Under the pieces are notes generated by a model, which worked only from the letters and a program-made list of their open reading frames with translations, did no database searches and was not told the DNA's origin. This document shows, piece by piece, positions 1 through 64,000 of a stretch of DNA of 64,000 nucleotides (position 1 is the first letter of the stretch; every line of letters starts with the position of its first letter). This DNA is from a bacterium (lineage in GTDB: Bacteria > Zhuqueibacterota > Zhuqueibacteria > Residuimicrobiales > Krinioviventaceae). A program made the translations under genes and the position numbers. The DNA lies in NCBI GenBank assembly GCA_963693055.1, contig OY843751.1, forward strand, positions 6,272,001 to 6,336,000, given 5' to 3'.

Positions 1-903
1 AGTAAAGTTGAGAAAATTGAATTTAGTTTTTTATTAAGCTTTAAAGATAGATATATTAAAAAAAGTTTCCCGGTTCTTTTTCTAGTAATTCTTATTAATT
101 TTATAGGGCAACTATATACATTGATTGATAGATCATTCAATGCATCGCTACCGATAGGAGCTATTTCAGGTTTAAATTATGCAATGGTTTTGAACCAGAT
201 CGTCGTCAATCTTATTGGTGTAACTTTGGGAACTGCTATTTTCCCATCTATTTCCGAATTTTTAGCAGCTAATCGGATTGTAAAAGTTGAAAAATTGTTA
301 ATGAATTGTCTAAAATTTATTATTATTTTAATAGTACCGATGTCTTTTTTTGTATATCAAAATTCTCATGAAATTATTATTGCATTTTTTAAACGAGGTT
401 CATTTGATGATCTGGCTGTCAAGTATACTTTTCAAAGTTTTCAATATTATAGTTTGGGATTTTTATCATTTGTGAGCTATATAGTACTGGCTAATGTATT
501 CTACTCTTTACGACAATATAAATATATTTTGTTTTCTAGTGTGACCGCGATTTTATTTAAAATTCTTTTTTCTATTCTATGGACAGATTCACTCTTACAT
601 ATTGGTTTGGCCGCATCTACTTCTATTTCAGTTTTTGTAAATGTTTTGTTTATTTATTCAGTATTAAATTTTAAATTTATTAAATTAAAGCATTGGGAGC
701 TTTTAATTATTGTTGTTAAAGTTTTTTTGTCTTCATGTATTATTTTTATCTTGCAAGGAAAAATTTTAGCACAGTATGATTTTGTATCTGTTTATTCAAG
801 TCTTTTGATTAAAACTTTGTTTTGGTTAGTTTGTTTTTTTATTTTTTTATTTTTGTTTAAAATTAATAATCCATTAAAGTTATTAGGCCATGATGTCAGT
901 TAA
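1..903 (+). CDS. MurJ/MviN-like (MOP superfamily) polysaccharide flippase, 5'-truncated by window edge
   Basis: Frame is open from base 1. Motifs IDRSFNASLPIGAISGLNYA, GTAIFP, FFKRGSFD and HIGLAASTS are typical of MviN/MurJ-like flippases; multi-TM. Confidence 0.8.
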   Translation, partial: SKVEKIEFSFLLSFKDRYIKKSFPVLFLVILINFIGQLYTLIDRSFNASLPIGAISGLNYAMVLNQIVVNLIGVTLGTAIFPSISEFLAANRIVKVEKLLMNCLKFIIILIVPMSFFVYQNSHEIIIAFFKRGSFDDLAVKYTFQSFQYYSLGFLSFVSYIVLANVFYSLRQYKYILFSSVTAILFKILFSILWTDSLLHIGLAASTSISVFVNVLFIYSVLNFKFIKLKHWELLIIVVKVFLSSCIIFILQGKILAQYDFVSVYSSLLIKTLFWLVCFFIFLFLFKINNPLKLLGHDVS

Positions 904-2296
904 TTTAAATAGACCATTGGAAAAATTATATCCTGGATATCTACTGATACTATTTATAGTTGAATTGTTAGTCCTTGTAGTTAGCGGAATTTTTAGTGTT
1001 TGGTTGGCACCTGTCTTAACATTACTATTAGTAGTAGCTTTTATGGTTTTGAATATTAGAATAGATAGTTTTTCCTGCTTTTTATTTTTATTTATTATTA
1101 TTCCTTTTTTACCATTATTACCACCGCGAATGGGCGTTTTATTTGATATGTTTGGGATGTTTCTCGTAACCGTTTTTTGGTTACGAAATGTTGTAGATAA
1201 CGATCTTAATCTTGAACCTGTTCCAAAGGGTTTAATGTTCTTTTTAATTTCATATATTATTATATGTTTGTTATCAACCATTAATTCGATATCTTTTTCA
1301 ACAAGTTTTACTGAATTTTTACGCCTATCTTTTTTATTCTTTTTTTTAGTGGTCAGTTATTACAGTATTACCTCAATTAAACAGATTAATAAGATCCTCA
1401 ATGCATCTATATTGATGGTAATTCTAGTTAGCATTATTTCTTTGCCCGACATTCTGTCTATTCATTCATCTGATATTGTATCTGGAGTATTAGTTGACGA
1501 CAGATTGAAATCATTTTATTCAAATGCAAATATAATGTCTATCCCTTTTATGTTTGCGTCACCCGTTGTTTTTACAAAAATATTTTATTCTGATAAAAAA
1601 AATAGTTTTTACATACGTTCTTTTTATCTTATTTTGTTATTATTTTTTTTATATGTTATAATATTAACAAACTCAAGATCAGCGTTGCTTTTTATTTTCT
1701 CTTCTTTTTTTGTACTATTGTTAGGAGTCAAATATGGGTCTGTATTAATTGGTACATCATTTGTAATCTTTCTGGCATTATTGTCGTTTTTAGGAAAAAC
1801 AATAATAATGTTGTTGAGGTTAGAGCGTGGATTTACAGGTAGAGATATATTATGGAAAGCAGCTATTGGGATCATTCAAGATTATCCCTGGCTTGGAGTA
1901 GGTTTAGGAAACTATGAAAGGATAAAATATAAATATATATTACCGATCGATTTTTTTTCCAAATTCACTCGAAATTCGGAACAATCTGGAGCTGCTCATA
2001 ATTTATTATTAACCGTGATGGCGGAGAATGGTGTGATTGCGGGTATCTTGGTTCTATTTTTACTTTTGTATGTATTAATAATGGCCATTAAATTAATTAA
2101 AATCACAAATAAAAAAGATTATAAAACAGCATTGTTTGTTGCTATATCCATATTGTTCGGATTAACTATAAGAGGATTTTTTGAAAGTGGTATTATCATT
2201 GGATCTGCCAGAATTCAGGATTTTATTTATTTTTTAATACCTCTTGTGATTATTTTAAGGATGGATAAAATCGTAAAAAGTAAAGATTATATATAA
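890..2296 (+). CDS. O-antigen ligase/polymerase (Wzy_C family) membrane protein
   Basis: Many hydrophobic segments; LTNSRSA, TGRDILWKAA, PWLGVGLGNY, AHNLLLTVMAENG motifs of the WaaL/Wzy_C family. Confidence 0.85.
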   Translation: MMSVNLNRPLEKLYPGYLLILFIVELLVLVVSGIFSVWLAPVLTLLLVVAFMVLNIRIDSFSCFLFLFIIIPFLPLLPPRMGVLFDMFGMFLVTVFWLRNVVDNDLNLEPVPKGLMFFLISYIIICLLSTINSISFSTSFTEFLRLSFLFFFLVVSYYSITSIKQINKILNASILMVILVSIISLPDILSIHSSDIVSGVLVDDRLKSFYSNANIMSIPFMFASPVVFTKIFYSDKKNSFYIRSFYLILLLFFLYVIILTNSRSALLFIFSSFFVLLLGVKYGSVLIGTSFVIFLALLSFLGKTIIMLLRLERGFTGRDILWKAAIGIIQDYPWLGVGLGNYERIKYKYILPIDFFSKFTRNSEQSGAAHNLLLTVMAENGVIAGILVLFLLLYVLIMAIKLIKITNKKDYKTALFVAISILFGLTIRGFFESGIIIGSARIQDFIYFLIPLVIILRMDKIVKSKDYI

Positions 2297-3243
2297 TGAA
2301 AAGGAATTATTACTTTAAGGAAAAGAAGATGAGGTTGAGCTATTTATTTCAAAAATTTAAAAAATCAATTTGGTTAATGCCAAGGCATGAGTCTTATTAT
2401 GAAGATCAAATGTTATTGCTGGCAAAATTATTAGTTGAAAATGTGAAAAATAAAAAAGAGATTTCATCTTTAAAAGATGTGGAATTTAAAGTTTTTTCAC
2501 AATGGGGTGATGATGGTATAATACAATGGTTAATTCATAATCTAGAGATTCCAAATGAAACTTTTGTTGAATTTGGAGTTAATAATTATATTGAATCTAA
2601 TACACGATTTTTATTGTTAAATGATAACTGGTCCGGCTTAGTAATGGATGGTTCAAAAAAGAATATAGAAAATATTAAACAAACAAGATATTATAGAAAA
2701 TATGATCTGGATGCAGTATGTGCTTTTATAGATTGTGATAATATAAATGATTTGATTTTAGCTAGAAAATTTGATAAAAATATTGGTATTTTACATATTG
2801 ACATTGATGGAAATGATTATTGGGTTTGGGAAAAAATTGATGTTATTGATCCCGTGATTGTAATTATGGAATATAATAGTATTTTTGGAAAGGACCGGGC
2901 AATAACAATTCCTTATGATAATAATTTTCAAAGAAGACATGCTCATTATAGTGACTTGTATTTCGGCGCATCATTGAAAGCACTAAACAATTTAGCAGAG
3001 CAGAAAGGATATGCATACATCGGTAGCAATACTGGCGGCAATAATGCTTTTTTTGTTAAAAAAGAAAAATTAAACGATGTGGTTCGGGCAAAAAGCGTTG
3101 AAGAGGGTTTTGTTGATGCAAAATCTCGAGAAAGTAAAGATAGTAATGGAGTTAATTCCTTTTTGGGAGGAGAAGACCGGTTGACTTTAATTAAAGGAAT
3201 GCCAATATTTAATGTAGAAAAAAATAAAATTGAAAGACTATAA
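2296..3243 (+). CDS. Conserved hypothetical protein with SAM-dependent methyltransferase-like (FkbM-related) fold
   Basis: VFSQWGDDGII, FVEFGV, NTRFLL, LHIDIDGNDYW and VIVIMEYN motifs, seen in glycan-cluster methyltransferase-like proteins. Confidence 0.6.
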   Translation: MKRNYYFKEKKMRLSYLFQKFKKSIWLMPRHESYYEDQMLLLAKLLVENVKNKKEISSLKDVEFKVFSQWGDDGIIQWLIHNLEIPNETFVEFGVNNYIESNTRFLLLNDNWSGLVMDGSKKNIENIKQTRYYRKYDLDAVCAFIDCDNINDLILARKFDKNIGILHIDIDGNDYWVWEKIDVIDPVIVIMEYNSIFGKDRAITIPYDNNFQRRHAHYSDLYFGASLKALNNLAEQKGYAYIGSNTGGNNAFFVKKEKLNDVVRAKSVEEGFVDAKSRESKDSNGVNSFLGGEDRLTLIKGMPIFNVEKNKIERL

Positions 3244-3307
3244 GAAATCCTATAAAATAGGTCTAGAGCTATCCGTTGAACAATATTCATCGAAAAGGTT
3301 GTAGTGA

Positions 3308-4393
3308 ATGAATTTAAAAAGCATTGAAAAAAATTTTTTTTCCAGTTTTTTTATTGAGAGTCTGTCGAAGCAATTAAGAAAAGTATTTATAAATAAGATA
3401 AATTCTAAAAATATAGTTATTCTTAGTACACATCGCATTGGAGATTCTGTTTTAACTATTCCTGCGATTGAATCTATTCAAAAATTTTTTTCAGATTATA
3501 CAATAATTATTGTTTGTTTTGAAAATGCTCAATTTATTTATAATTATTATTTCAATGGTAGAATTCAAGTATTCCCCATTCATGCATTGAATAGTTGGGT
3601 GTCAAAACGATTTCCTTCAATTGAATTGATTAGAAAAATAAGAAAATTTTCCCCGGAGATATTATTTGATTTAACAACTTGTTTGTATTCATATTTGTTT
3701 GCTTTGACTGTTGGGGCAAAGCAAAATATTGGAATGAATAAAGAAAATTTAAAAAGTGTATATGATTTATTTGTTGTAAAAAGAAACAGTCCCCATCTTA
3801 TGGATATGTATTTAGATGTTGCAAAATTGGTGATCCCACCAGATGAAATGGTTGAGAGCAAACAGTTTCAACCCCAAATTAACAGGAATGGTGTTATTTT
3901 AATAAATACTTTGGCCGGATGGGATGCAAAAGAATGGGGATTAATGAATTTTATTAATGTTGCATTAGAATTAAAAAAGCGTTACCATGTTAAATTTATT
4001 CATCAAAAAAACAGTATGGACTCCACAATAATTGAAAAATATGGGTTTGTAAATATAGAAACAGATACAATAGAAGAACTGGTATGTAACTTACAAGAGT
4101 GTTCAATATTTATTGGAAACGACAGTGGCCCGATTCATATTGCAAACATGCTTGGTAAACCAACTTATTCAATTTATGGTCCAACAAACCCTGATTTTTC
4201 GATGCCATTTGGAAGCCATCATAGATACATTCGTAAAAGTTTAAAATGTACACCTTTTGTTGAAAAATATTGTTTTCTAGACGGTGGACATAAATGTAAA
4301 ACCCGAGAATGTTTAAAGCAATTAACGTCTGAGGAAGTATTGAACGATTTGAAAGCATTCCTGAATTATTTAGAAATAAGATCTAATAATTGA
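3308..4393 (+). CDS. Glycosyltransferase family 9 (heptosyltransferase-like)
   Basis: HRIGDSVLTIP, KEWG, FIGNDSGPIHIA, IYGPTNP motifs. Confidence 0.9.
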   Translation: MNLKSIEKNFFSSFFIESLSKQLRKVFINKINSKNIVILSTHRIGDSVLTIPAIESIQKFFSDYTIIIVCFENAQFIYNYYFNGRIQVFPIHALNSWVSKRFPSIELIRKIRKFSPEILFDLTTCLYSYLFALTVGAKQNIGMNKENLKSVYDLFVVKRNSPHLMDMYLDVAKLVIPPDEMVESKQFQPQINRNGVILINTLAGWDAKEWGLMNFINVALELKKRYHVKFIHQKNSMDSTIIEKYGFVNIETDTIEELVCNLQECSIFIGNDSGPIHIANMLGKPTYSIYGPTNPDFSMPFGSHHRYIRKSLKCTPFVEKYCFLDGGHKCKTRECLKQLTSEEVLNDLKAFLNYLEIRSNN

Positions 4394-4430
4394 AATGTAT
4401 TAAATTTTGTATGTTTAAAGAGTATAAATC

Positions 4431-5519
4431 TTGAAAATTTGTTTCCTAGCAGATGCACAAAATGTTCATACACAAAAATGGGCACGATTTTTCTCCGAAA
4501 AAGGACATCAAGTTGATGTAATAACATTTACTCCGTGTGAGATAGAAGGGGTAAATATACATCCTGTTGAAATGTCGTTACCTGTAGTTATAAATCATAA
4601 TGTTCATTTTCTCAAAAAAATTGGATATTTTTTTTATATAAACATTGTTAAAAATATTATTCAAAAAATAGAACCAGATATTTTACATGCGCATTGGGCA
4701 ACCTCATATGGATTGTTAGGTGCATTTAGTAATTTTCATCCTTATTTAATTTCTACATGGGGTAGAGATATTTATAAAGGTCTGGATGGCTCTTTTTTTT
4801 ACAAACAATTGTTGAGGTTTAGTTTAAGCAAAGCTGATTATATAACAGCTACAAGTAAGGAATTAGCTAAAGGAACCCAGACGTTTACTTCGAAAAAAGT
4901 ACTTCAGGTTCCGTTTGGAGTAGATGTTGATCATTTTAAGCCATTAGTTAATAAAAAGCGGGGCCAGGAACTGGTAATTGGTGTTGTCAAAAAATTGGAA
5001 CCATATTATGGTATTGATTACCTTGTTAAAGCGTTTTCCTTGTTAGAAAAAAAGTTTTCAAATATTGTTTTATGGATTATTGGAGAAGGCTCAGAAAAAG
5101 AAAAGTTGAGATCTTTGTGTGTTGATTACAAGATTGATCACAAAGTGCATTTTAAAGGACTTGTAAGTCAAAAAGATTTACCAGAATATTATAATCATAT
5201 CGATATTTTTGCAGTCCCTTCACTTATTGAATCTTTTGGTGTGGTTGTTGTTGAAGCTGCCGCATGTGGGTTGCCTGTTGTTGCGACAAATGTAAATGGA
5301 TTACCAGAAACGGTCAAAGATGGTGAAACCGGTTTCCTTGTTCCTTCACAGAATGTTGAAGCATTAGCAGATAAACTTACATTACTGATAGATGATTCAG
5401 CTTTGCGAGAAGGAATGGGGAAGAAGGCAAGAAATTTTGTTGAAGTAAATTATACCTGGCAAAACAACGCGGCAGAAATGTTACAACTTTATGAGAATAT
5501 TTTAGACCAGAAACATTAA
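4431..5519 (+). CDS. Glycosyltransferase family 4
   Basis: PDILHAHW, PFGVD, PSLIESFGVVVVEAAACGLPVVAT (EX7E motif). Confidence 0.92.
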   Translation: MKICFLADAQNVHTQKWARFFSEKGHQVDVITFTPCEIEGVNIHPVEMSLPVVINHNVHFLKKIGYFFYINIVKNIIQKIEPDILHAHWATSYGLLGAFSNFHPYLISTWGRDIYKGLDGSFFYKQLLRFSLSKADYITATSKELAKGTQTFTSKKVLQVPFGVDVDHFKPLVNKKRGQELVIGVVKKLEPYYGIDYLVKAFSLLEKKFSNIVLWIIGEGSEKEKLRSLCVDYKIDHKVHFKGLVSQKDLPEYYNHIDIFAVPSLIESFGVVVVEAAACGLPVVATNVNGLPETVKDGETGFLVPSQNVEALADKLTLLIDDSALREGMGKKARNFVEVNYTWQNNAAEMLQLYENILDQKH

Positions 5520-5533
5520 TTTGTAAAGGTTAT

Positions 5534-6481
5534 ATGAGTCTTTATTTAAAAATGATTCGAAATGTAATTATCAAGAAACCAGATTATTTTCATATTCCTC
5601 ACTCGGAATGCATGATTGATGATATATTAAAACCTGTTGAATATTATATAGACTTGCGACCTAAAATAGACTATAATGGTCTGTTTGATGAAAAGGGTGT
5701 TTTTTTATTATTCCAGGAAGATACAAAGAGATGGGATTACTATCCGATATCTGTCTTTAATTATGGGTTGGCAGCGTATCAGCATTTTTATAATAATAAA
5801 AATGAAGAGTTTTTAGAGAAAAGTTTAAATCAAGCAAATTGGGCATTAAAAACTCAAGAAAAAACAGGCAAATACAAAGGATGTTGGTTATGTGGTTATG
5901 ATAATAAAACTTTTTCTTTAAAAGCAGGATGGCAATCTGCAATGGCTCAAGGACTTGGTATTTCTCTTTTACTGCGTTTATGGATGATTACACAAAATGA
6001 ACAGTATCTTGAATCTGCATCTTTGGCATTATTACCCTTTCATAAAACTGTTGATGAAGGTGGTGTTCTTGCAATGTATAAAAAAAAATACATTTTCTTT
6101 GAAGAATATCCTTCCAACCCATCTTCGTTTGTCTTAAATGGGTATGTCTCTGCAATTTGGGGGTTAAGAGATTATGGATTGTTTTTAAATGATAACACGG
6201 TGTTGAATCTTTGGAATCAATCTGTTGAGGTCTTGAGTGAAATTTTACCTCAATATGATTTGGGGTATTGGTCGAGATATGATTTACGAGAAGGTGAAAT
6301 TAATGTTGCAAGTCAGTTTTATCATCATTATCATATAACATTGTTAAATATTTTGTATAAATTAAGTCAATTCTTAATTTTTAAAAATTATGCACAATTA
6401 TTTAACCAATATGAAAAGAATAAAATATATTATTTAAAAGCCCTTTCCCAAAAAATAGTTTGGCGATTGAAACGAATGTAG
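5534..6481 (+). CDS. D-glucuronyl C5-epimerase family protein
   Basis: YYPISVFNYGL, WQSAMAQG, FEEYPSNPSSFVLNG, SRYDL and FYHHYHI closely match conserved motifs of heparan sulfate C5-epimerase GLCE. Confidence 0.88.
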   Translation: MSLYLKMIRNVIIKKPDYFHIPHSECMIDDILKPVEYYIDLRPKIDYNGLFDEKGVFLLFQEDTKRWDYYPISVFNYGLAAYQHFYNNKNEEFLEKSLNQANWALKTQEKTGKYKGCWLCGYDNKTFSLKAGWQSAMAQGLGISLLLRLWMITQNEQYLESASLALLPFHKTVDEGGVLAMYKKKYIFFEEYPSNPSSFVLNGYVSAIWGLRDYGLFLNDNTVLNLWNQSVEVLSEILPQYDLGYWSRYDLREGEINVASQFYHHYHITLLNILYKLSQFLIFKNYAQLFNQYEKNKIYYLKALSQKIVWRLKRM

Positions 6482-6498
6482 ATTTTGTACTGGAGTAA

Positions 6499-7647
6499 TT
6501 GTTGTTGTATATTATCTTGTTAACAATATTTTATTTGTCTTTTTTTGTAATTTTATATAGTTACGCGTTTTATCCTATTACTGTTTATTTTGTGACAAGA
6601 TGGTATAAAATAAAAAGGAAATGCGATATTCAATTCACACCCAATGTTTCTTTAATCATTGCGGCAAGAAATGAAGAAGCTGTTATTGAAGAAAAAATAA
6701 AGAATTCTTTGAATCTGGATTATCCCTGGGAAAAGTTTGAGATAATGGTTATTTCCGATAATTCTACTGACCATACTAATAATATTGTTCAAAAATATCA
6801 AGATCGAATAAAACTTTTAGAATTAGCTGAACGACATGGTAAAACAAAAGCTCAAAATCGAGCAGTGGAATTAGCGAATGGCGAAATAGTAGTGTTTTCT
6901 GATGCGAATGCCATGTATGAAAAAGATGCTATTCGCCAGTTGGTAAAACATTATATTGATCCTGAGGTTGGATTTGTTTCCGGACAATTAATTTTTAAAA
7001 ATCAATCATCAGTAAGTAATAAAGAAAACATATATTGGCGATATGATAAATTTATTAAAAGAAGCGAAGACAAGCTGGGTTGCATTACCGGAGCAAATGG
7101 ATCTATATACTCAATTCGTAAAGATAAATATGTCCCCTTGGATTATGATATTATAAGTGATTTTATAGAACCTCTAGAAGTATACTCGCATGGTAATAAA
7201 GTTGTTTATGAAACTAGAGCAATCTCTTATGAGGATGGAAGTCAGACTTATAATGAAGAGTTCGGTCGTAGAAAAAGAATCATTCTTAGAAGTATAAATA
7301 GTTTGTATAAACATAAACATTTATTAAATCCGTTAATTACTGGGATTCTAGCATTTGAGTTAATCTCTCATAAAGTATTGCGCTGGTTTTGTCCGGTTTT
7401 TATGATACTGTTGTTTTTTACTAATATATTTCTAATAAATACGATTTCACTATTAATCTTTTTTTTGTTACAGGTAGTTTTTTATTTGATTTCTTTGTTA
7501 GGTATTTATATGAAAAATAAGCCAGGAATAAAATCAATATTTCTTGCCCCATATTATTTTACCTTAATTAATTATGCCTCTTTGTTAGCGATTCTCGATT
7601 TTTTCAAAGGGGAAAATAAAGTTTTTTGGGAGCCAGTTCGTCAGTAA
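6499..7647 (+). CDS. Glycosyltransferase family 2 (membrane-anchored)
   Basis: VSLIIAARNEE, SDNSTD, VFSDAN, GANGSIY, HKVLRW; N- and C-terminal TM helices. Confidence 0.9.
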   Translation: MLLYIILLTIFYLSFFVILYSYAFYPITVYFVTRWYKIKRKCDIQFTPNVSLIIAARNEEAVIEEKIKNSLNLDYPWEKFEIMVISDNSTDHTNNIVQKYQDRIKLLELAERHGKTKAQNRAVELANGEIVVFSDANAMYEKDAIRQLVKHYIDPEVGFVSGQLIFKNQSSVSNKENIYWRYDKFIKRSEDKLGCITGANGSIYSIRKDKYVPLDYDIISDFIEPLEVYSHGNKVVYETRAISYEDGSQTYNEEFGRRKRIILRSINSLYKHKHLLNPLITGILAFELISHKVLRWFCPVFMILLFFTNIFLINTISLLIFFLLQVVFYLISLLGIYMKNKPGIKSIFLAPYYFTLINYASLLAILDFFKGENKVFWEPVRQ

Positions 7648-7728
7648 TAAGCATAATTCTTTTAGATAAAAGATTTGTAAAAAATAAATAACATGATTAT
7701 ATTTTAATCTGATATCTAAAGAGAGTAT

Positions 7729-9129
7729 ATGCCGAAAACCCTTGAAAAAATATTTCTTTTTGCGATGGATTTCATTACCGTGAACATCGCATTTTTTTCA
7801 TTATTACGGTTACGTTACGCGGCCAATCTGTTTGTTGAGCAAAGCCTGGCCGCACGCTTGCAGGTATCCGTGTTTATCTATTTGTTCTGGTTGCTGCTTT
7901 TTTTATTTTTTGGTCTGTATCAATCCTGGTATACCAAATCCCGATTTGATGAATTTATGTCCGTTTTCAAAGCTGTTAGCTTTGGAATATTAATGATCTT
8001 TGTTCTAACAATAGAACCTGAAAAAGACTTGTCAAATCCTTTTTCTATGGGACGAATTCTGGTTTTTAGTTATTGGGTAATTTTGCTTTTTGTTGTGGGT
8101 GGAGGTAGAATGATACTCCATACACTGCATCGCAAAATGCTTGAACACGGTATATGGCAAAAGAACACTTTGATCATTGGGTGGAACGAAAAGTCCAAAG
8201 AACTTGCTGACAAGATAAAGAAATTCCCGGCTTTGGGATATCATGTAATTGGATTTGTGAGCCTGCACAAAAGCGAGATCGGTGAAGCCTACAATGATTT
8301 AAAGGTCATGGGGCATTTGAAAAAAATTAAATCTCTGGTTGAAAAAAATAATGTTGAAGAAGTTATTATTTGTCTGGGCAAATCTACCCCTAAAAATGTT
8401 ATGAACGCCATAGCACAATGTGAAGATTTGCAGGTTAACCTGAAAATTGAACCGGATATGTACCAGATTGTATTGGGGCAAGCCAGGACTCAGCAAATTT
8501 ATGGGTTCCCCCTTATAGAGATCCATCCGCAAATTATGAAACCCTGGGAGCACCAGGTAAAGCGTTTAATGGACCTTGCCATTTCCCTGATTGCGTTGAT
8601 CCTTTTGTCGCCTGTATTGATTCTAACTTCTCTTTTAATAAAATTGGATTCTCGCGGACCCATTCTGTTCAGTCAAAAACGAGTTGGAAAAAACGGCCGT
8701 ATTTTTACGATTTATAAATTTCGTTCCATGGTTCAGGACGCGGAAAAGCTGACCGGACCGGTTTGGGCGGGAGAAAAAGATCCCCGGATTACACGCATGG
8801 GAAGATTTATGCGCAAAACCCGTATAGACGAGTTGCCTCAGTTGTTCAATGTGCTTTATGGGCACATGAGTATTGTTGGGCCTCGACCGGAACGCCCTTA
8901 TTTTGTAGACAGATTAAAACGTGAATATCCCTTTTATACCCGCAGGTTGCGTGTAAAACCCGGTATAACCGGTTGGGCACAGGTTAAAGGAGAGTATGAT
9001 ACTACAATTGAACAGGTAAAAGAAAAACTTGAATTTGATTTATATTATATTGATAATTTATCTATTAGTTTGGATTTGAGAATATTGGTGTTTACTATAC
9101 TTGTCGTTATTAAGGGCAAGGGACAATAA
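7729..9129 (+). CDS. Initiating polyprenyl-phosphate sugar-1-phosphate transferase (WcaJ/WbaP family)
   Basis: [59 protein letters not shown]. Confidence 0.93.
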
Positions 9130-9142
9130 AAGAGGAAGTGAT

Positions 9143-10408
9143 ATGCTGGATCTAAAATTTATCCGGGAGAATCCCGATGTTGTTAAAAAAGCAGTAAAAG
9201 ATAAACGTGAAAAAGCGGATATAGATGCTCTGTTGGCATTGGATGTGAAACGACGTGAGATGATAACCGAAACCGAAACCAAAAGAGCGCAGCAGAACAA
9301 GGTAACCCAACTGATTGCTGAACTGAAAAAGAACAAGCAAGATGCTACCGATGTAATCAAAGAGATGCGGGATTTATCTGACAGCATCAAAGCCCAGGCT
9401 GAAGAATTAAAAGATATAGAACAAAAGATACATGATATTCTGATATGGGTGCCTAATATTCCTCACGAAACAGTGCCTGTTGGTGGTGAGGCGGATAATG
9501 TAGAAGTGAAACGCTGGGGTGATATCCCTGACCTGGGATTCAAACCCCTGCCGCACCATGAAATTGCAGAAAAGCTGAATATTATTGATTTTAACCGCGC
9601 GTCTCGTATGTCCGGATCGTTTTTTGTCAGCTATCGCGGACTGGGCGCAAAGCTGGAACGAGCGTTGATCAATTTTATGATTGATCTGCATGTGGAAAAG
9701 CATGGATATACTGAAATTTTACCACCGTTTGTAGTTCGTCGGGATACCATGTTTGGTACCGGACAATTACCCAAGCTAGAAGAAGACATGTACCACGCAC
9801 AAGTCGATGATCTTTTCCTGATCCCCACTGCTGAAGTTCCGGTTACCAACCTGCACAGGGAAGAAATGCTGCAAGGAGAAGATTTGCCTATTAAATATAC
9901 CGCATATACCCCATGTTTCCGCCGTGAAGCAGGTGCCTATGGTAAAGACACCCGTGGATTAATGCGTATCCACCAATTCAACAAGGTAGAGATGGTTAAG
10001 TTTGTCAAACCTGAAACCTCTTATGATGAGCTTGAATCGCTGCTGGGTAATGCGGAAGAAGTATTGCAATTGTTAAAGCTGCCATACCGTGTATTGACAT
10101 TGGCTACAGGCGACTTGAGTTTTGCTGCAGCTAAATGTTATGATATTGAAGTCTGGGCCGCGGGCATTGAAAAGTGGCTCGAAGTATCATCATGCAGCAA
10201 TTTTGAAGATTTTCAATCAAGACGTGCCAACATTCGTATGCGTCGTGCAAAAGGAGACAAGCCCGAGTATCCGCATACACTGAACGGCTCCGGTCTTGCT
10301 TTGCCGCGTACCGTGATTGCAATCCTTGAAAATTATCAACAACCGGATGGCAGTATTGTTATTCCTGAGGTATTGAGAGATTATATGGGAACGGACAGGA
10401 TCGGTTAA
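9143..10408 (+). CDS. serS: Serine--tRNA ligase
   Basis: [10 protein letters not shown] start at ATG 9143 after AGAGGA; [30 protein letters not shown]. Confidence 0.98.
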
Positions 10409-10414
10409 TATTTC

Positions 10415-10897
10415 ATGAGTGAAGCCAAATCTGCTGGTACTACAAAACGCATCGGCATAATATCTGACACACATGGCAGTTTGCCCAACATCGTCCACAA
10501 GCTGTTCAAAGATGTGGACCTGATTCTTCATGCCGGAGATGTGGGTAATTGGGATATTGTTATTGAATTGGAAACCATTGCACCGGTTTATGCTGTTTAT
10601 GGCAATGTGGATCCCGAAGATGTCAGACGTCGGTTGGTGTTTTTACGAGAAATACGGATAGATGGGTATACCTTAACACTAACTCATATGCCAACCAAAC
10701 TGGATGCGATTGAATACGATAAGGGATTGTTCCGTGTATTTGGACATACCCATTATGCTGAAATTTTGGGCAATGGAAAAGAATGGACCCTGAATCCTGG
10801 TTCTGTCAGTCACCCCCGAAGTAATAAGGGACCCAGTGTAATGATACTGACGTTGAATGGGGAAAGCGCCCCAAAACCTGAAATCATCTATTTATGA
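10415..10897 (+). CDS. YfcE-family metallophosphoesterase
   Basis: IISDTHG, HAGD, VYGNVD, FGHTH, NPGS. Confidence 0.9.
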   Translation: MSEAKSAGTTKRIGIISDTHGSLPNIVHKLFKDVDLILHAGDVGNWDIVIELETIAPVYAVYGNVDPEDVRRRLVFLREIRIDGYTLTLTHMPTKLDAIEYDKGLFRVFGHTHYAEILGNGKEWTLNPGSVSHPRSNKGPSVMILTLNGESAPKPEIIYL

Positions 10898-10904
10898 GGT
10901 TAAA

Positions 10905-11714
10905 ATGCCATCATTTATTGATAAAGTAAAAAGCTGCATTGATAAACAAAATTCGTTGTTATGTGTAGGATTGGATACGGTACTTGAAAAGATACCGGAC
11001 CATTTGAAAAATGCTTCAGAGCCCTTGTTCGAATTCAACAAGGCTATAATCGACGCAACTGCAGAACACGCTGCTGCTTTCAAGGTAAATACAGCATTTT
11101 ATGAAGCGTATGGAGTGGAAGGATGGACAGCTTTAAAAAAGACGTTTGATTACCTCCCGGATAATGTTGTAAAAATAGCAGACGCAAAACGCGGAGATAT
11201 TGGCAATACGGCAAAAATGTACGCAAGATCTGTGTTTGATTATTTGAACGCGGATGCCGTCACGGTTAATGCGTATATGGGAAGTGATTCCGCAGCTCCG
11301 TTTCTGGAACATACGGAAAAAGGAGTGTTTTTTCTGTGCCTGACTTCGAATCCCGGTTCAAAGGATTTTCAATATTTCTCTGATGGTGATGAAAAACTGT
11401 ACGAAAAAATGGCCAGGACTGTTTATCGCTGGAACGATAAAAACAATTGTGGATTGGTTGTAGGCGCTACACATCCTGATGAATTGGCAGGAATACGCAA
11501 GATCGTTCCTTCGTTACCATTGTTGATACCTGGAATTGGTGCGCAAGGCGGCGATTTGGAAGCTTCTGTAAAGAACGGTACAGATGAAAACGGGTCAATG
11601 GCATTGTTCAACTCAAGCCGAGCTGTGATCTATGCCTCATCTGGAACTGATTTTGCTAAAGCCGCAGCTAAAGCTGCAATGGAAACACGAGACGCTTTAA
11701 ATGCGGCCCGTTAA
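10905..11714 (+). CDS. pyrF: Orotidine-5'-phosphate decarboxylase
   Basis: LCVGLD, DAKRGDIGNT, TSNPGS, VVGAT, PGIGAQGG, NSSRA; start moved to ATG 10905 after GAGG. Confidence 0.96.
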   Translation: MPSFIDKVKSCIDKQNSLLCVGLDTVLEKIPDHLKNASEPLFEFNKAIIDATAEHAAAFKVNTAFYEAYGVEGWTALKKTFDYLPDNVVKIADAKRGDIGNTAKMYARSVFDYLNADAVTVNAYMGSDSAAPFLEHTEKGVFFLCLTSNPGSKDFQYFSDGDEKLYEKMARTVYRWNDKNNCGLVVGATHPDELAGIRKIVPSLPLLIPGIGAQGGDLEASVKNGTDENGSMALFNSSRAVIYASSGTDFAKAAAKAAMETRDALNAAR

Positions 11715-11735
11715 ACAAATTTGAAGGATTATTTT

Positions 11736-12314
11736 ATGGATAAAGATACAGCAATACAAATGTTCAAAGATTCCGGTGCTTTGTTGGAAGGTCATTTTAA
11801 ACTGACATCAGGACTTCACAGTCCTCAATATTTTCAATGTGCCAAAGTTTTACAGTATCCCGCTTATGCTGAGCGGCTCTGCCAGGTTATTGCAGATCAT
11901 TTCAAAGACCTGAATGTAGATTGTGTAATATCTCCCGCAATTGGCGGTATTGTTGCCGGTCAGGAAGTAGGCAGGTTATTGGGTAGACGTGCAATTTTTG
12001 CAGAGCGGCAAGAGGCCGAAATGGTTCTTCGTAGGGGCTTTGAGATAAATCCCGGTGAAAGAGTGTTGGCTGTTGAAGACGTGGTAACAACCGGTGGGTC
12101 TGTCAAAGAAGTGATCAAGCTTGCGCAGGATCTGGGTGCTGAGGTTGTTGGAGCTGCTTTTATTGTAGACAGAAGTAGCGGCAAAGCGGATTTTGATGTA
12201 CCGTTTTTCTCTGTTTTTGAAATGGATGTGGTTACCTATCAACCGGGTTCTTGTTCCTTGTGTGAGCAAGGATTAGACGTGGTTAAACCCGGAAGCCGAA
12301 AGGTGTTTAAATAG
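11736..12314 (+). CDS. pyrE: Orotate phosphoribosyltransferase
   Basis: GHFKLTSGLHS and PRPP motif VEDVVTTGGS; adjacent to pyrF. Confidence 0.96.
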   Translation: MDKDTAIQMFKDSGALLEGHFKLTSGLHSPQYFQCAKVLQYPAYAERLCQVIADHFKDLNVDCVISPAIGGIVAGQEVGRLLGRRAIFAERQEAEMVLRRGFEINPGERVLAVEDVVTTGGSVKEVIKLAQDLGAEVVGAAFIVDRSSGKADFDVPFFSVFEMDVVTYQPGSCSLCEQGLDVVKPGSRKVFK

Positions 12315-12315
12315 T

Positions 12316-13263
12316 ATGGTATTGCTGGTTGTTTTATTCATTGTCGGTATCGGACTATTATATATAGGCGCAGAAGCTCTGGTTACCGGTTCTTCCAGTC
12401 TGGCGTTAAAGATTGGAATACGTCCTTTGATCATTGGTTTCACGATCGTCGCCATGGGCACATCGTCACCAGAGCTGGCAGTGAGTTTGCTTTCAGCCAT
12501 ACAAGGAACCAAAGATATTGCATTGGGCAATATTATTGGAAGCAATATTGCTAATATTGCCCTGGTAATTGGCGTTGCAGCGGTAATCCGTCCCTTGACG
12601 ATACAAATCAACACCATCAAACGAGAAATGCCGTATCTGATTCTTACAACGGTTTTGTTTTATGTGCTCAGTCTGGACAAGGTTTTGGATTATAAAGACG
12701 GATTGATACTGTTGGTTGGATTTATTCTTTTTATTGGCTATATGATCAGGTTGGCGCAAAAAGACAGAAATGCCGGCAGTGCGTTTTTTGATGATATTCC
12801 AACACATAAAAAACAGCGGGCACAATGGCTGAATATCGTTTACATTGTATTGGGACTGGCAGGATTAATAGGCGGTTCGACCATGATGGTCAATTCGGCC
12901 ACTCAGATTGCCGAGCAGTTGGGCGTACCTCCCATTATCATCGGCATGACATTGGTTGCGGTCGGAACATCTTTGCCTGAACTGGCCATCTCTTCTGTTG
13001 GTGCATATCGGGGTGAAGTTGATCTTGCTGTGGGGAATGCGGTTGGCAGCAACTTGTTTAATGTTTTATTTGTGATAGCAATTGTATCTATAATTTATCC
13101 CATTCCGGTAGAACCCTCATTACTAAAATTCGATTATCTTTTTATGCTGGGGCTTACCATCGCGTTTCTACCCATGATGATCAGTAAATTCAAGATCACC
13201 CGTTTAGAAGGGGTTTTACTGATCGTGGTTTATGGTGTATTTCTCTGGTTACAGTTTTCTTGA
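12316..13263 (+). CDS. Calcium/sodium antiporter (YrbG/CaCA family)
   Basis: Two alpha-repeats GTSSPE...GNIIGSN and GTSLPE...GNAVGSN. Confidence 0.93.
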   Translation: MVLLVVLFIVGIGLLYIGAEALVTGSSSLALKIGIRPLIIGFTIVAMGTSSPELAVSLLSAIQGTKDIALGNIIGSNIANIALVIGVAAVIRPLTIQINTIKREMPYLILTTVLFYVLSLDKVLDYKDGLILLVGFILFIGYMIRLAQKDRNAGSAFFDDIPTHKKQRAQWLNIVYIVLGLAGLIGGSTMMVNSATQIAEQLGVPPIIIGMTLVAVGTSLPELAISSVGAYRGEVDLAVGNAVGSNLFNVLFVIAIVSIIYPIPVEPSLLKFDYLFMLGLTIAFLPMMISKFKITRLEGVLLIVVYGVFLWLQFS

Positions 13264-13393
13264 TTATTTGATATGTTTCAATAGCACAGCAACCACCACC
13301 CGGAGGATGCCCTGCTAATCTCACTTTGGTTTTTTAGATTTTAACTGTTTAAATTATTTCCACCAGAGCCTTCTTTAGAAAAGGGGTGTAATA

Positions 13394-14440
13394 ATGAATA
13401 AATATGCATACATGTTGATTTTGTTGGTAGTAGTTACCGCTAATAGTAACGCGCAATATCAGCGGGTCAATCTTGATATTCCCAAAGGTGAATGCCGGAT
13501 ACCTTTGGAAAGACAGGGCAATACTGACTGGTTCAGTGAGGCCGGATGGGGCGTGTTTGTTCATTTTTTATATGACTGCCAGTGTGTAGGCACCCGTATC
13601 TCCAATACGGAACAGAGTACCTCCTGGAATGAATGTGTAAACAATTTTGATACAGAACAATTTGCGACTGACATTGCATCAACAGGGGCCCGATATGTGA
13701 TTTTTACCATGATGCAGAGAACACGCTATCTAATCGCTCCCAACGATACCTATAACAAACTGACCGGTTATAAACCCGGAGAAGCCTGTTCAGAACGTGA
13801 TCTGGTGCTGGATTTGATTGAATCCCTTGAAAAGTATGATATAACATTAATGCTCTACTGGACTGGTGATGGTCCGCGACAGGACAAGCAGGCCTCAGAC
13901 GGTTTGGGGGGCTGGAATGGTAAAGTAACCGACGAATATGTTCAAAATTGGGCGGATGTTGTTAAAGAATATGGTGAGCGATATAAAGATAAAGTCGCAG
14001 GCTGGTGGGTAGATGGTTGTTACGATCATCTTGATTATAATCAAAAACGATGGACTATACTTGCAAAGGCCCTACGTGCGGGAAATCCCAAACGCATTAT
14101 AGCATTAAACAATCCAACCATGCAGCATGCAAATTCTTCAACACTTGAAGATGATTTCACCACAGGTGAAAACAACGAGTTTGGCGAAATTCCTGAATCA
14201 CGCTGGGTAGATGGCGTACAGTGGCATACACTTTCCTATCTTGGCAAACAATGGTGTGATGCAGGATTGCGGTATGACCGTGACTGGCTGGCGGATTATG
14301 TATTCAAGTGCAACAGCGTTGGTGGCGTGGTTTCCATAGATGTTTTATTGTTTAGCGATGGTTCAATCGAACGTTCGCATCTTGTAGCTTTGCAGGGAAT
14401 GAACCGGCGTTTGATTGTGATGAAAAATGAAGAAAAATAG
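13394..14440 (+). CDS. Secreted GH29-like (alpha-L-fucosidase-like) glycoside hydrolase, catalytic barrel only
   Basis: Signal peptide; WF...WGVFVHF, GARYVIFT, RDLV, and GWWVDG resembling the GH29 nucleophile loop. Confidence 0.65.
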   Translation: MNKYAYMLILLVVVTANSNAQYQRVNLDIPKGECRIPLERQGNTDWFSEAGWGVFVHFLYDCQCVGTRISNTEQSTSWNECVNNFDTEQFATDIASTGARYVIFTMMQRTRYLIAPNDTYNKLTGYKPGEACSERDLVLDLIESLEKYDITLMLYWTGDGPRQDKQASDGLGGWNGKVTDEYVQNWADVVKEYGERYKDKVAGWWVDGCYDHLDYNQKRWTILAKALRAGNPKRIIALNNPTMQHANSSTLEDDFTTGENNEFGEIPESRWVDGVQWHTLSYLGKQWCDAGLRYDRDWLADYVFKCNSVGGVVSIDVLLFSDGSIERSHLVALQGMNRRLIVMKNEEK

Positions 14441-14647
14441 CAATTTTGTAAAGTAATTAATTGTAAGGGATTTCGATTTTTTTTGTAACAAATATAATTT
14501 AAATTAGTATAATTGTGAGATAAAAATTTAATTGGTTATTACAAAGGAGAATGTTTTTTATGCGTAATAGAATAGAGAGTGTGAGATATCTTTTAGGAGA
14601 AAAATTCAATAAATTTAACAATCGAATATTTTTACCTGGAGATAAAA

Positions 14648-15799
14648 ATGTCAAATTTACAGGAACAACAAATAAAGGACATACACACTAGTTCTAATAC
14701 AAATAATACAGAATCTGAAAATAGTTTATCAGAAACTTTGCTTGAAAAATTGGGTTATGACGAGTGGATTCAATCCAATAGCAAAGAATATATTAAAGAC
14801 AATTTTAAAATTGCGCGTGTTATCAAAGTAAACAAGAATAATTATAATGTCAGTAATGGCAGTAATGAAATGTTTGCCGAGTTGTCGGGCAAATTTTTAT
14901 TCAATATTGAAAGCAGTGTTGATTACCCTACAGTCGGTGACTGGGTGGTTGTACAATGTTTTGATGATGATTCTCTGGCAATTATACATCATGTGTTACC
15001 TCGTAAATCGTTATTAAAGCGTAAAGATCCCGGAAAAGCTGTAGAATTTCAATTAATAGCAGCCAACATTGATTATGCGTTTATCATGCAATCTGTTGAT
15101 TTGAATTTCAATTTGAACCGATTGGAGAGGTATTTTGTTATGGCCAGTGAAAGCAAAATACAGCCAATCATTATTCTGAGTAAAATTGATTTAATTTCCG
15201 AGGATGAACTTGGTGAAATCAAGGAAAAGATTCAACGTTTTAGTGATAAATACTTGTTTTTACCCATCAGTAACGTAAACGATGATGGCATTGAATCATT
15301 GCGGAAAGCGCTTCAAGCCGGCAAAACCTATTGTCTATTAGGTTCCTCCGGTGTTGGCAAGACCACATTGCTAAACAATTTGTTGGGTGAACAGCAGTTC
15401 AGAGTAAGCGAGATCAGAGAAAAAGACAGCAAAGGCAGGCATACAACCGTAAGAAGGGAGCTAGTCTCACTGGATTCCGGAAGTATTTTTATTGACACGC
15501 CAGGCATGAGAGAACTCGAAAACTTTGGTGTTGATACCGGCCTTGAAGAAACATTTGATGAATTGGTTGCTTTTGCAAGTGGGTGCCGCTTTAAAGACTG
15601 CACCCATGTGCATGAAGATGGATGTGCCGTAAAAGAAGCGGTTGAGCAGGGACAGATCGATGAAGAGAGATACAACAACTATCTCAAGATCCGGAAAGAA
15701 GCGGCATTTTATAATATGACATATCTTGAAAAACGAAAGCGGGACAAGTCGTTCGGCAAAATGGTCAAAGATTATAAAAAATCGATTCGGAAAAAATAA
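14648..15799 (+). CDS. rsgA: Ribosome small subunit-dependent GTPase A
   Basis: PTVGDWV, AANID, SKID, GSSGVGKTT, GRHTT, DTPG and Zn site CRFKDCTHVHEDGC. Confidence 0.96.
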   Translation: MSNLQEQQIKDIHTSSNTNNTESENSLSETLLEKLGYDEWIQSNSKEYIKDNFKIARVIKVNKNNYNVSNGSNEMFAELSGKFLFNIESSVDYPTVGDWVVVQCFDDDSLAIIHHVLPRKSLLKRKDPGKAVEFQLIAANIDYAFIMQSVDLNFNLNRLERYFVMASESKIQPIIILSKIDLISEDELGEIKEKIQRFSDKYLFLPISNVNDDGIESLRKALQAGKTYCLLGSSGVGKTTLLNNLLGEQQFRVSEIREKDSKGRHTTVRRELVSLDSGSIFIDTPGMRELENFGVDTGLEETFDELVAFASGCRFKDCTHVHEDGCAVKEAVEQGQIDEERYNNYLKIRKEAAFYNMTYLEKRKRDKSFGKMVKDYKKSIRKK

Positions 15800-15946
15800 G
15801 TAATTTGGGTAATGTTTTGATATGAATTAGGGTGAGCACGAAAAGTGTTTGCCCTTTTTTTATAAGGGGTTTTGTTGCATGTATTTGCCGGGCAAATTTG
15901 ATATTATTACAATGGAATCATATCAATCTAAACTGAATAGTAATAA

Positions 15947-15973
15947 AAAAAGCCCTTCAATTGAAGGGCTTTT
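15947..15973. terminator. Bidirectional intrinsic terminator between convergent rsgA and sigma factor genes
   Basis: Perfect inverted repeat AAAAGCCCTTCAA-TTGAAGGGCTTTT flanked by A/T runs. Confidence 0.8.
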
Positions 15974-15975
15974 AA

Positions 15976-16863
15976 TTAACCTAAATATTTTCTCAACGGA
16001 TCAAGCCGCGAGCGGTGACGCAGGCGTCGTAATGCTTTTTCTTTGATCTGGCGAACACGTTCACGTGTCAGTTCAAAATATTCGCCAATCTCTTCGAGTG
16101 TAAGGGGTCTGTCTCCGTCCAAACCGAAATAGAGTTTAACGATTTCAGCTTCTCTGGATTTTAATGTAGACAATACTTTTTCAATTTCTTCGCGAAGAGA
16201 CGCGCGCATCAGCTTGCCATCCGGGGGTTCATATCTATCACTTTCCAATACATCGAGCAAACTGTTACCTTCGTCTTCTTTGAAAGGTTCGTCAAGAGAG
16301 AGGTGACGAGCGGATGTTTTTAAAACATCTGCAACTTCCAGGGAAGACATTTCCATTCTACCTGCTATTTCATCCATGCTGGGTTCGCGCCCGAATTTTT
16401 TCTCCAAATCTTCCAGAGCCCTGCCGACTTTATTTATTGCTCCTACTCTATTGAGGGGCAAACGCACAACGCGTGATTGTTCGGCCAACGCCTGAAGAAT
16501 GGACTGACGAATCCACCATACAGCATACGAGATGAATTTGAATCCACGGGTTTCATCAAATCTTTGCGCTGCTTTAATTAATCCAAGGTTACCTTCGCTG
16601 ATCAGATCCTGTAACGGCAGACCCTGTCCTTGGTATTCCTTGGCAACGCTTATGACGAAACGAAGATTGGCTTTAACCAATTCTTCAAGTGCGGATTCAT
16701 CTCCCTGACGAATTCTACCTGCCAGGGAAATTTCCTGTTCCGGAGGAAGAGGTGAAAAGTTACCAATTTCTTCAAGGTACTTTTCAATAGATTCTTTGGT
16801 ACGAACTTCTTTTTCTTTAACTTTTTTGTTTTTTACCGCTTTTTTGGTGATTTCTTGTTCCAA
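15976..16863 (-). CDS. RpoD/SigA-family RNA polymerase sigma factor, short form lacking region 1.1
   Basis: LVKANLRFVISVAK, DLISEGNLGL, GFKFISYAVWWIRQSI, TLEEIG...LTRERVRQI; TTG start. Confidence 0.93.
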   Translation of the reverse strand: MEQEITKKAVKNKKVKEKEVRTKESIEKYLEEIGNFSPLPPEQEISLAGRIRQGDESALEELVKANLRFVISVAKEYQGQGLPLQDLISEGNLGLIKAAQRFDETRGFKFISYAVWWIRQSILQALAEQSRVVRLPLNRVGAINKVGRALEDLEKKFGREPSMDEIAGRMEMSSLEVADVLKTSARHLSLDEPFKEDEGNSLLDVLESDRYEPPDGKLMRASLREEIEKVLSTLKSREAEIVKLYFGLDGDRPLTLEEIGEYFELTRERVRQIKEKALRRLRHRSRLDPLRKYLG

Positions 16864-17037
16864 CGATCTTTTCCTTTAGAGGTTCATAATAAACAACTCT
16901 GGCCTGGTTCTAAACGAATCCGGTCGGTCATTGGTTTTAACAAATATTTATTTCTAAAAATTCAATAGATTGATAGAAATTTTCGTTATGATCCAAAATT
17001 GTTGACACATAACGACGCAGAGATACAGACATCGTCT

Positions 17038-17066
17038 AATTTATTACTTTTTATTGACAAAGTCAA
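17038..17066 (-). promoter_or_regulatory. Sigma70-type promoter for the sigma factor gene
   Basis: Minus strand TTGACT-N17-TAAATT. Confidence 0.5.
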
Positions 17067-17082
17067 GTACTCTTGTTATTAT
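17054..17082 (+). promoter_or_regulatory. Near-consensus sigma70-type promoter facing the 3' end of trkH (antisense)
   Basis: TTGACA-N17-TATTAT with extended -10 TG. Confidence 0.45.
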
Positions 17083-17116
17083 ATAATATTAAATACGCTA
17101 ATTGCGTAAAGTTCCA

Positions 17117-18559
17117 TTATTTTTTCCAGAATTCCGGAATAATGAGGATTAATATGGTATATAATTCCAGTCTTCCTAATAACATGAAAAATGACAATAC
17201 CCATTTACCAAACATAGGTACATACGCGTAATGATCGGTCGGCCCTACCATTCCTAATCCCGGGCCAATATTACCCAGGGTTGCAGCCACACTGGAAGTT
17301 GCAGTTATCAGATCGAGGCCCAGCAGAGCCATAATAACTGAACCAGTGGTAAAGATGAGCATGTAAATGAGGAAAAATCCTAAAACATTGGTAACTACAT
17401 CGGGCTGAATGACCCTGCCACCCAGTCGAAGCGGCATAAATGCGTTCGGGTGTAGCAGTTTTTTAATTTCGTTCACACCTTGTTTCAATACAATCATGAT
17501 GCGGATCATTTTAATTGAGCCCCCTGTAGACCCCGCACATCCGCCCATAAACATAAGTATAAGCATGATCAATTGTCCGCCACCTGACCACTGTTCAAAG
17601 TCGTGTGTACCATAACCGGTTGTTGTGGTTATAGAGACAACCTGAAATATTGCGCCGCGAAAAGCATGACCAATACTTGAATATCCGCTGAAATAGACCA
17701 CAATCGTTACAATAACAGTTATCAACACTGTGAATTTGAGATAAAACAGAAATTCCCGGTCTTTCCAATAGGCTTTAAAGTTGCCCTTTAATACGGCGTA
17801 ATGCAGACTGAAATTGGTTCCTGCCAGGAACATGAAAATGATGATAATGGTTTCGATATATATACTGTTATAATGACCTATACTGGCATTTTTTGTGGAA
17901 AATCCTCCGGTTGCCATGGTACCGAATGTGTGGCAAAGCGAGTCAAATAGATCCATTCCCCCAAACATGAGCAAAACGGTTTCAATCGCAGACAAGAGCA
18001 GGTAAACCACCCACAATATTTTGGCGGTTTCTTTGATACGTGGACTTAACTTGTCCGGAGTTGGTCCCGGCACTTCGGCTTTGAATAACTGCATTCCACC
18101 GACACCCAAAATGGGAAGTATGGCTATAGAGAGCACAATGATGCCCATTCCACCCAGCCAGTGGGTAAGACTGCGCCAAAACAAAATACCATGCGGCATG
18201 GATTCAATATCGGTAAGAATACTTGCCCCGGTGGTAGTAAATCCGGACATGGTTTCGAAAAATGCATCGGTATAGGAGGGGATAGCACCAGACAGATAAA
18301 AAGGGATAGCGCCAAAGATAGCCAGGGTAGTCCAACCAAAACCTACAATGGCAAATCCTTCACGAATTCTCAAGTCACCACGTGTACGGGTGAAAAAATA
18401 CAAAATCCCACCTACTCCAACGCTGATCAGAATAGAAATTATAAATGCGGTGGCATCATGATCGTGATAATACAGGGAAAAGCCCAAAGGAGGAAGCAGA
18501 GATAGCCCCTCAAAAACCAGCAATGCGCTCAAAACATGCAATACGGCTTTATAATTCAT
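17117..18559 (-). CDS. trkH: Trk potassium uptake membrane protein
   Basis: SGFTTTGAS, ATGGFS, TTTGYG, GSTGG, NIGPG, GRLE pore motifs. Confidence 0.96.
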   Translation of the reverse strand: MNYKAVLHVLSALLVFEGLSLLPPLGFSLYYHDHDATAFIISILISVGVGGILYFFTRTRGDLRIREGFAIVGFGWTTLAIFGAIPFYLSGAIPSYTDAFFETMSGFTTTGASILTDIESMPHGILFWRSLTHWLGGMGIIVLSIAILPILGVGGMQLFKAEVPGPTPDKLSPRIKETAKILWVVYLLLSAIETVLLMFGGMDLFDSLCHTFGTMATGGFSTKNASIGHYNSIYIETIIIIFMFLAGTNFSLHYAVLKGNFKAYWKDREFLFYLKFTVLITVIVTIVVYFSGYSSIGHAFRGAIFQVVSITTTTGYGTHDFEQWSGGGQLIMLILMFMGGCAGSTGGSIKMIRIMIVLKQGVNEIKKLLHPNAFMPLRLGGRVIQPDVVTNVLGFFLIYMLIFTTGSVIMALLGLDLITATSSVAATLGNIGPGLGMVGPTDHYAYVPMFGKWVLSFFMLLGRLELYTILILIIPEFWKK

Positions 18560-18575
18560 TATCAGGTACCTTTTA

Positions 18576-19925
18576 TTAGCCGAATAATTTTTCTACGGTT
18601 TTGACCATTTTGGGTAGAGAGAAAATGATCAAATTATCATCGGGTTCAAGTCTGGAATCACCGGTAGGTACAAATACTGTGCCGTTGCGCATGATCAGTC
18701 CAATAATAATGTCTCGTGGTATCTTGCATTGTTTGACAGTTTTATTGGCAATTTTGGACTTTTTACCCACATTTATTTCAAACACTTCGGCTTCAATGCC
18801 TCTCAAAGTTGCAAAAGAGATGATATTGCCTCGTCTGATAAATCGTAAAATTGCATTTGCAGTGATCATCTGCTGGTCTACTGCCGCATCCAGGCCAATG
18901 GAAGACATGACCGGCATATAATCTGAACGATTTACCAGGGCCAAAGTACGCTTTACTCCCAGATGTTTTGCCAGCAGGCACGAGATAATGTTTGTCTCTT
19001 CGTCGTTGGTTACGGCAATGTAACCATCCATGTCCATTATGCCCTCTGTTGCCAACAGGTCAATGTCGGTTCCGTCACCCATAATAATCAGGGTTCTTTG
19101 CACGGCTTGGGCAATTTTTTCGGATTTTGCTCTGCTGCTTTCTATCAATTTTATAGTAAGATGACGGTCTTTTTCCATTTCGGCGGCCACCATTCTGCCA
19201 ACCATACCGCCGCCTAGAATCATCAGGTTTTCCATTTTTTCTTCACTTTTGCCAGCTAACGACAAAATCTGGGGTACGCGGCTGGTTTCTGTTATAAAGA
19301 ACAACTGGTCGCCTTTATTTACAACATCATTCCCGGTAGGGATGATGGTTTTCTGGTTGCCTCTAAAGATGGCAACAACACGGAATACGGCATCCGGATA
19401 TTGTTCGGTGATCTGTTGAAAGGATTTGTTCAAAATAGGAGAATTCCGGTCAATTCTCAAGCCGATCAATTGAATTCTACCTTCGGCAAATTCTACAACA
19501 TCTGTGGCGGCTGTTCGTTTGATGAGCCATACCAACTCTCGAGCAGTTTCTTCTTCCGGATGAATTATGTAATCGATGCCCATATCTTCTTTTTTAAGGA
19601 TGGCATTGGGGTCACTATAAGCGGTATTGCGAAGTCTGGCAATTTTGGTTTTGACTCCGGCTTTGGCGGCAATCATGCAGGCGAGAACGTTAACCTCGTC
19701 TACAGCGGTAACTGCAATGATCATATCACTGCTTTCCAGGCCGCCTTTTTTCAGAATTTCCTGGTCGGAACCATTTCCCTCAAGCACCAGGGCATCCAAA
19801 AGATCGTTGGCTTTTTTGCAAACATCAGAGTTCGAGTCGATAACAGTTATATCGTGGTTTTCAGCGGACAAGATTTTTCCCAGGTGCAAACCCACCTGGC
19901 CCGCGCCTACGATAAGTATTTTCAT
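18576..19925 (-). CDS. trkA: Trk potassium uptake NAD-binding protein
   Basis: Two RCK modules, GAGQVG and GGGMVG; 449 aa; adjacent to trkH. Confidence 0.96.
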   Translation of the reverse strand: MKILIVGAGQVGLHLGKILSAENHDITVIDSNSDVCKKANDLLDALVLEGNGSDQEILKKGGLESSDMIIAVTAVDEVNVLACMIAAKAGVKTKIARLRNTAYSDPNAILKKEDMGIDYIIHPEEETARELVWLIKRTAATDVVEFAEGRIQLIGLRIDRNSPILNKSFQQITEQYPDAVFRVVAIFRGNQKTIIPTGNDVVNKGDQLFFITETSRVPQILSLAGKSEEKMENLMILGGGMVGRMVAAEMEKDRHLTIKLIESSRAKSEKIAQAVQRTLIIMGDGTDIDLLATEGIMDMDGYIAVTNDEETNIISCLLAKHLGVKRTLALVNRSDYMPVMSSIGLDAAVDQQMITANAILRFIRRGNIISFATLRGIEAEVFEINVGKKSKIANKTVKQCKIPRDIIIGLIMRNGTVFVPTGDSRLEPDDNLIIFSLPKMVKTVEKLFG

Positions 19926-20968
19926 GAAAAATCCCTTTTTTCAAATTTATTAGTCATGATTTCAATAGCAGCACAAATGTCAGTTTCGTCTATTTCAAGA
20001 TGAGTCACAAAGCGAATTCTGGTTTCGGAAAAAGCGATGCACAGTACTCCGCTGTTTTGCAGGCTTGAGGCAATAGCAGGTGCTGGTACATTAAATTGTG
20101 AAAAATCTGCAATAACTATATTGGTAGCTGTTTCTTTTAAATTTACAGTCACACCATCAACAGAATTAAAAAATTCTGCTAGTGTTTTGGCATTTTGATG
20201 GTCTTTATCGAGTTTTTGCAGGTTATTATCAAGAGCATATAGCGCTCCCGCTGCTAAAAGCCCTGCTTGACGCATTCCACCGCCAAACATTTTACGGTAC
20301 CGGTGCGCTCTGTTGATTAATTCAAAAGAGCCTGCAATGGCAGAGCCAACCGGCGCGCCCAAGCCTTTTGAAAAACAGACAGAAACCGAATCAAACTGTG
20401 CTGCATATTCGTCTAGAGGTACACCTGTGGCAACGTGAGCGTTCCACAGTCTTGCGCCGTCTAAATGCATTTTAAAATCATAAAATTCCGCAGTTTTGCG
20501 GATATCTTTGATCAGATCGATAGGATATATTGTGCCTCCTGCCGAGTTGTGAGTGTTTTCCAATTCAATGAGGCGGGTTTGTGCGTAATGGCTGTCTTTG
20601 GGGCGTATGGCCTGTTTGATCTGGTCCGGATGGATACGGCCGTAATCCCCAACGAGAGTGTTGTATTGGATGCCTGAAAGCATGCTGCCTGCACCACCCT
20701 CATAATTGAAAATATGACATCCTTTTTCACAAATCACTTCGTCACCGGGAATTGTATGGCATTTAATAGCGATCTGGTTTGCCATGGTACCACTGGGAAC
20801 AAACAGGGCTGCGTCTTTGCCCAGCAATTCGGCGGTCCTTTTTTGCAATTCGTTAATGGTTGGGTCTTCGCCAAAGACGTCATCGCCTACAGGTGCGTTG
20901 GCAATAAAATCACGCATGGCCTGGGTGGGCTTTGTAATGGTATCGCTTCTCAGATCAATAGTTTTCAT
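19922..20968 (-). CDS. ltaE: Low-specificity L-threonine aldolase
   Basis: DLRSDT, GDDVFGEDPT, SGTMAN, ENTHN, HLDGARLWNA, CFSKGLGAPVG. Confidence 0.95.
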   Translation of the reverse strand: MKTIDLRSDTITKPTQAMRDFIANAPVGDDVFGEDPTINELQKRTAELLGKDAALFVPSGTMANQIAIKCHTIPGDEVICEKGCHIFNYEGGAGSMLSGIQYNTLVGDYGRIHPDQIKQAIRPKDSHYAQTRLIELENTHNSAGGTIYPIDLIKDIRKTAEFYDFKMHLDGARLWNAHVATGVPLDEYAAQFDSVSVCFSKGLGAPVGSAIAGSFELINRAHRYRKMFGGGMRQAGLLAAGALYALDNNLQKLDKDHQNAKTLAEFFNSVDGVTVNLKETATNIVIADFSQFNVPAPAIASSLQNSGVLCIAFSETRIRFVTHLEIDETDICAAIEIMTNKFEKRDFS

Positions 20969-20979
20969 GGTGTTCCTAT

Positions 20980-23900
20980 CTAAAACAGGTCCATTTGATT
21001 GCTTTTGTTGCCCTTTTTTCTTTCATGTTTACCATGTTCAAGCAGACTGTTTGAAATTGATGCCAGAAAACGTGAGGGTGTCTGCTCTTGTGTATGTCCA
21101 AATATAAGGCGTTTTTTGCAATGGGACAAGTATAACTGTTGTTTTGCGCGAGTCATTCCCACATATAGCAATCTTCTTTCTTCATCCAGGTTGGGTTTTT
21201 GTCCTGGAACGCGATGTGGAATTATATTTTCTTCGCAGCCCGGAATAAAGACCACCGGGAATTCCAGGCCTTTTGAAGCGTGCAGTGTCAAAATTTTAAC
21301 CTTGTCTGCTCTGTCATCAAAAGTATCGACTCTGGTTTGAAGCATTAATGCGTCTAAAAAAGCTTCGTGGTTATCTGCAAAGGATTCTGATAAATTTAAG
21401 AGTTTGAGTTTAAGGTCTTTCTCTAATTCAGTATTATTTTGCTCTATCCACTCCCATAACCATCGTATCGTTTCTGTTACAGGCTGGTCAGGTTCTTTTT
21501 CTTCCAACTCGTTCAGGAATGCCTGGTAAAATTCGTTATTTTCGGTATCTGCGGGTATGTCTTGTGTATTTTTCGGAAATTCGCAAAAGGGCAGCAAGAG
21601 ATATTGTTCCTGAATATCAGAAAGGGGATTGCCGATCATCTGGTTAAGGGCAGATGTAAGAAAGAGAAATACGGGCTCTGCAGTGACGGGTGATTCGTCA
21701 AAGCTGCTAAAGGGGATGCCTGAACGGTCAAGTGCTTCGATGAGTGTGGGAAGTAATTGACGACTGCGAAGTAGTATTGCCATGTCAGAAAAAACATAGC
21801 CCTCAGGTAGTCCGCGATCATCCACGCGGCTGCTATCCATTGAGAAAAAGCTGGTACCTCCAACAAGCTGTTCAATTCGATGTACAATAAATTCCGCTTC
21901 AGCCTTGTCGGTTGGAGAGGATTGCATGTTCACCTTGACTTCCAGAGCCAGGTTGGACCATAATTTATCTTGTGGGGCTTCTTTGCCCAGATTCAGGATT
22001 TGCCTGGAAGCATTTAATATGTTTTGAGCAGAACGATAGTTTCGTTTCAGCGAGATGGTTACAACATCCGGGAAATCTTTGCAAAACTGTTCAAAAAAGG
22101 TATTGCTGGCGCCTCTAAAGCCATATATTGCCTGGTCCGGGTCTCCAATAACACAAATATCTTGAGCGGTTACTGAGAAAAGCGATAGCAGTTCATACTG
22201 TACCCGGTTTATGTCCTGAAATTCATCTACCGAGATGTATTGAATGTTTTGCAGCCAATCCCGACGCAGATCAGGGTCGTTGCGCAGTAGCCGGACCGGA
22301 AGCAGTACCAGGTCATCATAATCCACTGCATTTAACGATGTCAGCAGATCTTCATAGTTGCGATATTGGCTGATAAAATTTTCAGGCAATTCAACCAATT
22401 GTTCTTCAGGGATGGAATCCAGATCGTAACCCTGTCCTTTAACTATGGAAATATTTCGCAACAAGGCTTTGGTAAGCTTTCCATGGCGATCTGCAAACGT
22501 TTCCTGAAAGTGTTTGTCGTTTTCTGTATCAATAATGCTAAAGGTATTGTCTCTTCCGGCAAAGTATTCTGTTCTTCTCAGTAGGTGCGCTCCAAGCGCA
22601 TGAAATGTTAACACCTGCATGTTTTTTACTATTATGTCTGATAGCAGTTTTGCAAGACGGTCACGCATTTCGTCGGCGGCTTTGTGTGTAAATGTAACGG
22701 CAAGAATTTGCTCGGGTTTTGCTTTGTCTTTCAAGACCAGCGAAGCAATTCGCTCGGTCAGCGTGCGTGTTTTTCCGGTACCGGGCCCTGCTTTAATGAT
22801 TAGCGGGGCACCCCGATGCAATACTGCCTGCTGCTGTTCCTGATTTAATCCGTAATCCGTTTCCAGATTTTCCCGGATAATTGTTTCGGCGGGTTTTTCT
22901 TTTTTTGGGGAAAAGATCGGTTTTTCAGCCGCGGGTCTGGATTCAGTGACGCTTTCGGTCTGGAAAAGCATGCCCTGCTGCAGAATATCCTGTCGATCTG
23001 TACCCTGAAACACCCGGATAATTCCGTATTCACCATCGTATCCGGGTTGGGGATGCACTTTTGCTTCACGCATTCTGCTGATACCTTCAGCCAGCAGAGA
23101 GCCACCTGATTTTTCAATGTCCGCAAGAGGCAGGTCCATTAATATGCGTAGTTCAGAGCCAAGTTCGTTTAAAAGCTGAAAATAACGAGTTTGTACGGTT
23201 TTGCTGTTGGGTCCCACGCCTTTTTCTTCGCTGATCAGTTCCGGTAAAGGAACCAGACTCATAAAAGGTTTAGCGTCAGCAGGTTTTTCTCCTTCCGGGC
23301 GGTCTGCCAGTTCTTCAACGCGATAGCTGACACCCAGGGTGGCGGGTTTTCCGCAAACCGGGCAAAGGCCGTTGTTCTTGATGGTATCCGCGGGATAGGT
23401 CATGCTGTTACATTTGCGGTGACCGTCCATGTGGTATTTGCCTTCTTCGGGAAAGAATTCCAGTGTGCCCCAAAAGCCATCCGAATTTTTGTCCTTTAAA
23501 GCAGAAATCATGGCCGGGTATGAAAGCTCGGTATCGAAAATATTTGCTTCGCGCGCCAGCTTGGCAGGCGAGTGGGCATCTGAATTGGAGACCAGATTGT
23601 ATTTGTCCAGCATGGACAGGCGCCAGTTCATAGGCGGATCTGACGATAAACCGGTTTCCATGGCAAAAATGTGTGGAGTCAGGTCGCCAAAGCATTCTTC
23701 CACAGTGTCGAAACCGGATTTTGAGCCCAGCATGGAGAACCAGGGAGTCCAAATATGTGCGGGGATCAGCACGCCCTGGTCATCGGTCTCAAGTACTATT
23801 TCAAGCAGGTCTCTGGAATCCAATCCCAGTATTGGGCGGCCGTCAGAACGGATATTGCCAATTTTATCGAGGGTGTTTTGAAATTTTGCTACAGCGTCTA

Positions 23901-24246
23901 GCGTAGGAAACATGACCACATTATGTACCTTGCGGACCTGATCATGCCTTTTATAAATATTGCTGATTTCACCCGTGAGTATAAAATAGATATCGTCATT
24001 GCAGGCGCCAGGAACTTCCGATTGTGTTGTTTTGGCAAATTCCGGCTTTAGACGGAACAATCCATCGGTTGCGGGTTCAAGTTTTTGCCGCATTTCTTCA
24101 AGCCATTGTGGATGCGAAATATCTCCGGTTGCCACCACTTTGAGCCCCTTGATTTGTGCCCATTTGTTTAAATGCTCAAGGTTCAGGTTCTTGCTGGTGG
24201 CCCTGGAATAATATGAGTGAATGTGTATGTCGGCAATATAGTGCAT
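20980..24246 (-). CDS. Fusion of an endonuclease Q-like PHP/Zn-finger domain and a UvrD/PcrA-like SF1 helicase
   Basis: N-terminal DIHIHS, PAHIWTPWFS, ETGLSSD, NSDAHS, GKYHMDGHRKC..CPVCG, PGYDGEYG. C-terminal AGPGTGKT, DEFQD, GDPDQAIYGFRGA, TLHASKGLEF, EERRLLYVGMTRA. Confidence 0.9.
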   Translation of the reverse strand: MHYIADIHIHSYYSRATSKNLNLEHLNKWAQIKGLKVVATGDISHPQWLEEMRQKLEPATDGLFRLKPEFAKTTQSEVPGACNDDIYFILTGEISNIYKRHDQVRKVHNVVMFPTLDAVAKFQNTLDKIGNIRSDGRPILGLDSRDLLEIVLETDDQGVLIPAHIWTPWFSMLGSKSGFDTVEECFGDLTPHIFAMETGLSSDPPMNWRLSMLDKYNLVSNSDAHSPAKLAREANIFDTELSYPAMISALKDKNSDGFWGTLEFFPEEGKYHMDGHRKCNSMTYPADTIKNNGLCPVCGKPATLGVSYRVEELADRPEGEKPADAKPFMSLVPLPELISEEKGVGPNSKTVQTRYFQLLNELGSELRILMDLPLADIEKSGGSLLAEGISRMREAKVHPQPGYDGEYGIIRVFQGTDRQDILQQGMLFQTESVTESRPAAEKPIFSPKKEKPAETIIRENLETDYGLNQEQQQAVLHRGAPLIIKAGPGTGKTRTLTERIASLVLKDKAKPEQILAVTFTHKAADEMRDRLAKLLSDIIVKNMQVLTFHALGAHLLRRTEYFAGRDNTFSIIDTENDKHFQETFADRHGKLTKALLRNISIVKGQGYDLDSIPEEQLVELPENFISQYRNYEDLLTSLNAVDYDDLVLLPVRLLRNDPDLRRDWLQNIQYISVDEFQDINRVQYELLSLFSVTAQDICVIGDPDQAIYGFRGASNTFFEQFCKDFPDVVTISLKRNYRSAQNILNASRQILNLGKEAPQDKLWSNLALEVKVNMQSSPTDKAEAEFIVHRIEQLVGGTSFFSMDSSRVDDRGLPEGYVFSDMAILLRSRQLLPTLIEALDRSGIPFSSFDESPVTAEPVFLFLTSALNQMIGNPLSDIQEQYLLLPFCEFPKNTQDIPADTENNEFYQAFLNELEEKEPDQPVTETIRWLWEWIEQNNTELEKDLKLKLLNLSESFADNHEAFLDALMLQTRVDTFDDRADKVKILTLHASKGLEFPVVFIPGCEENIIPHRVPGQKPNLDEERRLLYVGMTRAKQQLYLSHCKKRLIFGHTQEQTPSRFLASISNSLLEHGKHERKKGNKSNQMDLF

Positions 24247-24353
24247 AAGTTTTGACCCGTCTGTTTTTTAAAACAGGGTTGAAATATAACAAATCCCTGT
24301 AACAATGCAAAGGTTAATATCAATCCGAAAAACAAACTATTAAAAAAAATAGC

Positions 24354-24382
24354 TTGAATGTACTGCTGAATAACGATATATT
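24354..24382 (+). promoter_or_regulatory. Candidate sigma70 promoter reading antisense through fxsA toward the 24787 operon
   Basis: TTGAAT-N17-TATATT. Confidence 0.4.
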
Positions 24383-24385
24383 TGT

Positions 24386-24784
24386 TTATTCCATAGGATT
24401 GTCATAGTGAATGGGTTGAATGCGGATTCTGCTTGAAAAATGTTTTTTAACCTGTTTTAAAACCCATTTTCGTGACGGTGGAAAAAGCAGCAGCAAACCT
24501 GCAGTGTCGGTAATCAGGCCGGGAGTAAGCAATACAATACCCCCGATCAAGAGCAGCAGGCCTTCAATCAGGGAATCTGACGGCATTCGTCCTTGTTGTA
24601 ATTCTAACTGAATACTTTGCCATAACATAAATCCCTGAGACTTGGCAAGCCAGGCTCCGGCAAGACCGGTAATGATCACCAGTGCAATAGTGTCTAACAC
24701 GCCAAGATGTTTGCTGATTTCTAAAAGAAGCCAAATCTCTAAAAGGGGTATGGTGGTAAATAAAATTAAAAAACGAAAAAACAT
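24386..24784 (-). CDS. fxsA: FxsA family membrane protein
   Basis: PLLEIWLL, LAKSQG, LLLTPGLITDTAG-type motif; GGAG RBS. Confidence 0.9.
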   Translation of the reverse strand: MFFRFLILFTTIPLLEIWLLLEISKHLGVLDTIALVIITGLAGAWLAKSQGFMLWQSIQLELQQGRMPSDSLIEGLLLLIGGIVLLTPGLITDTAGLLLLFPPSRKWVLKQVKKHFSSRIRIQPIHYDNPME

Positions 24785-24786
24785 AT

Positions 24787-25425
24787 TTGCTCCAGTTGAA
24801 AATAATAACTAAAAATAATCAAAACCTTGCACTTGTTCAAGTGTTATGTTGCATTGTTGTTTTTATAACAAGTGCGTGCGAGTCTCCGTTTTCTACAAGA
24901 GAGCCGGAAGATCCTGTTACTGAGCAATCATCATGGATTCAACCAACTTCAGCCAGTTACGTGGTGGCCAATTTGCGCAATGCGATCTCGGAAAAGAATA
25001 TTTCTAATTATGTCAGGTGTCTTGCTGATACCAGCAATTCTACCAAAAGGTTTTCATTTTTTGCAGATCCCTCGGTAATTGTCAATAATCCCGGTTTGTT
25101 TGAACGATGGGGAAAAGAAAATGAGCTGAATTACCTGAATCAGCTCATGCTTTATTTGCCGCAAGATTCTACAAGCAGCTTAAAATTCACATCCTCGCGG
25201 GAAGATACATATCAGGATTCGGTTATTTTGCTGCAGGAATACGAGTTGGTGCTTAATTATACTTGTGAAGAAGATGAATGTCCCCGTACTTTTAAGGGGC
25301 AGGCAGAATTCAGGTTGGTTAGAACAGTTGAAGATTTGTGGTATATTTATCGCTGGAGTGATACGGCTACAGGTGATGCGTCGGCAACTACCTGGAGTGA
25401 ACTAAAAGCCAGATTTGGAAAGTAA
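24787..25425 (+). CDS. Hypothetical lipoprotein (paralogue of 49717-50232)
   Basis: Hydrophobic stretch ending TSAC, then ESPF; start codon uncertain. Confidence 0.65.
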   Translation: MLQLKIITKNNQNLALVQVLCCIVVFITSACESPFSTREPEDPVTEQSSWIQPTSASYVVANLRNAISEKNISNYVRCLADTSNSTKRFSFFADPSVIVNNPGLFERWGKENELNYLNQLMLYLPQDSTSSLKFTSSREDTYQDSVILLQEYELVLNYTCEEDECPRTFKGQAEFRLVRTVEDLWYIYRWSDTATGDASATTWSELKARFGK

Positions 25426-25426
25426 T

Positions 25427-26551
25427 ATGAGAAGACAATCTTTTCATGGGAATTCGCCCAAAAAGAAAAAGTTAAAATTTGATTTCAAGATGGACTCAAG
25501 AACCATCTGGATTATTGCGCTCTCTGTTTCTGCAATTTTTTTAACCGCCGCAAGGTTTTGGGTGCTTCCTGCAACAATGAATCCGGATGAGCCAAAAGTA
25601 AAACAGCTCAGTGACGGGGACAAGATCATTGTATTGCAACACATAAAAGATGTATTTGAAGAGTACCATATACAGGATGATTGGCAGATCCAACGTGGCA
25701 GTTATGTAGAAGTGCAAATACCGCGCAAAATGGATTTTCTTAAATTGTATTCATCTGTTGATAAACGAATGGAAGCCCTTGCCAATACATCTATCAGTTG
25801 CAAAGAGACCGATGACAACCAGTATTTAATGAAAATCAATATTGATGAACAGCCGGCTTGCAGCTATCTGTTTAAACGAAAGCTGCCGTTGGGATATGTA
25901 GCCATTGTTATTGATGATTTTGGATATGATTATAACAATCTTGCCGGCGAGTTTTTACGTTTCCGTTATCCTTTGACGGTTTCTATCATTCCGGGGCTGG
26001 CAGATTCCCGAACCGTTGGGAGAGAGGCTTCTTTGCTGGGCAAAGAAGTATTGGTGCACATGCCTATGGAACCATTAAATGCCGCATATGATGATAACGG
26101 TTACATGTTGTATGCAAATCAGGAAAACAGCATTGTCAGAATGCGCATTAAACAGGCTTTTTCTCAACTTCCCGAAGCAGTTGGTATGAATAATCATCAA
26201 GGCTCAAAAGCAACAATGCAGCCACAATTGATGAGTACGGTTATGAGTGAATTGAAATCCATGGATAAAATTTTTCTAGACAGCTTTACAAGCCCCAAAA
26301 CTGTGGGTTATAAAACCGCAAGACGTATGGGTGTTAAAACGGCTGTCAACAAGTTGTTTATTGATGCCAAATACGATGAACAGTTTATGAATAGTCAGTT
26401 TGAACGTATAGCAGAGTTGGCCAGCAAAGGTGAAAATGTAGTTGCTATTGGTCATGTGCGTAAAAAAACGCTGGATGCTTTAAGAAGAAAAATACCCGAA
26501 CTTGATGAGAGAGGTGTAGAGTTTGTTCCAATTTCTCATCTTGTCAATTAA
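25427..26551 (+). CDS. Divergent polysaccharide deacetylase family protein (YibQ-like)
   Basis: AIVIDDFG, VHMPMEP, GMNNHQGS, FLDSFT, FID, AIGH; N-terminal TM anchor. Confidence 0.9.
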   Translation: MRRQSFHGNSPKKKKLKFDFKMDSRTIWIIALSVSAIFLTAARFWVLPATMNPDEPKVKQLSDGDKIIVLQHIKDVFEEYHIQDDWQIQRGSYVEVQIPRKMDFLKLYSSVDKRMEALANTSISCKETDDNQYLMKINIDEQPACSYLFKRKLPLGYVAIVIDDFGYDYNNLAGEFLRFRYPLTVSIIPGLADSRTVGREASLLGKEVLVHMPMEPLNAAYDDNGYMLYANQENSIVRMRIKQAFSQLPEAVGMNNHQGSKATMQPQLMSTVMSELKSMDKIFLDSFTSPKTVGYKTARRMGVKTAVNKLFIDAKYDEQFMNSQFERIAELASKGENVVAIGHVRKKTLDALRRKIPELDERGVEFVPISHLVN

Positions 26552-26572
26552 ATTGAAAAGAAAGGGCCCCGA

Positions 26573-27283
26573 ATGGCTAGAATGTGTTTTTGTCTGAACC
26601 AAATTGCCTATATTCGAAATTTGAACAAAAGTAAATCTCCCGATCCTGTTGCTGCTGCTGTGGCTGCAGAGATGGCAGGCGTTGACGGAATTACCGTTCA
26701 GGTAAAGGATGATCTTTTGGATATAACAGAGCGGGATGTAATTGTATTAAAACAGGTTGTTCAATCCCATTTTAATGTTGCCGTTACCCTGAACGATGAG
26801 ATGATCAAAAAGACCTTGAAATGGTTGCCCGATATGGTAACGTTGCTTCCGGCTACCGGTGAACAAACACCCGAACAATCGCTCGATCTGGTGACAAATC
26901 TTGAATATATTGAAGATGTTACAGCGGCGTATAGGGCCAATAATGTTGTTGTTAGCGCGCTGGTTAAGCCGGATGTGCAGCAAATACGGGCCGCTGCCCG
27001 GGCAAGAATGGATTATGTACAGATCAATACAGCTGCACTGGCACGTATAGAAGATTTGGGTACCATGCACGATCATGTTGAACAGATCAAATCTGTTGCC
27101 ATGGCTGCAAACAAATTGGGACTCGGTGTTTCTGTTGGCAGGGGTTTGAACGAGCAAAACCTGCGCGAGTTGGGAAACGTTCCCTATATTGAAGAGTTTA
27201 ATGTGGGCAGGGCGATTGTGTCAAAGTCCATTATGCTGGGTCTTGAAAAAACATTGCGCCAATTCAAGTTGTCTGTGGTCTAG
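26573..27283 (+). CDS. PdxJ (pyridoxine 5'-phosphate synthase)-fold protein with degenerate active site
   Basis: Full-length colinear similarity to PdxJ (PDPV, AE.AG.DGITV, ITERDV, LGL.V..G.GL, E.N.G.AI), but catalytic residues are substituted. Confidence 0.85.
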   Translation: MARMCFCLNQIAYIRNLNKSKSPDPVAAAVAAEMAGVDGITVQVKDDLLDITERDVIVLKQVVQSHFNVAVTLNDEMIKKTLKWLPDMVTLLPATGEQTPEQSLDLVTNLEYIEDVTAAYRANNVVVSALVKPDVQQIRAAARARMDYVQINTAALARIEDLGTMHDHVEQIKSVAMAANKLGLGVSVGRGLNEQNLRELGNVPYIEEFNVGRAIVSKSIMLGLEKTLRQFKLSVV

Positions 27284-27288
27284 TGTTT

Positions 27289-27936
27289 ATGAAATACAAG
27301 GCACTTTTGTTTGATTTTGACGGAGTTGTTGCCAATACGTTTGAGCACCATTTAGATGCCTGGAAACAGATCCTTTCTTTTGAGCCGGATGGATTGACAA
27401 TCCGTATGAATGAAGGGCGGCCCGGGTGGCAGATTGCCTGCGCATTGTTTGAACAAGCGGGGCAAACCATATCGGAGGAGATGGGCCGTCACTGGATCAC
27501 AGAGAAAAACAAGATTTTCTCAGCCAGGGGAAATATCAAAGTTTATCCCGAGATTCCGAAAATCCTGGACGCAGCCAAAGAGGCTGGAATGCAAGCGGGA
27601 CTGGTTACAGGAACACATCTTGGTAACGTAAAGGCTATTCTGAGCGAATCGCTTTTGAATCAGTTTTCTGTGATCATAACAGACAAGGATACCGAGCGCG
27701 GTAAACCCTATCCGGACCAGTACCTGGAAGCTGTTAAAAGATTAGATCTAACCCCCAACGAATGTATTGTTGTGGAAAATGCACCCCTGGGCATTGATGC
27801 TGCCAAAGCCGCGGAAACAGAGTGTTACGCCCTTGAAACCACACTTTCCGGGGAACTATTAACAAAAGCTGACGTTATATTCAGGAACCATGCATTGTTG
27901 TATGATCATATAATCAGGCTGACCACACGGGGATGA
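27289..27936 (+). CDS. HAD-family phosphatase (beta-PGM-like)
   Basis: FDFDGV, VTG, GKPYPD, VVENAPLGI. Confidence 0.88.
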   Translation: MKYKALLFDFDGVVANTFEHHLDAWKQILSFEPDGLTIRMNEGRPGWQIACALFEQAGQTISEEMGRHWITEKNKIFSARGNIKVYPEIPKILDAAKEAGMQAGLVTGTHLGNVKAILSESLLNQFSVIITDKDTERGKPYPDQYLEAVKRLDLTPNECIVVENAPLGIDAAKAAETECYALETTLSGELLTKADVIFRNHALLYDHIIRLTTRG

Positions 27937-27964
27937 CCGAACTCACAATATAAATAAAAAGTGC

Positions 27965-27993
27965 TTGATTATTGAGGCCAATATGCGTATTTT
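27965..27993 (+). promoter_or_regulatory. Candidate sigma70 promoter upstream of the structured leader/ncRNA
   Basis: TTGATT-N17-TATTTT. Confidence 0.35.
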
Positions 27994-28000
27994 TTCTAAT

Positions 28001-28163
28001 TATATAGAAAAAGGAGATTGCCAGAGAAATTTTTGTTACTGTTGTTTTATTGATAAATAGGTGAAAATTTATTTAACTCATTAAATTGTGCAGTGACAAA
28101 TCGTCTGGCAACATGAACTCATATAAACCGAGCCCCCATGTTTTGTCAGGCCCGGTTTTTTTT
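28001..28163 (+). ncRNA. Candidate structured non-coding or leader RNA ending in a terminator-like hairpin
   Basis: Long imperfect hairpin at 28018-28111 (TTGCCAGA/TCTGGCAA; TTTGTTACTG/CAGTGACAAA; ATAAAT/ATTTAT), then AAACCG.GCC...GGC.CGGTTT plus a T run. Confidence 0.4.
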
Positions 28164-28178
28164 ATGCGGGAAAATAAT

Positions 28179-29321
28179 ATGAAACGCTTTATTTATGTAC
28201 TCCTTGTTTTAGCTTTGATTGCCGCTGGATGTTCGGAGCGGGATCTGCCGGTACCGAATGACAGCAGCGATAATCCGGTGGTTGAAAAGTTCAGTGTGCC
28301 TGAAATTGTTAATCCCAGCTCAAGTTACCCGGTAATGGTCAAAGTGGAACCCTCTGATCTCGTTCAATCCGTAGGTTTAGAAATTGCATTACAAGGCAGC
28401 AGTTCTCCCATCAAGAGTCTGGATTTATATGATGATGGCGGAGCTGTTGACAGCAATGATGGTGATGTGGTTGCGTTTGACGGTATATTCAGCCAGGTGT
28501 TGAACTGGGACCAGACAGAGGCTTCTGATTTGATCTTTACCTTTACTGCCAAGAGTTCCGAAGGGCAGCTTTTAAGTGACGCTGCTTTTTCAGTAAAATC
28601 AACGGCAAACTCTAAACCCGTTATTTTAAATGTTTTGATTCCTGACAGTCTAAAATCAGGCGAGTCGGGCCAACAATTTATTGTTACCGTCAGTGATTCT
28701 AATGGTACAGAAGACATAAAATCGGTTGTGTTTGCCGGAATGCAAAACAATGCCGAATTGTTTAACGGCGAGTTACAGTCCACAGGTACCCCCGGTGAAT
28801 ATGTCATTACCATTGACAGCTCCTTTGCCGCAGGGAAAAAAGGAACTTATGAGATGGTTTTTACCGCAATGGACCAGTCTAATGTGAACAGTGAATCGGC
28901 AAGTCGGACATTATATATTGAAAATACTTATCCTGAGCTGGGTGAGATCTCTGCCCCACGGCAGATTGAACGGCCGCCAGTAGATTATATCGTCAATTTC
29001 CTGATTGAAGTACCGATAACAGATGCTCAGGGCCTGGGAGATGTTAAAGAGGTTCGTGTATCCTGGCAAAAGCCGGATGCTTCGTATCCTGGTGGCAGCC
29101 CCTATCAACTGTTTGATAACGGCTTGGAATATAATTTTGATAATTGGGACCAGGGGTACCGCGGTGATTTGATTGAAAATGATGGTGTTTATTCTATTAC
29201 CGGTGTGTTTGATCCGGATGATTTGTTGGGTAACTATATATTGATTTTCTGGGCAGAAGACCTGGCCGGTAACAGAAGTAGTGACAAAGCATTTATTATC
29301 AACCTTAAAGACACGGAATAA
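28179..29321 (+). CDS. Lipoprotein with two choice-of-anchor-X-like (LYDDG...GD...DG.Y/FS) Ig-like domains
   Basis: Start MKRFIY at 28179; lipobox IAAGC; motifs LYDDGG..DGDVVAFDGIFS and LFDNG..GDLIENDGVYS. Confidence 0.75.
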   Translation: MKRFIYVLLVLALIAAGCSERDLPVPNDSSDNPVVEKFSVPEIVNPSSSYPVMVKVEPSDLVQSVGLEIALQGSSSPIKSLDLYDDGGAVDSNDGDVVAFDGIFSQVLNWDQTEASDLIFTFTAKSSEGQLLSDAAFSVKSTANSKPVILNVLIPDSLKSGESGQQFIVTVSDSNGTEDIKSVVFAGMQNNAELFNGELQSTGTPGEYVITIDSSFAAGKKGTYEMVFTAMDQSNVNSESASRTLYIENTYPELGEISAPRQIERPPVDYIVNFLIEVPITDAQGLGDVKEVRVSWQKPDASYPGGSPYQLFDNGLEYNFDNWDQGYRGDLIENDGVYSITGVFDPDDLLGNYILIFWAEDLAGNRSSDKAFIINLKDTE

Positions 29322-29325
29322 GGGT

Positions 29326-30762
29326 ATGACAAAAAAGAGTATGATTTTCGTACTGGTATTGTTGTTGGCGGGGTATACCTTTGCCAAAGTGACCGGTACA
29401 TATAAAATGGAATCCGAGCCTAACCAGGGTCTTGCCGGGAACGGCATTACCGATATAGCACCGGGAGCCAATGCGTTGTGGTTGGGTACCGGATATGGTC
29501 TGAGCCGAACTACAGATAATGGAGAGACCTTTGAATCTTTTGGCCCCGCACAGGGAATTGGACGTTACAGTGTATCTGCATTGTGGGTGAGCGGTGATAC
29601 CATCATTGTTGCCACGGCAGGTGATACGTTGATTGAAAGTCTGGACAGCTATGAAGATTATGGAACGGGTATCTCAATTTCAGTTGATGGTGGTGACAGT
29701 TGGGATCTCTTGCCCCAACCCCCCCAGGATTATACACCGGTAAACAATTTGAGTTATGATATTGCCGTGCATGATGGAAACATATTTTTGGCAAGTTTTG
29801 GCGGAGGCTTGGTTAAGGGATCGAATTTTGGAGAATCTTGGGAGATAACCACTCCGGATTCTTTTGTGTTTAATCCGGGCGGTCGTTTGAACCATCGAGT
29901 GTTTTCTGTTTTGAATGCCAGCGGAGTGTTGTGGGTTGGCACTGCTGAAGGTGTAAACAAGTCTACGGATGGTGGCGAGAATTGGGTTAATTTCAATGCA
30001 ACCAACCAGGACCAGCCAATATCAGGCAACTGGGTCATTGCACTTGCCCAGCAAAAAATAGATGACAAGGAACTCATTTGGGTTTGTTCAAATAAAGCCG
30101 AAGGCTCGGATGAACGTTATGGCGTTTCTGTTACCGAAAACGGCGGCCTGACCTGGAAAACCACATTGCTTGATATCTGGGCAACCAACTTTGCGTTTGA
30201 CGGTGAAACGGTTTATGTGTCTACACGTGAAGGACTATTCAAGTCAACAGACTTTGGTGATACCTGGTACAAATTTCCGGACATTACCGATACAATTACC
30301 GGAGACAAGGTGTTCACGGAACAAATCTATTCCGTCTATGCAGACAATGGTGTCTTGTGGGTAGGTACATCAGATGGCCTGGCCCGCACCAGTGACAATG
30401 GCTATACTTGGGATGTGAATCGTGCGTATGTTCCATCCGGTAAAGGCGATGTACCACGGACATATGCGTACCCTAATCCCTTTTCTCCTACACGTTACAA
30501 TTTGCTTGATAATGACGGTCATGTTCGTTTGCAGTATAATACAAAATCGGCAGGTAATGTTACAATTCGTATTTTTGATTTTGCAATGGATTTGGTGACT
30601 ACAATTGTAGAAAATAAATATGTGGCGGATAAAGGTGACTATAACGAAATGTGGACAGGTCGAAATGATTATGGTGATTCTGTTGCCAATGGTGTCTATT
30701 TTTACAGCGTTGAAATTGAAAACGACGGCACCTATTGGGGAAAGATAATGGTGGTCAACTGA
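29326..30762 (+). CDS. Secreted Asp-box beta-propeller protein with C-terminal T9SS-like (FlgD-Ig) sorting domain
   Basis: Signal peptide; repeated S/T-x-D-x-G-x-T/S-W boxes; C-terminal YAYPNPFSP...WTGRNDYGDSVANGVYFY. Confidence 0.8.
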   Translation: MTKKSMIFVLVLLLAGYTFAKVTGTYKMESEPNQGLAGNGITDIAPGANALWLGTGYGLSRTTDNGETFESFGPAQGIGRYSVSALWVSGDTIIVATAGDTLIESLDSYEDYGTGISISVDGGDSWDLLPQPPQDYTPVNNLSYDIAVHDGNIFLASFGGGLVKGSNFGESWEITTPDSFVFNPGGRLNHRVFSVLNASGVLWVGTAEGVNKSTDGGENWVNFNATNQDQPISGNWVIALAQQKIDDKELIWVCSNKAEGSDERYGVSVTENGGLTWKTTLLDIWATNFAFDGETVYVSTREGLFKSTDFGDTWYKFPDITDTITGDKVFTEQIYSVYADNGVLWVGTSDGLARTSDNGYTWDVNRAYVPSGKGDVPRTYAYPNPFSPTRYNLLDNDGHVRLQYNTKSAGNVTIRIFDFAMDLVTTIVENKYVADKGDYNEMWTGRNDYGDSVANGVYFYSVEIENDGTYWGKIMVVN

Positions 30763-30782
30763 TGAAATTAAAAGAGTTTAAT

Positions 30783-31754
30783 ATGAAGCATACATTAGGG
30801 TTGTTACTGGCTATATTGCTTTTGTCAGGCACTGTTATAGCAGAAAATGGAGATGGTGGGTACGCCGGTGCTTTTTTACGAATGGGTATGGGCGCGCGCG
30901 CCAAAGCCCTGGGTGATGCATATTCCGCGGTTCCCGAAGGTGCAATTGCCGGATTTTATAATCCTGCTTTATTGCCGCATTTAAAAGAGAGACAGTTGAT
31001 TGCCTCTTATGCGTTCTTGTCTCTTGACAGAAGTCTGGATTATGTGGGTTACGCGCAATCTTTGAATCCCCCTTCCGTCAACGGAAGAAAGAATCCGCTA
31101 AAGGCGGGTATTTCTTTTGCATGGGTGCATGCGGGCGTTGATAATATTTATGGAACGGATGGCAGTGGTAATCATACACAAGATTATTCAAATGCAGAAC
31201 ACGCATTCTATCTTTCTTTTGCCGTTAGTCCTCATAAAAAGTTTTCTGTTGGAATAAGCGGCAAGGTGTTGTATAATCGCATGCCGGGACTGGAAATAGA
31301 TGATGGTACCCTGACTTCAACCGGTTTTGGTATGGATGTTGGAGCATATTTTTCACCAATCCATAATTTAACTTTTGGGTTGGTATTGCGTGACAATATG
31401 AGTAAATATACCTGGAACACGGATAATGTTTTTGATCGCGGTACCAGTACAACAAATGTGTTTCCCAAGGTGACCCGGGCAGCAGTAGCATATCGCATTC
31501 CTCAGGAATGGTTGATGGTTACTGCCGAAGTGGAAGACAGTAAAGAGCAAAATCCCCGGTACCATTTTGGTGCTGAATTGATGCGGGCCGGTATGGGAGC
31601 GCTTCGTGTTGGTTTAGACGATGGTATGCCAACTTTTGGAATGGGACTTGTATTTCAGGTGTTTAATAAAACAACCATGATCGATTACGCTTTTGCATCA
31701 AACGATTATGATATTGGTACGGACCATATATTTACATGGTCATTCAATCTATAA
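30783..31754 (+). CDS. PorV/PorQ-family outer-membrane beta-barrel
   Basis: AFLRMGMGARAKALGDAY..FYNPA; amphipathic strands; C-terminal DYAF...FTWSFNL. Confidence 0.8.
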   Translation: MKHTLGLLLAILLLSGTVIAENGDGGYAGAFLRMGMGARAKALGDAYSAVPEGAIAGFYNPALLPHLKERQLIASYAFLSLDRSLDYVGYAQSLNPPSVNGRKNPLKAGISFAWVHAGVDNIYGTDGSGNHTQDYSNAEHAFYLSFAVSPHKKFSVGISGKVLYNRMPGLEIDDGTLTSTGFGMDVGAYFSPIHNLTFGLVLRDNMSKYTWNTDNVFDRGTSTTNVFPKVTRAAVAYRIPQEWLMVTAEVEDSKEQNPRYHFGAELMRAGMGALRVGLDDGMPTFGMGLVFQVFNKTTMIDYAFASNDYDIGTDHIFTWSFNL

Positions 31755-31770
31755 AATGTGGATGATGGTA

Positions 31771-32664
31771 ATGAAAAGGATAGTTTTACTTTTTGTGATA
31801 TTGCTTCCGGCTGTAATGTTTGCTGCCGGTGAAACCGGATTAGCTGCTTTAAAAATTGGAATTAGTGCTCGTGCAAGCGGAATGGGTGAAGCATTTACCG
31901 CAACTGCAGATGATGCTTCCGGATTGTTTTGGAATCCAGCAGGTACTGCCTGGGTAACCAAACGACAAGCAAGTTTTACCTATAACCAATGGTTGCAGGA
32001 TATTTCTCACAACTCGGCTGGCATTGTTTTTCCTTCCTCTAAAGGAGTTATTGGTTTGGGCATTATGCTAAACAGTGTTGATGATTTTGAACGCCGTATC
32101 ATTGCTTCTGAAGAACCTTTGGGAACATTTTCAATTCAGGATGTTTCCTTTTCTCTCAGTTATGCCAAGATGATGGGAAGCAAGCTGTCATTGGGTGTTC
32201 GGACCGCCTTTTTATATGAAAAAATTTACACGGAATCTTCAAGTGGTTTTGCTTTTGATCTGGGTGCCAGATACAGTCTAATTTCAGATAAATTGTTTGC
32301 TGCTGCGGCTTTGCAGAATTTGGGTTCTATGTCTGAGATGGTTATTGAATCTGTGGAACTGCCAAAGGTATTGCGGGCAGGTTTAGCTTATCATTTTCCC
32401 ATGTTTCCCGGATCTCAGGCTTTGATTGCTGCTTTAGATTATGTTCAATATCTTGAAGGAGACAGTCATATTCATGCAGGTTTGGAGTATAATCCGGTAT
32501 CTGTTATTACATTACGTACCGGTTTTCAAACCGGCTATGAAGAAAAATCTATATCTGCAGGATTTGGATTGGATTTTGGTTTTATTGTTATCGATTACGC
32601 TTATGTCCCTTATGAAAACGACCTCGGAAACGCTCAACGGTTCTCACTTGCAGCCCGTTTTTAA
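31771..32664 (+). CDS. PorV/PorQ-family outer-membrane beta-barrel (second paralogue)
   Basis: LKIGISARASGMGEAF..FWNPAG; IDYAY..LGNAQRFSL..RF. Confidence 0.85.
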   Translation: MKRIVLLFVILLPAVMFAAGETGLAALKIGISARASGMGEAFTATADDASGLFWNPAGTAWVTKRQASFTYNQWLQDISHNSAGIVFPSSKGVIGLGIMLNSVDDFERRIIASEEPLGTFSIQDVSFSLSYAKMMGSKLSLGVRTAFLYEKIYTESSSGFAFDLGARYSLISDKLFAAAALQNLGSMSEMVIESVELPKVLRAGLAYHFPMFPGSQALIAALDYVQYLEGDSHIHAGLEYNPVSVITLRTGFQTGYEEKSISAGFGLDFGFIVIDYAYVPYENDLGNAQRFSLAARF

Positions 32665-32696
32665 CAAAATTCTTTAAAAATTGTGCAAAAAATTCT

Positions 32697-32737
32697 TTTT
32701 CCCCTAAATTCTGTGGCATTAGGGGAAATTTTTTTTT
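32697..32737 (+). terminator. Intrinsic terminator after the PorV operon
   Basis: TTTCCCCTAA...TTAGGGGAAA followed by a T run. Confidence 0.65.
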
Positions 32738-32806
32738 ACATTTAAGATTAAGTTAATCTTTGCTCTAGAATTTAGAAAAGTATGGTATTATTATAAAGGA
32801 TGCAGA

Positions 32807-34960
32807 ATGTCGATGAAAAAATTAAATGTCGCTTTTGGGATCCACAATCACCAACCAATTGGTAATTTTGATTTTGTTTTCGAGCAGGCATATGATCAAT
32901 CATATAGCCCTTTCTTTGAAGTGTTAGAAAAACACCCCAATGTACGTATGACCAAACACTATAGCGGAATATTGCTAGAGTGGTTAAAACAACATCATCC
33001 GGAATTGATTGACAAGCTGAAAAAAGGAGTTAAATCTGGTCAGATTGAAATGATGTCCGGTGGATATTATGAACCCATTTTAACCAGTATTCCGGAGCGG
33101 GATATTGTTGGTCAAATTGACAAATTGACAAAATATGTAAAAAAAGAAACCGGTTATGATCCCAAGGGGATCTGGTTAACCGAACGGGTTTGGGAACCGT
33201 ATTTACCGGCGTCTCTGGCGCAAGCGGGAATACAATACACATTGACCGATGATTCGCATTTTAAATCTGTTGGTTTGCAGGATGATCAGTTGTTAGGGTA
33301 TTATGTGACTGAACATCAAGGTCAACCATTGAAAATATTTCCCATTTGCGAAAAACTTCGCTATACCATCCCTTTTCAGCCTCCCGAGAAAACCATTGAA
33401 GTATTTGAATCACTTGCGACAGAAGATGGTGAGCGCCTGGTTGTGTTTGCGGATGATGGTGAAAAGTTTGGTGTTTGGCCGGGCACATATGAACAATGTT
33501 ATGTAAATGGATGGTTGGACCGGTTTTTCACCCTTTTGGAAGAAAATCAGGACTGGTTGAATATTATTACATTTTCTGAGGCCCTGGAGCAGTTGAAACC
33601 TTTGGGTCGTGTATATTTGCCTACCGCATCGTATCGTGAAATGATGGAATGGGCCATGCCCACCCAGGCTATTACAAAATATGAGCATTTCCATGAATGG
33701 CTGGAAAGCCAGTCTGTTTCTAAAGAAGATATGAACTTTGTTAAAGGCGGTTTTTGGCGTAATTTTCTTGCCAAGTACCCCGAATCGAATAACCTGCAAA
33801 AACGCATGCTGTTAACAAGCAACCGTTTTGATCGTTTAAAAGAAGAAAAGTCCATTGAAAAGGCCCGTGACCATATTTACGCAGGCCAGTGTAATTGTCC
33901 CTATTGGCATGGTGTGTTTGGCGGACTCTATTTACCACATTTGCGTTATGCAATTTATAACAACCTGGTTCAGGCTGATGTAGAAATGGACATGATTGAA
34001 CACAAAGATGAGCTCAAAACCGGTTGGGTAGATGTAAAAATGCAGGATTTTGATGCGGATGGATTCGATGAATGCCTGGTAGAAACCGACCGTCTTTTTC
34101 TGAATTTTTCTCCTGAAAACGGTGCCGGTCTTACAGAATTGGATTTTAAACCCAAGGCCCTCAACCTCCTCGATACCATGACACGACGAGAGGAAGCCTA
34201 TCATAAAAAATTATATGAACTGGAGAATAATCAAAGCGGTTATGATGGCGATAGCGTGGCTTCCATACATGATATTGTCATGACCAAGGAAGAAGGTCTT
34301 GATCAGTACCTGAATTATGACTGGTACAGACGGGTTTCCATGCTGGACCATTTTCTTCATCCACAGGTAACGCTGGAGAGTTTTAATAAAGCCCAGTACG
34401 GAGAACAGGGTGATTTTGTAAATCAACCCTATGAAGTCAAAGTCTCAAAGCAAAAAGATAGTGCGAAAATTACGTTTTTACGAGACGGGAATGTGTGGAT
34501 AGGATGGGACTTTTTGCCGCTGCAGGTTAAAAAAGTGGTAACGGTTAAAGCCAAGAGCGATCTGGTTGATATGGCATATACTCTGAAAAATACCAGTGAT
34601 AAATCGATTTCTCTATGGTTCGGTGTTGAATTTGCAACAGCATTAATGGCCGGAAACGCGCCAGACCGGTATTACAAAGTACCTGGTGTTGAACTGGATG
34701 ATGCTAAATTGGCAAGCAAGGGAGTCATTGAGAATATCAACGAGATATCTCTTTATGATGAATGGTTAAAGGTAAGGGCGTCTTTTGAGGTGAGTAAAAA
34801 AGCGGATTTTTGGAGATTGCCCATAGAAACGATTTCCATGTCTGAAGCCGGCTTTGAAAGAGTGTATCAGGCTTCGGTAATAATGCCAAATTGGAAAATT
34901 AATCTGGAACCCGGCGAGCAATGGAAAGTAAATATAAAAGAGACTATTACCAGTCTTTAA
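32807..34960 (+). CDS. GH57 alpha-amylase/4-alpha-glucanotransferase
   Basis: HNHQP, GGYYEP, WLTERVW, DDGEKFG, QCNCPYWHGVFGG. Confidence 0.92.
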   Translation: MSMKKLNVAFGIHNHQPIGNFDFVFEQAYDQSYSPFFEVLEKHPNVRMTKHYSGILLEWLKQHHPELIDKLKKGVKSGQIEMMSGGYYEPILTSIPERDIVGQIDKLTKYVKKETGYDPKGIWLTERVWEPYLPASLAQAGIQYTLTDDSHFKSVGLQDDQLLGYYVTEHQGQPLKIFPICEKLRYTIPFQPPEKTIEVFESLATEDGERLVVFADDGEKFGVWPGTYEQCYVNGWLDRFFTLLEENQDWLNIITFSEALEQLKPLGRVYLPTASYREMMEWAMPTQAITKYEHFHEWLESQSVSKEDMNFVKGGFWRNFLAKYPESNNLQKRMLLTSNRFDRLKEEKSIEKARDHIYAGQCNCPYWHGVFGGLYLPHLRYAIYNNLVQADVEMDMIEHKDELKTGWVDVKMQDFDADGFDECLVETDRLFLNFSPENGAGLTELDFKPKALNLLDTMTRREEAYHKKLYELENNQSGYDGDSVASIHDIVMTKEEGLDQYLNYDWYRRVSMLDHFLHPQVTLESFNKAQYGEQGDFVNQPYEVKVSKQKDSAKITFLRDGNVWIGWDFLPLQVKKVVTVKAKSDLVDMAYTLKNTSDKSISLWFGVEFATALMAGNAPDRYYKVPGVELDDAKLASKGVIENINEISLYDEWLKVRASFEVSKKADFWRLPIETISMSEAGFERVYQASVIMPNWKINLEPGEQWKVNIKETITSL

Positions 34961-34996
34961 TGTGATAAAGAGGTTTGTTTAATAAAGGACGATAAT

Positions 34997-36598
34997 ATGG
35001 TAAAAGGGAAAAATATGAAACGATCACTCTGGACTGTTCTGGCAATTGCATTAGCAATTGTTGTATTGAATCAGTTTGGAAATCGTGATGTGTATCCATC
35101 TGATGGTATACGTGATCAGCTAGTCCGGTTTAATGAGGTTTTTGCATATATCAATCAATTTTATGTTGAAAAGCCAGACAATGAGGAGATTATTACCGGT
35201 GCAATAGAAGGCATGTTGAGTGAGCTGGATCCTCATTCTGTATATATTCCTAAAAAACGACTTGAGCGTGTTAATGAACAGTTTGAAGGCGCTTTTGAAG
35301 GTATTGGTATTGAATTTGTGATTTTAAATAAAGTATTGACTGTGGTTGCACCTATCGTTGGCGGTCCCTCTGAAGAAGTGGGGATTTTGCCAGGTGATCA
35401 GATCATCAAGATTGAAGAAAAGTCTGCATATGGTATAACAGAAGATGAGGTGCAGAAAAAGTTGCGCGGACCCAAGGGCAGTAAGGTAAATGTAACCATA
35501 CGCCGACCGGGCCAGTCAGAAAACTTTGATGTTACAATCATTCGCGATAAAATTCCAATATACAGTGTAACCGCCTCGTTTATGCTGGAAGACAACGAGA
35601 CAGGATACATTTATTTGGGACGTTTTGCGAAAACCACTTCGCAGGAGCTTGAAGATGCAATGAACAAGCTTGAAAAGCAGGGTATGAAACAATTGATTCT
35701 AGACCTTCGAGGAAACTCGGGTGGTTTTCTGGATCAGGCTTTTGAAGTTGCTGACAAGTTTGTTCCCGGCGGGCAAAAGATTGTATATACCCGTGGGCGC
35801 CTGAAAAACACCGGTTCAGACTTTTACTCTACCGATGAAGGCACTCACCGTCTGTATCCGTTGATTGTAATGATTGATCATGGATCCGCAAGTGCATCTG
35901 AAATTGTGGCAGGCGCTATTCAGGACCTTGATCGGGGTCTAGTGGTTGGAGAAACCAGTTTTGGTAAAGGACTTGTGCAAAACCAGATTCCTTTACGTGA
36001 TGGTTCTGCGTTACGTTTGACTGTGGCGCGTTATTATACCCCTAGTGGCAGACTGATTCAGCGTCCATATGATGACGGCGTTATGGATTATTATGCGGAT
36101 GCTTATGATGATTCAAGCAGTGCCAGCAAGATTGATTCAACAAAGCAATTCAAGACCTTGTCCGGTCGTGTTGTTTATGGTGGCGGTGGAATTACTCCCG
36201 ATGAGCATCTGGATTCTGACAAAATTACCCGTTTCACTTTTCAATTAAGAAGCAAACGCGTCTTTTTTGAATACGGATCTTCACATGGCCAGGATTTTAA
36301 AAACTGGAAAAACGATTTTGAGAAATATCGTCAAGATTTTGTTATAAATGATGATATGTTGACTGACTTGAAAGCGATAATGGAAAAGCATGAGATAGAA
36401 TATAATGAAAAAGCCTGGGAAAAGGATTTAGATTATATCAAGAATTTCATGAAAGCCGAAGTTGCAAGAAATCTTTGGGACAGTGAGCACTTTTACAGAA
36501 TTAGAATAAAATCTGATAACGAAGTATCGCAAACTGTAGGGCTTTTTCCAAAGGCGACAGAAATTGCAATGTTGAATAACTGGGTTGAAAAGCTCTGA
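34997..36598 (+). CDS. S41 carboxyl-terminal processing protease (CtpA/Prc-like)
   Basis: LDPHS, PDZ GIGI, DLRGNSGG, SASASEIVAGA, FGKGLVQ, YYTPSG. Confidence 0.94.
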   Translation: MVKGKNMKRSLWTVLAIALAIVVLNQFGNRDVYPSDGIRDQLVRFNEVFAYINQFYVEKPDNEEIITGAIEGMLSELDPHSVYIPKKRLERVNEQFEGAFEGIGIEFVILNKVLTVVAPIVGGPSEEVGILPGDQIIKIEEKSAYGITEDEVQKKLRGPKGSKVNVTIRRPGQSENFDVTIIRDKIPIYSVTASFMLEDNETGYIYLGRFAKTTSQELEDAMNKLEKQGMKQLILDLRGNSGGFLDQAFEVADKFVPGGQKIVYTRGRLKNTGSDFYSTDEGTHRLYPLIVMIDHGSASASEIVAGAIQDLDRGLVVGETSFGKGLVQNQIPLRDGSALRLTVARYYTPSGRLIQRPYDDGVMDYYADAYDDSSSASKIDSTKQFKTLSGRVVYGGGGITPDEHLDSDKITRFTFQLRSKRVFFEYGSSHGQDFKNWKNDFEKYRQDFVINDDMLTDLKAIMEKHEIEYNEKAWEKDLDYIKNFMKAEVARNLWDSEHFYRIRIKSDNEVSQTVGLFPKATEIAMLNNWVEKL

Positions 36599-36624
36599 GC
36601 TATCAAACCGGTTCAAAAAATATA

Positions 36625-36653
36625 TTGACTTTTAAAGCAAAATATGCTAAGTT
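36625..36653 (+). promoter_or_regulatory. Sigma70-type promoter of the exbB operon
   Basis: TTGACT-N17-TAAGTT with extended -10 TG; GGAGG RBS downstream. Confidence 0.5.
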
Positions 36654-36714
36654 AAAAAATGAGTTTATTGGAAATAATTCACATTAATTAAAATTGTTTG
36701 GAGGAGTCTGAATA

Positions 36715-37332
36715 ATGGTAGAAATGTTTATTGATGGCGGTGCCTTTATGTGGCCCATTTTAGGTCTTTTCGTTTTTGGTTTAGCAATCAGTTTGGAAAG
36801 ACTGTGGACCTTGACACGCGCAAGTGTTAACACAAGAAAATTTATTGCAAAAATTAAAGAGGCGTTGAGTGAAGGTGGCGTTCAAGGCGCAATCGAAGTT
36901 TGTGAAAATACACGCGGTCCTGTTGCATCTATTTTTCATGCAGGTTTGATGCGTTCAAGCCGTGGTTTGGAACATGTAGAAAAAGCAATTTCAAATGCCG
37001 GATCTATTGAAATGGCTTTTCTTGAAAAAGGTTTGGTATGGTTGGCAACTGTAATTAGTGTTGCACCGATGTTGGGATTTACCGGTACTGTACAAGGTAT
37101 GATTAAAGCTTTTGAAGATATTGCTGCTGCAAATGATATTTCACCCACCATCGTTGCCGGTGGTATTGGTGTTGCGTTGTTAACAACCCTTTTTGGTTTG
37201 GTTGTGGCTGTTACTATTCAAATTCTTCACAACTATTTTGTTTCAAGAATTGACAAGTTGATCATTGATATGGAAGAAAGTTCCAATGAACTTGTTGACA
37301 CCTTGATTGCCCTTGAAGAAAAAGGAAACTAA
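36715..37332 (+). CDS. exbB: MotA/TolQ/ExbB proton channel protein
   Basis: APMLGFTGTVQGMI, ALLTTLFGL. Confidence 0.9.
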   Translation: MVEMFIDGGAFMWPILGLFVFGLAISLERLWTLTRASVNTRKFIAKIKEALSEGGVQGAIEVCENTRGPVASIFHAGLMRSSRGLEHVEKAISNAGSIEMAFLEKGLVWLATVISVAPMLGFTGTVQGMIKAFEDIAAANDISPTIVAGGIGVALLTTLFGLVVAVTIQILHNYFVSRIDKLIIDMEESSNELVDTLIALEEKGN

Positions 37333-37362
37333 TTTAACCCGGCAATGTAGAGGTATATTCTT

Positions 37363-37761
37363 ATGTTAAAAAAGAAAGAAAAAGAGTCACCCGAAATTAA
37401 TTCCGGCTCAATGGCAGATATCGTATTTTTGCTGCTCATATTTTTTCTGGTAACAACAACAATTGATACTGATAAAGGTATTACTCTGGTACTGCCTCCA
37501 AAAGGTTCAGATACCAAAGAAGTGCATAAAGATAACCTTGCCAACATCCTGATCAATGCTTCCGGTGAGGTAATGCTTGATGAAGAACGTATAGCAATTC
37601 CTGAAATTTCTTCACGTGCACGTGAAATGATCCAGAAAAATGACAAGATTGCTTTTTCAGTAAAAACACTGAAACAAACAAAATACGAAGCCTATATCGA
37701 CGTTATTGATCAACTGAAACGCGCCGGAGCGATCCGTATTTCAATTGCGGAACCTGATTGA
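37363..37761 (+). CDS. exbD: ExbD/TolR family protein (copy 1a)
   Basis: SMADIVFLLLIFFLV. Confidence 0.9.
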   Translation: MLKKKEKESPEINSGSMADIVFLLLIFFLVTTTIDTDKGITLVLPPKGSDTKEVHKDNLANILINASGEVMLDEERIAIPEISSRAREMIQKNDKIAFSVKTLKQTKYEAYIDVIDQLKRAGAIRISIAEPD

Positions 37762-37809
37762 TTTTTGGGCGTTAAAAATATGTAATTATATAAAACTGGA
37801 GCAAATGCT

Positions 37810-38232
37810 TTGGACTTTAAGAAAAAATCAAAAGCAGGTAGCGGCATTTCTACGGCTTCCATGCCTGATATCATTTTTATGTTGCTGATTTTCTTCATGG
37901 TTTGTACTGTGATCAAATCATCACAAGGTTTAAAAGTGATATTACCGGATGCAAAGAAAATTGAAAAATTACCGGGTAAACGTGGTGTTGGCGTTATTTG
38001 GGCTGACCGTGCCGGCAATTTAACAATAGATGATAAATTTTTAAACCCCACAGATATTCGTAGTATCGTTTATCAAAAGGCTATTGACCCAACAAGCCCG
38101 TTAAAGATTGTATCTTTAAAGATTGACAGTCAGGTTGAGATGGAACGCGTAACCCAGATACACGAAGAGTTGCGGGAAGTTGGTGAAGCAGCATTGAATG
38201 TCAACTATTCTGCAAAAACTGCAGCAGATTGA
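37810..38232 (+). CDS. exbD: ExbD/TolR family protein (copy 1b)
   Basis: SMPDIIFMLLIFFMV; TTG start after GGAG. Confidence 0.9.
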   Translation: MDFKKKSKAGSGISTASMPDIIFMLLIFFMVCTVIKSSQGLKVILPDAKKIEKLPGKRGVGVIWADRAGNLTIDDKFLNPTDIRSIVYQKAIDPTSPLKIVSLKIDSQVEMERVTQIHEELREVGEAALNVNYSAKTAAD

Positions 38233-38243
38233 GGTGATTTTAT

Positions 38244-38894
38244 ATGAACTTGAGAAAAAAACCAGAAGTCAGCCTGCGCTTTAAATATAAAAAAAATATT
38301 GAGCTGGGCATGGTTTTAACCCTGGCATTACTGGTTTTAGGGTTCCAGGGTTGGAAAAAATTTGAAAAAGGAGAGGTCGAGCAACAGGTTGTGGATTTGA
38401 CCATCAAGGTTGAGGAAATTCCACAAACTGAGCAAACAAAACGTCCTCCCGCACCTTCACGGCCTGCAATTCCTGTAGAAAGTGAAGATGAAGACATTGA
38501 TGTTGATGAAACCATCGAATCAACCGAGATCAATCTCGATGAATTACCACCACCACCACCACCACCAGAAGAAGATATTGATGATTCTGCAGAAATCTTT
38601 GTGGCTTATGATGAACCTCCACAGCCAATTGGTGGATTTGCAGCTATCCAGAAAAATTTGGTTTACCCTGAAATTGCGCGTAAAGCAGGTGTTGAAGGTC
38701 GTGTTGTAATCAACTGTTTGATTGATGAAAAAGGTAGCGTAGTTAATACCAAAGTACTCATGTCTTTGGGAAATAATGGTTGTGATGAAGCTGCTATTGC
38801 TGCTATCAAAAAAGCAAAATGGAAACCGGCAAAGCAACGTGATAAACCGGTTAAAGTTTGGATTGGTATCCCGGTTGTATTCCGGTTGAAATAA
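38244..38894 (+). CDS. tonB: TonB family energy transducer (copy 1)
   Basis: N-terminal TM, poly-Pro linker, YPEIARKAGVEGRV. Confidence 0.92.
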   Translation: MNLRKKPEVSLRFKYKKNIELGMVLTLALLVLGFQGWKKFEKGEVEQQVVDLTIKVEEIPQTEQTKRPPAPSRPAIPVESEDEDIDVDETIESTEINLDELPPPPPPPEEDIDDSAEIFVAYDEPPQPIGGFAAIQKNLVYPEIARKAGVEGRVVINCLIDEKGSVVNTKVLMSLGNNGCDEAAIAAIKKAKWKPAKQRDKPVKVWIGIPVVFRLK

Positions 38895-38915
38895 TCCAAC
38901 AATATATTTGATATC

Positions 38916-38953
38916 AAGGGCGAATGAGATTTTCTTGTTCGCCCTTTTTTTTT
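38916..38953 (+). terminator. Intrinsic terminator after tonB copy 1
   Basis: AAGGGCGAA...TTCGCCCTT plus a T run. Confidence 0.75.
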
Positions 38954-38994
38954 ATTCCTTACCATATAAAATTTCTCTCTTGAATAAATTACCG

Positions 38995-39020
38995 GGAACC
39001 GTAGCCTCTTTGATGCAGTT
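38995..39020 (+). promoter_or_regulatory. Candidate ECF-sigma promoter for the second exbD-exbD-tonB cassette
   Basis: GGAAC-N18-GTT, matching the SigR/SigH-type ECF consensus; short motif only. Confidence 0.25.
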
Positions 39021-39145
39021 AAACTTGTAGAAAGAGGGACCCTCACTAATCATAACATTTTTGATTGTCCGATTAATGGACGGATAAAATCGGGCAAATT
39101 AAAAAAAACCGTAAATGAATACAATTTCACCGGCAACGAGGAGGT

Positions 39146-39550
39146 ATGCTCATGCTGATCAAGAATGATAAAGGTACACCTGAAATCAATTCCGGATCTA
39201 TGGCAGATATTGTTTTCCTTTTGCTCATCTTTTTTCTGGTAACAACAACAATTGATACCGATAAAGGTATTTCTCTTGTTCTGCCAGCCGAGAATAGTGA
39301 AATCGTGAAAATGATTGACAAAAATCTGGTGACTATTTTAATCAATGAAGCAGGTGATGTTATGTTTGAGCGAGAAGCGATAACGATTCCCGAGATTGGA
39401 ACCAAAGCCCGTGAATTGATCCAAAATAACGACAAGCTGGCGTTTTCTGTAAAGACGTTAAAACAAACACGCTATGATGCTTATATCCATGTATTAGACC
39501 AGCTCAAGCGTGCCGGCGCCAAACGTATTTCAATAGCTGAACCAGATTAA
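39146..39550 (+). CDS. exbD: ExbD/TolR family protein (copy 2a)
   Basis: Near-duplicate of 37363-37761. Confidence 0.9.
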   Translation: MLMLIKNDKGTPEINSGSMADIVFLLLIFFLVTTTIDTDKGISLVLPAENSEIVKMIDKNLVTILINEAGDVMFEREAITIPEIGTKARELIQNNDKLAFSVKTLKQTRYDAYIHVLDQLKRAGAKRISIAEPD

Positions 39551-39589
39551 ATTGTATGCACCAAGGTATAATCAGAACAGGAGGAAATC

Positions 39590-40012
39590 ATGCAATTTAA
39601 AAAGAAAGCCCAGGCTGGAAGTGGAATTTCAACCGCATCAATGCCAGATATCATTTTCATGCTGTTGATCTTTTTTATGGTTTGCACAGTTATTAAATCT
39701 TCAAACGGACTCAATGTGATTTTACCTGACGCACAAAAGATTGAAAAATTGCCCGGTAAGCGGGGAGTTGGAGTGATTTGGGCTGACCGTGCAGGTAATC
39801 TGACCATTGATGACCGGTTTTTGAATCCGAATGATATCAGTGGTGTGATTTACCAAAAGGCCATTGATCTTACAAGCCCGCTCAAGATTGTATCTTTAAA
39901 GATAGACAATCAGGTAGCAATGGAACGCGTAACCCAAATACATGAAGAATTGAGAAAAGTAGGAGAAGCTGCGTTGAATGTTAATTATTCTGCAAAAACC
40001 GCGGCGGATTAA
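39590..40012 (+). CDS. exbD: ExbD/TolR family protein (copy 2b)
   Basis: Near-duplicate of 37810-38232. Confidence 0.9.
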   Translation: MQFKKKAQAGSGISTASMPDIIFMLLIFFMVCTVIKSSNGLNVILPDAQKIEKLPGKRGVGVIWADRAGNLTIDDRFLNPNDISGVIYQKAIDLTSPLKIVSLKIDNQVAMERVTQIHEELRKVGEAALNVNYSAKTAAD

Positions 40013-40164
40013 TTGAAAAGGAATCTGTTTGACCGTGTTTGGGTAGATCTGTAATTCAAGCATGTTAGCCAAATAGACAGGGAAGGATACAAAATAGAGA
40101 GCGATCCATACAGGATCCGGAAACCCGGCACAAAGCCGGAGATCAAAATTGAAAGGAGTATCCT

Positions 40165-40809
40165 ATGAAATTTGCTAACAAAGAATTTAAAAGCCGCTAC
40201 CAACGCAACTTTGAACTGTCTCTGGTTTTGTCTTTGGTATTTCTGATTGCCGTTTTTCAAGGCTGGAAACAGTTTGAACATGAGGCTAATGTTGTAATTC
40301 CGGAATTTGACAAACCTATCTATGCCGAGAACATTCGTACTGTTTATCCCCAAAAAATACCCAAACCCTCCAGGCCAGCTATTCCGGTAGAGACTGATGA
40401 TCCGGATGTACCTATTGATGCTACAATTGAAGGTAATAGCAAATTTATTACCAATATTGTTCCACCACCGCCACCATTTAATCCTGAAAAGGAAAAGATT
40501 GACAATGATCCTTTTATCAGTTATGATGAACCACCTACACCAGTTGGTGGATTTATGGCTATTCAACGCAAGGTTGTGTATCCTGAAATTGCCCGCAAAG
40601 CTGGTGTAGAAGGTAGAGTGGTTGTTAAATGTTTGATTGATGAACGTGGAAACGTTATTGAAACTCAAATTCTTCAATCTCTGGGCAACAATGGATGTGA
40701 TGAGGCAGCCATTACAGCGGTTCGTTCTGTAAAATGGAAAGCCGCTATGCAGAGAGATAAACCGGTCAAAGTTTGGATTTCTGTACCTATTACATTCAGA
40801 TTGAAATAA
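40165..40809 (+). CDS. tonB: TonB family energy transducer (copy 2)
   Basis: Paralogue of 38244-38894 with conserved C-terminal domain and diverged linker. Confidence 0.92.
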   Translation: MKFANKEFKSRYQRNFELSLVLSLVFLIAVFQGWKQFEHEANVVIPEFDKPIYAENIRTVYPQKIPKPSRPAIPVETDDPDVPIDATIEGNSKFITNIVPPPPPFNPEKEKIDNDPFISYDEPPTPVGGFMAIQRKVVYPEIARKAGVEGRVVVKCLIDERGNVIETQILQSLGNNGCDEAAITAVRSVKWKAAMQRDKPVKVWISVPITFRLK

Positions 40810-40817
40810 TCGAATTT

Positions 40818-40848
40818 AAAGACAAGGGCTTCAAGCCCTTGTCTTTTT
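40818..40848 (+). terminator. Intrinsic terminator after tonB copy 2
   Basis: AAAGACAAGGGCTT-C-AAGCCCTTGTCTTT plus a T run. Confidence 0.85.
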
Positions 40849-41026
40849 TATATTTCCTGCCAGATATGAATAATTCATGTTTCATAATTGTTTAGATGGA
40901 AACTGTTCATTTCTAAATAGTATTGTATAAATTGATCATTCCCCTCTTGTTGGTACTTGCCGAATAATTTTCAGTTATCCTGTTGAATCAATACTATAAT
41001 CCTATAACATTTATTAAAAACAGTGT

Positions 41027-44000
41027 ATGAGGTATATTATGAAGTTTCGTAGTATATTCATTTTTCTGTTTAGTCTGAGTGTATGCATAAACACAATGGC
41101 TCAGAGTGTTTTGTCTGGCAGAGTTTACAAAGGAACTACAGGAACAGAACCCCCGGTTTCAGAGCCAATTGCAGGTGCAAGAGTTTGGCTTTTGGGTGCC
41201 AATAATCCTTCCATCTCTACAGCATATCTGGTGGATAGTACATATACAAATTCCGCCGGCTGGTTTGGTTTAAATGTTCGGCAGATTTGCGAGTTTTATT
41301 TTATTAAAGAAATTGATCCTCCTGGTTATACCTCCAAAGGTGCTACTACAGTCAGCGGAACTGTTATAAATAATAATGTAATACAATACGATTACCCCCT
41401 GGATAACAAGACATTGACAGGTAACAAGTTCTGGGACGATACCTCGGGAAGCAGCAATAATCCTCCGGTTGCTGATGCCGGAGGACCCTATACAGCAACG
41501 GTAGGTCAATGGATTACGCTAGTAGGTTCCGGCAGTTATGATCCTGATGCTGGAGATAAAATTGTTTCATACGAGTGGGACTGTAATCTGGATGGTGTTT
41601 ATAATGGTGCGGGTGATGTGACCTGTATTTATGGAGACACGCTATTTGCCTGGTACAGTCCATATTCAGGTAATATTAGATTACGTGTAACAGACACACA
41701 TGGTGCAACAGATACCGATCTGGCATCTGTTAATATATATCAGGAATCATCCCAGTATGAATATGACTTTGGCGATGCACCTTCTCCTTTTAAAACCCTG
41801 CTTGCTGACGGCGGTCGATATTTTACTGTAGATACTTTATTGTTTATGGGGCAATCGGTTGATATAGATACAGACGGTCAACCAACTGCACAGGCCAAAG
41901 GAGATGATAATGACGGTAATGATGATGAAGATGGGGTGATTTTTACAACATTGTTAATACCCGGGACCGTTGCCTCGTTCTCTGTCGATATCAGTAATTC
42001 ATCACCTTTTGCACAGCCGCAACTTGAAGCATATATAGATTTTGATGGTAATGGCACCTGGGAAGTACAGGAACGAATAGTAGATCAATCCATAACACCC
42101 GCGATCCAGAGTACGCTAAATTTTAGTGTACCTTTTTCTGCAGTAGCGGGTAATACATTTGCAAGATTTGTAGTTTATGATAAAGGCCCGGTACCACCAA
42201 ATGGAACACCTATTGGTGAAATTGAAGATTATATGGTGAATATTGAATACGAAACAGAGGGAGGTTCTATCATTGTACACAAAATTGCTGATCCCGCTGA
42301 TGGTACCCCCTTCCAGTTTACGGGAGATTTGGGATCTTTTACTTTGATTGATCCTTCTAGTCCACAAAAAATATTTACAGGCATCAATGCTGGGAAATAC
42401 AAAATATATGAAACAGATATTCCCGGATGGCTCTGGTTTGCCTTGGGATTGGCTGGAAATTCATTTAGCGGAGTTCAGATTGACTGGGCCAATCATTTCA
42501 TGGAAGTGGATTATGATGCCTCCGGTGATCTCAATTTATACTTTTTTAATATGGCCGAACCCGGCCTTGATTTTGGAGATGCTCCCGATGCATATAAAAC
42601 AACACTTGCCTCTAATGGGGCCTATCACTTGCCCGGTGAAGTCATGTTGGGCCAGCGTATAGATACGGAACCGGATGGCCAACCTTCTTCACAGGCAAAC
42701 CAGGATGATCTGAATGATAATGACGATGAAGACGGTGTTACGTTTACTACTACACTCGTCAAGGGCCAGGCTGCAACAGTGCAGGTTGATGTTTCAGGTC
42801 CCCCCGGACTGTTGGGCTCCTTGGCCGGTTGGGTCGATTTTAATGGTGATCAGGTTTTTGATAATATCACAGAGAAAGTGGTTGACGATGTTATTACCAC
42901 AAATGGAGCAGTCATTAATAAAACCTATACGATCAATGTTCCTTCCAGTGCGGTTATTGGAACAGCCTATGCGAGATTTAGAGTCTATCAGACCGAACCG
43001 TTGATGCAGATTGTAACTTTTCCTGAAGGGGCTGGTGGCATTGGAGAAGTTGAAGATTATGTTGTTACGATATCCGATAGTGATGAGGAACTGGATTGGG
43101 GAGACGCCCCGTTACCCTATCCTGAAGCTAGTCATTCTATTGGATTGGTTTGGCTGGGTGATTCGTTTGATCAACCGGATGCTGAAACATCAATGCAGCG
43201 TCACCCGGATGCATTGGGCGACGATAATGATGCTCAGGGAGATGATGAAAACGGATTGATTGATGCTATACTGGTACATCCTGATAAGGGATGGAGTATG
43301 TTAAAATTAAAAGGACAGACAATAAGCGACAGTATTAAAGTGGCAATGTGGTTGGATATTAATATGGATGATGACTGGGATGATGTGGGTGAAGAAATTT
43401 TGAGTTTTGCGGTTTTGTGGGGAGCAACACCGGGACCGTTCCCGGCAGGAAGTACCTGGGTTGAAGCGGCTGTTATATTTAAAATGCCGGCTGGTACACA
43501 AACCGGAGTAACCTTTGCAAGATTGCGTGCAATGAATGGTTTTAATAATCCCATTCCTGTAAGCGGATATGTGGAAACAGGCGAAGTTGAAGATTATGTT
43601 TTGGATATTATTAATGATGATTCACCTGTTCCGGAGGGTGGTTTTACCCACGGTTACAAGTGGAATGATCTCAATGGTAATGGAATTAAAGATGCTGGTG
43701 AACCGGGATTGTCCGGTTGGGAGATCTGGCTGGATGCAAATAAAAATGGTGTTGAGGATGCCGGAGATAAATATGCTATAACCGATGCACAGGGGCATTT
43801 CGAGTTTACCGGTCTTGAGCAGGGTGATTATATTGTTGGGGAAAAATTGGAATCCGGATGGGTGCAAACTTATCCGGCATCACCCGGAACGCACACGGTT
43901 CAGGTTGTGCCGGGACAGTTGATGCAGGCTGTCTGGTTTGGCAATCATAAAGAAGGTGGCAGCGGTGGTGAAGGATTTTTAAAATGGAGTCAACGCCCTA

Positions 44001-45451
44001 TACTGGGCAAGATGGAAGCGGATTCTGTTTGCTTTGCCGGTTGGTCTGAGCCCTCCTTGATCGACAGGGAAGGCCCAAAAGTTGTGTTGGCAGATGATTG
44101 GTTTTGTGCGGATAATAATCCTGTTACCGGAATTCGATGGTGGGGAGTATATGCCGGATGGGATTCTCTGCAAACACCGGATTATGCTCCGGAAGCATTC
44201 CATGTTGGCATCTGGCAGGATGTTCCTGCTGGAGTGGATAGTGCGTGGAGTCATCCCGGGGAATTGGTGAGATCTTGGTTGTTGGAGCAGTCACAGGTGA
44301 ATGAACACTGGGTACGCTGTCAAAGCGGTGATGGAATGTTTCATGATGAATGTTTAACGGCATTTGAATATTTTTTCAGCATTCCTGCTGACGAGTGGTT
44401 TCTGCAGGAAACGGATTCCACAGTATGGTGGCTTAGTGTAGCCGCAGTCTATGATTCAATACCACCTGAAGATCATGAACGATGGTATCCCTGGACATGG
44501 TTGACTCGGGAACATTATTTTGGTGATGATGCAATCGTAATGCCCCCACCTTTGGATCTTGAACCGGGAGCAATACCCGAATCTCATTTCCCGCTAGCAG
44601 AGATGTGGGATTTATCTTTCGAGCTGACGACGGATCTGGATTTTCGCATGTTTGATTTTGGTGATGCTCCAGACCATTACGGAACATTGCTTGAGCATAA
44701 CGGGGCACAGCATGCTTATGATCCTGATGTGTATATGGGTAACCGAATTGACGTAGAAGATGATGGTATGCCGCATGATGAATTGTTGGGTGATGACATG
44801 AATGATCAGGATGATGAAGATGGTGTTGAAATGATAAATATTGCAGGTCCGGGTGAAATTGCAGAGATCAGAGTAAAGCTTTCAAAAAGCGGATATTTGA
44901 GTGTCTGGGCAGACTATGATCGAAATGGTGTATGGTATGAAGAGGATAATAATGTATTCTATAATTTCATACTCCCTGCGGGTAGTCATGATCTGAGTTT
45001 TTTAATCCCCGAATATGTTGAGCCGGGGCAGGTAGCAACGCGTTTCCGTTTTTCTACTCGACCCAATCTCTGGTTTAACGGATATGCAGTTGACGGAGAA
45101 GTTGAGGATTACCTGATGGAAATTGCAGAACCGGTATCTGTTAGGGATGAGCAGATAAAGAGCAAGCTTCCGCAGGAATACATATTGTATCCTAATGTTC
45201 CGAATCCATTTAATCCTGAAACGCAGATCCGATACGATCTGCCTGAGCAATCTCGAGTTGTGTTGCTTGTATATAATATTATGGGACAAAAGATTGTAGA
45301 GCTGGTTAACGCTGATCAGCCGGCAGGGAGATATAGCTTTAACTGGAATGCTTGTGATCAGTACGGGAAACCGGTGTCAACCGGTGTTTACCTGTATCGT
45401 ATGCAAACGGAAACATTTAGCATGACACGGAAAATGATATTGATACGATAA
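41027..45451 (+). CDS. Large secreted surface protein: PKD-like domain, four DFGDAP...GEVED repeats, SdrD-B-like domain, T9SS-like CTD
   Basis: Signal peptide; NNPPVADAGGPY; four D[F/W]GDAP...GE[V/I]EDY units; KWNDLNGNGIKDAGEPGL; C-terminal NVPNPFNPET...TGVYLYRM...KMILIR. Confidence 0.85.
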   Translation: MRYIMKFRSIFIFLFSLSVCINTMAQSVLSGRVYKGTTGTEPPVSEPIAGARVWLLGANNPSISTAYLVDSTYTNSAGWFGLNVRQICEFYFIKEIDPPGYTSKGATTVSGTVINNNVIQYDYPLDNKTLTGNKFWDDTSGSSNNPPVADAGGPYTATVGQWITLVGSGSYDPDAGDKIVSYEWDCNLDGVYNGAGDVTCIYGDTLFAWYSPYSGNIRLRVTDTHGATDTDLASVNIYQESSQYEYDFGDAPSPFKTLLADGGRYFTVDTLLFMGQSVDIDTDGQPTAQAKGDDNDGNDDEDGVIFTTLLIPGTVASFSVDISNSSPFAQPQLEAYIDFDGNGTWEVQERIVDQSITPAIQSTLNFSVPFSAVAGNTFARFVVYDKGPVPPNGTPIGEIEDYMVNIEYETEGGSIIVHKIADPADGTPFQFTGDLGSFTLIDPSSPQKIFTGINAGKYKIYETDIPGWLWFALGLAGNSFSGVQIDWANHFMEVDYDASGDLNLYFFNMAEPGLDFGDAPDAYKTTLASNGAYHLPGEVMLGQRIDTEPDGQPSSQANQDDLNDNDDEDGVTFTTTLVKGQAATVQVDVSGPPGLLGSLAGWVDFNGDQVFDNITEKVVDDVITTNGAVINKTYTINVPSSAVIGTAYARFRVYQTEPLMQIVTFPEGAGGIGEVEDYVVTISDSDEELDWGDAPLPYPEASHSIGLVWLGDSFDQPDAETSMQRHPDALGDDNDAQGDDENGLIDAILVHPDKGWSMLKLKGQTISDSIKVAMWLDINMDDDWDDVGEEILSFAVLWGATPGPFPAGSTWVEAAVIFKMPAGTQTGVTFARLRAMNGFNNPIPVSGYVETGEVEDYVLDIINDDSPVPEGGFTHGYKWNDLNGNGIKDAGEPGLSGWEIWLDANKNGVEDAGDKYAITDAQGHFEFTGLEQGDYIVGEKLESGWVQTYPASPGTHTVQVVPGQLMQAVWFGNHKEGGSGGEGFLKWSQRPILGKMEADSVCFAGWSEPSLIDREGPKVVLADDWFCADNNPVTGIRWWGVYAGWDSLQTPDYAPEAFHVGIWQDVPAGVDSAWSHPGELVRSWLLEQSQVNEHWVRCQSGDGMFHDECLTAFEYFFSIPADEWFLQETDSTVWWLSVAAVYDSIPPEDHERWYPWTWLTREHYFGDDAIVMPPPLDLEPGAIPESHFPLAEMWDLSFELTTDLDFRMFDFGDAPDHYGTLLEHNGAQHAYDPDVYMGNRIDVEDDGMPHDELLGDDMNDQDDEDGVEMINIAGPGEIAEIRVKLSKSGYLSVWADYDRNGVWYEEDNNVFYNFILPAGSHDLSFLIPEYVEPGQVATRFRFSTRPNLWFNGYAVDGEVEDYLMEIAEPVSVRDEQIKSKLPQEYILYPNVPNPFNPETQIRYDLPEQSRVVLLVYNIMGQKIVELVNADQPAGRYSFNWNACDQYGKPVSTGVYLYRMQTETFSMTRKMILIR

Positions 45452-45537
45452 AATTTGAGGTGGTATCAGTGAATGATTGAAATGAAAATTTAGTTACCGC
45501 ATTAAAAGTGTATTTTACTTGACTGCTACTAGGGGCT

Positions 45538-45572
45538 AGTCACTCTGATTAATAATTAGAGTGACTTTTTTT
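45538..45572 (+). terminator. Intrinsic terminator after the GEVED protein gene
   Basis: AGTCACTCTGATT-AAT-AATTAGAGTGACT plus a T run. Confidence 0.75.
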
Positions 45573-45722
45573 AACTGGTAATATGTTAATATAATTATAC
45601 CTATTGTTATGCAAAAACATGCATGTTAGATTAATGCTTTTATAATTCTTGTTATTGCTGCATTCCTACAGTATATTAAATTACAAGGGAAAAGAAATAC
45701 AAAAATCTTGAGGAGTATCGGT

Positions 45723-48700
45723 GTGATAAAACCTAGGATTTTGATTGTTGAAGATGAACTTATTGTAGCCCGGGATATCAAAAACATTTTAGATAGTGCA
45801 GGTTATTCTATACCTGCAATTTTTTCTTGTGGTATTGATCTCATTGATTTTGTGAAAAAGGATACTCCGGACTTGATATTAATGGATATCAAGTTAAAAG
45901 GGGAAATTGATGGTATCGAAACAACACGTCAGGTTAAAACAGTCTGCGATGTTCCTATTGTGTACATGACGGCAAATGTTGATAAAGATATAATGGAACG
46001 AGCAAAAAAAACCGCACCACACGGCTTTATATACAAACCTATACAGGTTGATATGATCAAAAATGCGATAGAGATGGCTCTATACAAGCATGAAAGGGAA
46101 AAAGAGTTATATGAACAAAACGTATGGTTAAATGCTACTTTGAATTCAATAGGGGATGCTGTAATAACAGCCAACACTGAAGGAAATATTACTTTTATTA
46201 ATCCAATTGCGGCCAAGTTATCCGGATGGAGTTATGACAAGTGTAAGGGCTTGCCATTAACTGATATTTTCAAAATAATTAATTCTGCAACACACGGCCT
46301 CGCTGATAATCCTGTCAAGTGGTATATTGAAACAGGAGAGATTTCTGATTCGATAAAAAAAACAAGGCTAACTAGTAAGAGTGGTAAAGAATTTCAGATT
46401 TCTGATAGTTCATCACCCATATTGAATTCAAAAGGTGAGGTTATTGGATTTGTTTTGGTTTTTAGAGAGACAATGCCAGTACAGGAAATACAAAATGAGC
46501 TTGTTGAGAGCGAAAAAAAATACAAGACACTATTTAATTCAATGCTTGAAGGAGTTTGCCTGCACCAGATTATTTATGATGAATCCGGGAATGCTGTTGA
46601 TTATAAAATAATGGATGTGAACACAAAATTTGAACAAATTCTGGCTTTTAAAAAAGCGGATGTTGTAAATAGAAAAGCAACTGAAATTTACCAAACAAAT
46701 ATACCTCCCTATCTTGACATCTATGCAAAGGTTGCCCAAACCGGTGAACCTACCGAGTTTGAAACGTTCTATGAACCTTTGAACAAGTATTTTCTTATTT
46801 CAGTTTTTTCCCATGGTAAGGAAAAGTTTGCAACTGTTTTTGAAGATATTACTGACAAAAAGCGAGCAGAATTAAAAATAGCAAATAATGAAAAATATTT
46901 ACATAATATTTTTCAAACGGTTATTGACGGATTTTGGATAATAGACACAAATGGAAATCTTGTTGATGCAAATAATGCGTATTTAAAAATGACGGGCTAT
47001 TCTCGTGATGAACTTTTAAAATTCAAGATTAATGATCTGGACGCTATGGAAAGCCCGGGCGATACCCGAAGGAGAATGGAAGAGATAATTGAAAATGGAA
47101 GTGAGATATTTGAAACTCAACTTTTACATAAAGATAATCATGTTATAGATATTGAAGTTTCTTCAACATATGCGGATTTTGATGGGGGACAATTTTTGTG
47201 TTTTGGTCGGGATATTACTGAACGTAAAAAAATGGAAATGGAACTCAAAGAGTCAAAGCTCTTTTTGGATAATATGTCTGACATTGCATATATTGCTGAT
47301 GTAAATGGTAATATTGTTTGGGTTAATGCGGCAAGTGAACGGGTTACAGGTTTGTCAAAAAAAGATGTCATTGGTAAAGCCTTTTTGCCGCTATTCATTG
47401 ATAAAGACCATCCGTCAATAAGAGATATGATCAAGAGAACGCTAAAAGGAGAATCACTTGAAAATACCATAACCTTTACCTCTGGAATAACATGTCTGGT
47501 TTCAAGTATTCCCAAAAGAAATGATAAAGGTGAAATAATTGGTACCTTTGGTATCGCAAGAGATATTACAGAACGTAAACGCATAGAGTCAGAACGTGAA
47601 ATCACCATTCGACTGCTTGAAATAATAAATGAGAAAAATGAATTGCGTGAATTGATGCAATCCGTATTAACATTTATGTTTGAACTGTCAGGTTGTGAGG
47701 CTGTAGGCATTCGTTTAAAAGAAGAACATGACTATCCCTATTATGAAATTCGGGGATTTTCTGAAAAATTTGTTAAAAAAGAAAAGTACTTGTGCGCAAA
47801 AGATTTAAAAGGTCAAATCTTAAAAGACGAAATTGGGAATCCGGTTCTTGAATGTATGTGCGGAAATGTTTTATGTTCACGATTTGATGCATCATTACCT
47901 TTTTTTACAGAACATGGTAGTTTTGTTTCAAACGGTACCACAAAGCTGTTAGCCACCACAACTGAAAAAGAACGTCAGGCACACACCCGAAATCGGTGCA
48001 ATGCTGAAGGATACGAATCTGTTATGCTGGTCCCTTTGCGGGCAGGAGGCGAAACCTTTGGTTTGCTTCAATTTAACGATCACAGAGAAGGGTGTTTTAC
48101 GGAACAGTTTGTGGACCAGGTTGAGCGAATGGCAGGAAATTTTTCAATTGCTCTGGCACAACGAAAAGCAGAAAAAGAGCTGAGTGAAAAGCAATATTTT
48201 TTAACCAAAGCGCAGGAAATTGGAAAAATCGGTACCTGGGAGCTGGATGTTATTGAAAATGTGTTAACCTGGACAGATGAAAATTACAAGATTTTTGGTG
48301 TACCATTGGGAACGAAATTGAATCTGGAAACATTTATGGAATGTGTTCACCCCGATGACAGAGAATATGTTGCACAGGAATGGACTGCAGCGTTGCATGG
48401 TGTGCCCTACGATATTGAACATCGCCTTTTAGTTAATGGTAAAGTAAAATGGGTGCATGAAAAGGCCAATGTGGAGTTTGATAAAAACGGTAATGCACTT
48501 TTGGGCATAGGCTTTACTCAAGATATTTCACAGTTGAAAATAGCTGAAGAAAAAATCAGGAAAAAGGATTTGGAATTCAGAAAGCTATCTCAACATTTGC
48601 CGGATATGATTTACCAATTTACCCGAAATCCGGATAGGAAATATAATATACCGATATCGTCGGAGGGTATTAAAAATATTTTTGGATGCACACCTAAAGA

Positions 48701-49556
48701 TGTAGTAGATTCATTTGAACCCATAGCAAGGGCCATTCATCCGGATGATCTTGATAGAGTGATTGAAACTATAGAAATCTCTGCAGAACAGCTATCTCCT
48801 TTTAGTTGTGAATATAGAGTGATTTTGCCGGAAAAAGGTGTACAGTGGATTTTGTCCAATTCTACTCCGGAAATGCTGCCCGATGGTTCAATTTCCTGGT
48901 TTGGATTTACAGTAAATATTACTGAACGCAAAAAATCAGAAGAGCAGATTAAAAAGGATTTATTAGAAAAAGAAGTATTAATTCGGGAGATCCATCACAG
49001 GGTCAAGAATAATTTGCAGGTCATCATCAGCTTGTTGAATCTTCAAGCTGAAAAGATTGAGGATCCGGAGATCAGGGATGTATTTAACCAAAGCCGCAAT
49101 CGTGTTTTCTCTATGGCAATGGTCCATGAACAGCTTTATCAGTCCAAAGAGTTGTCACATATTGAGATGCATTCGTATATAGAAACTATAGTACGGGATT
49201 TGAAAAATATGTATGCACCTCTCAAACACATCAAAAGTCATATTCAGGTAGATAGTATATATTTTGATGTTGTGCACGCCATTCCCTGTGGCTTGATCTT
49301 GAATGAGCTTGTAAGTAATGCTTACAAACACGCTTTTAAAACCAGAGATCTTGGTGAAATTACAGTCATGTTGGTTGCTAAATCTGGTAAACATATACTG
49401 GTTGTAAAAGATGATGGTGATGGCCTACCTGTAAATTTGGACCCAGAACACACAGATACATTGGGAATGCAATTGGTCAAGATGTTAACACTTCAATTAG
49501 AAGGGGAATTAAGTATAGAGAATAAAAAGGGGACATGTTTTACTGTAGAGTTTTAA
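45723..49556 (+). CDS. Cytoplasmic hybrid sensor kinase: REC, multiple PAS, GAF, HisKA_2, HATPase
   Basis: ILIVEDE..LMDI..KP receiver; repeated DITERK PAC ends; EIHHRVKNNLQ; ELVSNAYKHAF; DDGDG. GTG start after GAGGAG. Confidence 0.92.
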   Translation: MIKPRILIVEDELIVARDIKNILDSAGYSIPAIFSCGIDLIDFVKKDTPDLILMDIKLKGEIDGIETTRQVKTVCDVPIVYMTANVDKDIMERAKKTAPHGFIYKPIQVDMIKNAIEMALYKHEREKELYEQNVWLNATLNSIGDAVITANTEGNITFINPIAAKLSGWSYDKCKGLPLTDIFKIINSATHGLADNPVKWYIETGEISDSIKKTRLTSKSGKEFQISDSSSPILNSKGEVIGFVLVFRETMPVQEIQNELVESEKKYKTLFNSMLEGVCLHQIIYDESGNAVDYKIMDVNTKFEQILAFKKADVVNRKATEIYQTNIPPYLDIYAKVAQTGEPTEFETFYEPLNKYFLISVFSHGKEKFATVFEDITDKKRAELKIANNEKYLHNIFQTVIDGFWIIDTNGNLVDANNAYLKMTGYSRDELLKFKINDLDAMESPGDTRRRMEEIIENGSEIFETQLLHKDNHVIDIEVSSTYADFDGGQFLCFGRDITERKKMEMELKESKLFLDNMSDIAYIADVNGNIVWVNAASERVTGLSKKDVIGKAFLPLFIDKDHPSIRDMIKRTLKGESLENTITFTSGITCLVSSIPKRNDKGEIIGTFGIARDITERKRIESEREITIRLLEIINEKNELRELMQSVLTFMFELSGCEAVGIRLKEEHDYPYYEIRGFSEKFVKKEKYLCAKDLKGQILKDEIGNPVLECMCGNVLCSRFDASLPFFTEHGSFVSNGTTKLLATTTEKERQAHTRNRCNAEGYESVMLVPLRAGGETFGLLQFNDHREGCFTEQFVDQVERMAGNFSIALAQRKAEKELSEKQYFLTKAQEIGKIGTWELDVIENVLTWTDENYKIFGVPLGTKLNLETFMECVHPDDREYVAQEWTAALHGVPYDIEHRLLVNGKVKWVHEKANVEFDKNGNALLGIGFTQDISQLKIAEEKIRKKDLEFRKLSQHLPDMIYQFTRNPDRKYNIPISSEGIKNIFGCTPKDVVDSFEPIARAIHPDDLDRVIETIEISAEQLSPFSCEYRVILPEKGVQWILSNSTPEMLPDGSISWFGFTVNITERKKSEEQIKKDLLEKEVLIREIHHRVKNNLQVIISLLNLQAEKIEDPEIRDVFNQSRNRVFSMAMVHEQLYQSKELSHIEMHSYIETIVRDLKNMYAPLKHIKSHIQVDSIYFDVVHAIPCGLILNELVSNAYKHAFKTRDLGEITVMLVAKSGKHILVVKDDGDGLPVNLDPEHTDTLGMQLVKMLTLQLEGELSIENKKGTCFTVEF

Positions 49557-49716
49557 GAATAAAGAGGGTTCTTATCAGAAAAAATTTGTTTTAAAATTTG
49601 TGATCAGATAAGAGATCGTCATTGCAACATACCGTCCATATTATAAATTTAACTTGAGAAATACCCCATAATTGTGTTAATTAGAAAAGAGGTTGATTCT
49701 ATAAATATGGTGTTTT

Positions 49717-50232
49717 GTGAAATTTCGTTATTTATATATGATTTTGATTCTGCTGACAGGAATTGTTGGCTGTTTCAATCCTTTTGCGCCAAAGCTTGAT
49801 CGCTCAGGTGAAGAGGGGTATGTCATTACTGAACAGGCTACGCCTGAAGAGGTGTTGCAGAATTTTGTTTATGCTTATACATTCAAAGATTCTTTGGTTT
49901 ATGCAGATATATTAGACAGCTCGTTCGTTTTTGTCTATTTTGATCCCAATTTGGGCGGTTCGGGACGTTTTGTCTCCTGGGGACGTGATATCGATTTAAA
50001 AACCACAGGGCGACTTTTCAAAAGTTTTGAGACCATTACCCTGACCTGGAATTCCACCATCTATGAAGAAGAGGGTGAAAATACAGCCGAGGTCTCTAAA
50101 ACATTACAGTTGGTCATGTTTGGCAGTGCTGGCGAGTTCAGTCTGACCGGAAGTGCTATTTTTAATTTTAAAAAAAGCGATTATGATGATAAATGGCGCA
50201 TTACCCGCTGGAAAGATGAATCCCAAATGTAA
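49717..50232 (+). CDS. Hypothetical lipoprotein (paralogue of 24787-25425)
   Basis: Lipobox IVGC followed by FNPFAP; C-terminal WRITRWKD. Confidence 0.75.
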   Translation: MKFRYLYMILILLTGIVGCFNPFAPKLDRSGEEGYVITEQATPEEVLQNFVYAYTFKDSLVYADILDSSFVFVYFDPNLGGSGRFVSWGRDIDLKTTGRLFKSFETITLTWNSTIYEEEGENTAEVSKTLQLVMFGSAGEFSLTGSAIFNFKKSDYDDKWRITRWKDESQM

Positions 50233-50310
50233 ATTCAGCATCTAAATTATACGATGAATAGTTGTTTTGGTTAGCGTGTTATTAAGATGTGAAAAAAATT
50301 GAGGAATGGA

Positions 50311-52128
50311 ATGAAAAGCCTAATGAAAAGTTTATGGATACCCATATTGCTGTTGTTTGCAGTAAATGGATTGGCCCAATTTGGCCCGGATAAAATACTG
50401 GAAGCCTCTGCATACAGCTCGCAAAGCGCGGTTGTACCAGGAGGAGAGTTTGATATTGCTATTGTTCTGGATATTGAAGAAGAACTGCACATCAACTCGC
50501 ACACGCCCTCTGGCGAGTTTTTCATCCCAACTGTGGTAACGTTGGATTCCCTGTCGGGTTTGGAATTCAATACCCCGGTGTATCCACCGCATGAGTTAAA
50601 AGCCTTTTCTTTTTCCGATGAAAGAATAGCGGTCTATGAGGGAAAAGTTGTTATTGTAACTCATGTAGCTACAGCATCATCATTGGAAACAGGTAAACTG
50701 ACCGTAAAAGGCCAGGTGTCTTACCAGGGTTGTAATGATACCATGTGCTTTGCTCCCGGTGAGGAAGACTTTACGGTAGAGGTTGAGGTTGTACCAGCCG
50801 GAACACCTGTTGAAAAGATCAACCAGGGTTATTTTGCCGGAGTGATTGCTGAGGTTACAGAAACTGTTGAAACAACGGATGATACAGGAACTTTGACGGC
50901 GGATGAACAGCGAGCGAGAGAAATTATTGAAAAAGGGATTTTTTACGCCATTATTGCTTTCTTTGGAATTGGTTTGGCGCTTAACCTGACACCGTGTGTG
51001 TACCCTGTAATTCCCATGACTGTTAGCTATTTTGGCGGACAATCAGGCAAGAGCCGTGGCTCTGCATTTGCTTCAGCATTGTTGTACCAGATTGGTATTG
51101 CAATTGCTTTCGCGCTGTTGGGATTAATCTCCGGGTTGGCCGGAAAACAATGGGGGTTCCTATTTCAGAGTCCCTGGTTTGTGGTTGTGATTGCCACCAT
51201 TATTCTTGCTATGGCTGCGAGTTTGTTTGGCGCTTTTGAAATTACAGTTCCCAACTGGTTGATGAACAAAGTTGGTAAAAGCCGCGAAGGTATTGTAGGC
51301 GCTTTTGTTATGGGACTGACTGTGGGTGTTGTAATTGCTCCCTGTGCGGCGGGCATTATTATAGGACTTGTAGGATTGGTAGCCAAACTCGGGTTGGTGG
51401 TTAAAGGAACATTGTTGTTCTTTGTAATGGGACTGGGACTTGGGTTGCCTTATCTTATACTGGCAACTTTTTCAGGATTGTTGGAAAAACTGCCACAATC
51501 AGGCATGTGGATGGTTTGGGTGCGCAAATTGTTTGCTATTATGCTGATTGGTGTTGCGTTCTATTTCATTATACCACAGCTTGAACGTATTTATGATAAA
51601 TTTGCATTTCTGGCAGGAGTGCTGGGGATTTTTGGCGGGTTGTTACTGGGCTTTTTGGACCACGCACCGGGATACACAAAAACATTCAAGATTTTCCGAG
51701 GAGTGGTAGGTGTGGCTTTGGTGGTTCTGGGTATAATGTGGACCCAGGGTGCGATTGAATCTAAAGCATCTGAAATTGAATGGATAAAATTGCACGATCA
51801 GGATATTCAAACATATATCGATGATGATAAACCTGTATTCATTGATTTTTACGCGGACTGGTGCGCGCCATGTAAGCAGCTTGATCGGGTAACTTTTAGA
51901 GATGAAGCGGTTGTGGAAGCAGCTCAGGATTATCATATGATCAAAGTGGACTGTACCACTCCGGATGACCAGATCAAATCTATTATGCAGCGCTTTAATG
52001 TAACCGGAATGCCCACGCTGGTGTTTATCTCTCCGGGCGGTAATGTACTTGATGATCTGCGAGAAATTGGATTTATTGGTCCAGAACAGTTTGTAAAGAG
52101 TATGCAGGCAGGGCTAGCCGCAGAATAA
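50311..52128 (+). CDS. dsbD: Thiol:disulfide interchange protein DsbD
   Basis: alpha domain CNDTMC; TM domain LTPCVYP and APCAA; thioredoxin domain WCAPC. Confidence 0.9.
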   Translation: MKSLMKSLWIPILLLFAVNGLAQFGPDKILEASAYSSQSAVVPGGEFDIAIVLDIEEELHINSHTPSGEFFIPTVVTLDSLSGLEFNTPVYPPHELKAFSFSDERIAVYEGKVVIVTHVATASSLETGKLTVKGQVSYQGCNDTMCFAPGEEDFTVEVEVVPAGTPVEKINQGYFAGVIAEVTETVETTDDTGTLTADEQRAREIIEKGIFYAIIAFFGIGLALNLTPCVYPVIPMTVSYFGGQSGKSRGSAFASALLYQIGIAIAFALLGLISGLAGKQWGFLFQSPWFVVVIATIILAMAASLFGAFEITVPNWLMNKVGKSREGIVGAFVMGLTVGVVIAPCAAGIIIGLVGLVAKLGLVVKGTLLFFVMGLGLGLPYLILATFSGLLEKLPQSGMWMVWVRKLFAIMLIGVAFYFIIPQLERIYDKFAFLAGVLGIFGGLLLGFLDHAPGYTKTFKIFRGVVGVALVVLGIMWTQGAIESKASEIEWIKLHDQDIQTYIDDDKPVFIDFYADWCAPCKQLDRVTFRDEAVVEAAQDYHMIKVDCTTPDDQIKSIMQRFNVTGMPTLVFISPGGNVLDDLREIGFIGPEQFVKSMQAGLAAE

Positions 52129-52160
52129 TCTTTTGCAAAATCCGTAAATTTTGTTATTTT

Positions 52161-52197
52161 ACAGCCGTACTGTTCCCTCGAGTGCGGCTGTTTTTTT
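52161..52197 (+). terminator. Intrinsic terminator after dsbD
   Basis: ACAGCCGTACT...AGTGCGGCTGT plus a T run. Confidence 0.75.
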
Positions 52198-52214
52198 ATT
52201 GAAAGGCGACTGAT

Positions 52215-53981
52215 TTGAAACGGATTAATGCTTTAGCCCTGATTATTATAGTAATGACGATGCCGTTGTATGCAGACGCGTCACTTTCCCTCAATGTTAC
52301 ATTTCCATCAAATCCCGATACGTTTTCGCTGGACAAGGTTAGGTTGTCTGGTAATACTCTGCCCGGTGCGCATGTGTTTGTGAATGACAAGCCAGTCAAG
52401 GTTTATCCTTATGGTGCTTTTGTCACCCGAGTTGAACTGGAGGATGGTGAAAATTTGATCCGTGTCCGTGCGAACAAGGGTGATCAGCAAACAGTACAGG
52501 AAATAGTTGTTTTACGTCCACCAAAACTGGTTGAAACAGATACGGTAGAAACCGTGATTGATACACTGTACCAGGTACCGGATAAAGATGTGATGGTACT
52601 GCCCGGAGATTATGTTTGTGTAAAATTTAAAGGAACACCTGACGGGGATGCCAGATTTTCAATTGAAAAGATAGCGGATCAAGTTCCCATGATAGAGCTG
52701 CCACCGGGAAAAGCATTTGGCATGCGGGGTATTTACAGCGGTATTGTGCAGGTGCATGAAGGTCCACGAAACCGTCCTCTTGATATTGAATGTGAACTGC
52801 GTGGTAAAGATGGCAAACGTAAAAAGATAAAACTTTCTGGTCAAGTATTTATCATGTCTGATGATGTTCCGGTAGTTGCCGAAACGAGAGAAGAAACCTG
52901 GCTGCTAAATACCGGGGATGGATTCATTCCCAAATCACTTATGCAGGAAGGGACGCTGCTACATATTGTAGGGAAAACCGGTGACCGTTTCAAGGTAAGG
53001 TTGGGGCACGGCAAATACGGATATGTAGATGACCAAAAAGTAACCTTGCTGTCATGGGGAACCGATATACCCAGGGCCAGAATTTCTGCACCTATACTAG
53101 CGTTTGATGAGCAGTATTTTAAGTTGCGTTTTCCCGCAAATGTACTGGTACCTGTCACCATTGCTTCTGATCCTGCAAGTAAAGATATTGTGCTGACCTG
53201 GTATGGAGCGCAGCAAGCCTCTCATTGGATTACATATCCTAATATTGATACGGGAATTGAAAATGTTGCATTTTCTTATCCCGAAGAAGGGGTCTTTCAG
53301 GCAAGTATAACAACGGAAAATAAAGATTATTGGGGCTATAGTGTATATTATGATGAATCCGGTTATCATGTGAAAATATTAAAAGCACCAGACATGGAGA
53401 ATGTTCAGGAAAGTTCATTTCTAAAGGGCTTGACCCTGGTTTTGGATCCTGGACATGGTGGTGAATTTGAAGGTGCTGTGGGCCCTATGGGTTTTTTGGA
53501 AAAAGAAGTGAATTTACTTTGGGCCCAGGTTTTAAAAGACAGTTTGGAAAAATATGGAGCAAAGGTTGTATTAACCCGTAACTCGGATGAAACCGTGTCA
53601 TTAAAAGAGCGTGTGGATATTGCCCGCAGGCAAAAAGCACAGTTGTTGCTTTCTTTGCATAATAATTCTACAACACCCGGAGGTAATGCCGAGAGTGCGC
53701 GTGGTACAAGTGTTTATTTTTACCATCCTCACAACAAGGACTTGGCCTGGGCAATCTATCCGCACCTGGTGGACTTGGGATTAGCGCCTTATGGTCGGAT
53801 ATATAACTCTTATTACATTACCCGGGTTACGGATATGCCGGTTTTGCTTATAGAAGGCGCATTTCTTTCTCATCCCGATGAAGAGCAAAAATTTGCTGAT
53901 CCCAAATTTTTGCATCAACTCTCGGGCGCCGTGATCAAAGGGTTACGTGATTTTCTAACCAAACCATCAGCAGGTCAATAA
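52215..53981 (+). CDS. N-acetylmuramoyl-L-alanine amidase (Amidase_3) with long N-terminal accessory domains
   Basis: LDPGHGG, EKEVNL, LTR, SLHNN, LIEGAF; signal peptide. Confidence 0.9.
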   Translation: MKRINALALIIIVMTMPLYADASLSLNVTFPSNPDTFSLDKVRLSGNTLPGAHVFVNDKPVKVYPYGAFVTRVELEDGENLIRVRANKGDQQTVQEIVVLRPPKLVETDTVETVIDTLYQVPDKDVMVLPGDYVCVKFKGTPDGDARFSIEKIADQVPMIELPPGKAFGMRGIYSGIVQVHEGPRNRPLDIECELRGKDGKRKKIKLSGQVFIMSDDVPVVAETREETWLLNTGDGFIPKSLMQEGTLLHIVGKTGDRFKVRLGHGKYGYVDDQKVTLLSWGTDIPRARISAPILAFDEQYFKLRFPANVLVPVTIASDPASKDIVLTWYGAQQASHWITYPNIDTGIENVAFSYPEEGVFQASITTENKDYWGYSVYYDESGYHVKILKAPDMENVQESSFLKGLTLVLDPGHGGEFEGAVGPMGFLEKEVNLLWAQVLKDSLEKYGAKVVLTRNSDETVSLKERVDIARRQKAQLLLSLHNNSTTPGGNAESARGTSVYFYHPHNKDLAWAIYPHLVDLGLAPYGRIYNSYYITRVTDMPVLLIEGAFLSHPDEEQKFADPKFLHQLSGAVIKGLRDFLTKPSAGQ

Positions 53982-54727
53982 GCCGCTTCCTTTTGCATGA
54001 TTTCCTGCGTTTTCTGCATGCCCAGTTTTGTACTCAGCGCATTGATGATAATTCTGGCTGAGGTCTGGGGCGGCAGATTTTCTGCATTCAAAACCAGGTC
54101 ATAGGCAGCATGATCATTCGCGCTACGATGAAAATAGCGTTGAATGAAAGCAAAGCGGTTGCTGTCAACCAGTGAAACCGTTTTACGGGCTTCTTTGATA
54201 GACAAGCCTTTTTCGCGAGCGACGCGTTCAATCCTCCATTCCATTGGTGCGGTGATCAAGACACGCATTGCCAGTTTGGGTTCAACCATCAAATGGCTGC
54301 CACGGCCAATGATAATTGCCTGACCTTCCTGAGCAATGACGGTTATGACATCGTGAAGAAGTTTAAAGTATTTGTCCATAGCAATGGATTGTTTACTTAG
54401 CATTGTGTGGACAAAATTTTGGGTTTCACTCTGTCTGCGTTCGTCAAGATCTTCAATGACGCGGTTGCGCACCTGGCCGGTCTGTGCAATGTACTCTACA
54501 AGTTCTTTGTCGTAAACCTGCCAGTTCAGGATTTGCGAAATTTCATGTGCAACTGCATCACCGCCTGCACCATGTGTTCTTGAAATGGTGATTACGGATT
54601 TTTGAAAGAGGCTGTCTTGGGGATGATGGATTTGGTGTTTTTTGATTTGTTGCTTGATCTCCCAAATGGCGACCTGGCTTTTAACCAATCGGTCCCAATT
54701 GAGTTGTTCGTTTTGTCTTGTTGTCAT
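53975..54727 (-). CDS. Cytidylate kinase-like family protein
   Basis: VITISRTHGAGG, YDKEL, IIGRG, YDLVLN. Confidence 0.85.
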   Translation of the reverse strand: MTTRQNEQLNWDRLVKSQVAIWEIKQQIKKHQIHHPQDSLFQKSVITISRTHGAGGDAVAHEISQILNWQVYDKELVEYIAQTGQVRNRVIEDLDERRQSETQNFVHTMLSKQSIAMDKYFKLLHDVITVIAQEGQAIIIGRGSHLMVEPKLAMRVLITAPMEWRIERVAREKGLSIKEARKTVSLVDSNRFAFIQRYFHRSANDHAAYDLVLNAENLPPQTSARIIINALSTKLGMQKTQEIMQKEAAY

Positions 54728-54864
54728 GGCAACCTCCGTTTTTTTTGTGGTTATGCCATGTCATACTACCAGAATAGAAGGGAATGTCAAAGGTCTCTAC
54801 TTAAAAATACATAAACTGTAGCGTCATGTCAATAGATTTTTGTGTTTTGGGAGAAAAATATTTT

Positions 54865-55443
54865 TTAAAGAGATAATATGCTGTTTATGTAGGTTTCCAG
54901 TAAGCGGATTTTGTCCAGACCGGACAAGTAACCAGCATATTGGCCTTGTTTGTTGAGAATTACAAATGTGGGATAATGGTGCACATTGAACGCCTGACGA
55001 ATTCGATTGTCCCGGTCAAAGACTACAGGGGTATCTATTTTGTATTTTTTAATGGCGTCTTGTATATTGTTTCGATCAAGATTGTTGTAAAAATTTGGGG
55101 ATTGTACATCAATAAACTTGACCTGGTCGCGATATTTTGCCTTGATTGCTTTTAACTGTTTGTGTTGTTCCATGGCTTTTGTGCTGCCAAAGGTCCAGAA
55201 ATTAATTATAACAATCTGACCTTTCAGGTCAGACAATTCAATTCGTTCTTTGGTATTGAACCAGTCCAGATGTTCCGGAAACTCGGGGGCTTGAATATTA
55301 TAGCTGCTGATTTGTCTTATTTCGTTGCGGATTTCATCGGGAGTAAAATAGACCTCACTACTCTGGTTTGCATTGGTACCGTCAATGTAAAACAGTGGAA
55401 AAGAGATACACAAAAATGAGAGTAATGTAACAAGTCTTTTCAT
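54865..55443 (-). CDS. Exported TlpA/redoxin-fold protein lacking the CxxC motif
   Basis: APEFP..WFNT..LSDLKGQIVIINFWTFGSTKA..YPTFVIL; no Cys in the mature part. Confidence 0.75.
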   Translation of the reverse strand: MKRLVTLLSFLCISFPLFYIDGTNANQSSEVYFTPDEIRNEIRQISSYNIQAPEFPEHLDWFNTKERIELSDLKGQIVIINFWTFGSTKAMEQHKQLKAIKAKYRDQVKFIDVQSPNFYNNLDRNNIQDAIKKYKIDTPVVFDRDNRIRQAFNVHHYPTFVILNKQGQYAGYLSGLDKIRLLETYINSILSL

Positions 55444-55519
55444 AATCTAACCATAAACGAATTCTGAATTCGATAACAGATATTTATAGTATAATAGTTA
55501 TTTTTTTAAATATCAAGAT

Positions 55520-55942
55520 TTAATCTTTATAGATAGTGATCTTGATTCTTGCTGACGTACTGACCAGAAAGGGAATATTTACCCCGGATTCGATATAAAA
55601 TGGATCGGGGTAAGCATCTTCCAATACAAAACTGTTCCAGTAGCCCGGTTCCCAGTGCTCTTCATTGTTGGATTCGGTTTTTCCACCTATTTCGGCAGTC
55701 ATATAATTGATCTGATCGTAATTTTTTGTTTCCATTGCGTATAGGTATTTGCCGGGTTCTACATATTTACCATTGTCGTCTTTGCCATCCCAAAAGTAGA
55801 CATACCTGCCAGATTCTGTAAAAGTTTGATCAACCAGCAGTCTTATTTTTTCTTTTTGGGTCTCACCTTCTTCAAGTGGATTGCTGCAAAAAACAAGACT
55901 GCCTGCTATTGTCAATAATATAAAAGTATATATTCTATTCAT
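55520..55942 (-). CDS. Small putative lipoprotein consisting of a circularly permuted FlgD-Ig/T9SS-like CTD
   Basis: Hydrophobic leader ending LVFC; FWDGKDDNGKYVEPGKYLY precedes AYPDPF...IKITIY. Confidence 0.7.
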   Translation of the reverse strand: MNRIYTFILLTIAGSLVFCSNPLEEGETQKEKIRLLVDQTFTESGRYVYFWDGKDDNGKYVEPGKYLYAMETKNYDQINYMTAEIGGKTESNNEEHWEPGYWNSFVLEDAYPDPFYIESGVNIPFLVSTSARIKITIYKD

Positions 55943-55985
55943 AACACTGTTTTAACGAATATGATTTGTCAACGTTCCCAAAAAA

Positions 55986-56951
55986 TTAATATATCAGACC
56001 GGTTTTTTCTTTTGCCGGTTCAAGAAATGTTTTGGCAACTGCACGTGCTTTTTCTGCCCCCATTTTCATGATATCATAAACATCATCTTTGTGGTTCATA
56101 TAATGTTCACGTTTTTCACGATAGGGTTCAAAATATGCCCAAATGGTTTCGAGCAGTTCTTTTTTTACATCGCCATATCGCATACCCGGTGTTATGTAGC
56201 GTTGTTTCAACTCTTCCTGACCGGCTTTATCCAGAAATAGAGAATAGATAGCATACAGGTTACAAGTTTTGGGATCTTTGGGTTCTTCGATTGGGGTAGA
56301 GTCGGTTACAATAGACATTACCTTTTTCTTTAAGGGCTTGTAATCCGCAAAGATTTCTATTGTATTGTCATAAGATTTTGACATTTTTTGTCCATCCAGG
56401 CCAGGTACGGTAGCCACATCGGTGGGGATTTCTGGTTCAGGAATGACAAAAGTTTCGCCATACATTTGGTTGAATTTAATAGCAATGTCACGGGTCATTT
56501 CAACATGCTGCTTTTGGTCTTTACCCACGGGGATCTTGTTAGCGCCATAAAGTAGAATGTCTGCTGCCATTAAAACCGGATAAGCAAACAGTCCATGATT
56601 GGCGGCAATGCCTTTGGCTTTTTTGTCTTTGAACGAGTGTCCGCGTTCCAACAAACCCATGGGTGTAATGTTGGAGAGGATCCATGTCAACTCTGTAACT
56701 TCGGGAACATCAGATTGTACATAAAAATATGATTTTTCGGGATCAATGCCCAAGGCCAAAAAGTCACAAATGGCTTCAAACGTATGTTTGCGTAAACGTT
56801 CACCGTCAGTAACGGTGGTGAGTGCGTGATAATTTACAATAAAACAAAACAGTTCATGATTTTCCTGGTAATCGATCATTCGTTTCATCATTGCAAAATA
56901 ATTGCCCAGGTGAAGGCTGCCAGAGGGCTGAATGCCGGAAAGAATTCGCAT
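55986..56951 (-). CDS. trpS: Tryptophan--tRNA ligase
   Basis: SGIQPSG.LHLGNY, YPVLMAADIL, VGKDQKQH, KMSKS. Confidence 0.98.
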   Translation of the reverse strand: MRILSGIQPSGSLHLGNYFAMMKRMIDYQENHELFCFIVNYHALTTVTDGERLRKHTFEAICDFLALGIDPEKSYFYVQSDVPEVTELTWILSNITPMGLLERGHSFKDKKAKGIAANHGLFAYPVLMAADILLYGANKIPVGKDQKQHVEMTRDIAIKFNQMYGETFVIPEPEIPTDVATVPGLDGQKMSKSYDNTIEIFADYKPLKKKVMSIVTDSTPIEEPKDPKTCNLYAIYSLFLDKAGQEELKQRYITPGMRYGDVKKELLETIWAYFEPYREKREHYMNHKDDVYDIMKMGAEKARAVAKTFLEPAKEKTGLIY

Positions 56952-57191
56952 GTTACATCCTTTCTATAGTAATTCTCTATATTCAAATTTCAGACTGTAC
57001 TGTCACACATAAAGAAATAAATTACAAAAACTTGGTCGATTAATCAAGTTTAATCTCTATTCAAATAAAAAGCACAATAATGCGAGTTTTTAACAGTTTG
57101 TTGAAAAAGATTGGGATTTGCTTGCTTTTTCAAGGGCAAATTTGTAATTTCGGCGCGTAAAGCATTCATTTTTTTTGAATCAGGAGGTTTA

Positions 57192-58394
57192 ATGACGACA
57201 CAAGAGTATATCCGGATTGAGGACCAGTACGGAGCTCACAATTACCATCCATTGGATGTTGTGTTGACTCGAGGGGAAGGCGTTTGGGTTTATGATGTTG
57301 AAGGTAAAAAGTACATGGATTTCTTGAGCGCTTATTCAGCGGTGAACCAGGGACATTGTCATCCCCGGTTGGTGAAAACCATGAAAGATCAATGCGACAA
57401 GATCACCCTTACATCGCGGGCGTTTCGTAATGATCAGTTACCCCTGTTGTGCAAAGAGCTTTGCGAATTGACAGGTTTTGACAGGGTGTTACCCATGAAC
57501 AGCGGTGCTGAAGCGGTTGAAACAGCAATTAAAGCTGCCAGAAAATGGGGTTATACCGTTAAAGGGGTTGCCAAAGACAAGGCAGAGATTGTTGTGTTTG
57601 GTAACAATTTTCATGGCCGTACTACAACCATTGTGGGATTTTCTTCCGAAGAGCAATATAAGGAAGGTTTTGGTCCCTTTACCCCGGGATTTGTATTGGT
57701 ACCCTATGGTGATGTTGATGCGTTAAAAGCAGCAGTGACAGAAAATACAGTAGCTGTTATGATAGAGCCTGTTCAAGGTGAAGGCGGTATTTTAATACCT
57801 AAAGATGGAACCCTTGAACAGATTCAGGCGCTCTGTAAAGAAAAGAACATGCTTTTCATTTTAGACGAGATTCAGTCCGGTTTGGGACGAAGCGGCAAAC
57901 TGTTTGCCTATCAGTATGAAAATGTGGATCCGGATGTGGTAATCATTGGTAAGGCGTTGAGTGGTGGATTTTATCCTGTATCTGCAGTACTGGCCAGCGA
58001 TGAAGTATTGGGAGTTTTCAAACCCGGAGATCATGGCAGTACATTTGGCGGCAATCCTTTGGCGTGTGCAATAGCGCGCGAGTCGTTAAATATTCTGGTT
58101 GAGGAAAAACTCCCTGAACGATCAGCCGAATTGGGTGAATTTTTTAAATCAAAATTGCAAACATTGGATTCAAAGCACATCAAAGAGATCCGTGGACGCG
58201 GGCTGTTTATTGGCATCGAGTTGCATCCCGAGGCTGGTGGCGCACGCAGGTTTTGTGAACAGCTTGAAAAAGATGGCCTTTTGTGCAAAGAGACACACGA
58301 GAATGTCATCCGGTTTGCACCTCCGCTGGTGATCAGCAAAGAAGATCTAAATTGGGCCTTTGAGAAAGTGAAAAAGGTGCTTGAAACAGAATAA
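57192..58394 (+). CDS. rocD: Ornithine--oxo-acid aminotransferase
   Basis: GAHNYHPL, YSAVNQGHCHP, TLTSRAF, DEIQSG, GKALSGG, HGSTFGGNP; ATG 57192 after GGAGG. Confidence 0.96.
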   Translation: MTTQEYIRIEDQYGAHNYHPLDVVLTRGEGVWVYDVEGKKYMDFLSAYSAVNQGHCHPRLVKTMKDQCDKITLTSRAFRNDQLPLLCKELCELTGFDRVLPMNSGAEAVETAIKAARKWGYTVKGVAKDKAEIVVFGNNFHGRTTTIVGFSSEEQYKEGFGPFTPGFVLVPYGDVDALKAAVTENTVAVMIEPVQGEGGILIPKDGTLEQIQALCKEKNMLFILDEIQSGLGRSGKLFAYQYENVDPDVVIIGKALSGGFYPVSAVLASDEVLGVFKPGDHGSTFGGNPLACAIARESLNILVEEKLPERSAELGEFFKSKLQTLDSKHIKEIRGRGLFIGIELHPEAGGARRFCEQLEKDGLLCKETHENVIRFAPPLVISKEDLNWAFEKVKKVLETE

Positions 58395-58465
58395 ATTGGT
58401 GATCTAAAGTGTTGATAAAAAAAGCAGATTTTAAGAATAAGGAATATAATAAACAGGAGCCACCT

Positions 58466-58873
58466 ATGAAACGCATGATGTTTGTTAGTATATTGGTATT
58501 GTTGACCGCGCTTTCGGCTTTTGCGAAACAGCCAACAGTTGTAGACGCAAAGATTGATCCTGCAGTAGCCGCACCGGGTGCCAAAGTTGTTATTACCGTC
58601 GAGTTTACCGGAAAAACAGCGGATGTTAAATCAGTTGAAGTATTGGTTAAAGAATATCCCTATGATGCACCGGAAATGATCTTGCAGCCCAAAGAAGGCA
58701 GTGAGAAAAATGTATGGGAACTGGTAGGTCAGGTACCTTATGAAGCACCTTTTGAAAAATTAACCCTGGAAGTAAAAGCATTGGATAAAGACGGCGAACA
58801 AATTGTTACTGAAGCATGCAAAGACCAGTACTGGGGTAAAGCCGCAAAGCTGATGTTTGAAATCAAACAATAA
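58466..58873 (+). CDS. Hypothetical secreted Ig-like protein
   Basis: MKRMMF start after AGGAG; signal peptide ending AFA; beta-rich body. Confidence 0.7.
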   Translation: MKRMMFVSILVLLTALSAFAKQPTVVDAKIDPAVAAPGAKVVITVEFTGKTADVKSVEVLVKEYPYDAPEMILQPKEGSEKNVWELVGQVPYEAPFEKLTLEVKALDKDGEQIVTEACKDQYWGKAAKLMFEIKQ

Positions 58874-58896
58874 TCTGAAAAAAGTTGAAGAATTTA

Positions 58897-58931
58897 AATC
58901 CCCGGTAACCATGGGCTGCCGGGGATTTTTT
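58897..58931. terminator. Bidirectional intrinsic terminator
   Basis: AAATCCCCGGTA...TGCCGGGGATTT between convergent genes. Confidence 0.75.
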
Positions 58932-59619
58932 AATTTTCAGACATATTTTCTCCATAAACCAACGATACCCGTTCTATGCCTTCATGCATTGCAAGTTCTT
59001 GCACCAGTTCCTGGTGGGTTTTATCTTTTTTAAAGCGCACATTGAATGTAAGCTCGAGGAATTCACCCAAACGCGCGGAGCGGATATTGACGAGGGAATG
59101 AACGGACAAGTATTTTTTAAATATTTCGAGATAGGCGGGTTTTTCATTATGTTCCGGCATGACCCAGAAGCGCAGCATCATTTCTTCATGAAATGTGGCG
59201 CCGTATTTGGTGAAATGTAAAATAATCACAACCAAAGCGATTATAACACAACCGATAATCCCGATAATGTGATTACCGGCACCTGCTGCCATACCTGCGG
59301 CCAGCGAGAAAAAGACAAACGCAATATCGAGCGAATCCTTAACTGCAGTTCTAAAGCGGATGATGGACATGGCGCCCACCAACCCAAAAGCCCTCGCCAG
59401 ATTATTACCAATGACCATGATAACAATTGTTGTAACCATCGTAATAATGATCAGTGTGTTTACAAATGAAACAGAATAGGCATATCCCTTGTAGGTCAGT
59501 TTATATACCAAGGTAATCAATAAACCCAAACATAAAGAAAGCAAAATATTGAAAAACACATCAAAAATAGTTATGGTTGCGCTGTTTGCCAGCAAACTTT
59601 CAAAAATGAGATCCTGCAT
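58930..59619 (-). CDS. DUF4956 family membrane protein
   Basis: IGNNLARAFGLVGAMSIIRFRTAVKD..DIAFVF; TM N-terminal part and ACT-like C-terminal part. Confidence 0.9.
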   Translation of the reverse strand: MQDLIFESLLANSATITIFDVFFNILLSLCLGLLITLVYKLTYKGYAYSVSFVNTLIIITMVTTIVIMVIGNNLARAFGLVGAMSIIRFRTAVKDSLDIAFVFFSLAAGMAAGAGNHIIGIIGCVIIALVVIILHFTKYGATFHEEMMLRFWVMPEHNEKPAYLEIFKKYLSVHSLVNIRSARLGEFLELTFNVRFKKDKTHQELVQELAMHEGIERVSLVYGENMSEN

Positions 59620-60367
59620 CCGTTAATCCTTTATTTCCGTTAAAATTTCCATCTATTCCCAGGCAGTATTTCGAAATCGATTCCGGTCGTATTTTAACTT
59701 TTTGTACCAGCCTTCGCATCCATTTGGGCATAAACTCGTCAAATTTCAGTTCAAGAATACATTGGGTTTCGGTAACCGGGGCAAGTGTTTCGTTTGTATA
59801 TATTTCATTGTGAGAGGGAGCATATTTCATTCTAACATTATAGTCTATGGTTAATCTGGCCCTGTCGTCAATCTGGTCCATGAATGCATCTCTGTCATAG
59901 AGTATCAGCAGGGTTGGTTCAAGGTTTAGTGTTGTCATATTATAAACAAAACGATGTAATGATCTATATTTTCCGTTCGAGCTCTTGAAACGGTTTACAT
60001 ATTCAACCGGTGTTTTCATCAATTCATCAATGTTTGTGATGGGTATTTTGGTCCTTTCTTTGACAACACAATTGTTGTATCTGCGTTTAATCTCTAAAAA
60101 TCCTATATTGTCCGGGTGAAAATCATTATATGTTCTTACGCGTAATTTTTTCCTTACTTTGAGCCCGTCTACTTTTTCATAATAAAAGTCGAGATCGGGG
60201 GTGTCGTAATAGAGACTGCGTACCAAATAGCGGTTGTTTTCCACTTTTTCCGCATAGGGGTCAAGTTTTACAAAAGGTCCAATCAAGTTTTTAATATGAT
60301 CTGCCATTTCAACGGGAACATAATACTTGATTTCGTAACGGGATATGTGATGTTTGGAGCTTGTCAT
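59600..60367 (-). CDS. VTC-domain (polyphosphate polymerase-like, CYTH/TTM fold) protein
   Basis: RYEIKY, RSLYYDT, RKKLRVRTY, FLEIK, RLTID, ILELKF, SKYC. Confidence 0.9.
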   Translation of the reverse strand: MTSSKHHISRYEIKYYVPVEMADHIKNLIGPFVKLDPYAEKVENNRYLVRSLYYDTPDLDFYYEKVDGLKVRKKLRVRTYNDFHPDNIGFLEIKRRYNNCVVKERTKIPITNIDELMKTPVEYVNRFKSSNGKYRSLHRFVYNMTTLNLEPTLLILYDRDAFMDQIDDRARLTIDYNVRMKYAPSHNEIYTNETLAPVTETQCILELKFDEFMPKWMRRLVQKVKIRPESISKYCLGIDGNFNGNKGLTDAGSHF

Positions 60368-60388
60368 TGAATTATTCCATGTTGTGAA

Positions 60389-61480
60389 TTACATAGATAG
60401 TTTTCGTACTTTATAGTTATTCCACTGTTCAAGGAACCGTTTGTACAGAGGAACCGGTCCGAAATTGATTTTAGCGATTCCCGTAGAACCGGTTTTGATT
60501 TTGTTTTCGGGATTGGCAATACTGCATAACAAGTAGAATATGGACTGCCCATTCATAAAATGCGCCTGATTCCCGATTTCGAGTATTTGACATTCTCTTG
60601 ATTCATAATTGTTAAATGGTAAAGCGATCTTTATTTTTTGATCTGTCTTTACCCGGCCTATTAATGATTCAGAAACGGGTATTTTTACAATCAGGGTGTC
60701 GGTTTTGTTTACCTGGCATACCAGGCCGGCTTTGTTGCCGTCACTGACAATACCGGATACCGGGGAGGTGATTTGCTTTGCATGGTTTTTCATTTCAAGG
60801 ATTGAATACTGTTTTTCAAATCCTTCCAATTCGGTTTGGATATATTGAATATATTCAGGCTTTTCACCTGATTGGGTGGCTTTGAGTTTTGCCGTTTGTA
60901 ATTCTACATTTATCTGTAAAAGTTTGAAAGTGGCTTCTGCCAGTTCAAGTTCTTCAATGCTGACCAGGTTGGAATTGTACATTTCTTTTTTTCGCTCAAG
61001 CTGGGGCTTGTACGCTTTAATCTGGGCTTTTGCGTATTCAAGAGCTTGCTCTGCCTCTTGCTGCAACTCAATTTTTTCACCAACTTTTAACATTTGTAAT
61101 TCAGCGCGGGTTTGTTCAAGCTCGGCTTTAATTGATTCAATGCGATATTCGTCTTCTTTTGAATGTATTTGAGCAATTACTTGTCCTGCACGGATGGGGG
61201 TACCAAATGTTATGTCGGGTAAAAGTTTAAAATGTACCAGGTCTGGTCTGCTAAAGTGAAAGCATGAAAATTGGTCAACCAGATTTTTATCATTTCTTGT
61301 TAATTCCATATATAATTTTTCAGGATCATCCATATGAACCGACCACTCTGCCTGCGCTAAAAAAAGACAGGGGAAAATATGGGTTTTATTTGTTTTTATA
61401 AATGCTGACATGATGATTAAAAATATGACGACCAGCGATATCAGATACAAGATTGTTTTGTTTTTCAATTTTATCACCAT
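60389..61480 (-). CDS. HlyD/membrane-fusion (periplasmic adaptor) family protein
   Basis: N-terminal TM, lipoyl-like halves (IRAGQVIAQI; ITSPVSGIV), long coiled coil, IKTGSTG. Confidence 0.8.
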   Translation of the reverse strand: MVIKLKNKTILYLISLVVIFLIIMSAFIKTNKTHIFPCLFLAQAEWSVHMDDPEKLYMELTRNDKNLVDQFSCFHFSRPDLVHFKLLPDITFGTPIRAGQVIAQIHSKEDEYRIESIKAELEQTRAELQMLKVGEKIELQQEAEQALEYAKAQIKAYKPQLERKKEMYNSNLVSIEELELAEATFKLLQINVELQTAKLKATQSGEKPEYIQYIQTELEGFEKQYSILEMKNHAKQITSPVSGIVSDGNKAGLVCQVNKTDTLIVKIPVSESLIGRVKTDQKIKIALPFNNYESRECQILEIGNQAHFMNGQSIFYLLCSIANPENKIKTGSTGIAKINFGPVPLYKRFLEQWNNYKVRKLSM

Positions 61481-61484
61481 TCTA

Positions 61485-62503
61485 TTATTTGAGATGTATT
61501 GCTTTAATTGTGTCTATATGCTTTTTGTCTATTTCCAGCCGGTAAAAATAAATACCGGATGGTAAAGTTGATCCATCCCATATTACTGTGTTTTCATTTT
61601 CAGATGGATAGAACGATTTTACTTTTTGTCCTAATATGTTGAAAATTGTGATTTCCGCGTTTTTCGATTTACCGGAAAACTGAATTGTTGTTTTATTGTT
61701 AAAAGGATTGGGATAGTTTTGATATAATACTGGAATGCTTTACCGGGATTGTCAAAAAGAAAACAATGGTCCAAAGCTGCGTCAGATTCATTGAACATTA
61801 AAACCGGTTGACTGTGAGAGTGCCCAAATTCTTTTTCCTGGTCAGCGCCTCCGTTATTGAAAATACAAAAAGACAGATTTGCAGTGGTATTGATATATTC
61901 TATTCCTCCCCAGGCAATATTCGTTTCATATGCATTAAAATATACAGGTTTGTCTTTTGAGCCTTCAATTAACAGTTTCCCATAAACCAGTAGATTAACC
62001 GTGTTATTCAAAAGTACAATTGTGCCTTCCTGAATTATCTATTCATCACTTGCCTGAATAGTGAGGTCGCTGTCAACGATATAACAGGTATCGCTTTTCC
62101 ACTCTGTAAATCCGTTCAGTTGACCACTGACATGCTTTTCAGGGAGTGTGATAAAATTTATGGTTTTTCTTTCTGTAATATTTTCAATTTCGAATATAAA
62201 TGTATTTTGCATTCCCGTTTCAATGATTGCGCACCCGGTCCCTTTTTTTAGGAAAAAGTCTTTACTGCTGGTTTGTTTGTTAAATGCCAGGGCATAGCTT
62301 TGTTTGGTATTGTTGCCAAAAAACAGGTTGTTCTTTTTGGGGAGGACAATAACAGGTAAAGGGCAGTTTTGACAAATCTGGTGCAATGTTATGAATTCAT
62401 ATTCAGAGACAAAGTATGTATTGGGATCGATGGAATTATCTCTTGAACAATTGGCCAGAACCAGAAGGGACAAAAATAATATATTATATAGCTTGTTCAT
62501 CAT
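61485..62503 (-). pseudogene. Disrupted secreted beta-helix lipoprotein gene joined out of frame to a CTD-coding tail
   Basis: In-frame TAG at 62039-62041 (SDE*IIQEGTIV). After GKAF (about 61730) a different frame encodes VLYQNYPNPFNNKTTI...WDGSTLPSGIYFYRL...AIHLK* ending at 61485. Confidence 0.8.
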
Positions 62504-63999
62504 TTAAACAGTACTGCCTTTTTAGTATCTACTATATTGTTATTTACAACCAATTGATAAAAATATACACCTGAACTTTGATTGATGGTGTTCCAGGTAA
62601 CCATAAAAGTATTTGTTGGTGGTGTGAGTGATTCAACAAGCTGTCCGGTTATGTTGTATATTTTTATTTCAACTTTTTGATTTAATTTTGTAATAAAGCT
62701 GATATGGGTTTTTTCGTTAAAAGGATTTGGGAAATTTTGTCGCAGGTACGAATTATTTGCAGGCTGCGCCGTTGTATCGATTTTACTGTACCTGCTGTTA
62801 AAAGCACACGGACTACCAAAATTTTCAGAAGCTGCCCAATGTTGTGCTACATTATTGTCAAGTAATGGGTTGATTAATTCAAGGGTTGCACCACTGCCAT
62901 CCGGACTTTCGGGCCAGGGTGCGTGATCGTCAAACGCCACAGAATCTATGGTGTTGTGTAACGCATCATAGAGGATAAGTTGTTCTCCGGAAGCACTTAG
63001 TTTGAAATCCATTTCACCGATGATTTTTTCTACATTTGGAAAACCCGATTCAAAGTCATCCATGTCTGAACAGATAATCATAAAATCGTTGGGAAGGATA
63101 GTAGTGTTTGCAGGAAAACGGTACATGTTTTCCGAATTTCCATCGGAAATTGACCAGTAAGAGATATCCGTAACAGTATTGTTGGGGTTGTACAATTCAA
63201 GCCAGTCACCAACATCAAACGCTTCTGCCGAGTTGTAATTGATTTCATTGATTACAATGGTTGCGAACTCACTATTAATGGGTTCATAATGAGTACAAAG
63301 CTTTGATGTGATTTTTGTTTGAGCTGGAGAAAATAAAGCAATTGAGTCATCTATGGCTATGTCAAACAATGCATTACCGATTGTTTTTTCTTTGGTTATG
63401 GTTGCCATTGAAAGTTCGGTGTCTGATGAAATATAAAGACTTTTTTTAGCCTGAACTATTGTGCCTTGCGGAATGAGAAATTGGTTCCAATATTCTCCGG
63501 ATTGAAGCGTGCAGTATGAAAGATCAATATCTTTATCAGAGTTGTTGTGCAGTTGAACCGTATAGTCATTATCTATTTTATAAATACTACCGAGTTGAAT
63601 GTTTTGTTTTATATTCATTTCTTCATCAAACAGACGAATTGCATGAGAGTGGGAACTGTTGAATTTTATATAAAAGTGTCCGTTTGCCGGGTAATCATAA
63701 TTTTCAATTGAGAAATAATACGGCAAGAGCTGTGGAGAAAAATTTTTAAATTCAACCTGACAGCCATACAAGAGATCACCAGCTAAGCTGTCATTATGAT
63801 TGCCATCATCATACATGGGAAATGTTTTTAAATAAAATCCGGACGTGCCTGCCCAATCCATATCTTTAATGATATTCAATTTTATATTCTGGGGTTGAGA
63901 GGATTTGACCTGAAATGTGACTGTGGAATCGGGAGTGGGAAATGGATTGGAACAATAAAAGTTTGCAACTTGTGGTCTGTTAAATGTAGTTTTGGTTTT
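62500..63999 (-). CDS. Secreted lamin-tail-domain protein with T9SS-like CTD, 5'-truncated by window edge
   Basis: Frame open to the window end; MYDDGNHND; IVINEINY..DWLELYN..SYWSISD..LSASGE (lamin tail domain); QNFPNPFN..SSGVYFY..KKAVLFK. Confidence 0.8.
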   Translation of the reverse strand, partial: KTKTTFNRPQVANFYCSNPFPTPDSTVTFQVKSSQPQNIKLNIIKDMDWAGTSGFYLKTFPMYDDGNHNDSLAGDLLYGCQVEFKNFSPQLLPYYFSIENYDYPANGHFYIKFNSSHSHAIRLFDEEMNIKQNIQLGSIYKIDNDYTVQLHNNSDKDIDLSYCTLQSGEYWNQFLIPQGTIVQAKKSLYISSDTELSMATITKEKTIGNALFDIAIDDSIALFSPAQTKITSKLCTHYEPINSEFATIVINEINYNSAEAFDVGDWLELYNPNNTVTDISYWSISDGNSENMYRFPANTTILPNDFMIICSDMDDFESGFPNVEKIIGEMDFKLSASGEQLILYDALHNTIDSVAFDDHAPWPESPDGSGATLELINPLLDNNVAQHWAASENFGSPCAFNSRYSKIDTTAQPANNSYLRQNFPNPFNEKTHISFITKLNQKVEIKIYNITGQLVESLTPPTNTFMVTWNTINQSSGVYFYQLVVNNNIVDTKKAVLFK

Positions 64000-64000
64000 C

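Follow-up and report, generated by a model that had tools for sequence, protein, structure and literature searches.

A conserved predicted lipoprotein with the two halves of the FlgD-Ig/type IX C-terminal domain fold in swapped order

Introduction

The type-A C-terminal domain (CTD) of the system for type IX secretion (T9SS) (TIGR04183/PF18962) is described in PMC10994853 as a 7-stranded beta-sandwich, and section 7 of that paper states that its conserved motifs specify the fold, that towards its C-terminal end the domain has a conserved lysine, and that CTDs are bound by the translocon via a plastic, shape-fitting and mostly hydrophobic pocket. The FlgD Ig-like domain (PF13860) is found in the FlgD hook-cap protein and in giant tandem-repeat surface proteins. 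PorA of Porphyromonas gingivalis is a small protein, little more than a CTD, that feeds PorXY-SigP signalling. Among small proteins that accompany proteases, NlpI (with Prc) and LbcA (with CtpA) are outer-membrane lipoprotein adaptors of periplasmic proteases and are themselves TPR proteins, and staphostatins and AprI are small proteins of beta fold whose genes lie immediately downstream of the protease gene.

Here, we analyzed a 140-residue predicted lipoprotein encoded in a 64,000-nucleotide stretch of bacterial DNA (the window). Both of its halves are homologous to those of the type-A CTD, with the YP(N/D)PF start motif, the WDG..D..G..V..G.Y core and the same fold class; whereas, its strand order is 4-5-6-7-linker-1-2-3 with an extra structured linker, the domain makes up the entire protein after a lipoprotein-type leader instead of forming the C-terminus of a cargo, the basic motif of the last strand is unrecognisable, and no Pfam or NCBIfam CTD model matches. 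The FlgD Ig-like domain is its best Pfam match and, at repeat junctions, colinear with it, but the window protein is single, permuted and predicted to be lipid-anchored, with a linker of its own and an N-terminal C-x-N-P motif. PorA sets a precedent for a CTD-type fold that has its own role without enzymatic cargo; compared by description only, however, its CTD is canonical, C-terminal and exportable, and the window family is permuted, predicted to be lipid-anchored and distributed in a manner that does not follow T9SS. By analogy, a small gene directly downstream of a secreted peptidase (S9; S41 tricorn-like in family f22), with an amidase nearby, may recall NlpI-Prc, LbcA-CtpA, staphostatins and AprI, although none of these is related to the window protein in sequence or fold and the S9 partnership here is putative and not obligatory.

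Results and discussion

Gene and protein organization

The open reading frame (55520..55942, minus strand) comprises 140 codons plus stop and is supported over its whole length by homologues and by dN/dS. The preliminary description had reported this frame with two peptide stretches, termed A and B; both are present in it, and the A and B stretches quoted for comparison are likewise present in the 1474-aa protein encoded at 41027..45451, the last 84 aa of which (45197..45448, plus strand) constitute the reference canonical CTD in the order A then B.

The alignment places a signal peptide (MNR plus hydrophobic core) at residues 1–19 (55886..55942, minus strand, as for all parts of this gene), the last residue of which, Cys19, is the predicted site of lipidation. 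The leader sequence, MNRIYTFILLTIAGSLVF followed by C, starts with a positively charged N-region, continues with a hydrophobic core and has Cys at the cleavage site. The Cys-ended leader of the preliminary description was upheld by the family, in which this Cys is invariant (27/27 aligned members), and in the wider family all small members that are complete have Cys-x-[N/D/S]-P after a leader. A canonical lipobox reads L-[ASTVI]-[GAS] at positions −3 to −1. The window protein has L-V-F at these positions, Phe at −1 being unusual for a lipobox, and family-wide the residue before Cys varies (F, T, N, R, K, Q, G, H, A, S), which is atypical as well. Cys19 is predicted to be lipidated, and the domain would hang from the membrane on an 11-residue acidic/basic tether (residues 20–30, SNPLEEGETQK; 55853..55885) that is of low confidence in the AF2 model (pLDDT about 55, below 50 at residues 25–27).

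The B half (residues 31–84; 55691..55852) corresponds to strands 4–7 of the 7-stranded CTD/FlgD_ig sandwich according to hhalign, Pfam and AF2, and carries the motif WDGKD..G..V.PGKY. A structured, family-specific linker (residues 85–110; 55613..55690), defined by conservation and AF2, returns the chain from the former C-terminal end to the former N-terminal one, and is followed by the A half (residues 111–140; 55523..55612), corresponding to strands 1–3 according to hhalign, column shuffles and AF2, with the motif YPDPF..GVNIPFLV..RIKITIYKD. The protein ends at the point where the canonical domain turns into strand 4. As previously described, there is no cargo domain: the mature protein of about 121 aa is the domain alone. 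Upstream, a 43-nt gap (55943..55985, minus strand) separates the gene from trpS (55986..56951), at the place where most relatives have a gene for a DPP5-like S9 peptidase of about 677 aa. A promoter/terminator scan gave the same counts as in shuffles.

Swapped order of the two halves

A CTD profile was built from 251 C-termini of the window's genome, for which the 85 C-terminal aa of the 41027 protein served as seed and the window protein was removed. HMMER matched this profile to the window protein in two pieces of swapped order, the B piece (residues 32–82 to HMM 33–82) at 33.8 bits and the A piece (residues 111–138 to HMM 2–27) at 9.5 bits. With 12 sequences, hhalign aligned query 31–76 to CTD 32–76 (P 2.6e-12, probability 97.6) and query 111–138 to CTD 2–27 (P 4.6e-7, probability 92.6); with 27 sequences the picture was the same, in the same swapped order (P 3e-12 for B and 1.7e-7 for A). 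The A part alone scored 39.0, compared to a mean of 10.2 (sd 2.3, max 18.4) for 60 column shuffles, and only 15.0 when reversed as a control. B thus occupies profile positions 32–76 and A then positions 2–27, a contiguous, rotated arrangement that covers the reference domain once. In hhalign, the linker (residues 85–110) was not aligned to CTD profiles, and profile positions 77–84, the last strand with its conserved basic residues, were likewise left unaligned; a near-invariant Lys (K88) that follows the strand equivalent to the last one of the CTD is at most a putative counterpart of the CTD lysine.

Rotating the sequences (A first) increased the best single-domain score in all 27 members, from a mean of 22.4 to 32.2 bits, and in the window protein from 31.8 to 40.2 bits; whereas, placing a shuffled A part first brought no gain (mean 22.4 bits). 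A rotation scan of the window protein gave its score peak at cuts inside the linker. The expectation that re-permuting would raise the score sharply was thus correct in direction but not in size, the rise being modest. The circular permutation itself is confirmed by two independent significant profile matches whose order is swapped, and the protein contains, as judged by these comparisons and the predicted fold, the two halves of the FlgD-Ig/type-A T9SS-CTD fold in swapped order in a single beta-sandwich. The fold itself is known; the permuted order is new.

Curated models miss the family because they are colinear. FlgD_ig (PF13860), the best and only Pfam match of the window protein, was found in 26/27 members at E ≤1 (best 2e-5); in the window protein it covers only the B half (residues 42–74 to profile positions 45–77 of 79; 23.9 bits, E 4.2e-5), which is below its gathering cut-off of 27 bits. 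A colinear match over the whole model of about 79 positions was not observed, the first third of the fold being residues 111–138, after the rest. There was no NCBIfam match of the window protein to TIGR04183 at E ≤10, and at E ≤1 none of the 27 members had a Pfam match to Por_Secre_tail (PF18962); CHU_C matched weakly in 6/27 members (best E 0.027).

Predicted structure

AF2 with 27 sequences yielded a mean pLDDT of 88.2 and a pTM of 0.75 (86.3–88.2 over the five models), whereas with 12 sequences it reached only 68.9. In all five models residues 31–140, linker included, form a closed monomer at pLDDT 96–98, with strands at 31–41, 45–51, 64–71 and 76–84 in the B half, a short strand at 96–99 in the linker, and strands at 121–127 and 131–139 in the A half. 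The chain is accordingly predicted to close on itself as one compact domain, in which the conserved 26-residue linker would join the old C- to the old N-terminus, and the new termini are predicted to lie within the former strand 3–strand 4 hairpin.

Foldseek found no match to the PDB at E ≤1e-3 with either model. Best Z values in the wide VIA search were 5.3 for the first model and 5.6 for the second (7rej_A, rmsd 2.8, 68 aligned), VIA on Foldseek's top 996 chains reached 5.4, and FlgD 3osv gave 4.5 over 68 aligned residues; these structure-library matches are generic beta-sandwich or jelly-roll domains, none of them specific, and as the aligners used are sequence-order-dependent they are unable to confirm a permuted topology. 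FlgD 3osv was also the best PDB match by sequence (E 0.022), with FlgD matches being weak and confined to the B half.

Origin from tandem FlgD_ig arrays

The preliminary description took the reference domain to be the secretion-signal CTD, a restriction that the wider comparison does not require: in hhalign, 688 internal FlgD_ig units from giant tandem proteins and the 251 CTDs were matched equally well by the family. In 49 of the 114 large tandem FlgD_ig proteins, 94 stretches (median 101 aa) run colinearly with B-linker-A across the boundary of two adjacent repeats; one tandem-array protein (P0034) has 11 FlgD_ig domains, and BLASTP aligned query residues 33–138 across repeat junctions bearing 'PDPFKV'. 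This colinearity suggests that the gene was once excised from a tandem FlgD_ig array. In such a case, a segment consisting of second half, linker and first half would have been cut out of the array, the classic duplication-and-truncation route, and the cut would also have taken away the free C-terminal strand and any T9SS signal function with it. The protein is a clean natural case of circular permutation in the FlgD-Ig/T9SS-CTD sandwich, and its likely parent form, the tandem repeat junction, is still present in databases.

Tandem CTDs were considered as a local parent, and none of the 250 CTD-bearing ORFs of the window's genome has two. A CTD and an internal repeat are not separable as the ancestor, both profiles scoring alike. 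The possibility, raised at the outset, that the protein is a truncated fragment of a tandem-CTD gene is therefore only partly in line with these data: its order is indeed colinear with repeat junctions, but the gene is intact, single-copy and under purifying selection.

Distribution and conservation of the family

The family is present as a single full-length copy free of internal stops in 61 of the 167 genomes of the phylum, distributed over two clades. Within the window's order it occurs in 17/18, 1/1, 8/8 and 14/14 genomes of families f1, f2, f3 and f4, respectively; whereas, families f6–f19 have none, though whole orders among them are rich in CTD-like candidates. Eleven homologues have 139–145 aa, and all members (133–157 aa) stop directly after the 'IYKD' strand. 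This shows that the architecture is conserved in the homologues. Invariant residues in the 27 aligned members are C19, N21, P22, G45, W51, G53, G64, Y66, L107, P112, P114, F115 and G120, and conserved linker residues are G86, G87, K88, N92, E98, G100 and L107. Among 200 candidates no longer or fused homologue was found at E ≤1e-3, which is weak evidence. A comparison of the window gene with the same-genus copy gave a dN/dS of 0.11 (dS 0.34), and on this sequence ratio the lipoprotein gene is under purifying selection.

The short length, the sub-threshold Pfam score and the name 'hypothetical protein', the only one that members have in public databases, might have suggested an ORF arisen by chance or the decaying remnant of a tandem-domain gene. 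Conservation refutes this in practice, with full-length single copies in 61 genomes, a low dN/dS and an invariant leader and Cys, and the fold is confidently predicted; we therefore regard it as a negligible possibility.

Relation to type IX secretion

The window's genome bears a T9SS signature, with SprA (661.7 bits), PorV (114.8 bits) and two PorU sortases (882.6 and 876.3 bits), and about 250 CTD-bearing ORFs, with 235 of 250 CTDs ending within 10 aa of the C-terminus of the protein. Across the phylum, however, SprA was found in 163/167 genomes compared to 61/167 for the family, and the family is thus not a general T9SS part. This difference in distribution, along with the lack of T9SS genes among the annotated neighbours of the lipoprotein (part of the flanking ORFs being scanned), argues against the proposed link to the translocon.

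Since the translocon pocket is described as plastic and shape-fitting in section 7 of PMC10994853, a permuted, correctly folded sandwich is conceivable as a ligand. Provided that the CTD pocket still accepts the fold, the family would be a ready probe of how the T9SS signal is read, separating fold shape from the free C-terminal strand.

Gene neighbourhood and the S9 peptidase

An S9 peptidase gene lies directly upstream of the lipoprotein gene on the same strand in 16/18 loci and, by gene coordinates, in 34/41 family-bearing genomes of the window's order, counts that are not independent, as related genomes share synteny by descent and loci L009–L026 probably overlap the genomes with G handles. 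The S9 and lipoprotein genes are spaced by −25 to +518 nt, and stop and start codons overlap in four loci. The peptidase is also upstream in at least 8 of the 20 family-bearing genomes of other classes (6 by coordinates, plus G037 and G042), and in a distant subfamily (31–44% identity among members) in both of the metagenome contigs with upstream DNA (L113, with a 3-nt gap, and L115). The order S9 then lipoprotein is kept in L013, L016, L017, L018 and L022 while trpS upstream is replaced and downstream genes vary. In three genomes of family f22 the large upstream gene is instead a tricorn-like PD40+PDZ+S41 peptidase, and one genome of 96% completeness (G083) has neither the lipoprotein nor the S9 gene. 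In family f20 the lipoprotein gene is flanked by SDR, Smr and an SDF transporter, and in genus g21 by DUF1684, GH5 and an amidase. An N-acetylmuramoyl-L-alanine amidase gene is convergent and downstream in 11/18 loci and in the window.

The linked peptidase consists of PD40 repeats and a Peptidase_S9 domain, with invariant GxSYGG, Asp and His, and has a type-I signal peptide but neither CTD nor lipobox. Its best NCBIfam match is DPP5, with 570 bits over the full model length, below the cut-off of 900. Many genomes that lack the lipoprotein also have S9 orthologues above 1000 bits (G116, G011, G001, G117 and G002 among them).

No S9 gene is present beside the lipoprotein gene in the window, where trpS is 43 nt upstream, or in the same-genus locus L009, which has a nearly identical intergenic sequence. 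In the window's genome, a single contig of 100% completeness, and in the same-genus relative, the only S9 is paralogue-level (700 bits, compared to at least about 790–1296 for the locus-linked class). The cognate peptidase gene has probably been lost from the window's genome, and the lipoprotein has been kept under purifying selection; its conservation where the S9 gene is lost indicates that there is no strict dependence on that peptidase. An S9 paralogue of this genome (C1:1386008-1388053) was considered as a relocated partner and set aside; it is 38–41% identical to the locus-linked enzymes, which are themselves 55–67% identical to the reference L011 enzyme, and has no adjoining small lipoprotein gene. 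A rapid, incomplete tree places it on a long branch.

Candidate roles

Gene order, together with the profile matches, points tentatively to a conserved 140-residue predicted lipoprotein whose permuted sandwich is a putative membrane-tethered partner of the secreted DPP5-like S9 peptidase, and not a secretion signal or plug; we consider this reading quite possible. The tethered sandwich would bind the peptidase (soluble, with a signal peptide and no CTD) or the substrates of this enzyme, holding the peptidase at the membrane, with a logic that may resemble, by analogy, that of the lipoprotein adaptors of periplasmic proteases. In the window's genome the lipoprotein may act alone or with the 40%-identical S9 paralogue. 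Should it indeed tether a DPP5-like peptidase in the periplasm, it would represent a new type of lipoprotein adaptor and bear on envelope proteolysis in an uncultured FCB-group phylum. It is rather more doubtful that the protein is a stand-alone envelope lipoprotein related to neither S9 nor T9SS, such as a small binding module or an amidase-tied factor, with the peptidase adjacency being inherited synteny. Such a role would account for the purifying selection that persists where the S9 gene is gone, for the recurrent convergent amidase, for the unrelated neighbours in several clades, and for S9 orthologues that occur without the lipoprotein, but it leaves less room for an S9-lipoprotein order that persists as other neighbours change and recurs in the distant subfamily, or for the stop/start overlap in four loci.

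The two proposals of the preliminary description, a CTD mimic and a polymerising subunit, fare less well than the peptidase partnership. A lipid-tethered, non-exportable CTD shape that docks in the PorV/SprA CTD pocket or in periplasmic T9SS parts as plug, decoy or regulator is consistent with the full T9SS signature and about 250 CTD-bearing ORFs of the genome, with the homology of both halves to the CTDs of that genome, and with the plasticity of the pocket as given in section 7 of PMC10994853. We nonetheless judge it unlikely: SprA is far more widespread than the family, which is missing from the CTD-rich families f6–f19, the annotated neighbours include no T9SS gene, internal FlgD_ig repeats that are not signals are matched equally well, the basic last CTD strand (profile 77–84) is unaligned, the structured 26-residue linker is bulk absent from canonical CTDs, and neither TIGR04183 nor Por_Secre_tail matches within the thresholds given above. 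A combination of this docking with the peptidase partnership, which we regard as quite unlikely, would have a lipid-anchored pseudo-CTD keep a T9SS-readable shape and be neither released nor threaded, because the former terminal strand is internal and the new N-terminus is fixed to the membrane; it would park the CTD-less DPP5-like peptidase at PorV-type barrels or the translocon, or gate the translocon. If this were true, a secretion signal would have become a docking device via circular permutation. Head-to-tail polymerisation, in which the B half pairs with the A half of the next molecule to give a lipid-anchored filament or dimer, is geometrically conceivable as inter-chain complementation, given that B-linker-A has the order and length of a FlgD_ig repeat junction, but it is not needed when all five AF2 models close the fold within one chain at high pLDDT, and the near-invariant Gly, Lys and Asn of the linker are as for a fixed return loop; we consider it very unlikely.

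Annotation of the family

Literature searches found nothing that joins circular permutation with type IX secretion, nothing on type IX secretion in KSB1, and nothing on FlgD Ig-like lipoproteins; in one paper where permutation is mentioned alongside T9SS and CTDs, the term is a statistical one. The analysis defines a family that had no name, and its members are to be annotated apart from T9SS cargo, as CTD-based secretome counts would otherwise be inflated. The closest ESM Atlas clusters consist of small FlgD_ig proteins, 133–138 aa long (scores 0.90–0.93), an observation that serves as a lead only.

A conserved family of predicted lipoproteins with the CTD halves in swapped order

The lipoprotein ORF (window 55520..55942 (-)) comprises 140 codons, with the start MNRIYTFILLTIAGSLVFC, and lies in a complete, single-contig genome of 6.54 Mb and 39% G+C. 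Pfam returned FlgD_ig alone, below the cut-off (residues 42–74 against profile positions 45–77 of 79), and the NCBIfam search listed weak matches to FlgD but none to a T9SS tail model. We constructed a profile of type-A T9SS C-terminal domains (CTDs) from the same genome, seeded with the C-terminal 85 aa of the 1474-aa protein at 41027..45451 and iterated over the C-terminal 110 aa of each of 10,959 ORFs (≥80 aa); 252 sequences were collected, and removal of the target left 251. The lipoprotein gave two separate matches to this profile, in swapped order. Profile–profile comparison placed residues 31–76, in the B half, on CTD positions 32–76 (P 2.6e-12), and residues 111–138, in the A half, on positions 2–27 (P 4.6e-7); a 27-sequence family alignment reproduced both matches. 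The A part on its own scored 39.0, compared with 15.0 when reversed and a mean of 10.2 (sd 2.3, maximum 18.4) in 60 column shuffles. Rotating the mature chain to place A first raised the best single-domain score in 27/27 members (mean 22.4 to 32.2 bits); with a shuffled A part, this gain was absent. At the sequence level, these comparisons confirm a permutation far exceeding chance. The swapped order proposed in the preliminary description is thus borne out by two significant profile matches and the shuffle controls; its half-swap test was also positive, although the window protein rose from 31.8 to 40.2 bits, whichever cut point within the linker was used, a moderate increase where a sharp one had been predicted.

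The architecture was common, at full length, to 11 homologues (139–145 aa) and 18 genomic loci. The 27-sequence alignment left out three of these loci: L009 (from the same-genus relative) and L018, whose contigs equal in length those of the already aligned P0001 and P0010, and L020, whose N-terminus is cut off. C19, N21, P22, G45, W51, G53, G64, Y66, L107, P112, P114, F115 and G120 were invariant, and linker residues G86, G87, K88 and N92 nearly so. A profile search of the phylum found the family in 61 of 167 genomes, with exactly one full-length copy each: within the window's order in families f1 (17/18), f2 (1/1), f3 (8/8), f4 (14/14) and f5 (0/1), and in further classes in f20 (4/4), f21 (4/12), f22 (5/5), f23 (3/3), f24 (2/2) and f26 (2/2); it was not found in families f6–f19. 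Between the window gene and its same-genus copy, dN/dS was 0.11 (dS 0.34). Searching 1.84 billion representatives added approximately 30 small clusters; 43 of the 45 small proteins gathered were covered from B through A, and all complete members carry a leader ending Cys-x-[N/D/S]-P and end within a few residues of the final strand. The gene is a member of a conserved family rather than a fragment. The sole public name found was 'hypothetical protein', and the limited collection of literature searched contained no prior description of such a family.

Origin of the permutation

Besides small clusters, the search of representatives brought up 114 large proteins, which have 849 matching stretches between them. 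These proteins are tandem FlgD_ig arrays (P0034 has 11 domains), and in 49 of the 114, 94 stretches (median 101 aa) span B, linker and A colinearly, so that the family is colinear with the second half of one repeat, a linker and the first half of the next. In BLASTP, query residues 33–138 aligned across the junction of adjacent repeats, with 'PDPFKV' opening the second. Such a repeat-junction arrangement is the intermediate expected when circular permutants form by duplication and truncation, and the permuted sandwich probably arose from a junction of this kind. The family was matched equally well by a profile built from 688 internal repeats and by that of the 251 CTDs (B half, respectively, 3.4e-13 vs 3e-12; A half, 6.4e-7 vs 1.7e-7); a secretion-signal parent therefore cannot be asserted. 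No tandem-CTD protein was found among 250 in the window's genome. Two CTD-type domains in this genome are not C-terminal: one, with a full score, in a 407-aa ORF outside the window (C1:6101221-6102444 (-); 102.7 bits, residues 85–168, with ~240 residues beyond), and one at C1:3216524-3217231 (residues 109–175 of 235).

Predicted structure

AlphaFold2 was uncertain with 12 sequences (mean pLDDT 68.9); with 27, five models agreed (86.3–88.2), and residues 31–140, including the linker, reached 96–98. Strands were predicted at 31–41, 45–51, 64–71, 76–84, 96–99, 121–127 and 131–139. Because of this confidence and agreement, the single chain is predicted to close as one compact sandwich; head-to-tail polymerisation, which had been suggested for the lipoprotein, appears highly unlikely. 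Sequence-order-dependent Foldseek found nothing in the PDB at E up to 1e-3, and the best VIA match was nonspecific (7rej_A; Z 5.6, rmsd 2.8, 68 aligned), with FlgD 3osv at Z 4.5 (68 aligned); these nulls fit expectation for a rotated topology, yet prove nothing.

Genomic neighbourhood and the S9 peptidase

In the window, trpS ends 43 nt 5' of the lipoprotein gene on the same strand (-), and a thioredoxin-like gene (AhpC/TSA, Redoxin) starts 76 nt 3' of it, followed by a cytidylate-kinase-like gene. Past the thioredoxin-like gene, an N-acetylmuramoyl-L-alanine amidase (52215..53981 (+), 588 aa; a Glucodextran_B-like N-terminal domain at 29.4 bits, then Amidase_3) is convergent to the locus, as in 11 of the 18 related loci. 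Separately, a 154-aa secreted-looking protein (58409..58873 (+)) lies beside an ornithine aminotransferase-like gene; a Pfam scan gave no match, and among the related loci a homologue was found in L009 only.

In 16 of the 18 loci, a ~677-aa peptidase gene lies directly 5' of the lipoprotein gene on the same strand, at −25 to +518 nt, with overlap in four loci; it is absent from L009, and L020 ends before the upstream DNA. The peptidase has PD40 repeats, Peptidase_S9 and a type-I signal peptide, without CTD or lipobox; in NCBIfam it matches dipeptidyl-peptidase DPP5 best, at 570 bits across the complete model, short of the cut-off of 900. GxSYGG, Asp and His were invariant among 15 aligned enzymes (L025, N-terminally cut off, was omitted). 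P. gingivalis DPP5 is periplasmic. By coordinates, the pair occurs in 34 of the 41 target-bearing genomes of the order. The exceptions are G000 (the window's genome) and G085, lacking the orthologue; G086 and G099, at contig ends; G108 (70% complete), where S9 was not detected; and G114 and G115, with other neighbours. Other classes have the pair in 6 of 20 target-bearing genomes, plus G037 and G042. A distant subfamily has the S9 gene on both metagenome contigs with upstream DNA (L113, 3-nt gap; L115); three further contigs end before it. None of these tallies is independent, given the probable overlap between loci and genomes and the synteny shared among relatives. Two locus-type S9 genes, G107:C44:31320-33329 and G116:C199:4735-6765, have one in-frame TAA each; G116 (78% complete) is also without the lipoprotein.

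As the best-supported reading we tentatively favour a permuted FlgD-Ig/CTD-like sandwich, predicted to be lipid-anchored and closed, without secretion-signal function, and a putative tether or adaptor of a DPP5-like periplasmic peptidase. The main rival, an envelope role unrelated to the peptidase, is somewhat unlikely in our estimation. Pointing towards it, S9 in the window's genome and in the same-genus relative is of the paralogue class only (700 bits). This paralogue falls on a long branch of a rapidly built, preliminary tree and shares 38–41% identity with the locus-linked enzymes, themselves 55–67% identical to the reference enzyme of L011; no small lipoprotein gene was found beside the paralogue of the window's genome. 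In addition, many genomes that lack the lipoprotein carry orthologue-class S9 genes, and in several clades the lipoprotein gene has unrelated neighbours. In three f22 loci (L104 951-4705, L105 and L110, from G031, G030 and G029), a tricorn-like protease replaces the S9 gene upstream (1071 aa; PD40, Tricorn_C1, PDZ_Tricorn and Peptidase_S41, L104 alone being scanned by Pfam), together with a DksA/TraR zinc-finger ORF. Recurrence of the S9 pair in most relatives speaks for a link to the peptidase.

Relation to type IX secretion

The window's genome encodes SprA, PorV, two PorU paralogues and ~250 CTD-bearing ORFs. According to PMC10994853, conserved CTD motifs specify the fold and the SprA/PorV pocket reads CTD shape; beyond those motifs, conservation is confined to a lysine close to the C-terminus. 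On that basis, a permuted sandwich could still be a ligand. Against this, the family lacks an alignable last-strand motif and bears an extra structured linker. The earlier plug or decoy proposal found no support: SprA occurs in 163/167 phylum genomes vs 61/167 for the family (161/165 and 61/165 without the unpublished G158 and G162, both SprA-positive and devoid of the family). Among annotated neighbours of the lipoprotein loci, no T9SS gene was found. We consider a decoy improbable.

Further features were observed in and near the window. Two tandem PorU-type sortase paralogues (1362 and 1363 aa; 876 and 883 bits, both above the NCBIfam cut-off) lie ~12–20 kb ahead of the window start (G000:C1:6252356-6259881). 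A weak PorV-family match (26.4 bits; 27.5 including in-frame neighbours) falls at ~31834..32229 (+) (G000:C1:6303834-6304229), within a 327-aa ORF; the genome encodes 11 PorV/PorP-like barrels, this ORF included. By eye, at least four similar modules can be made out in the 1474-aa CTD cargo protein (41027..45451 (+)), each starting 'FGDAP'/'WGDAP' and ending 'GE(V/I)EDY', with acidic 'DDxNDxDDEDG' between. Paralogous ORFs of ~215 aa at 38244..38894 (+) and 40165..40809 (+) share near-identical C-terminal thirds (…GVEGRVV..CLIDE.G.V…KPVKVWI..P..FRLK), resembling TonB C-terminal domains.
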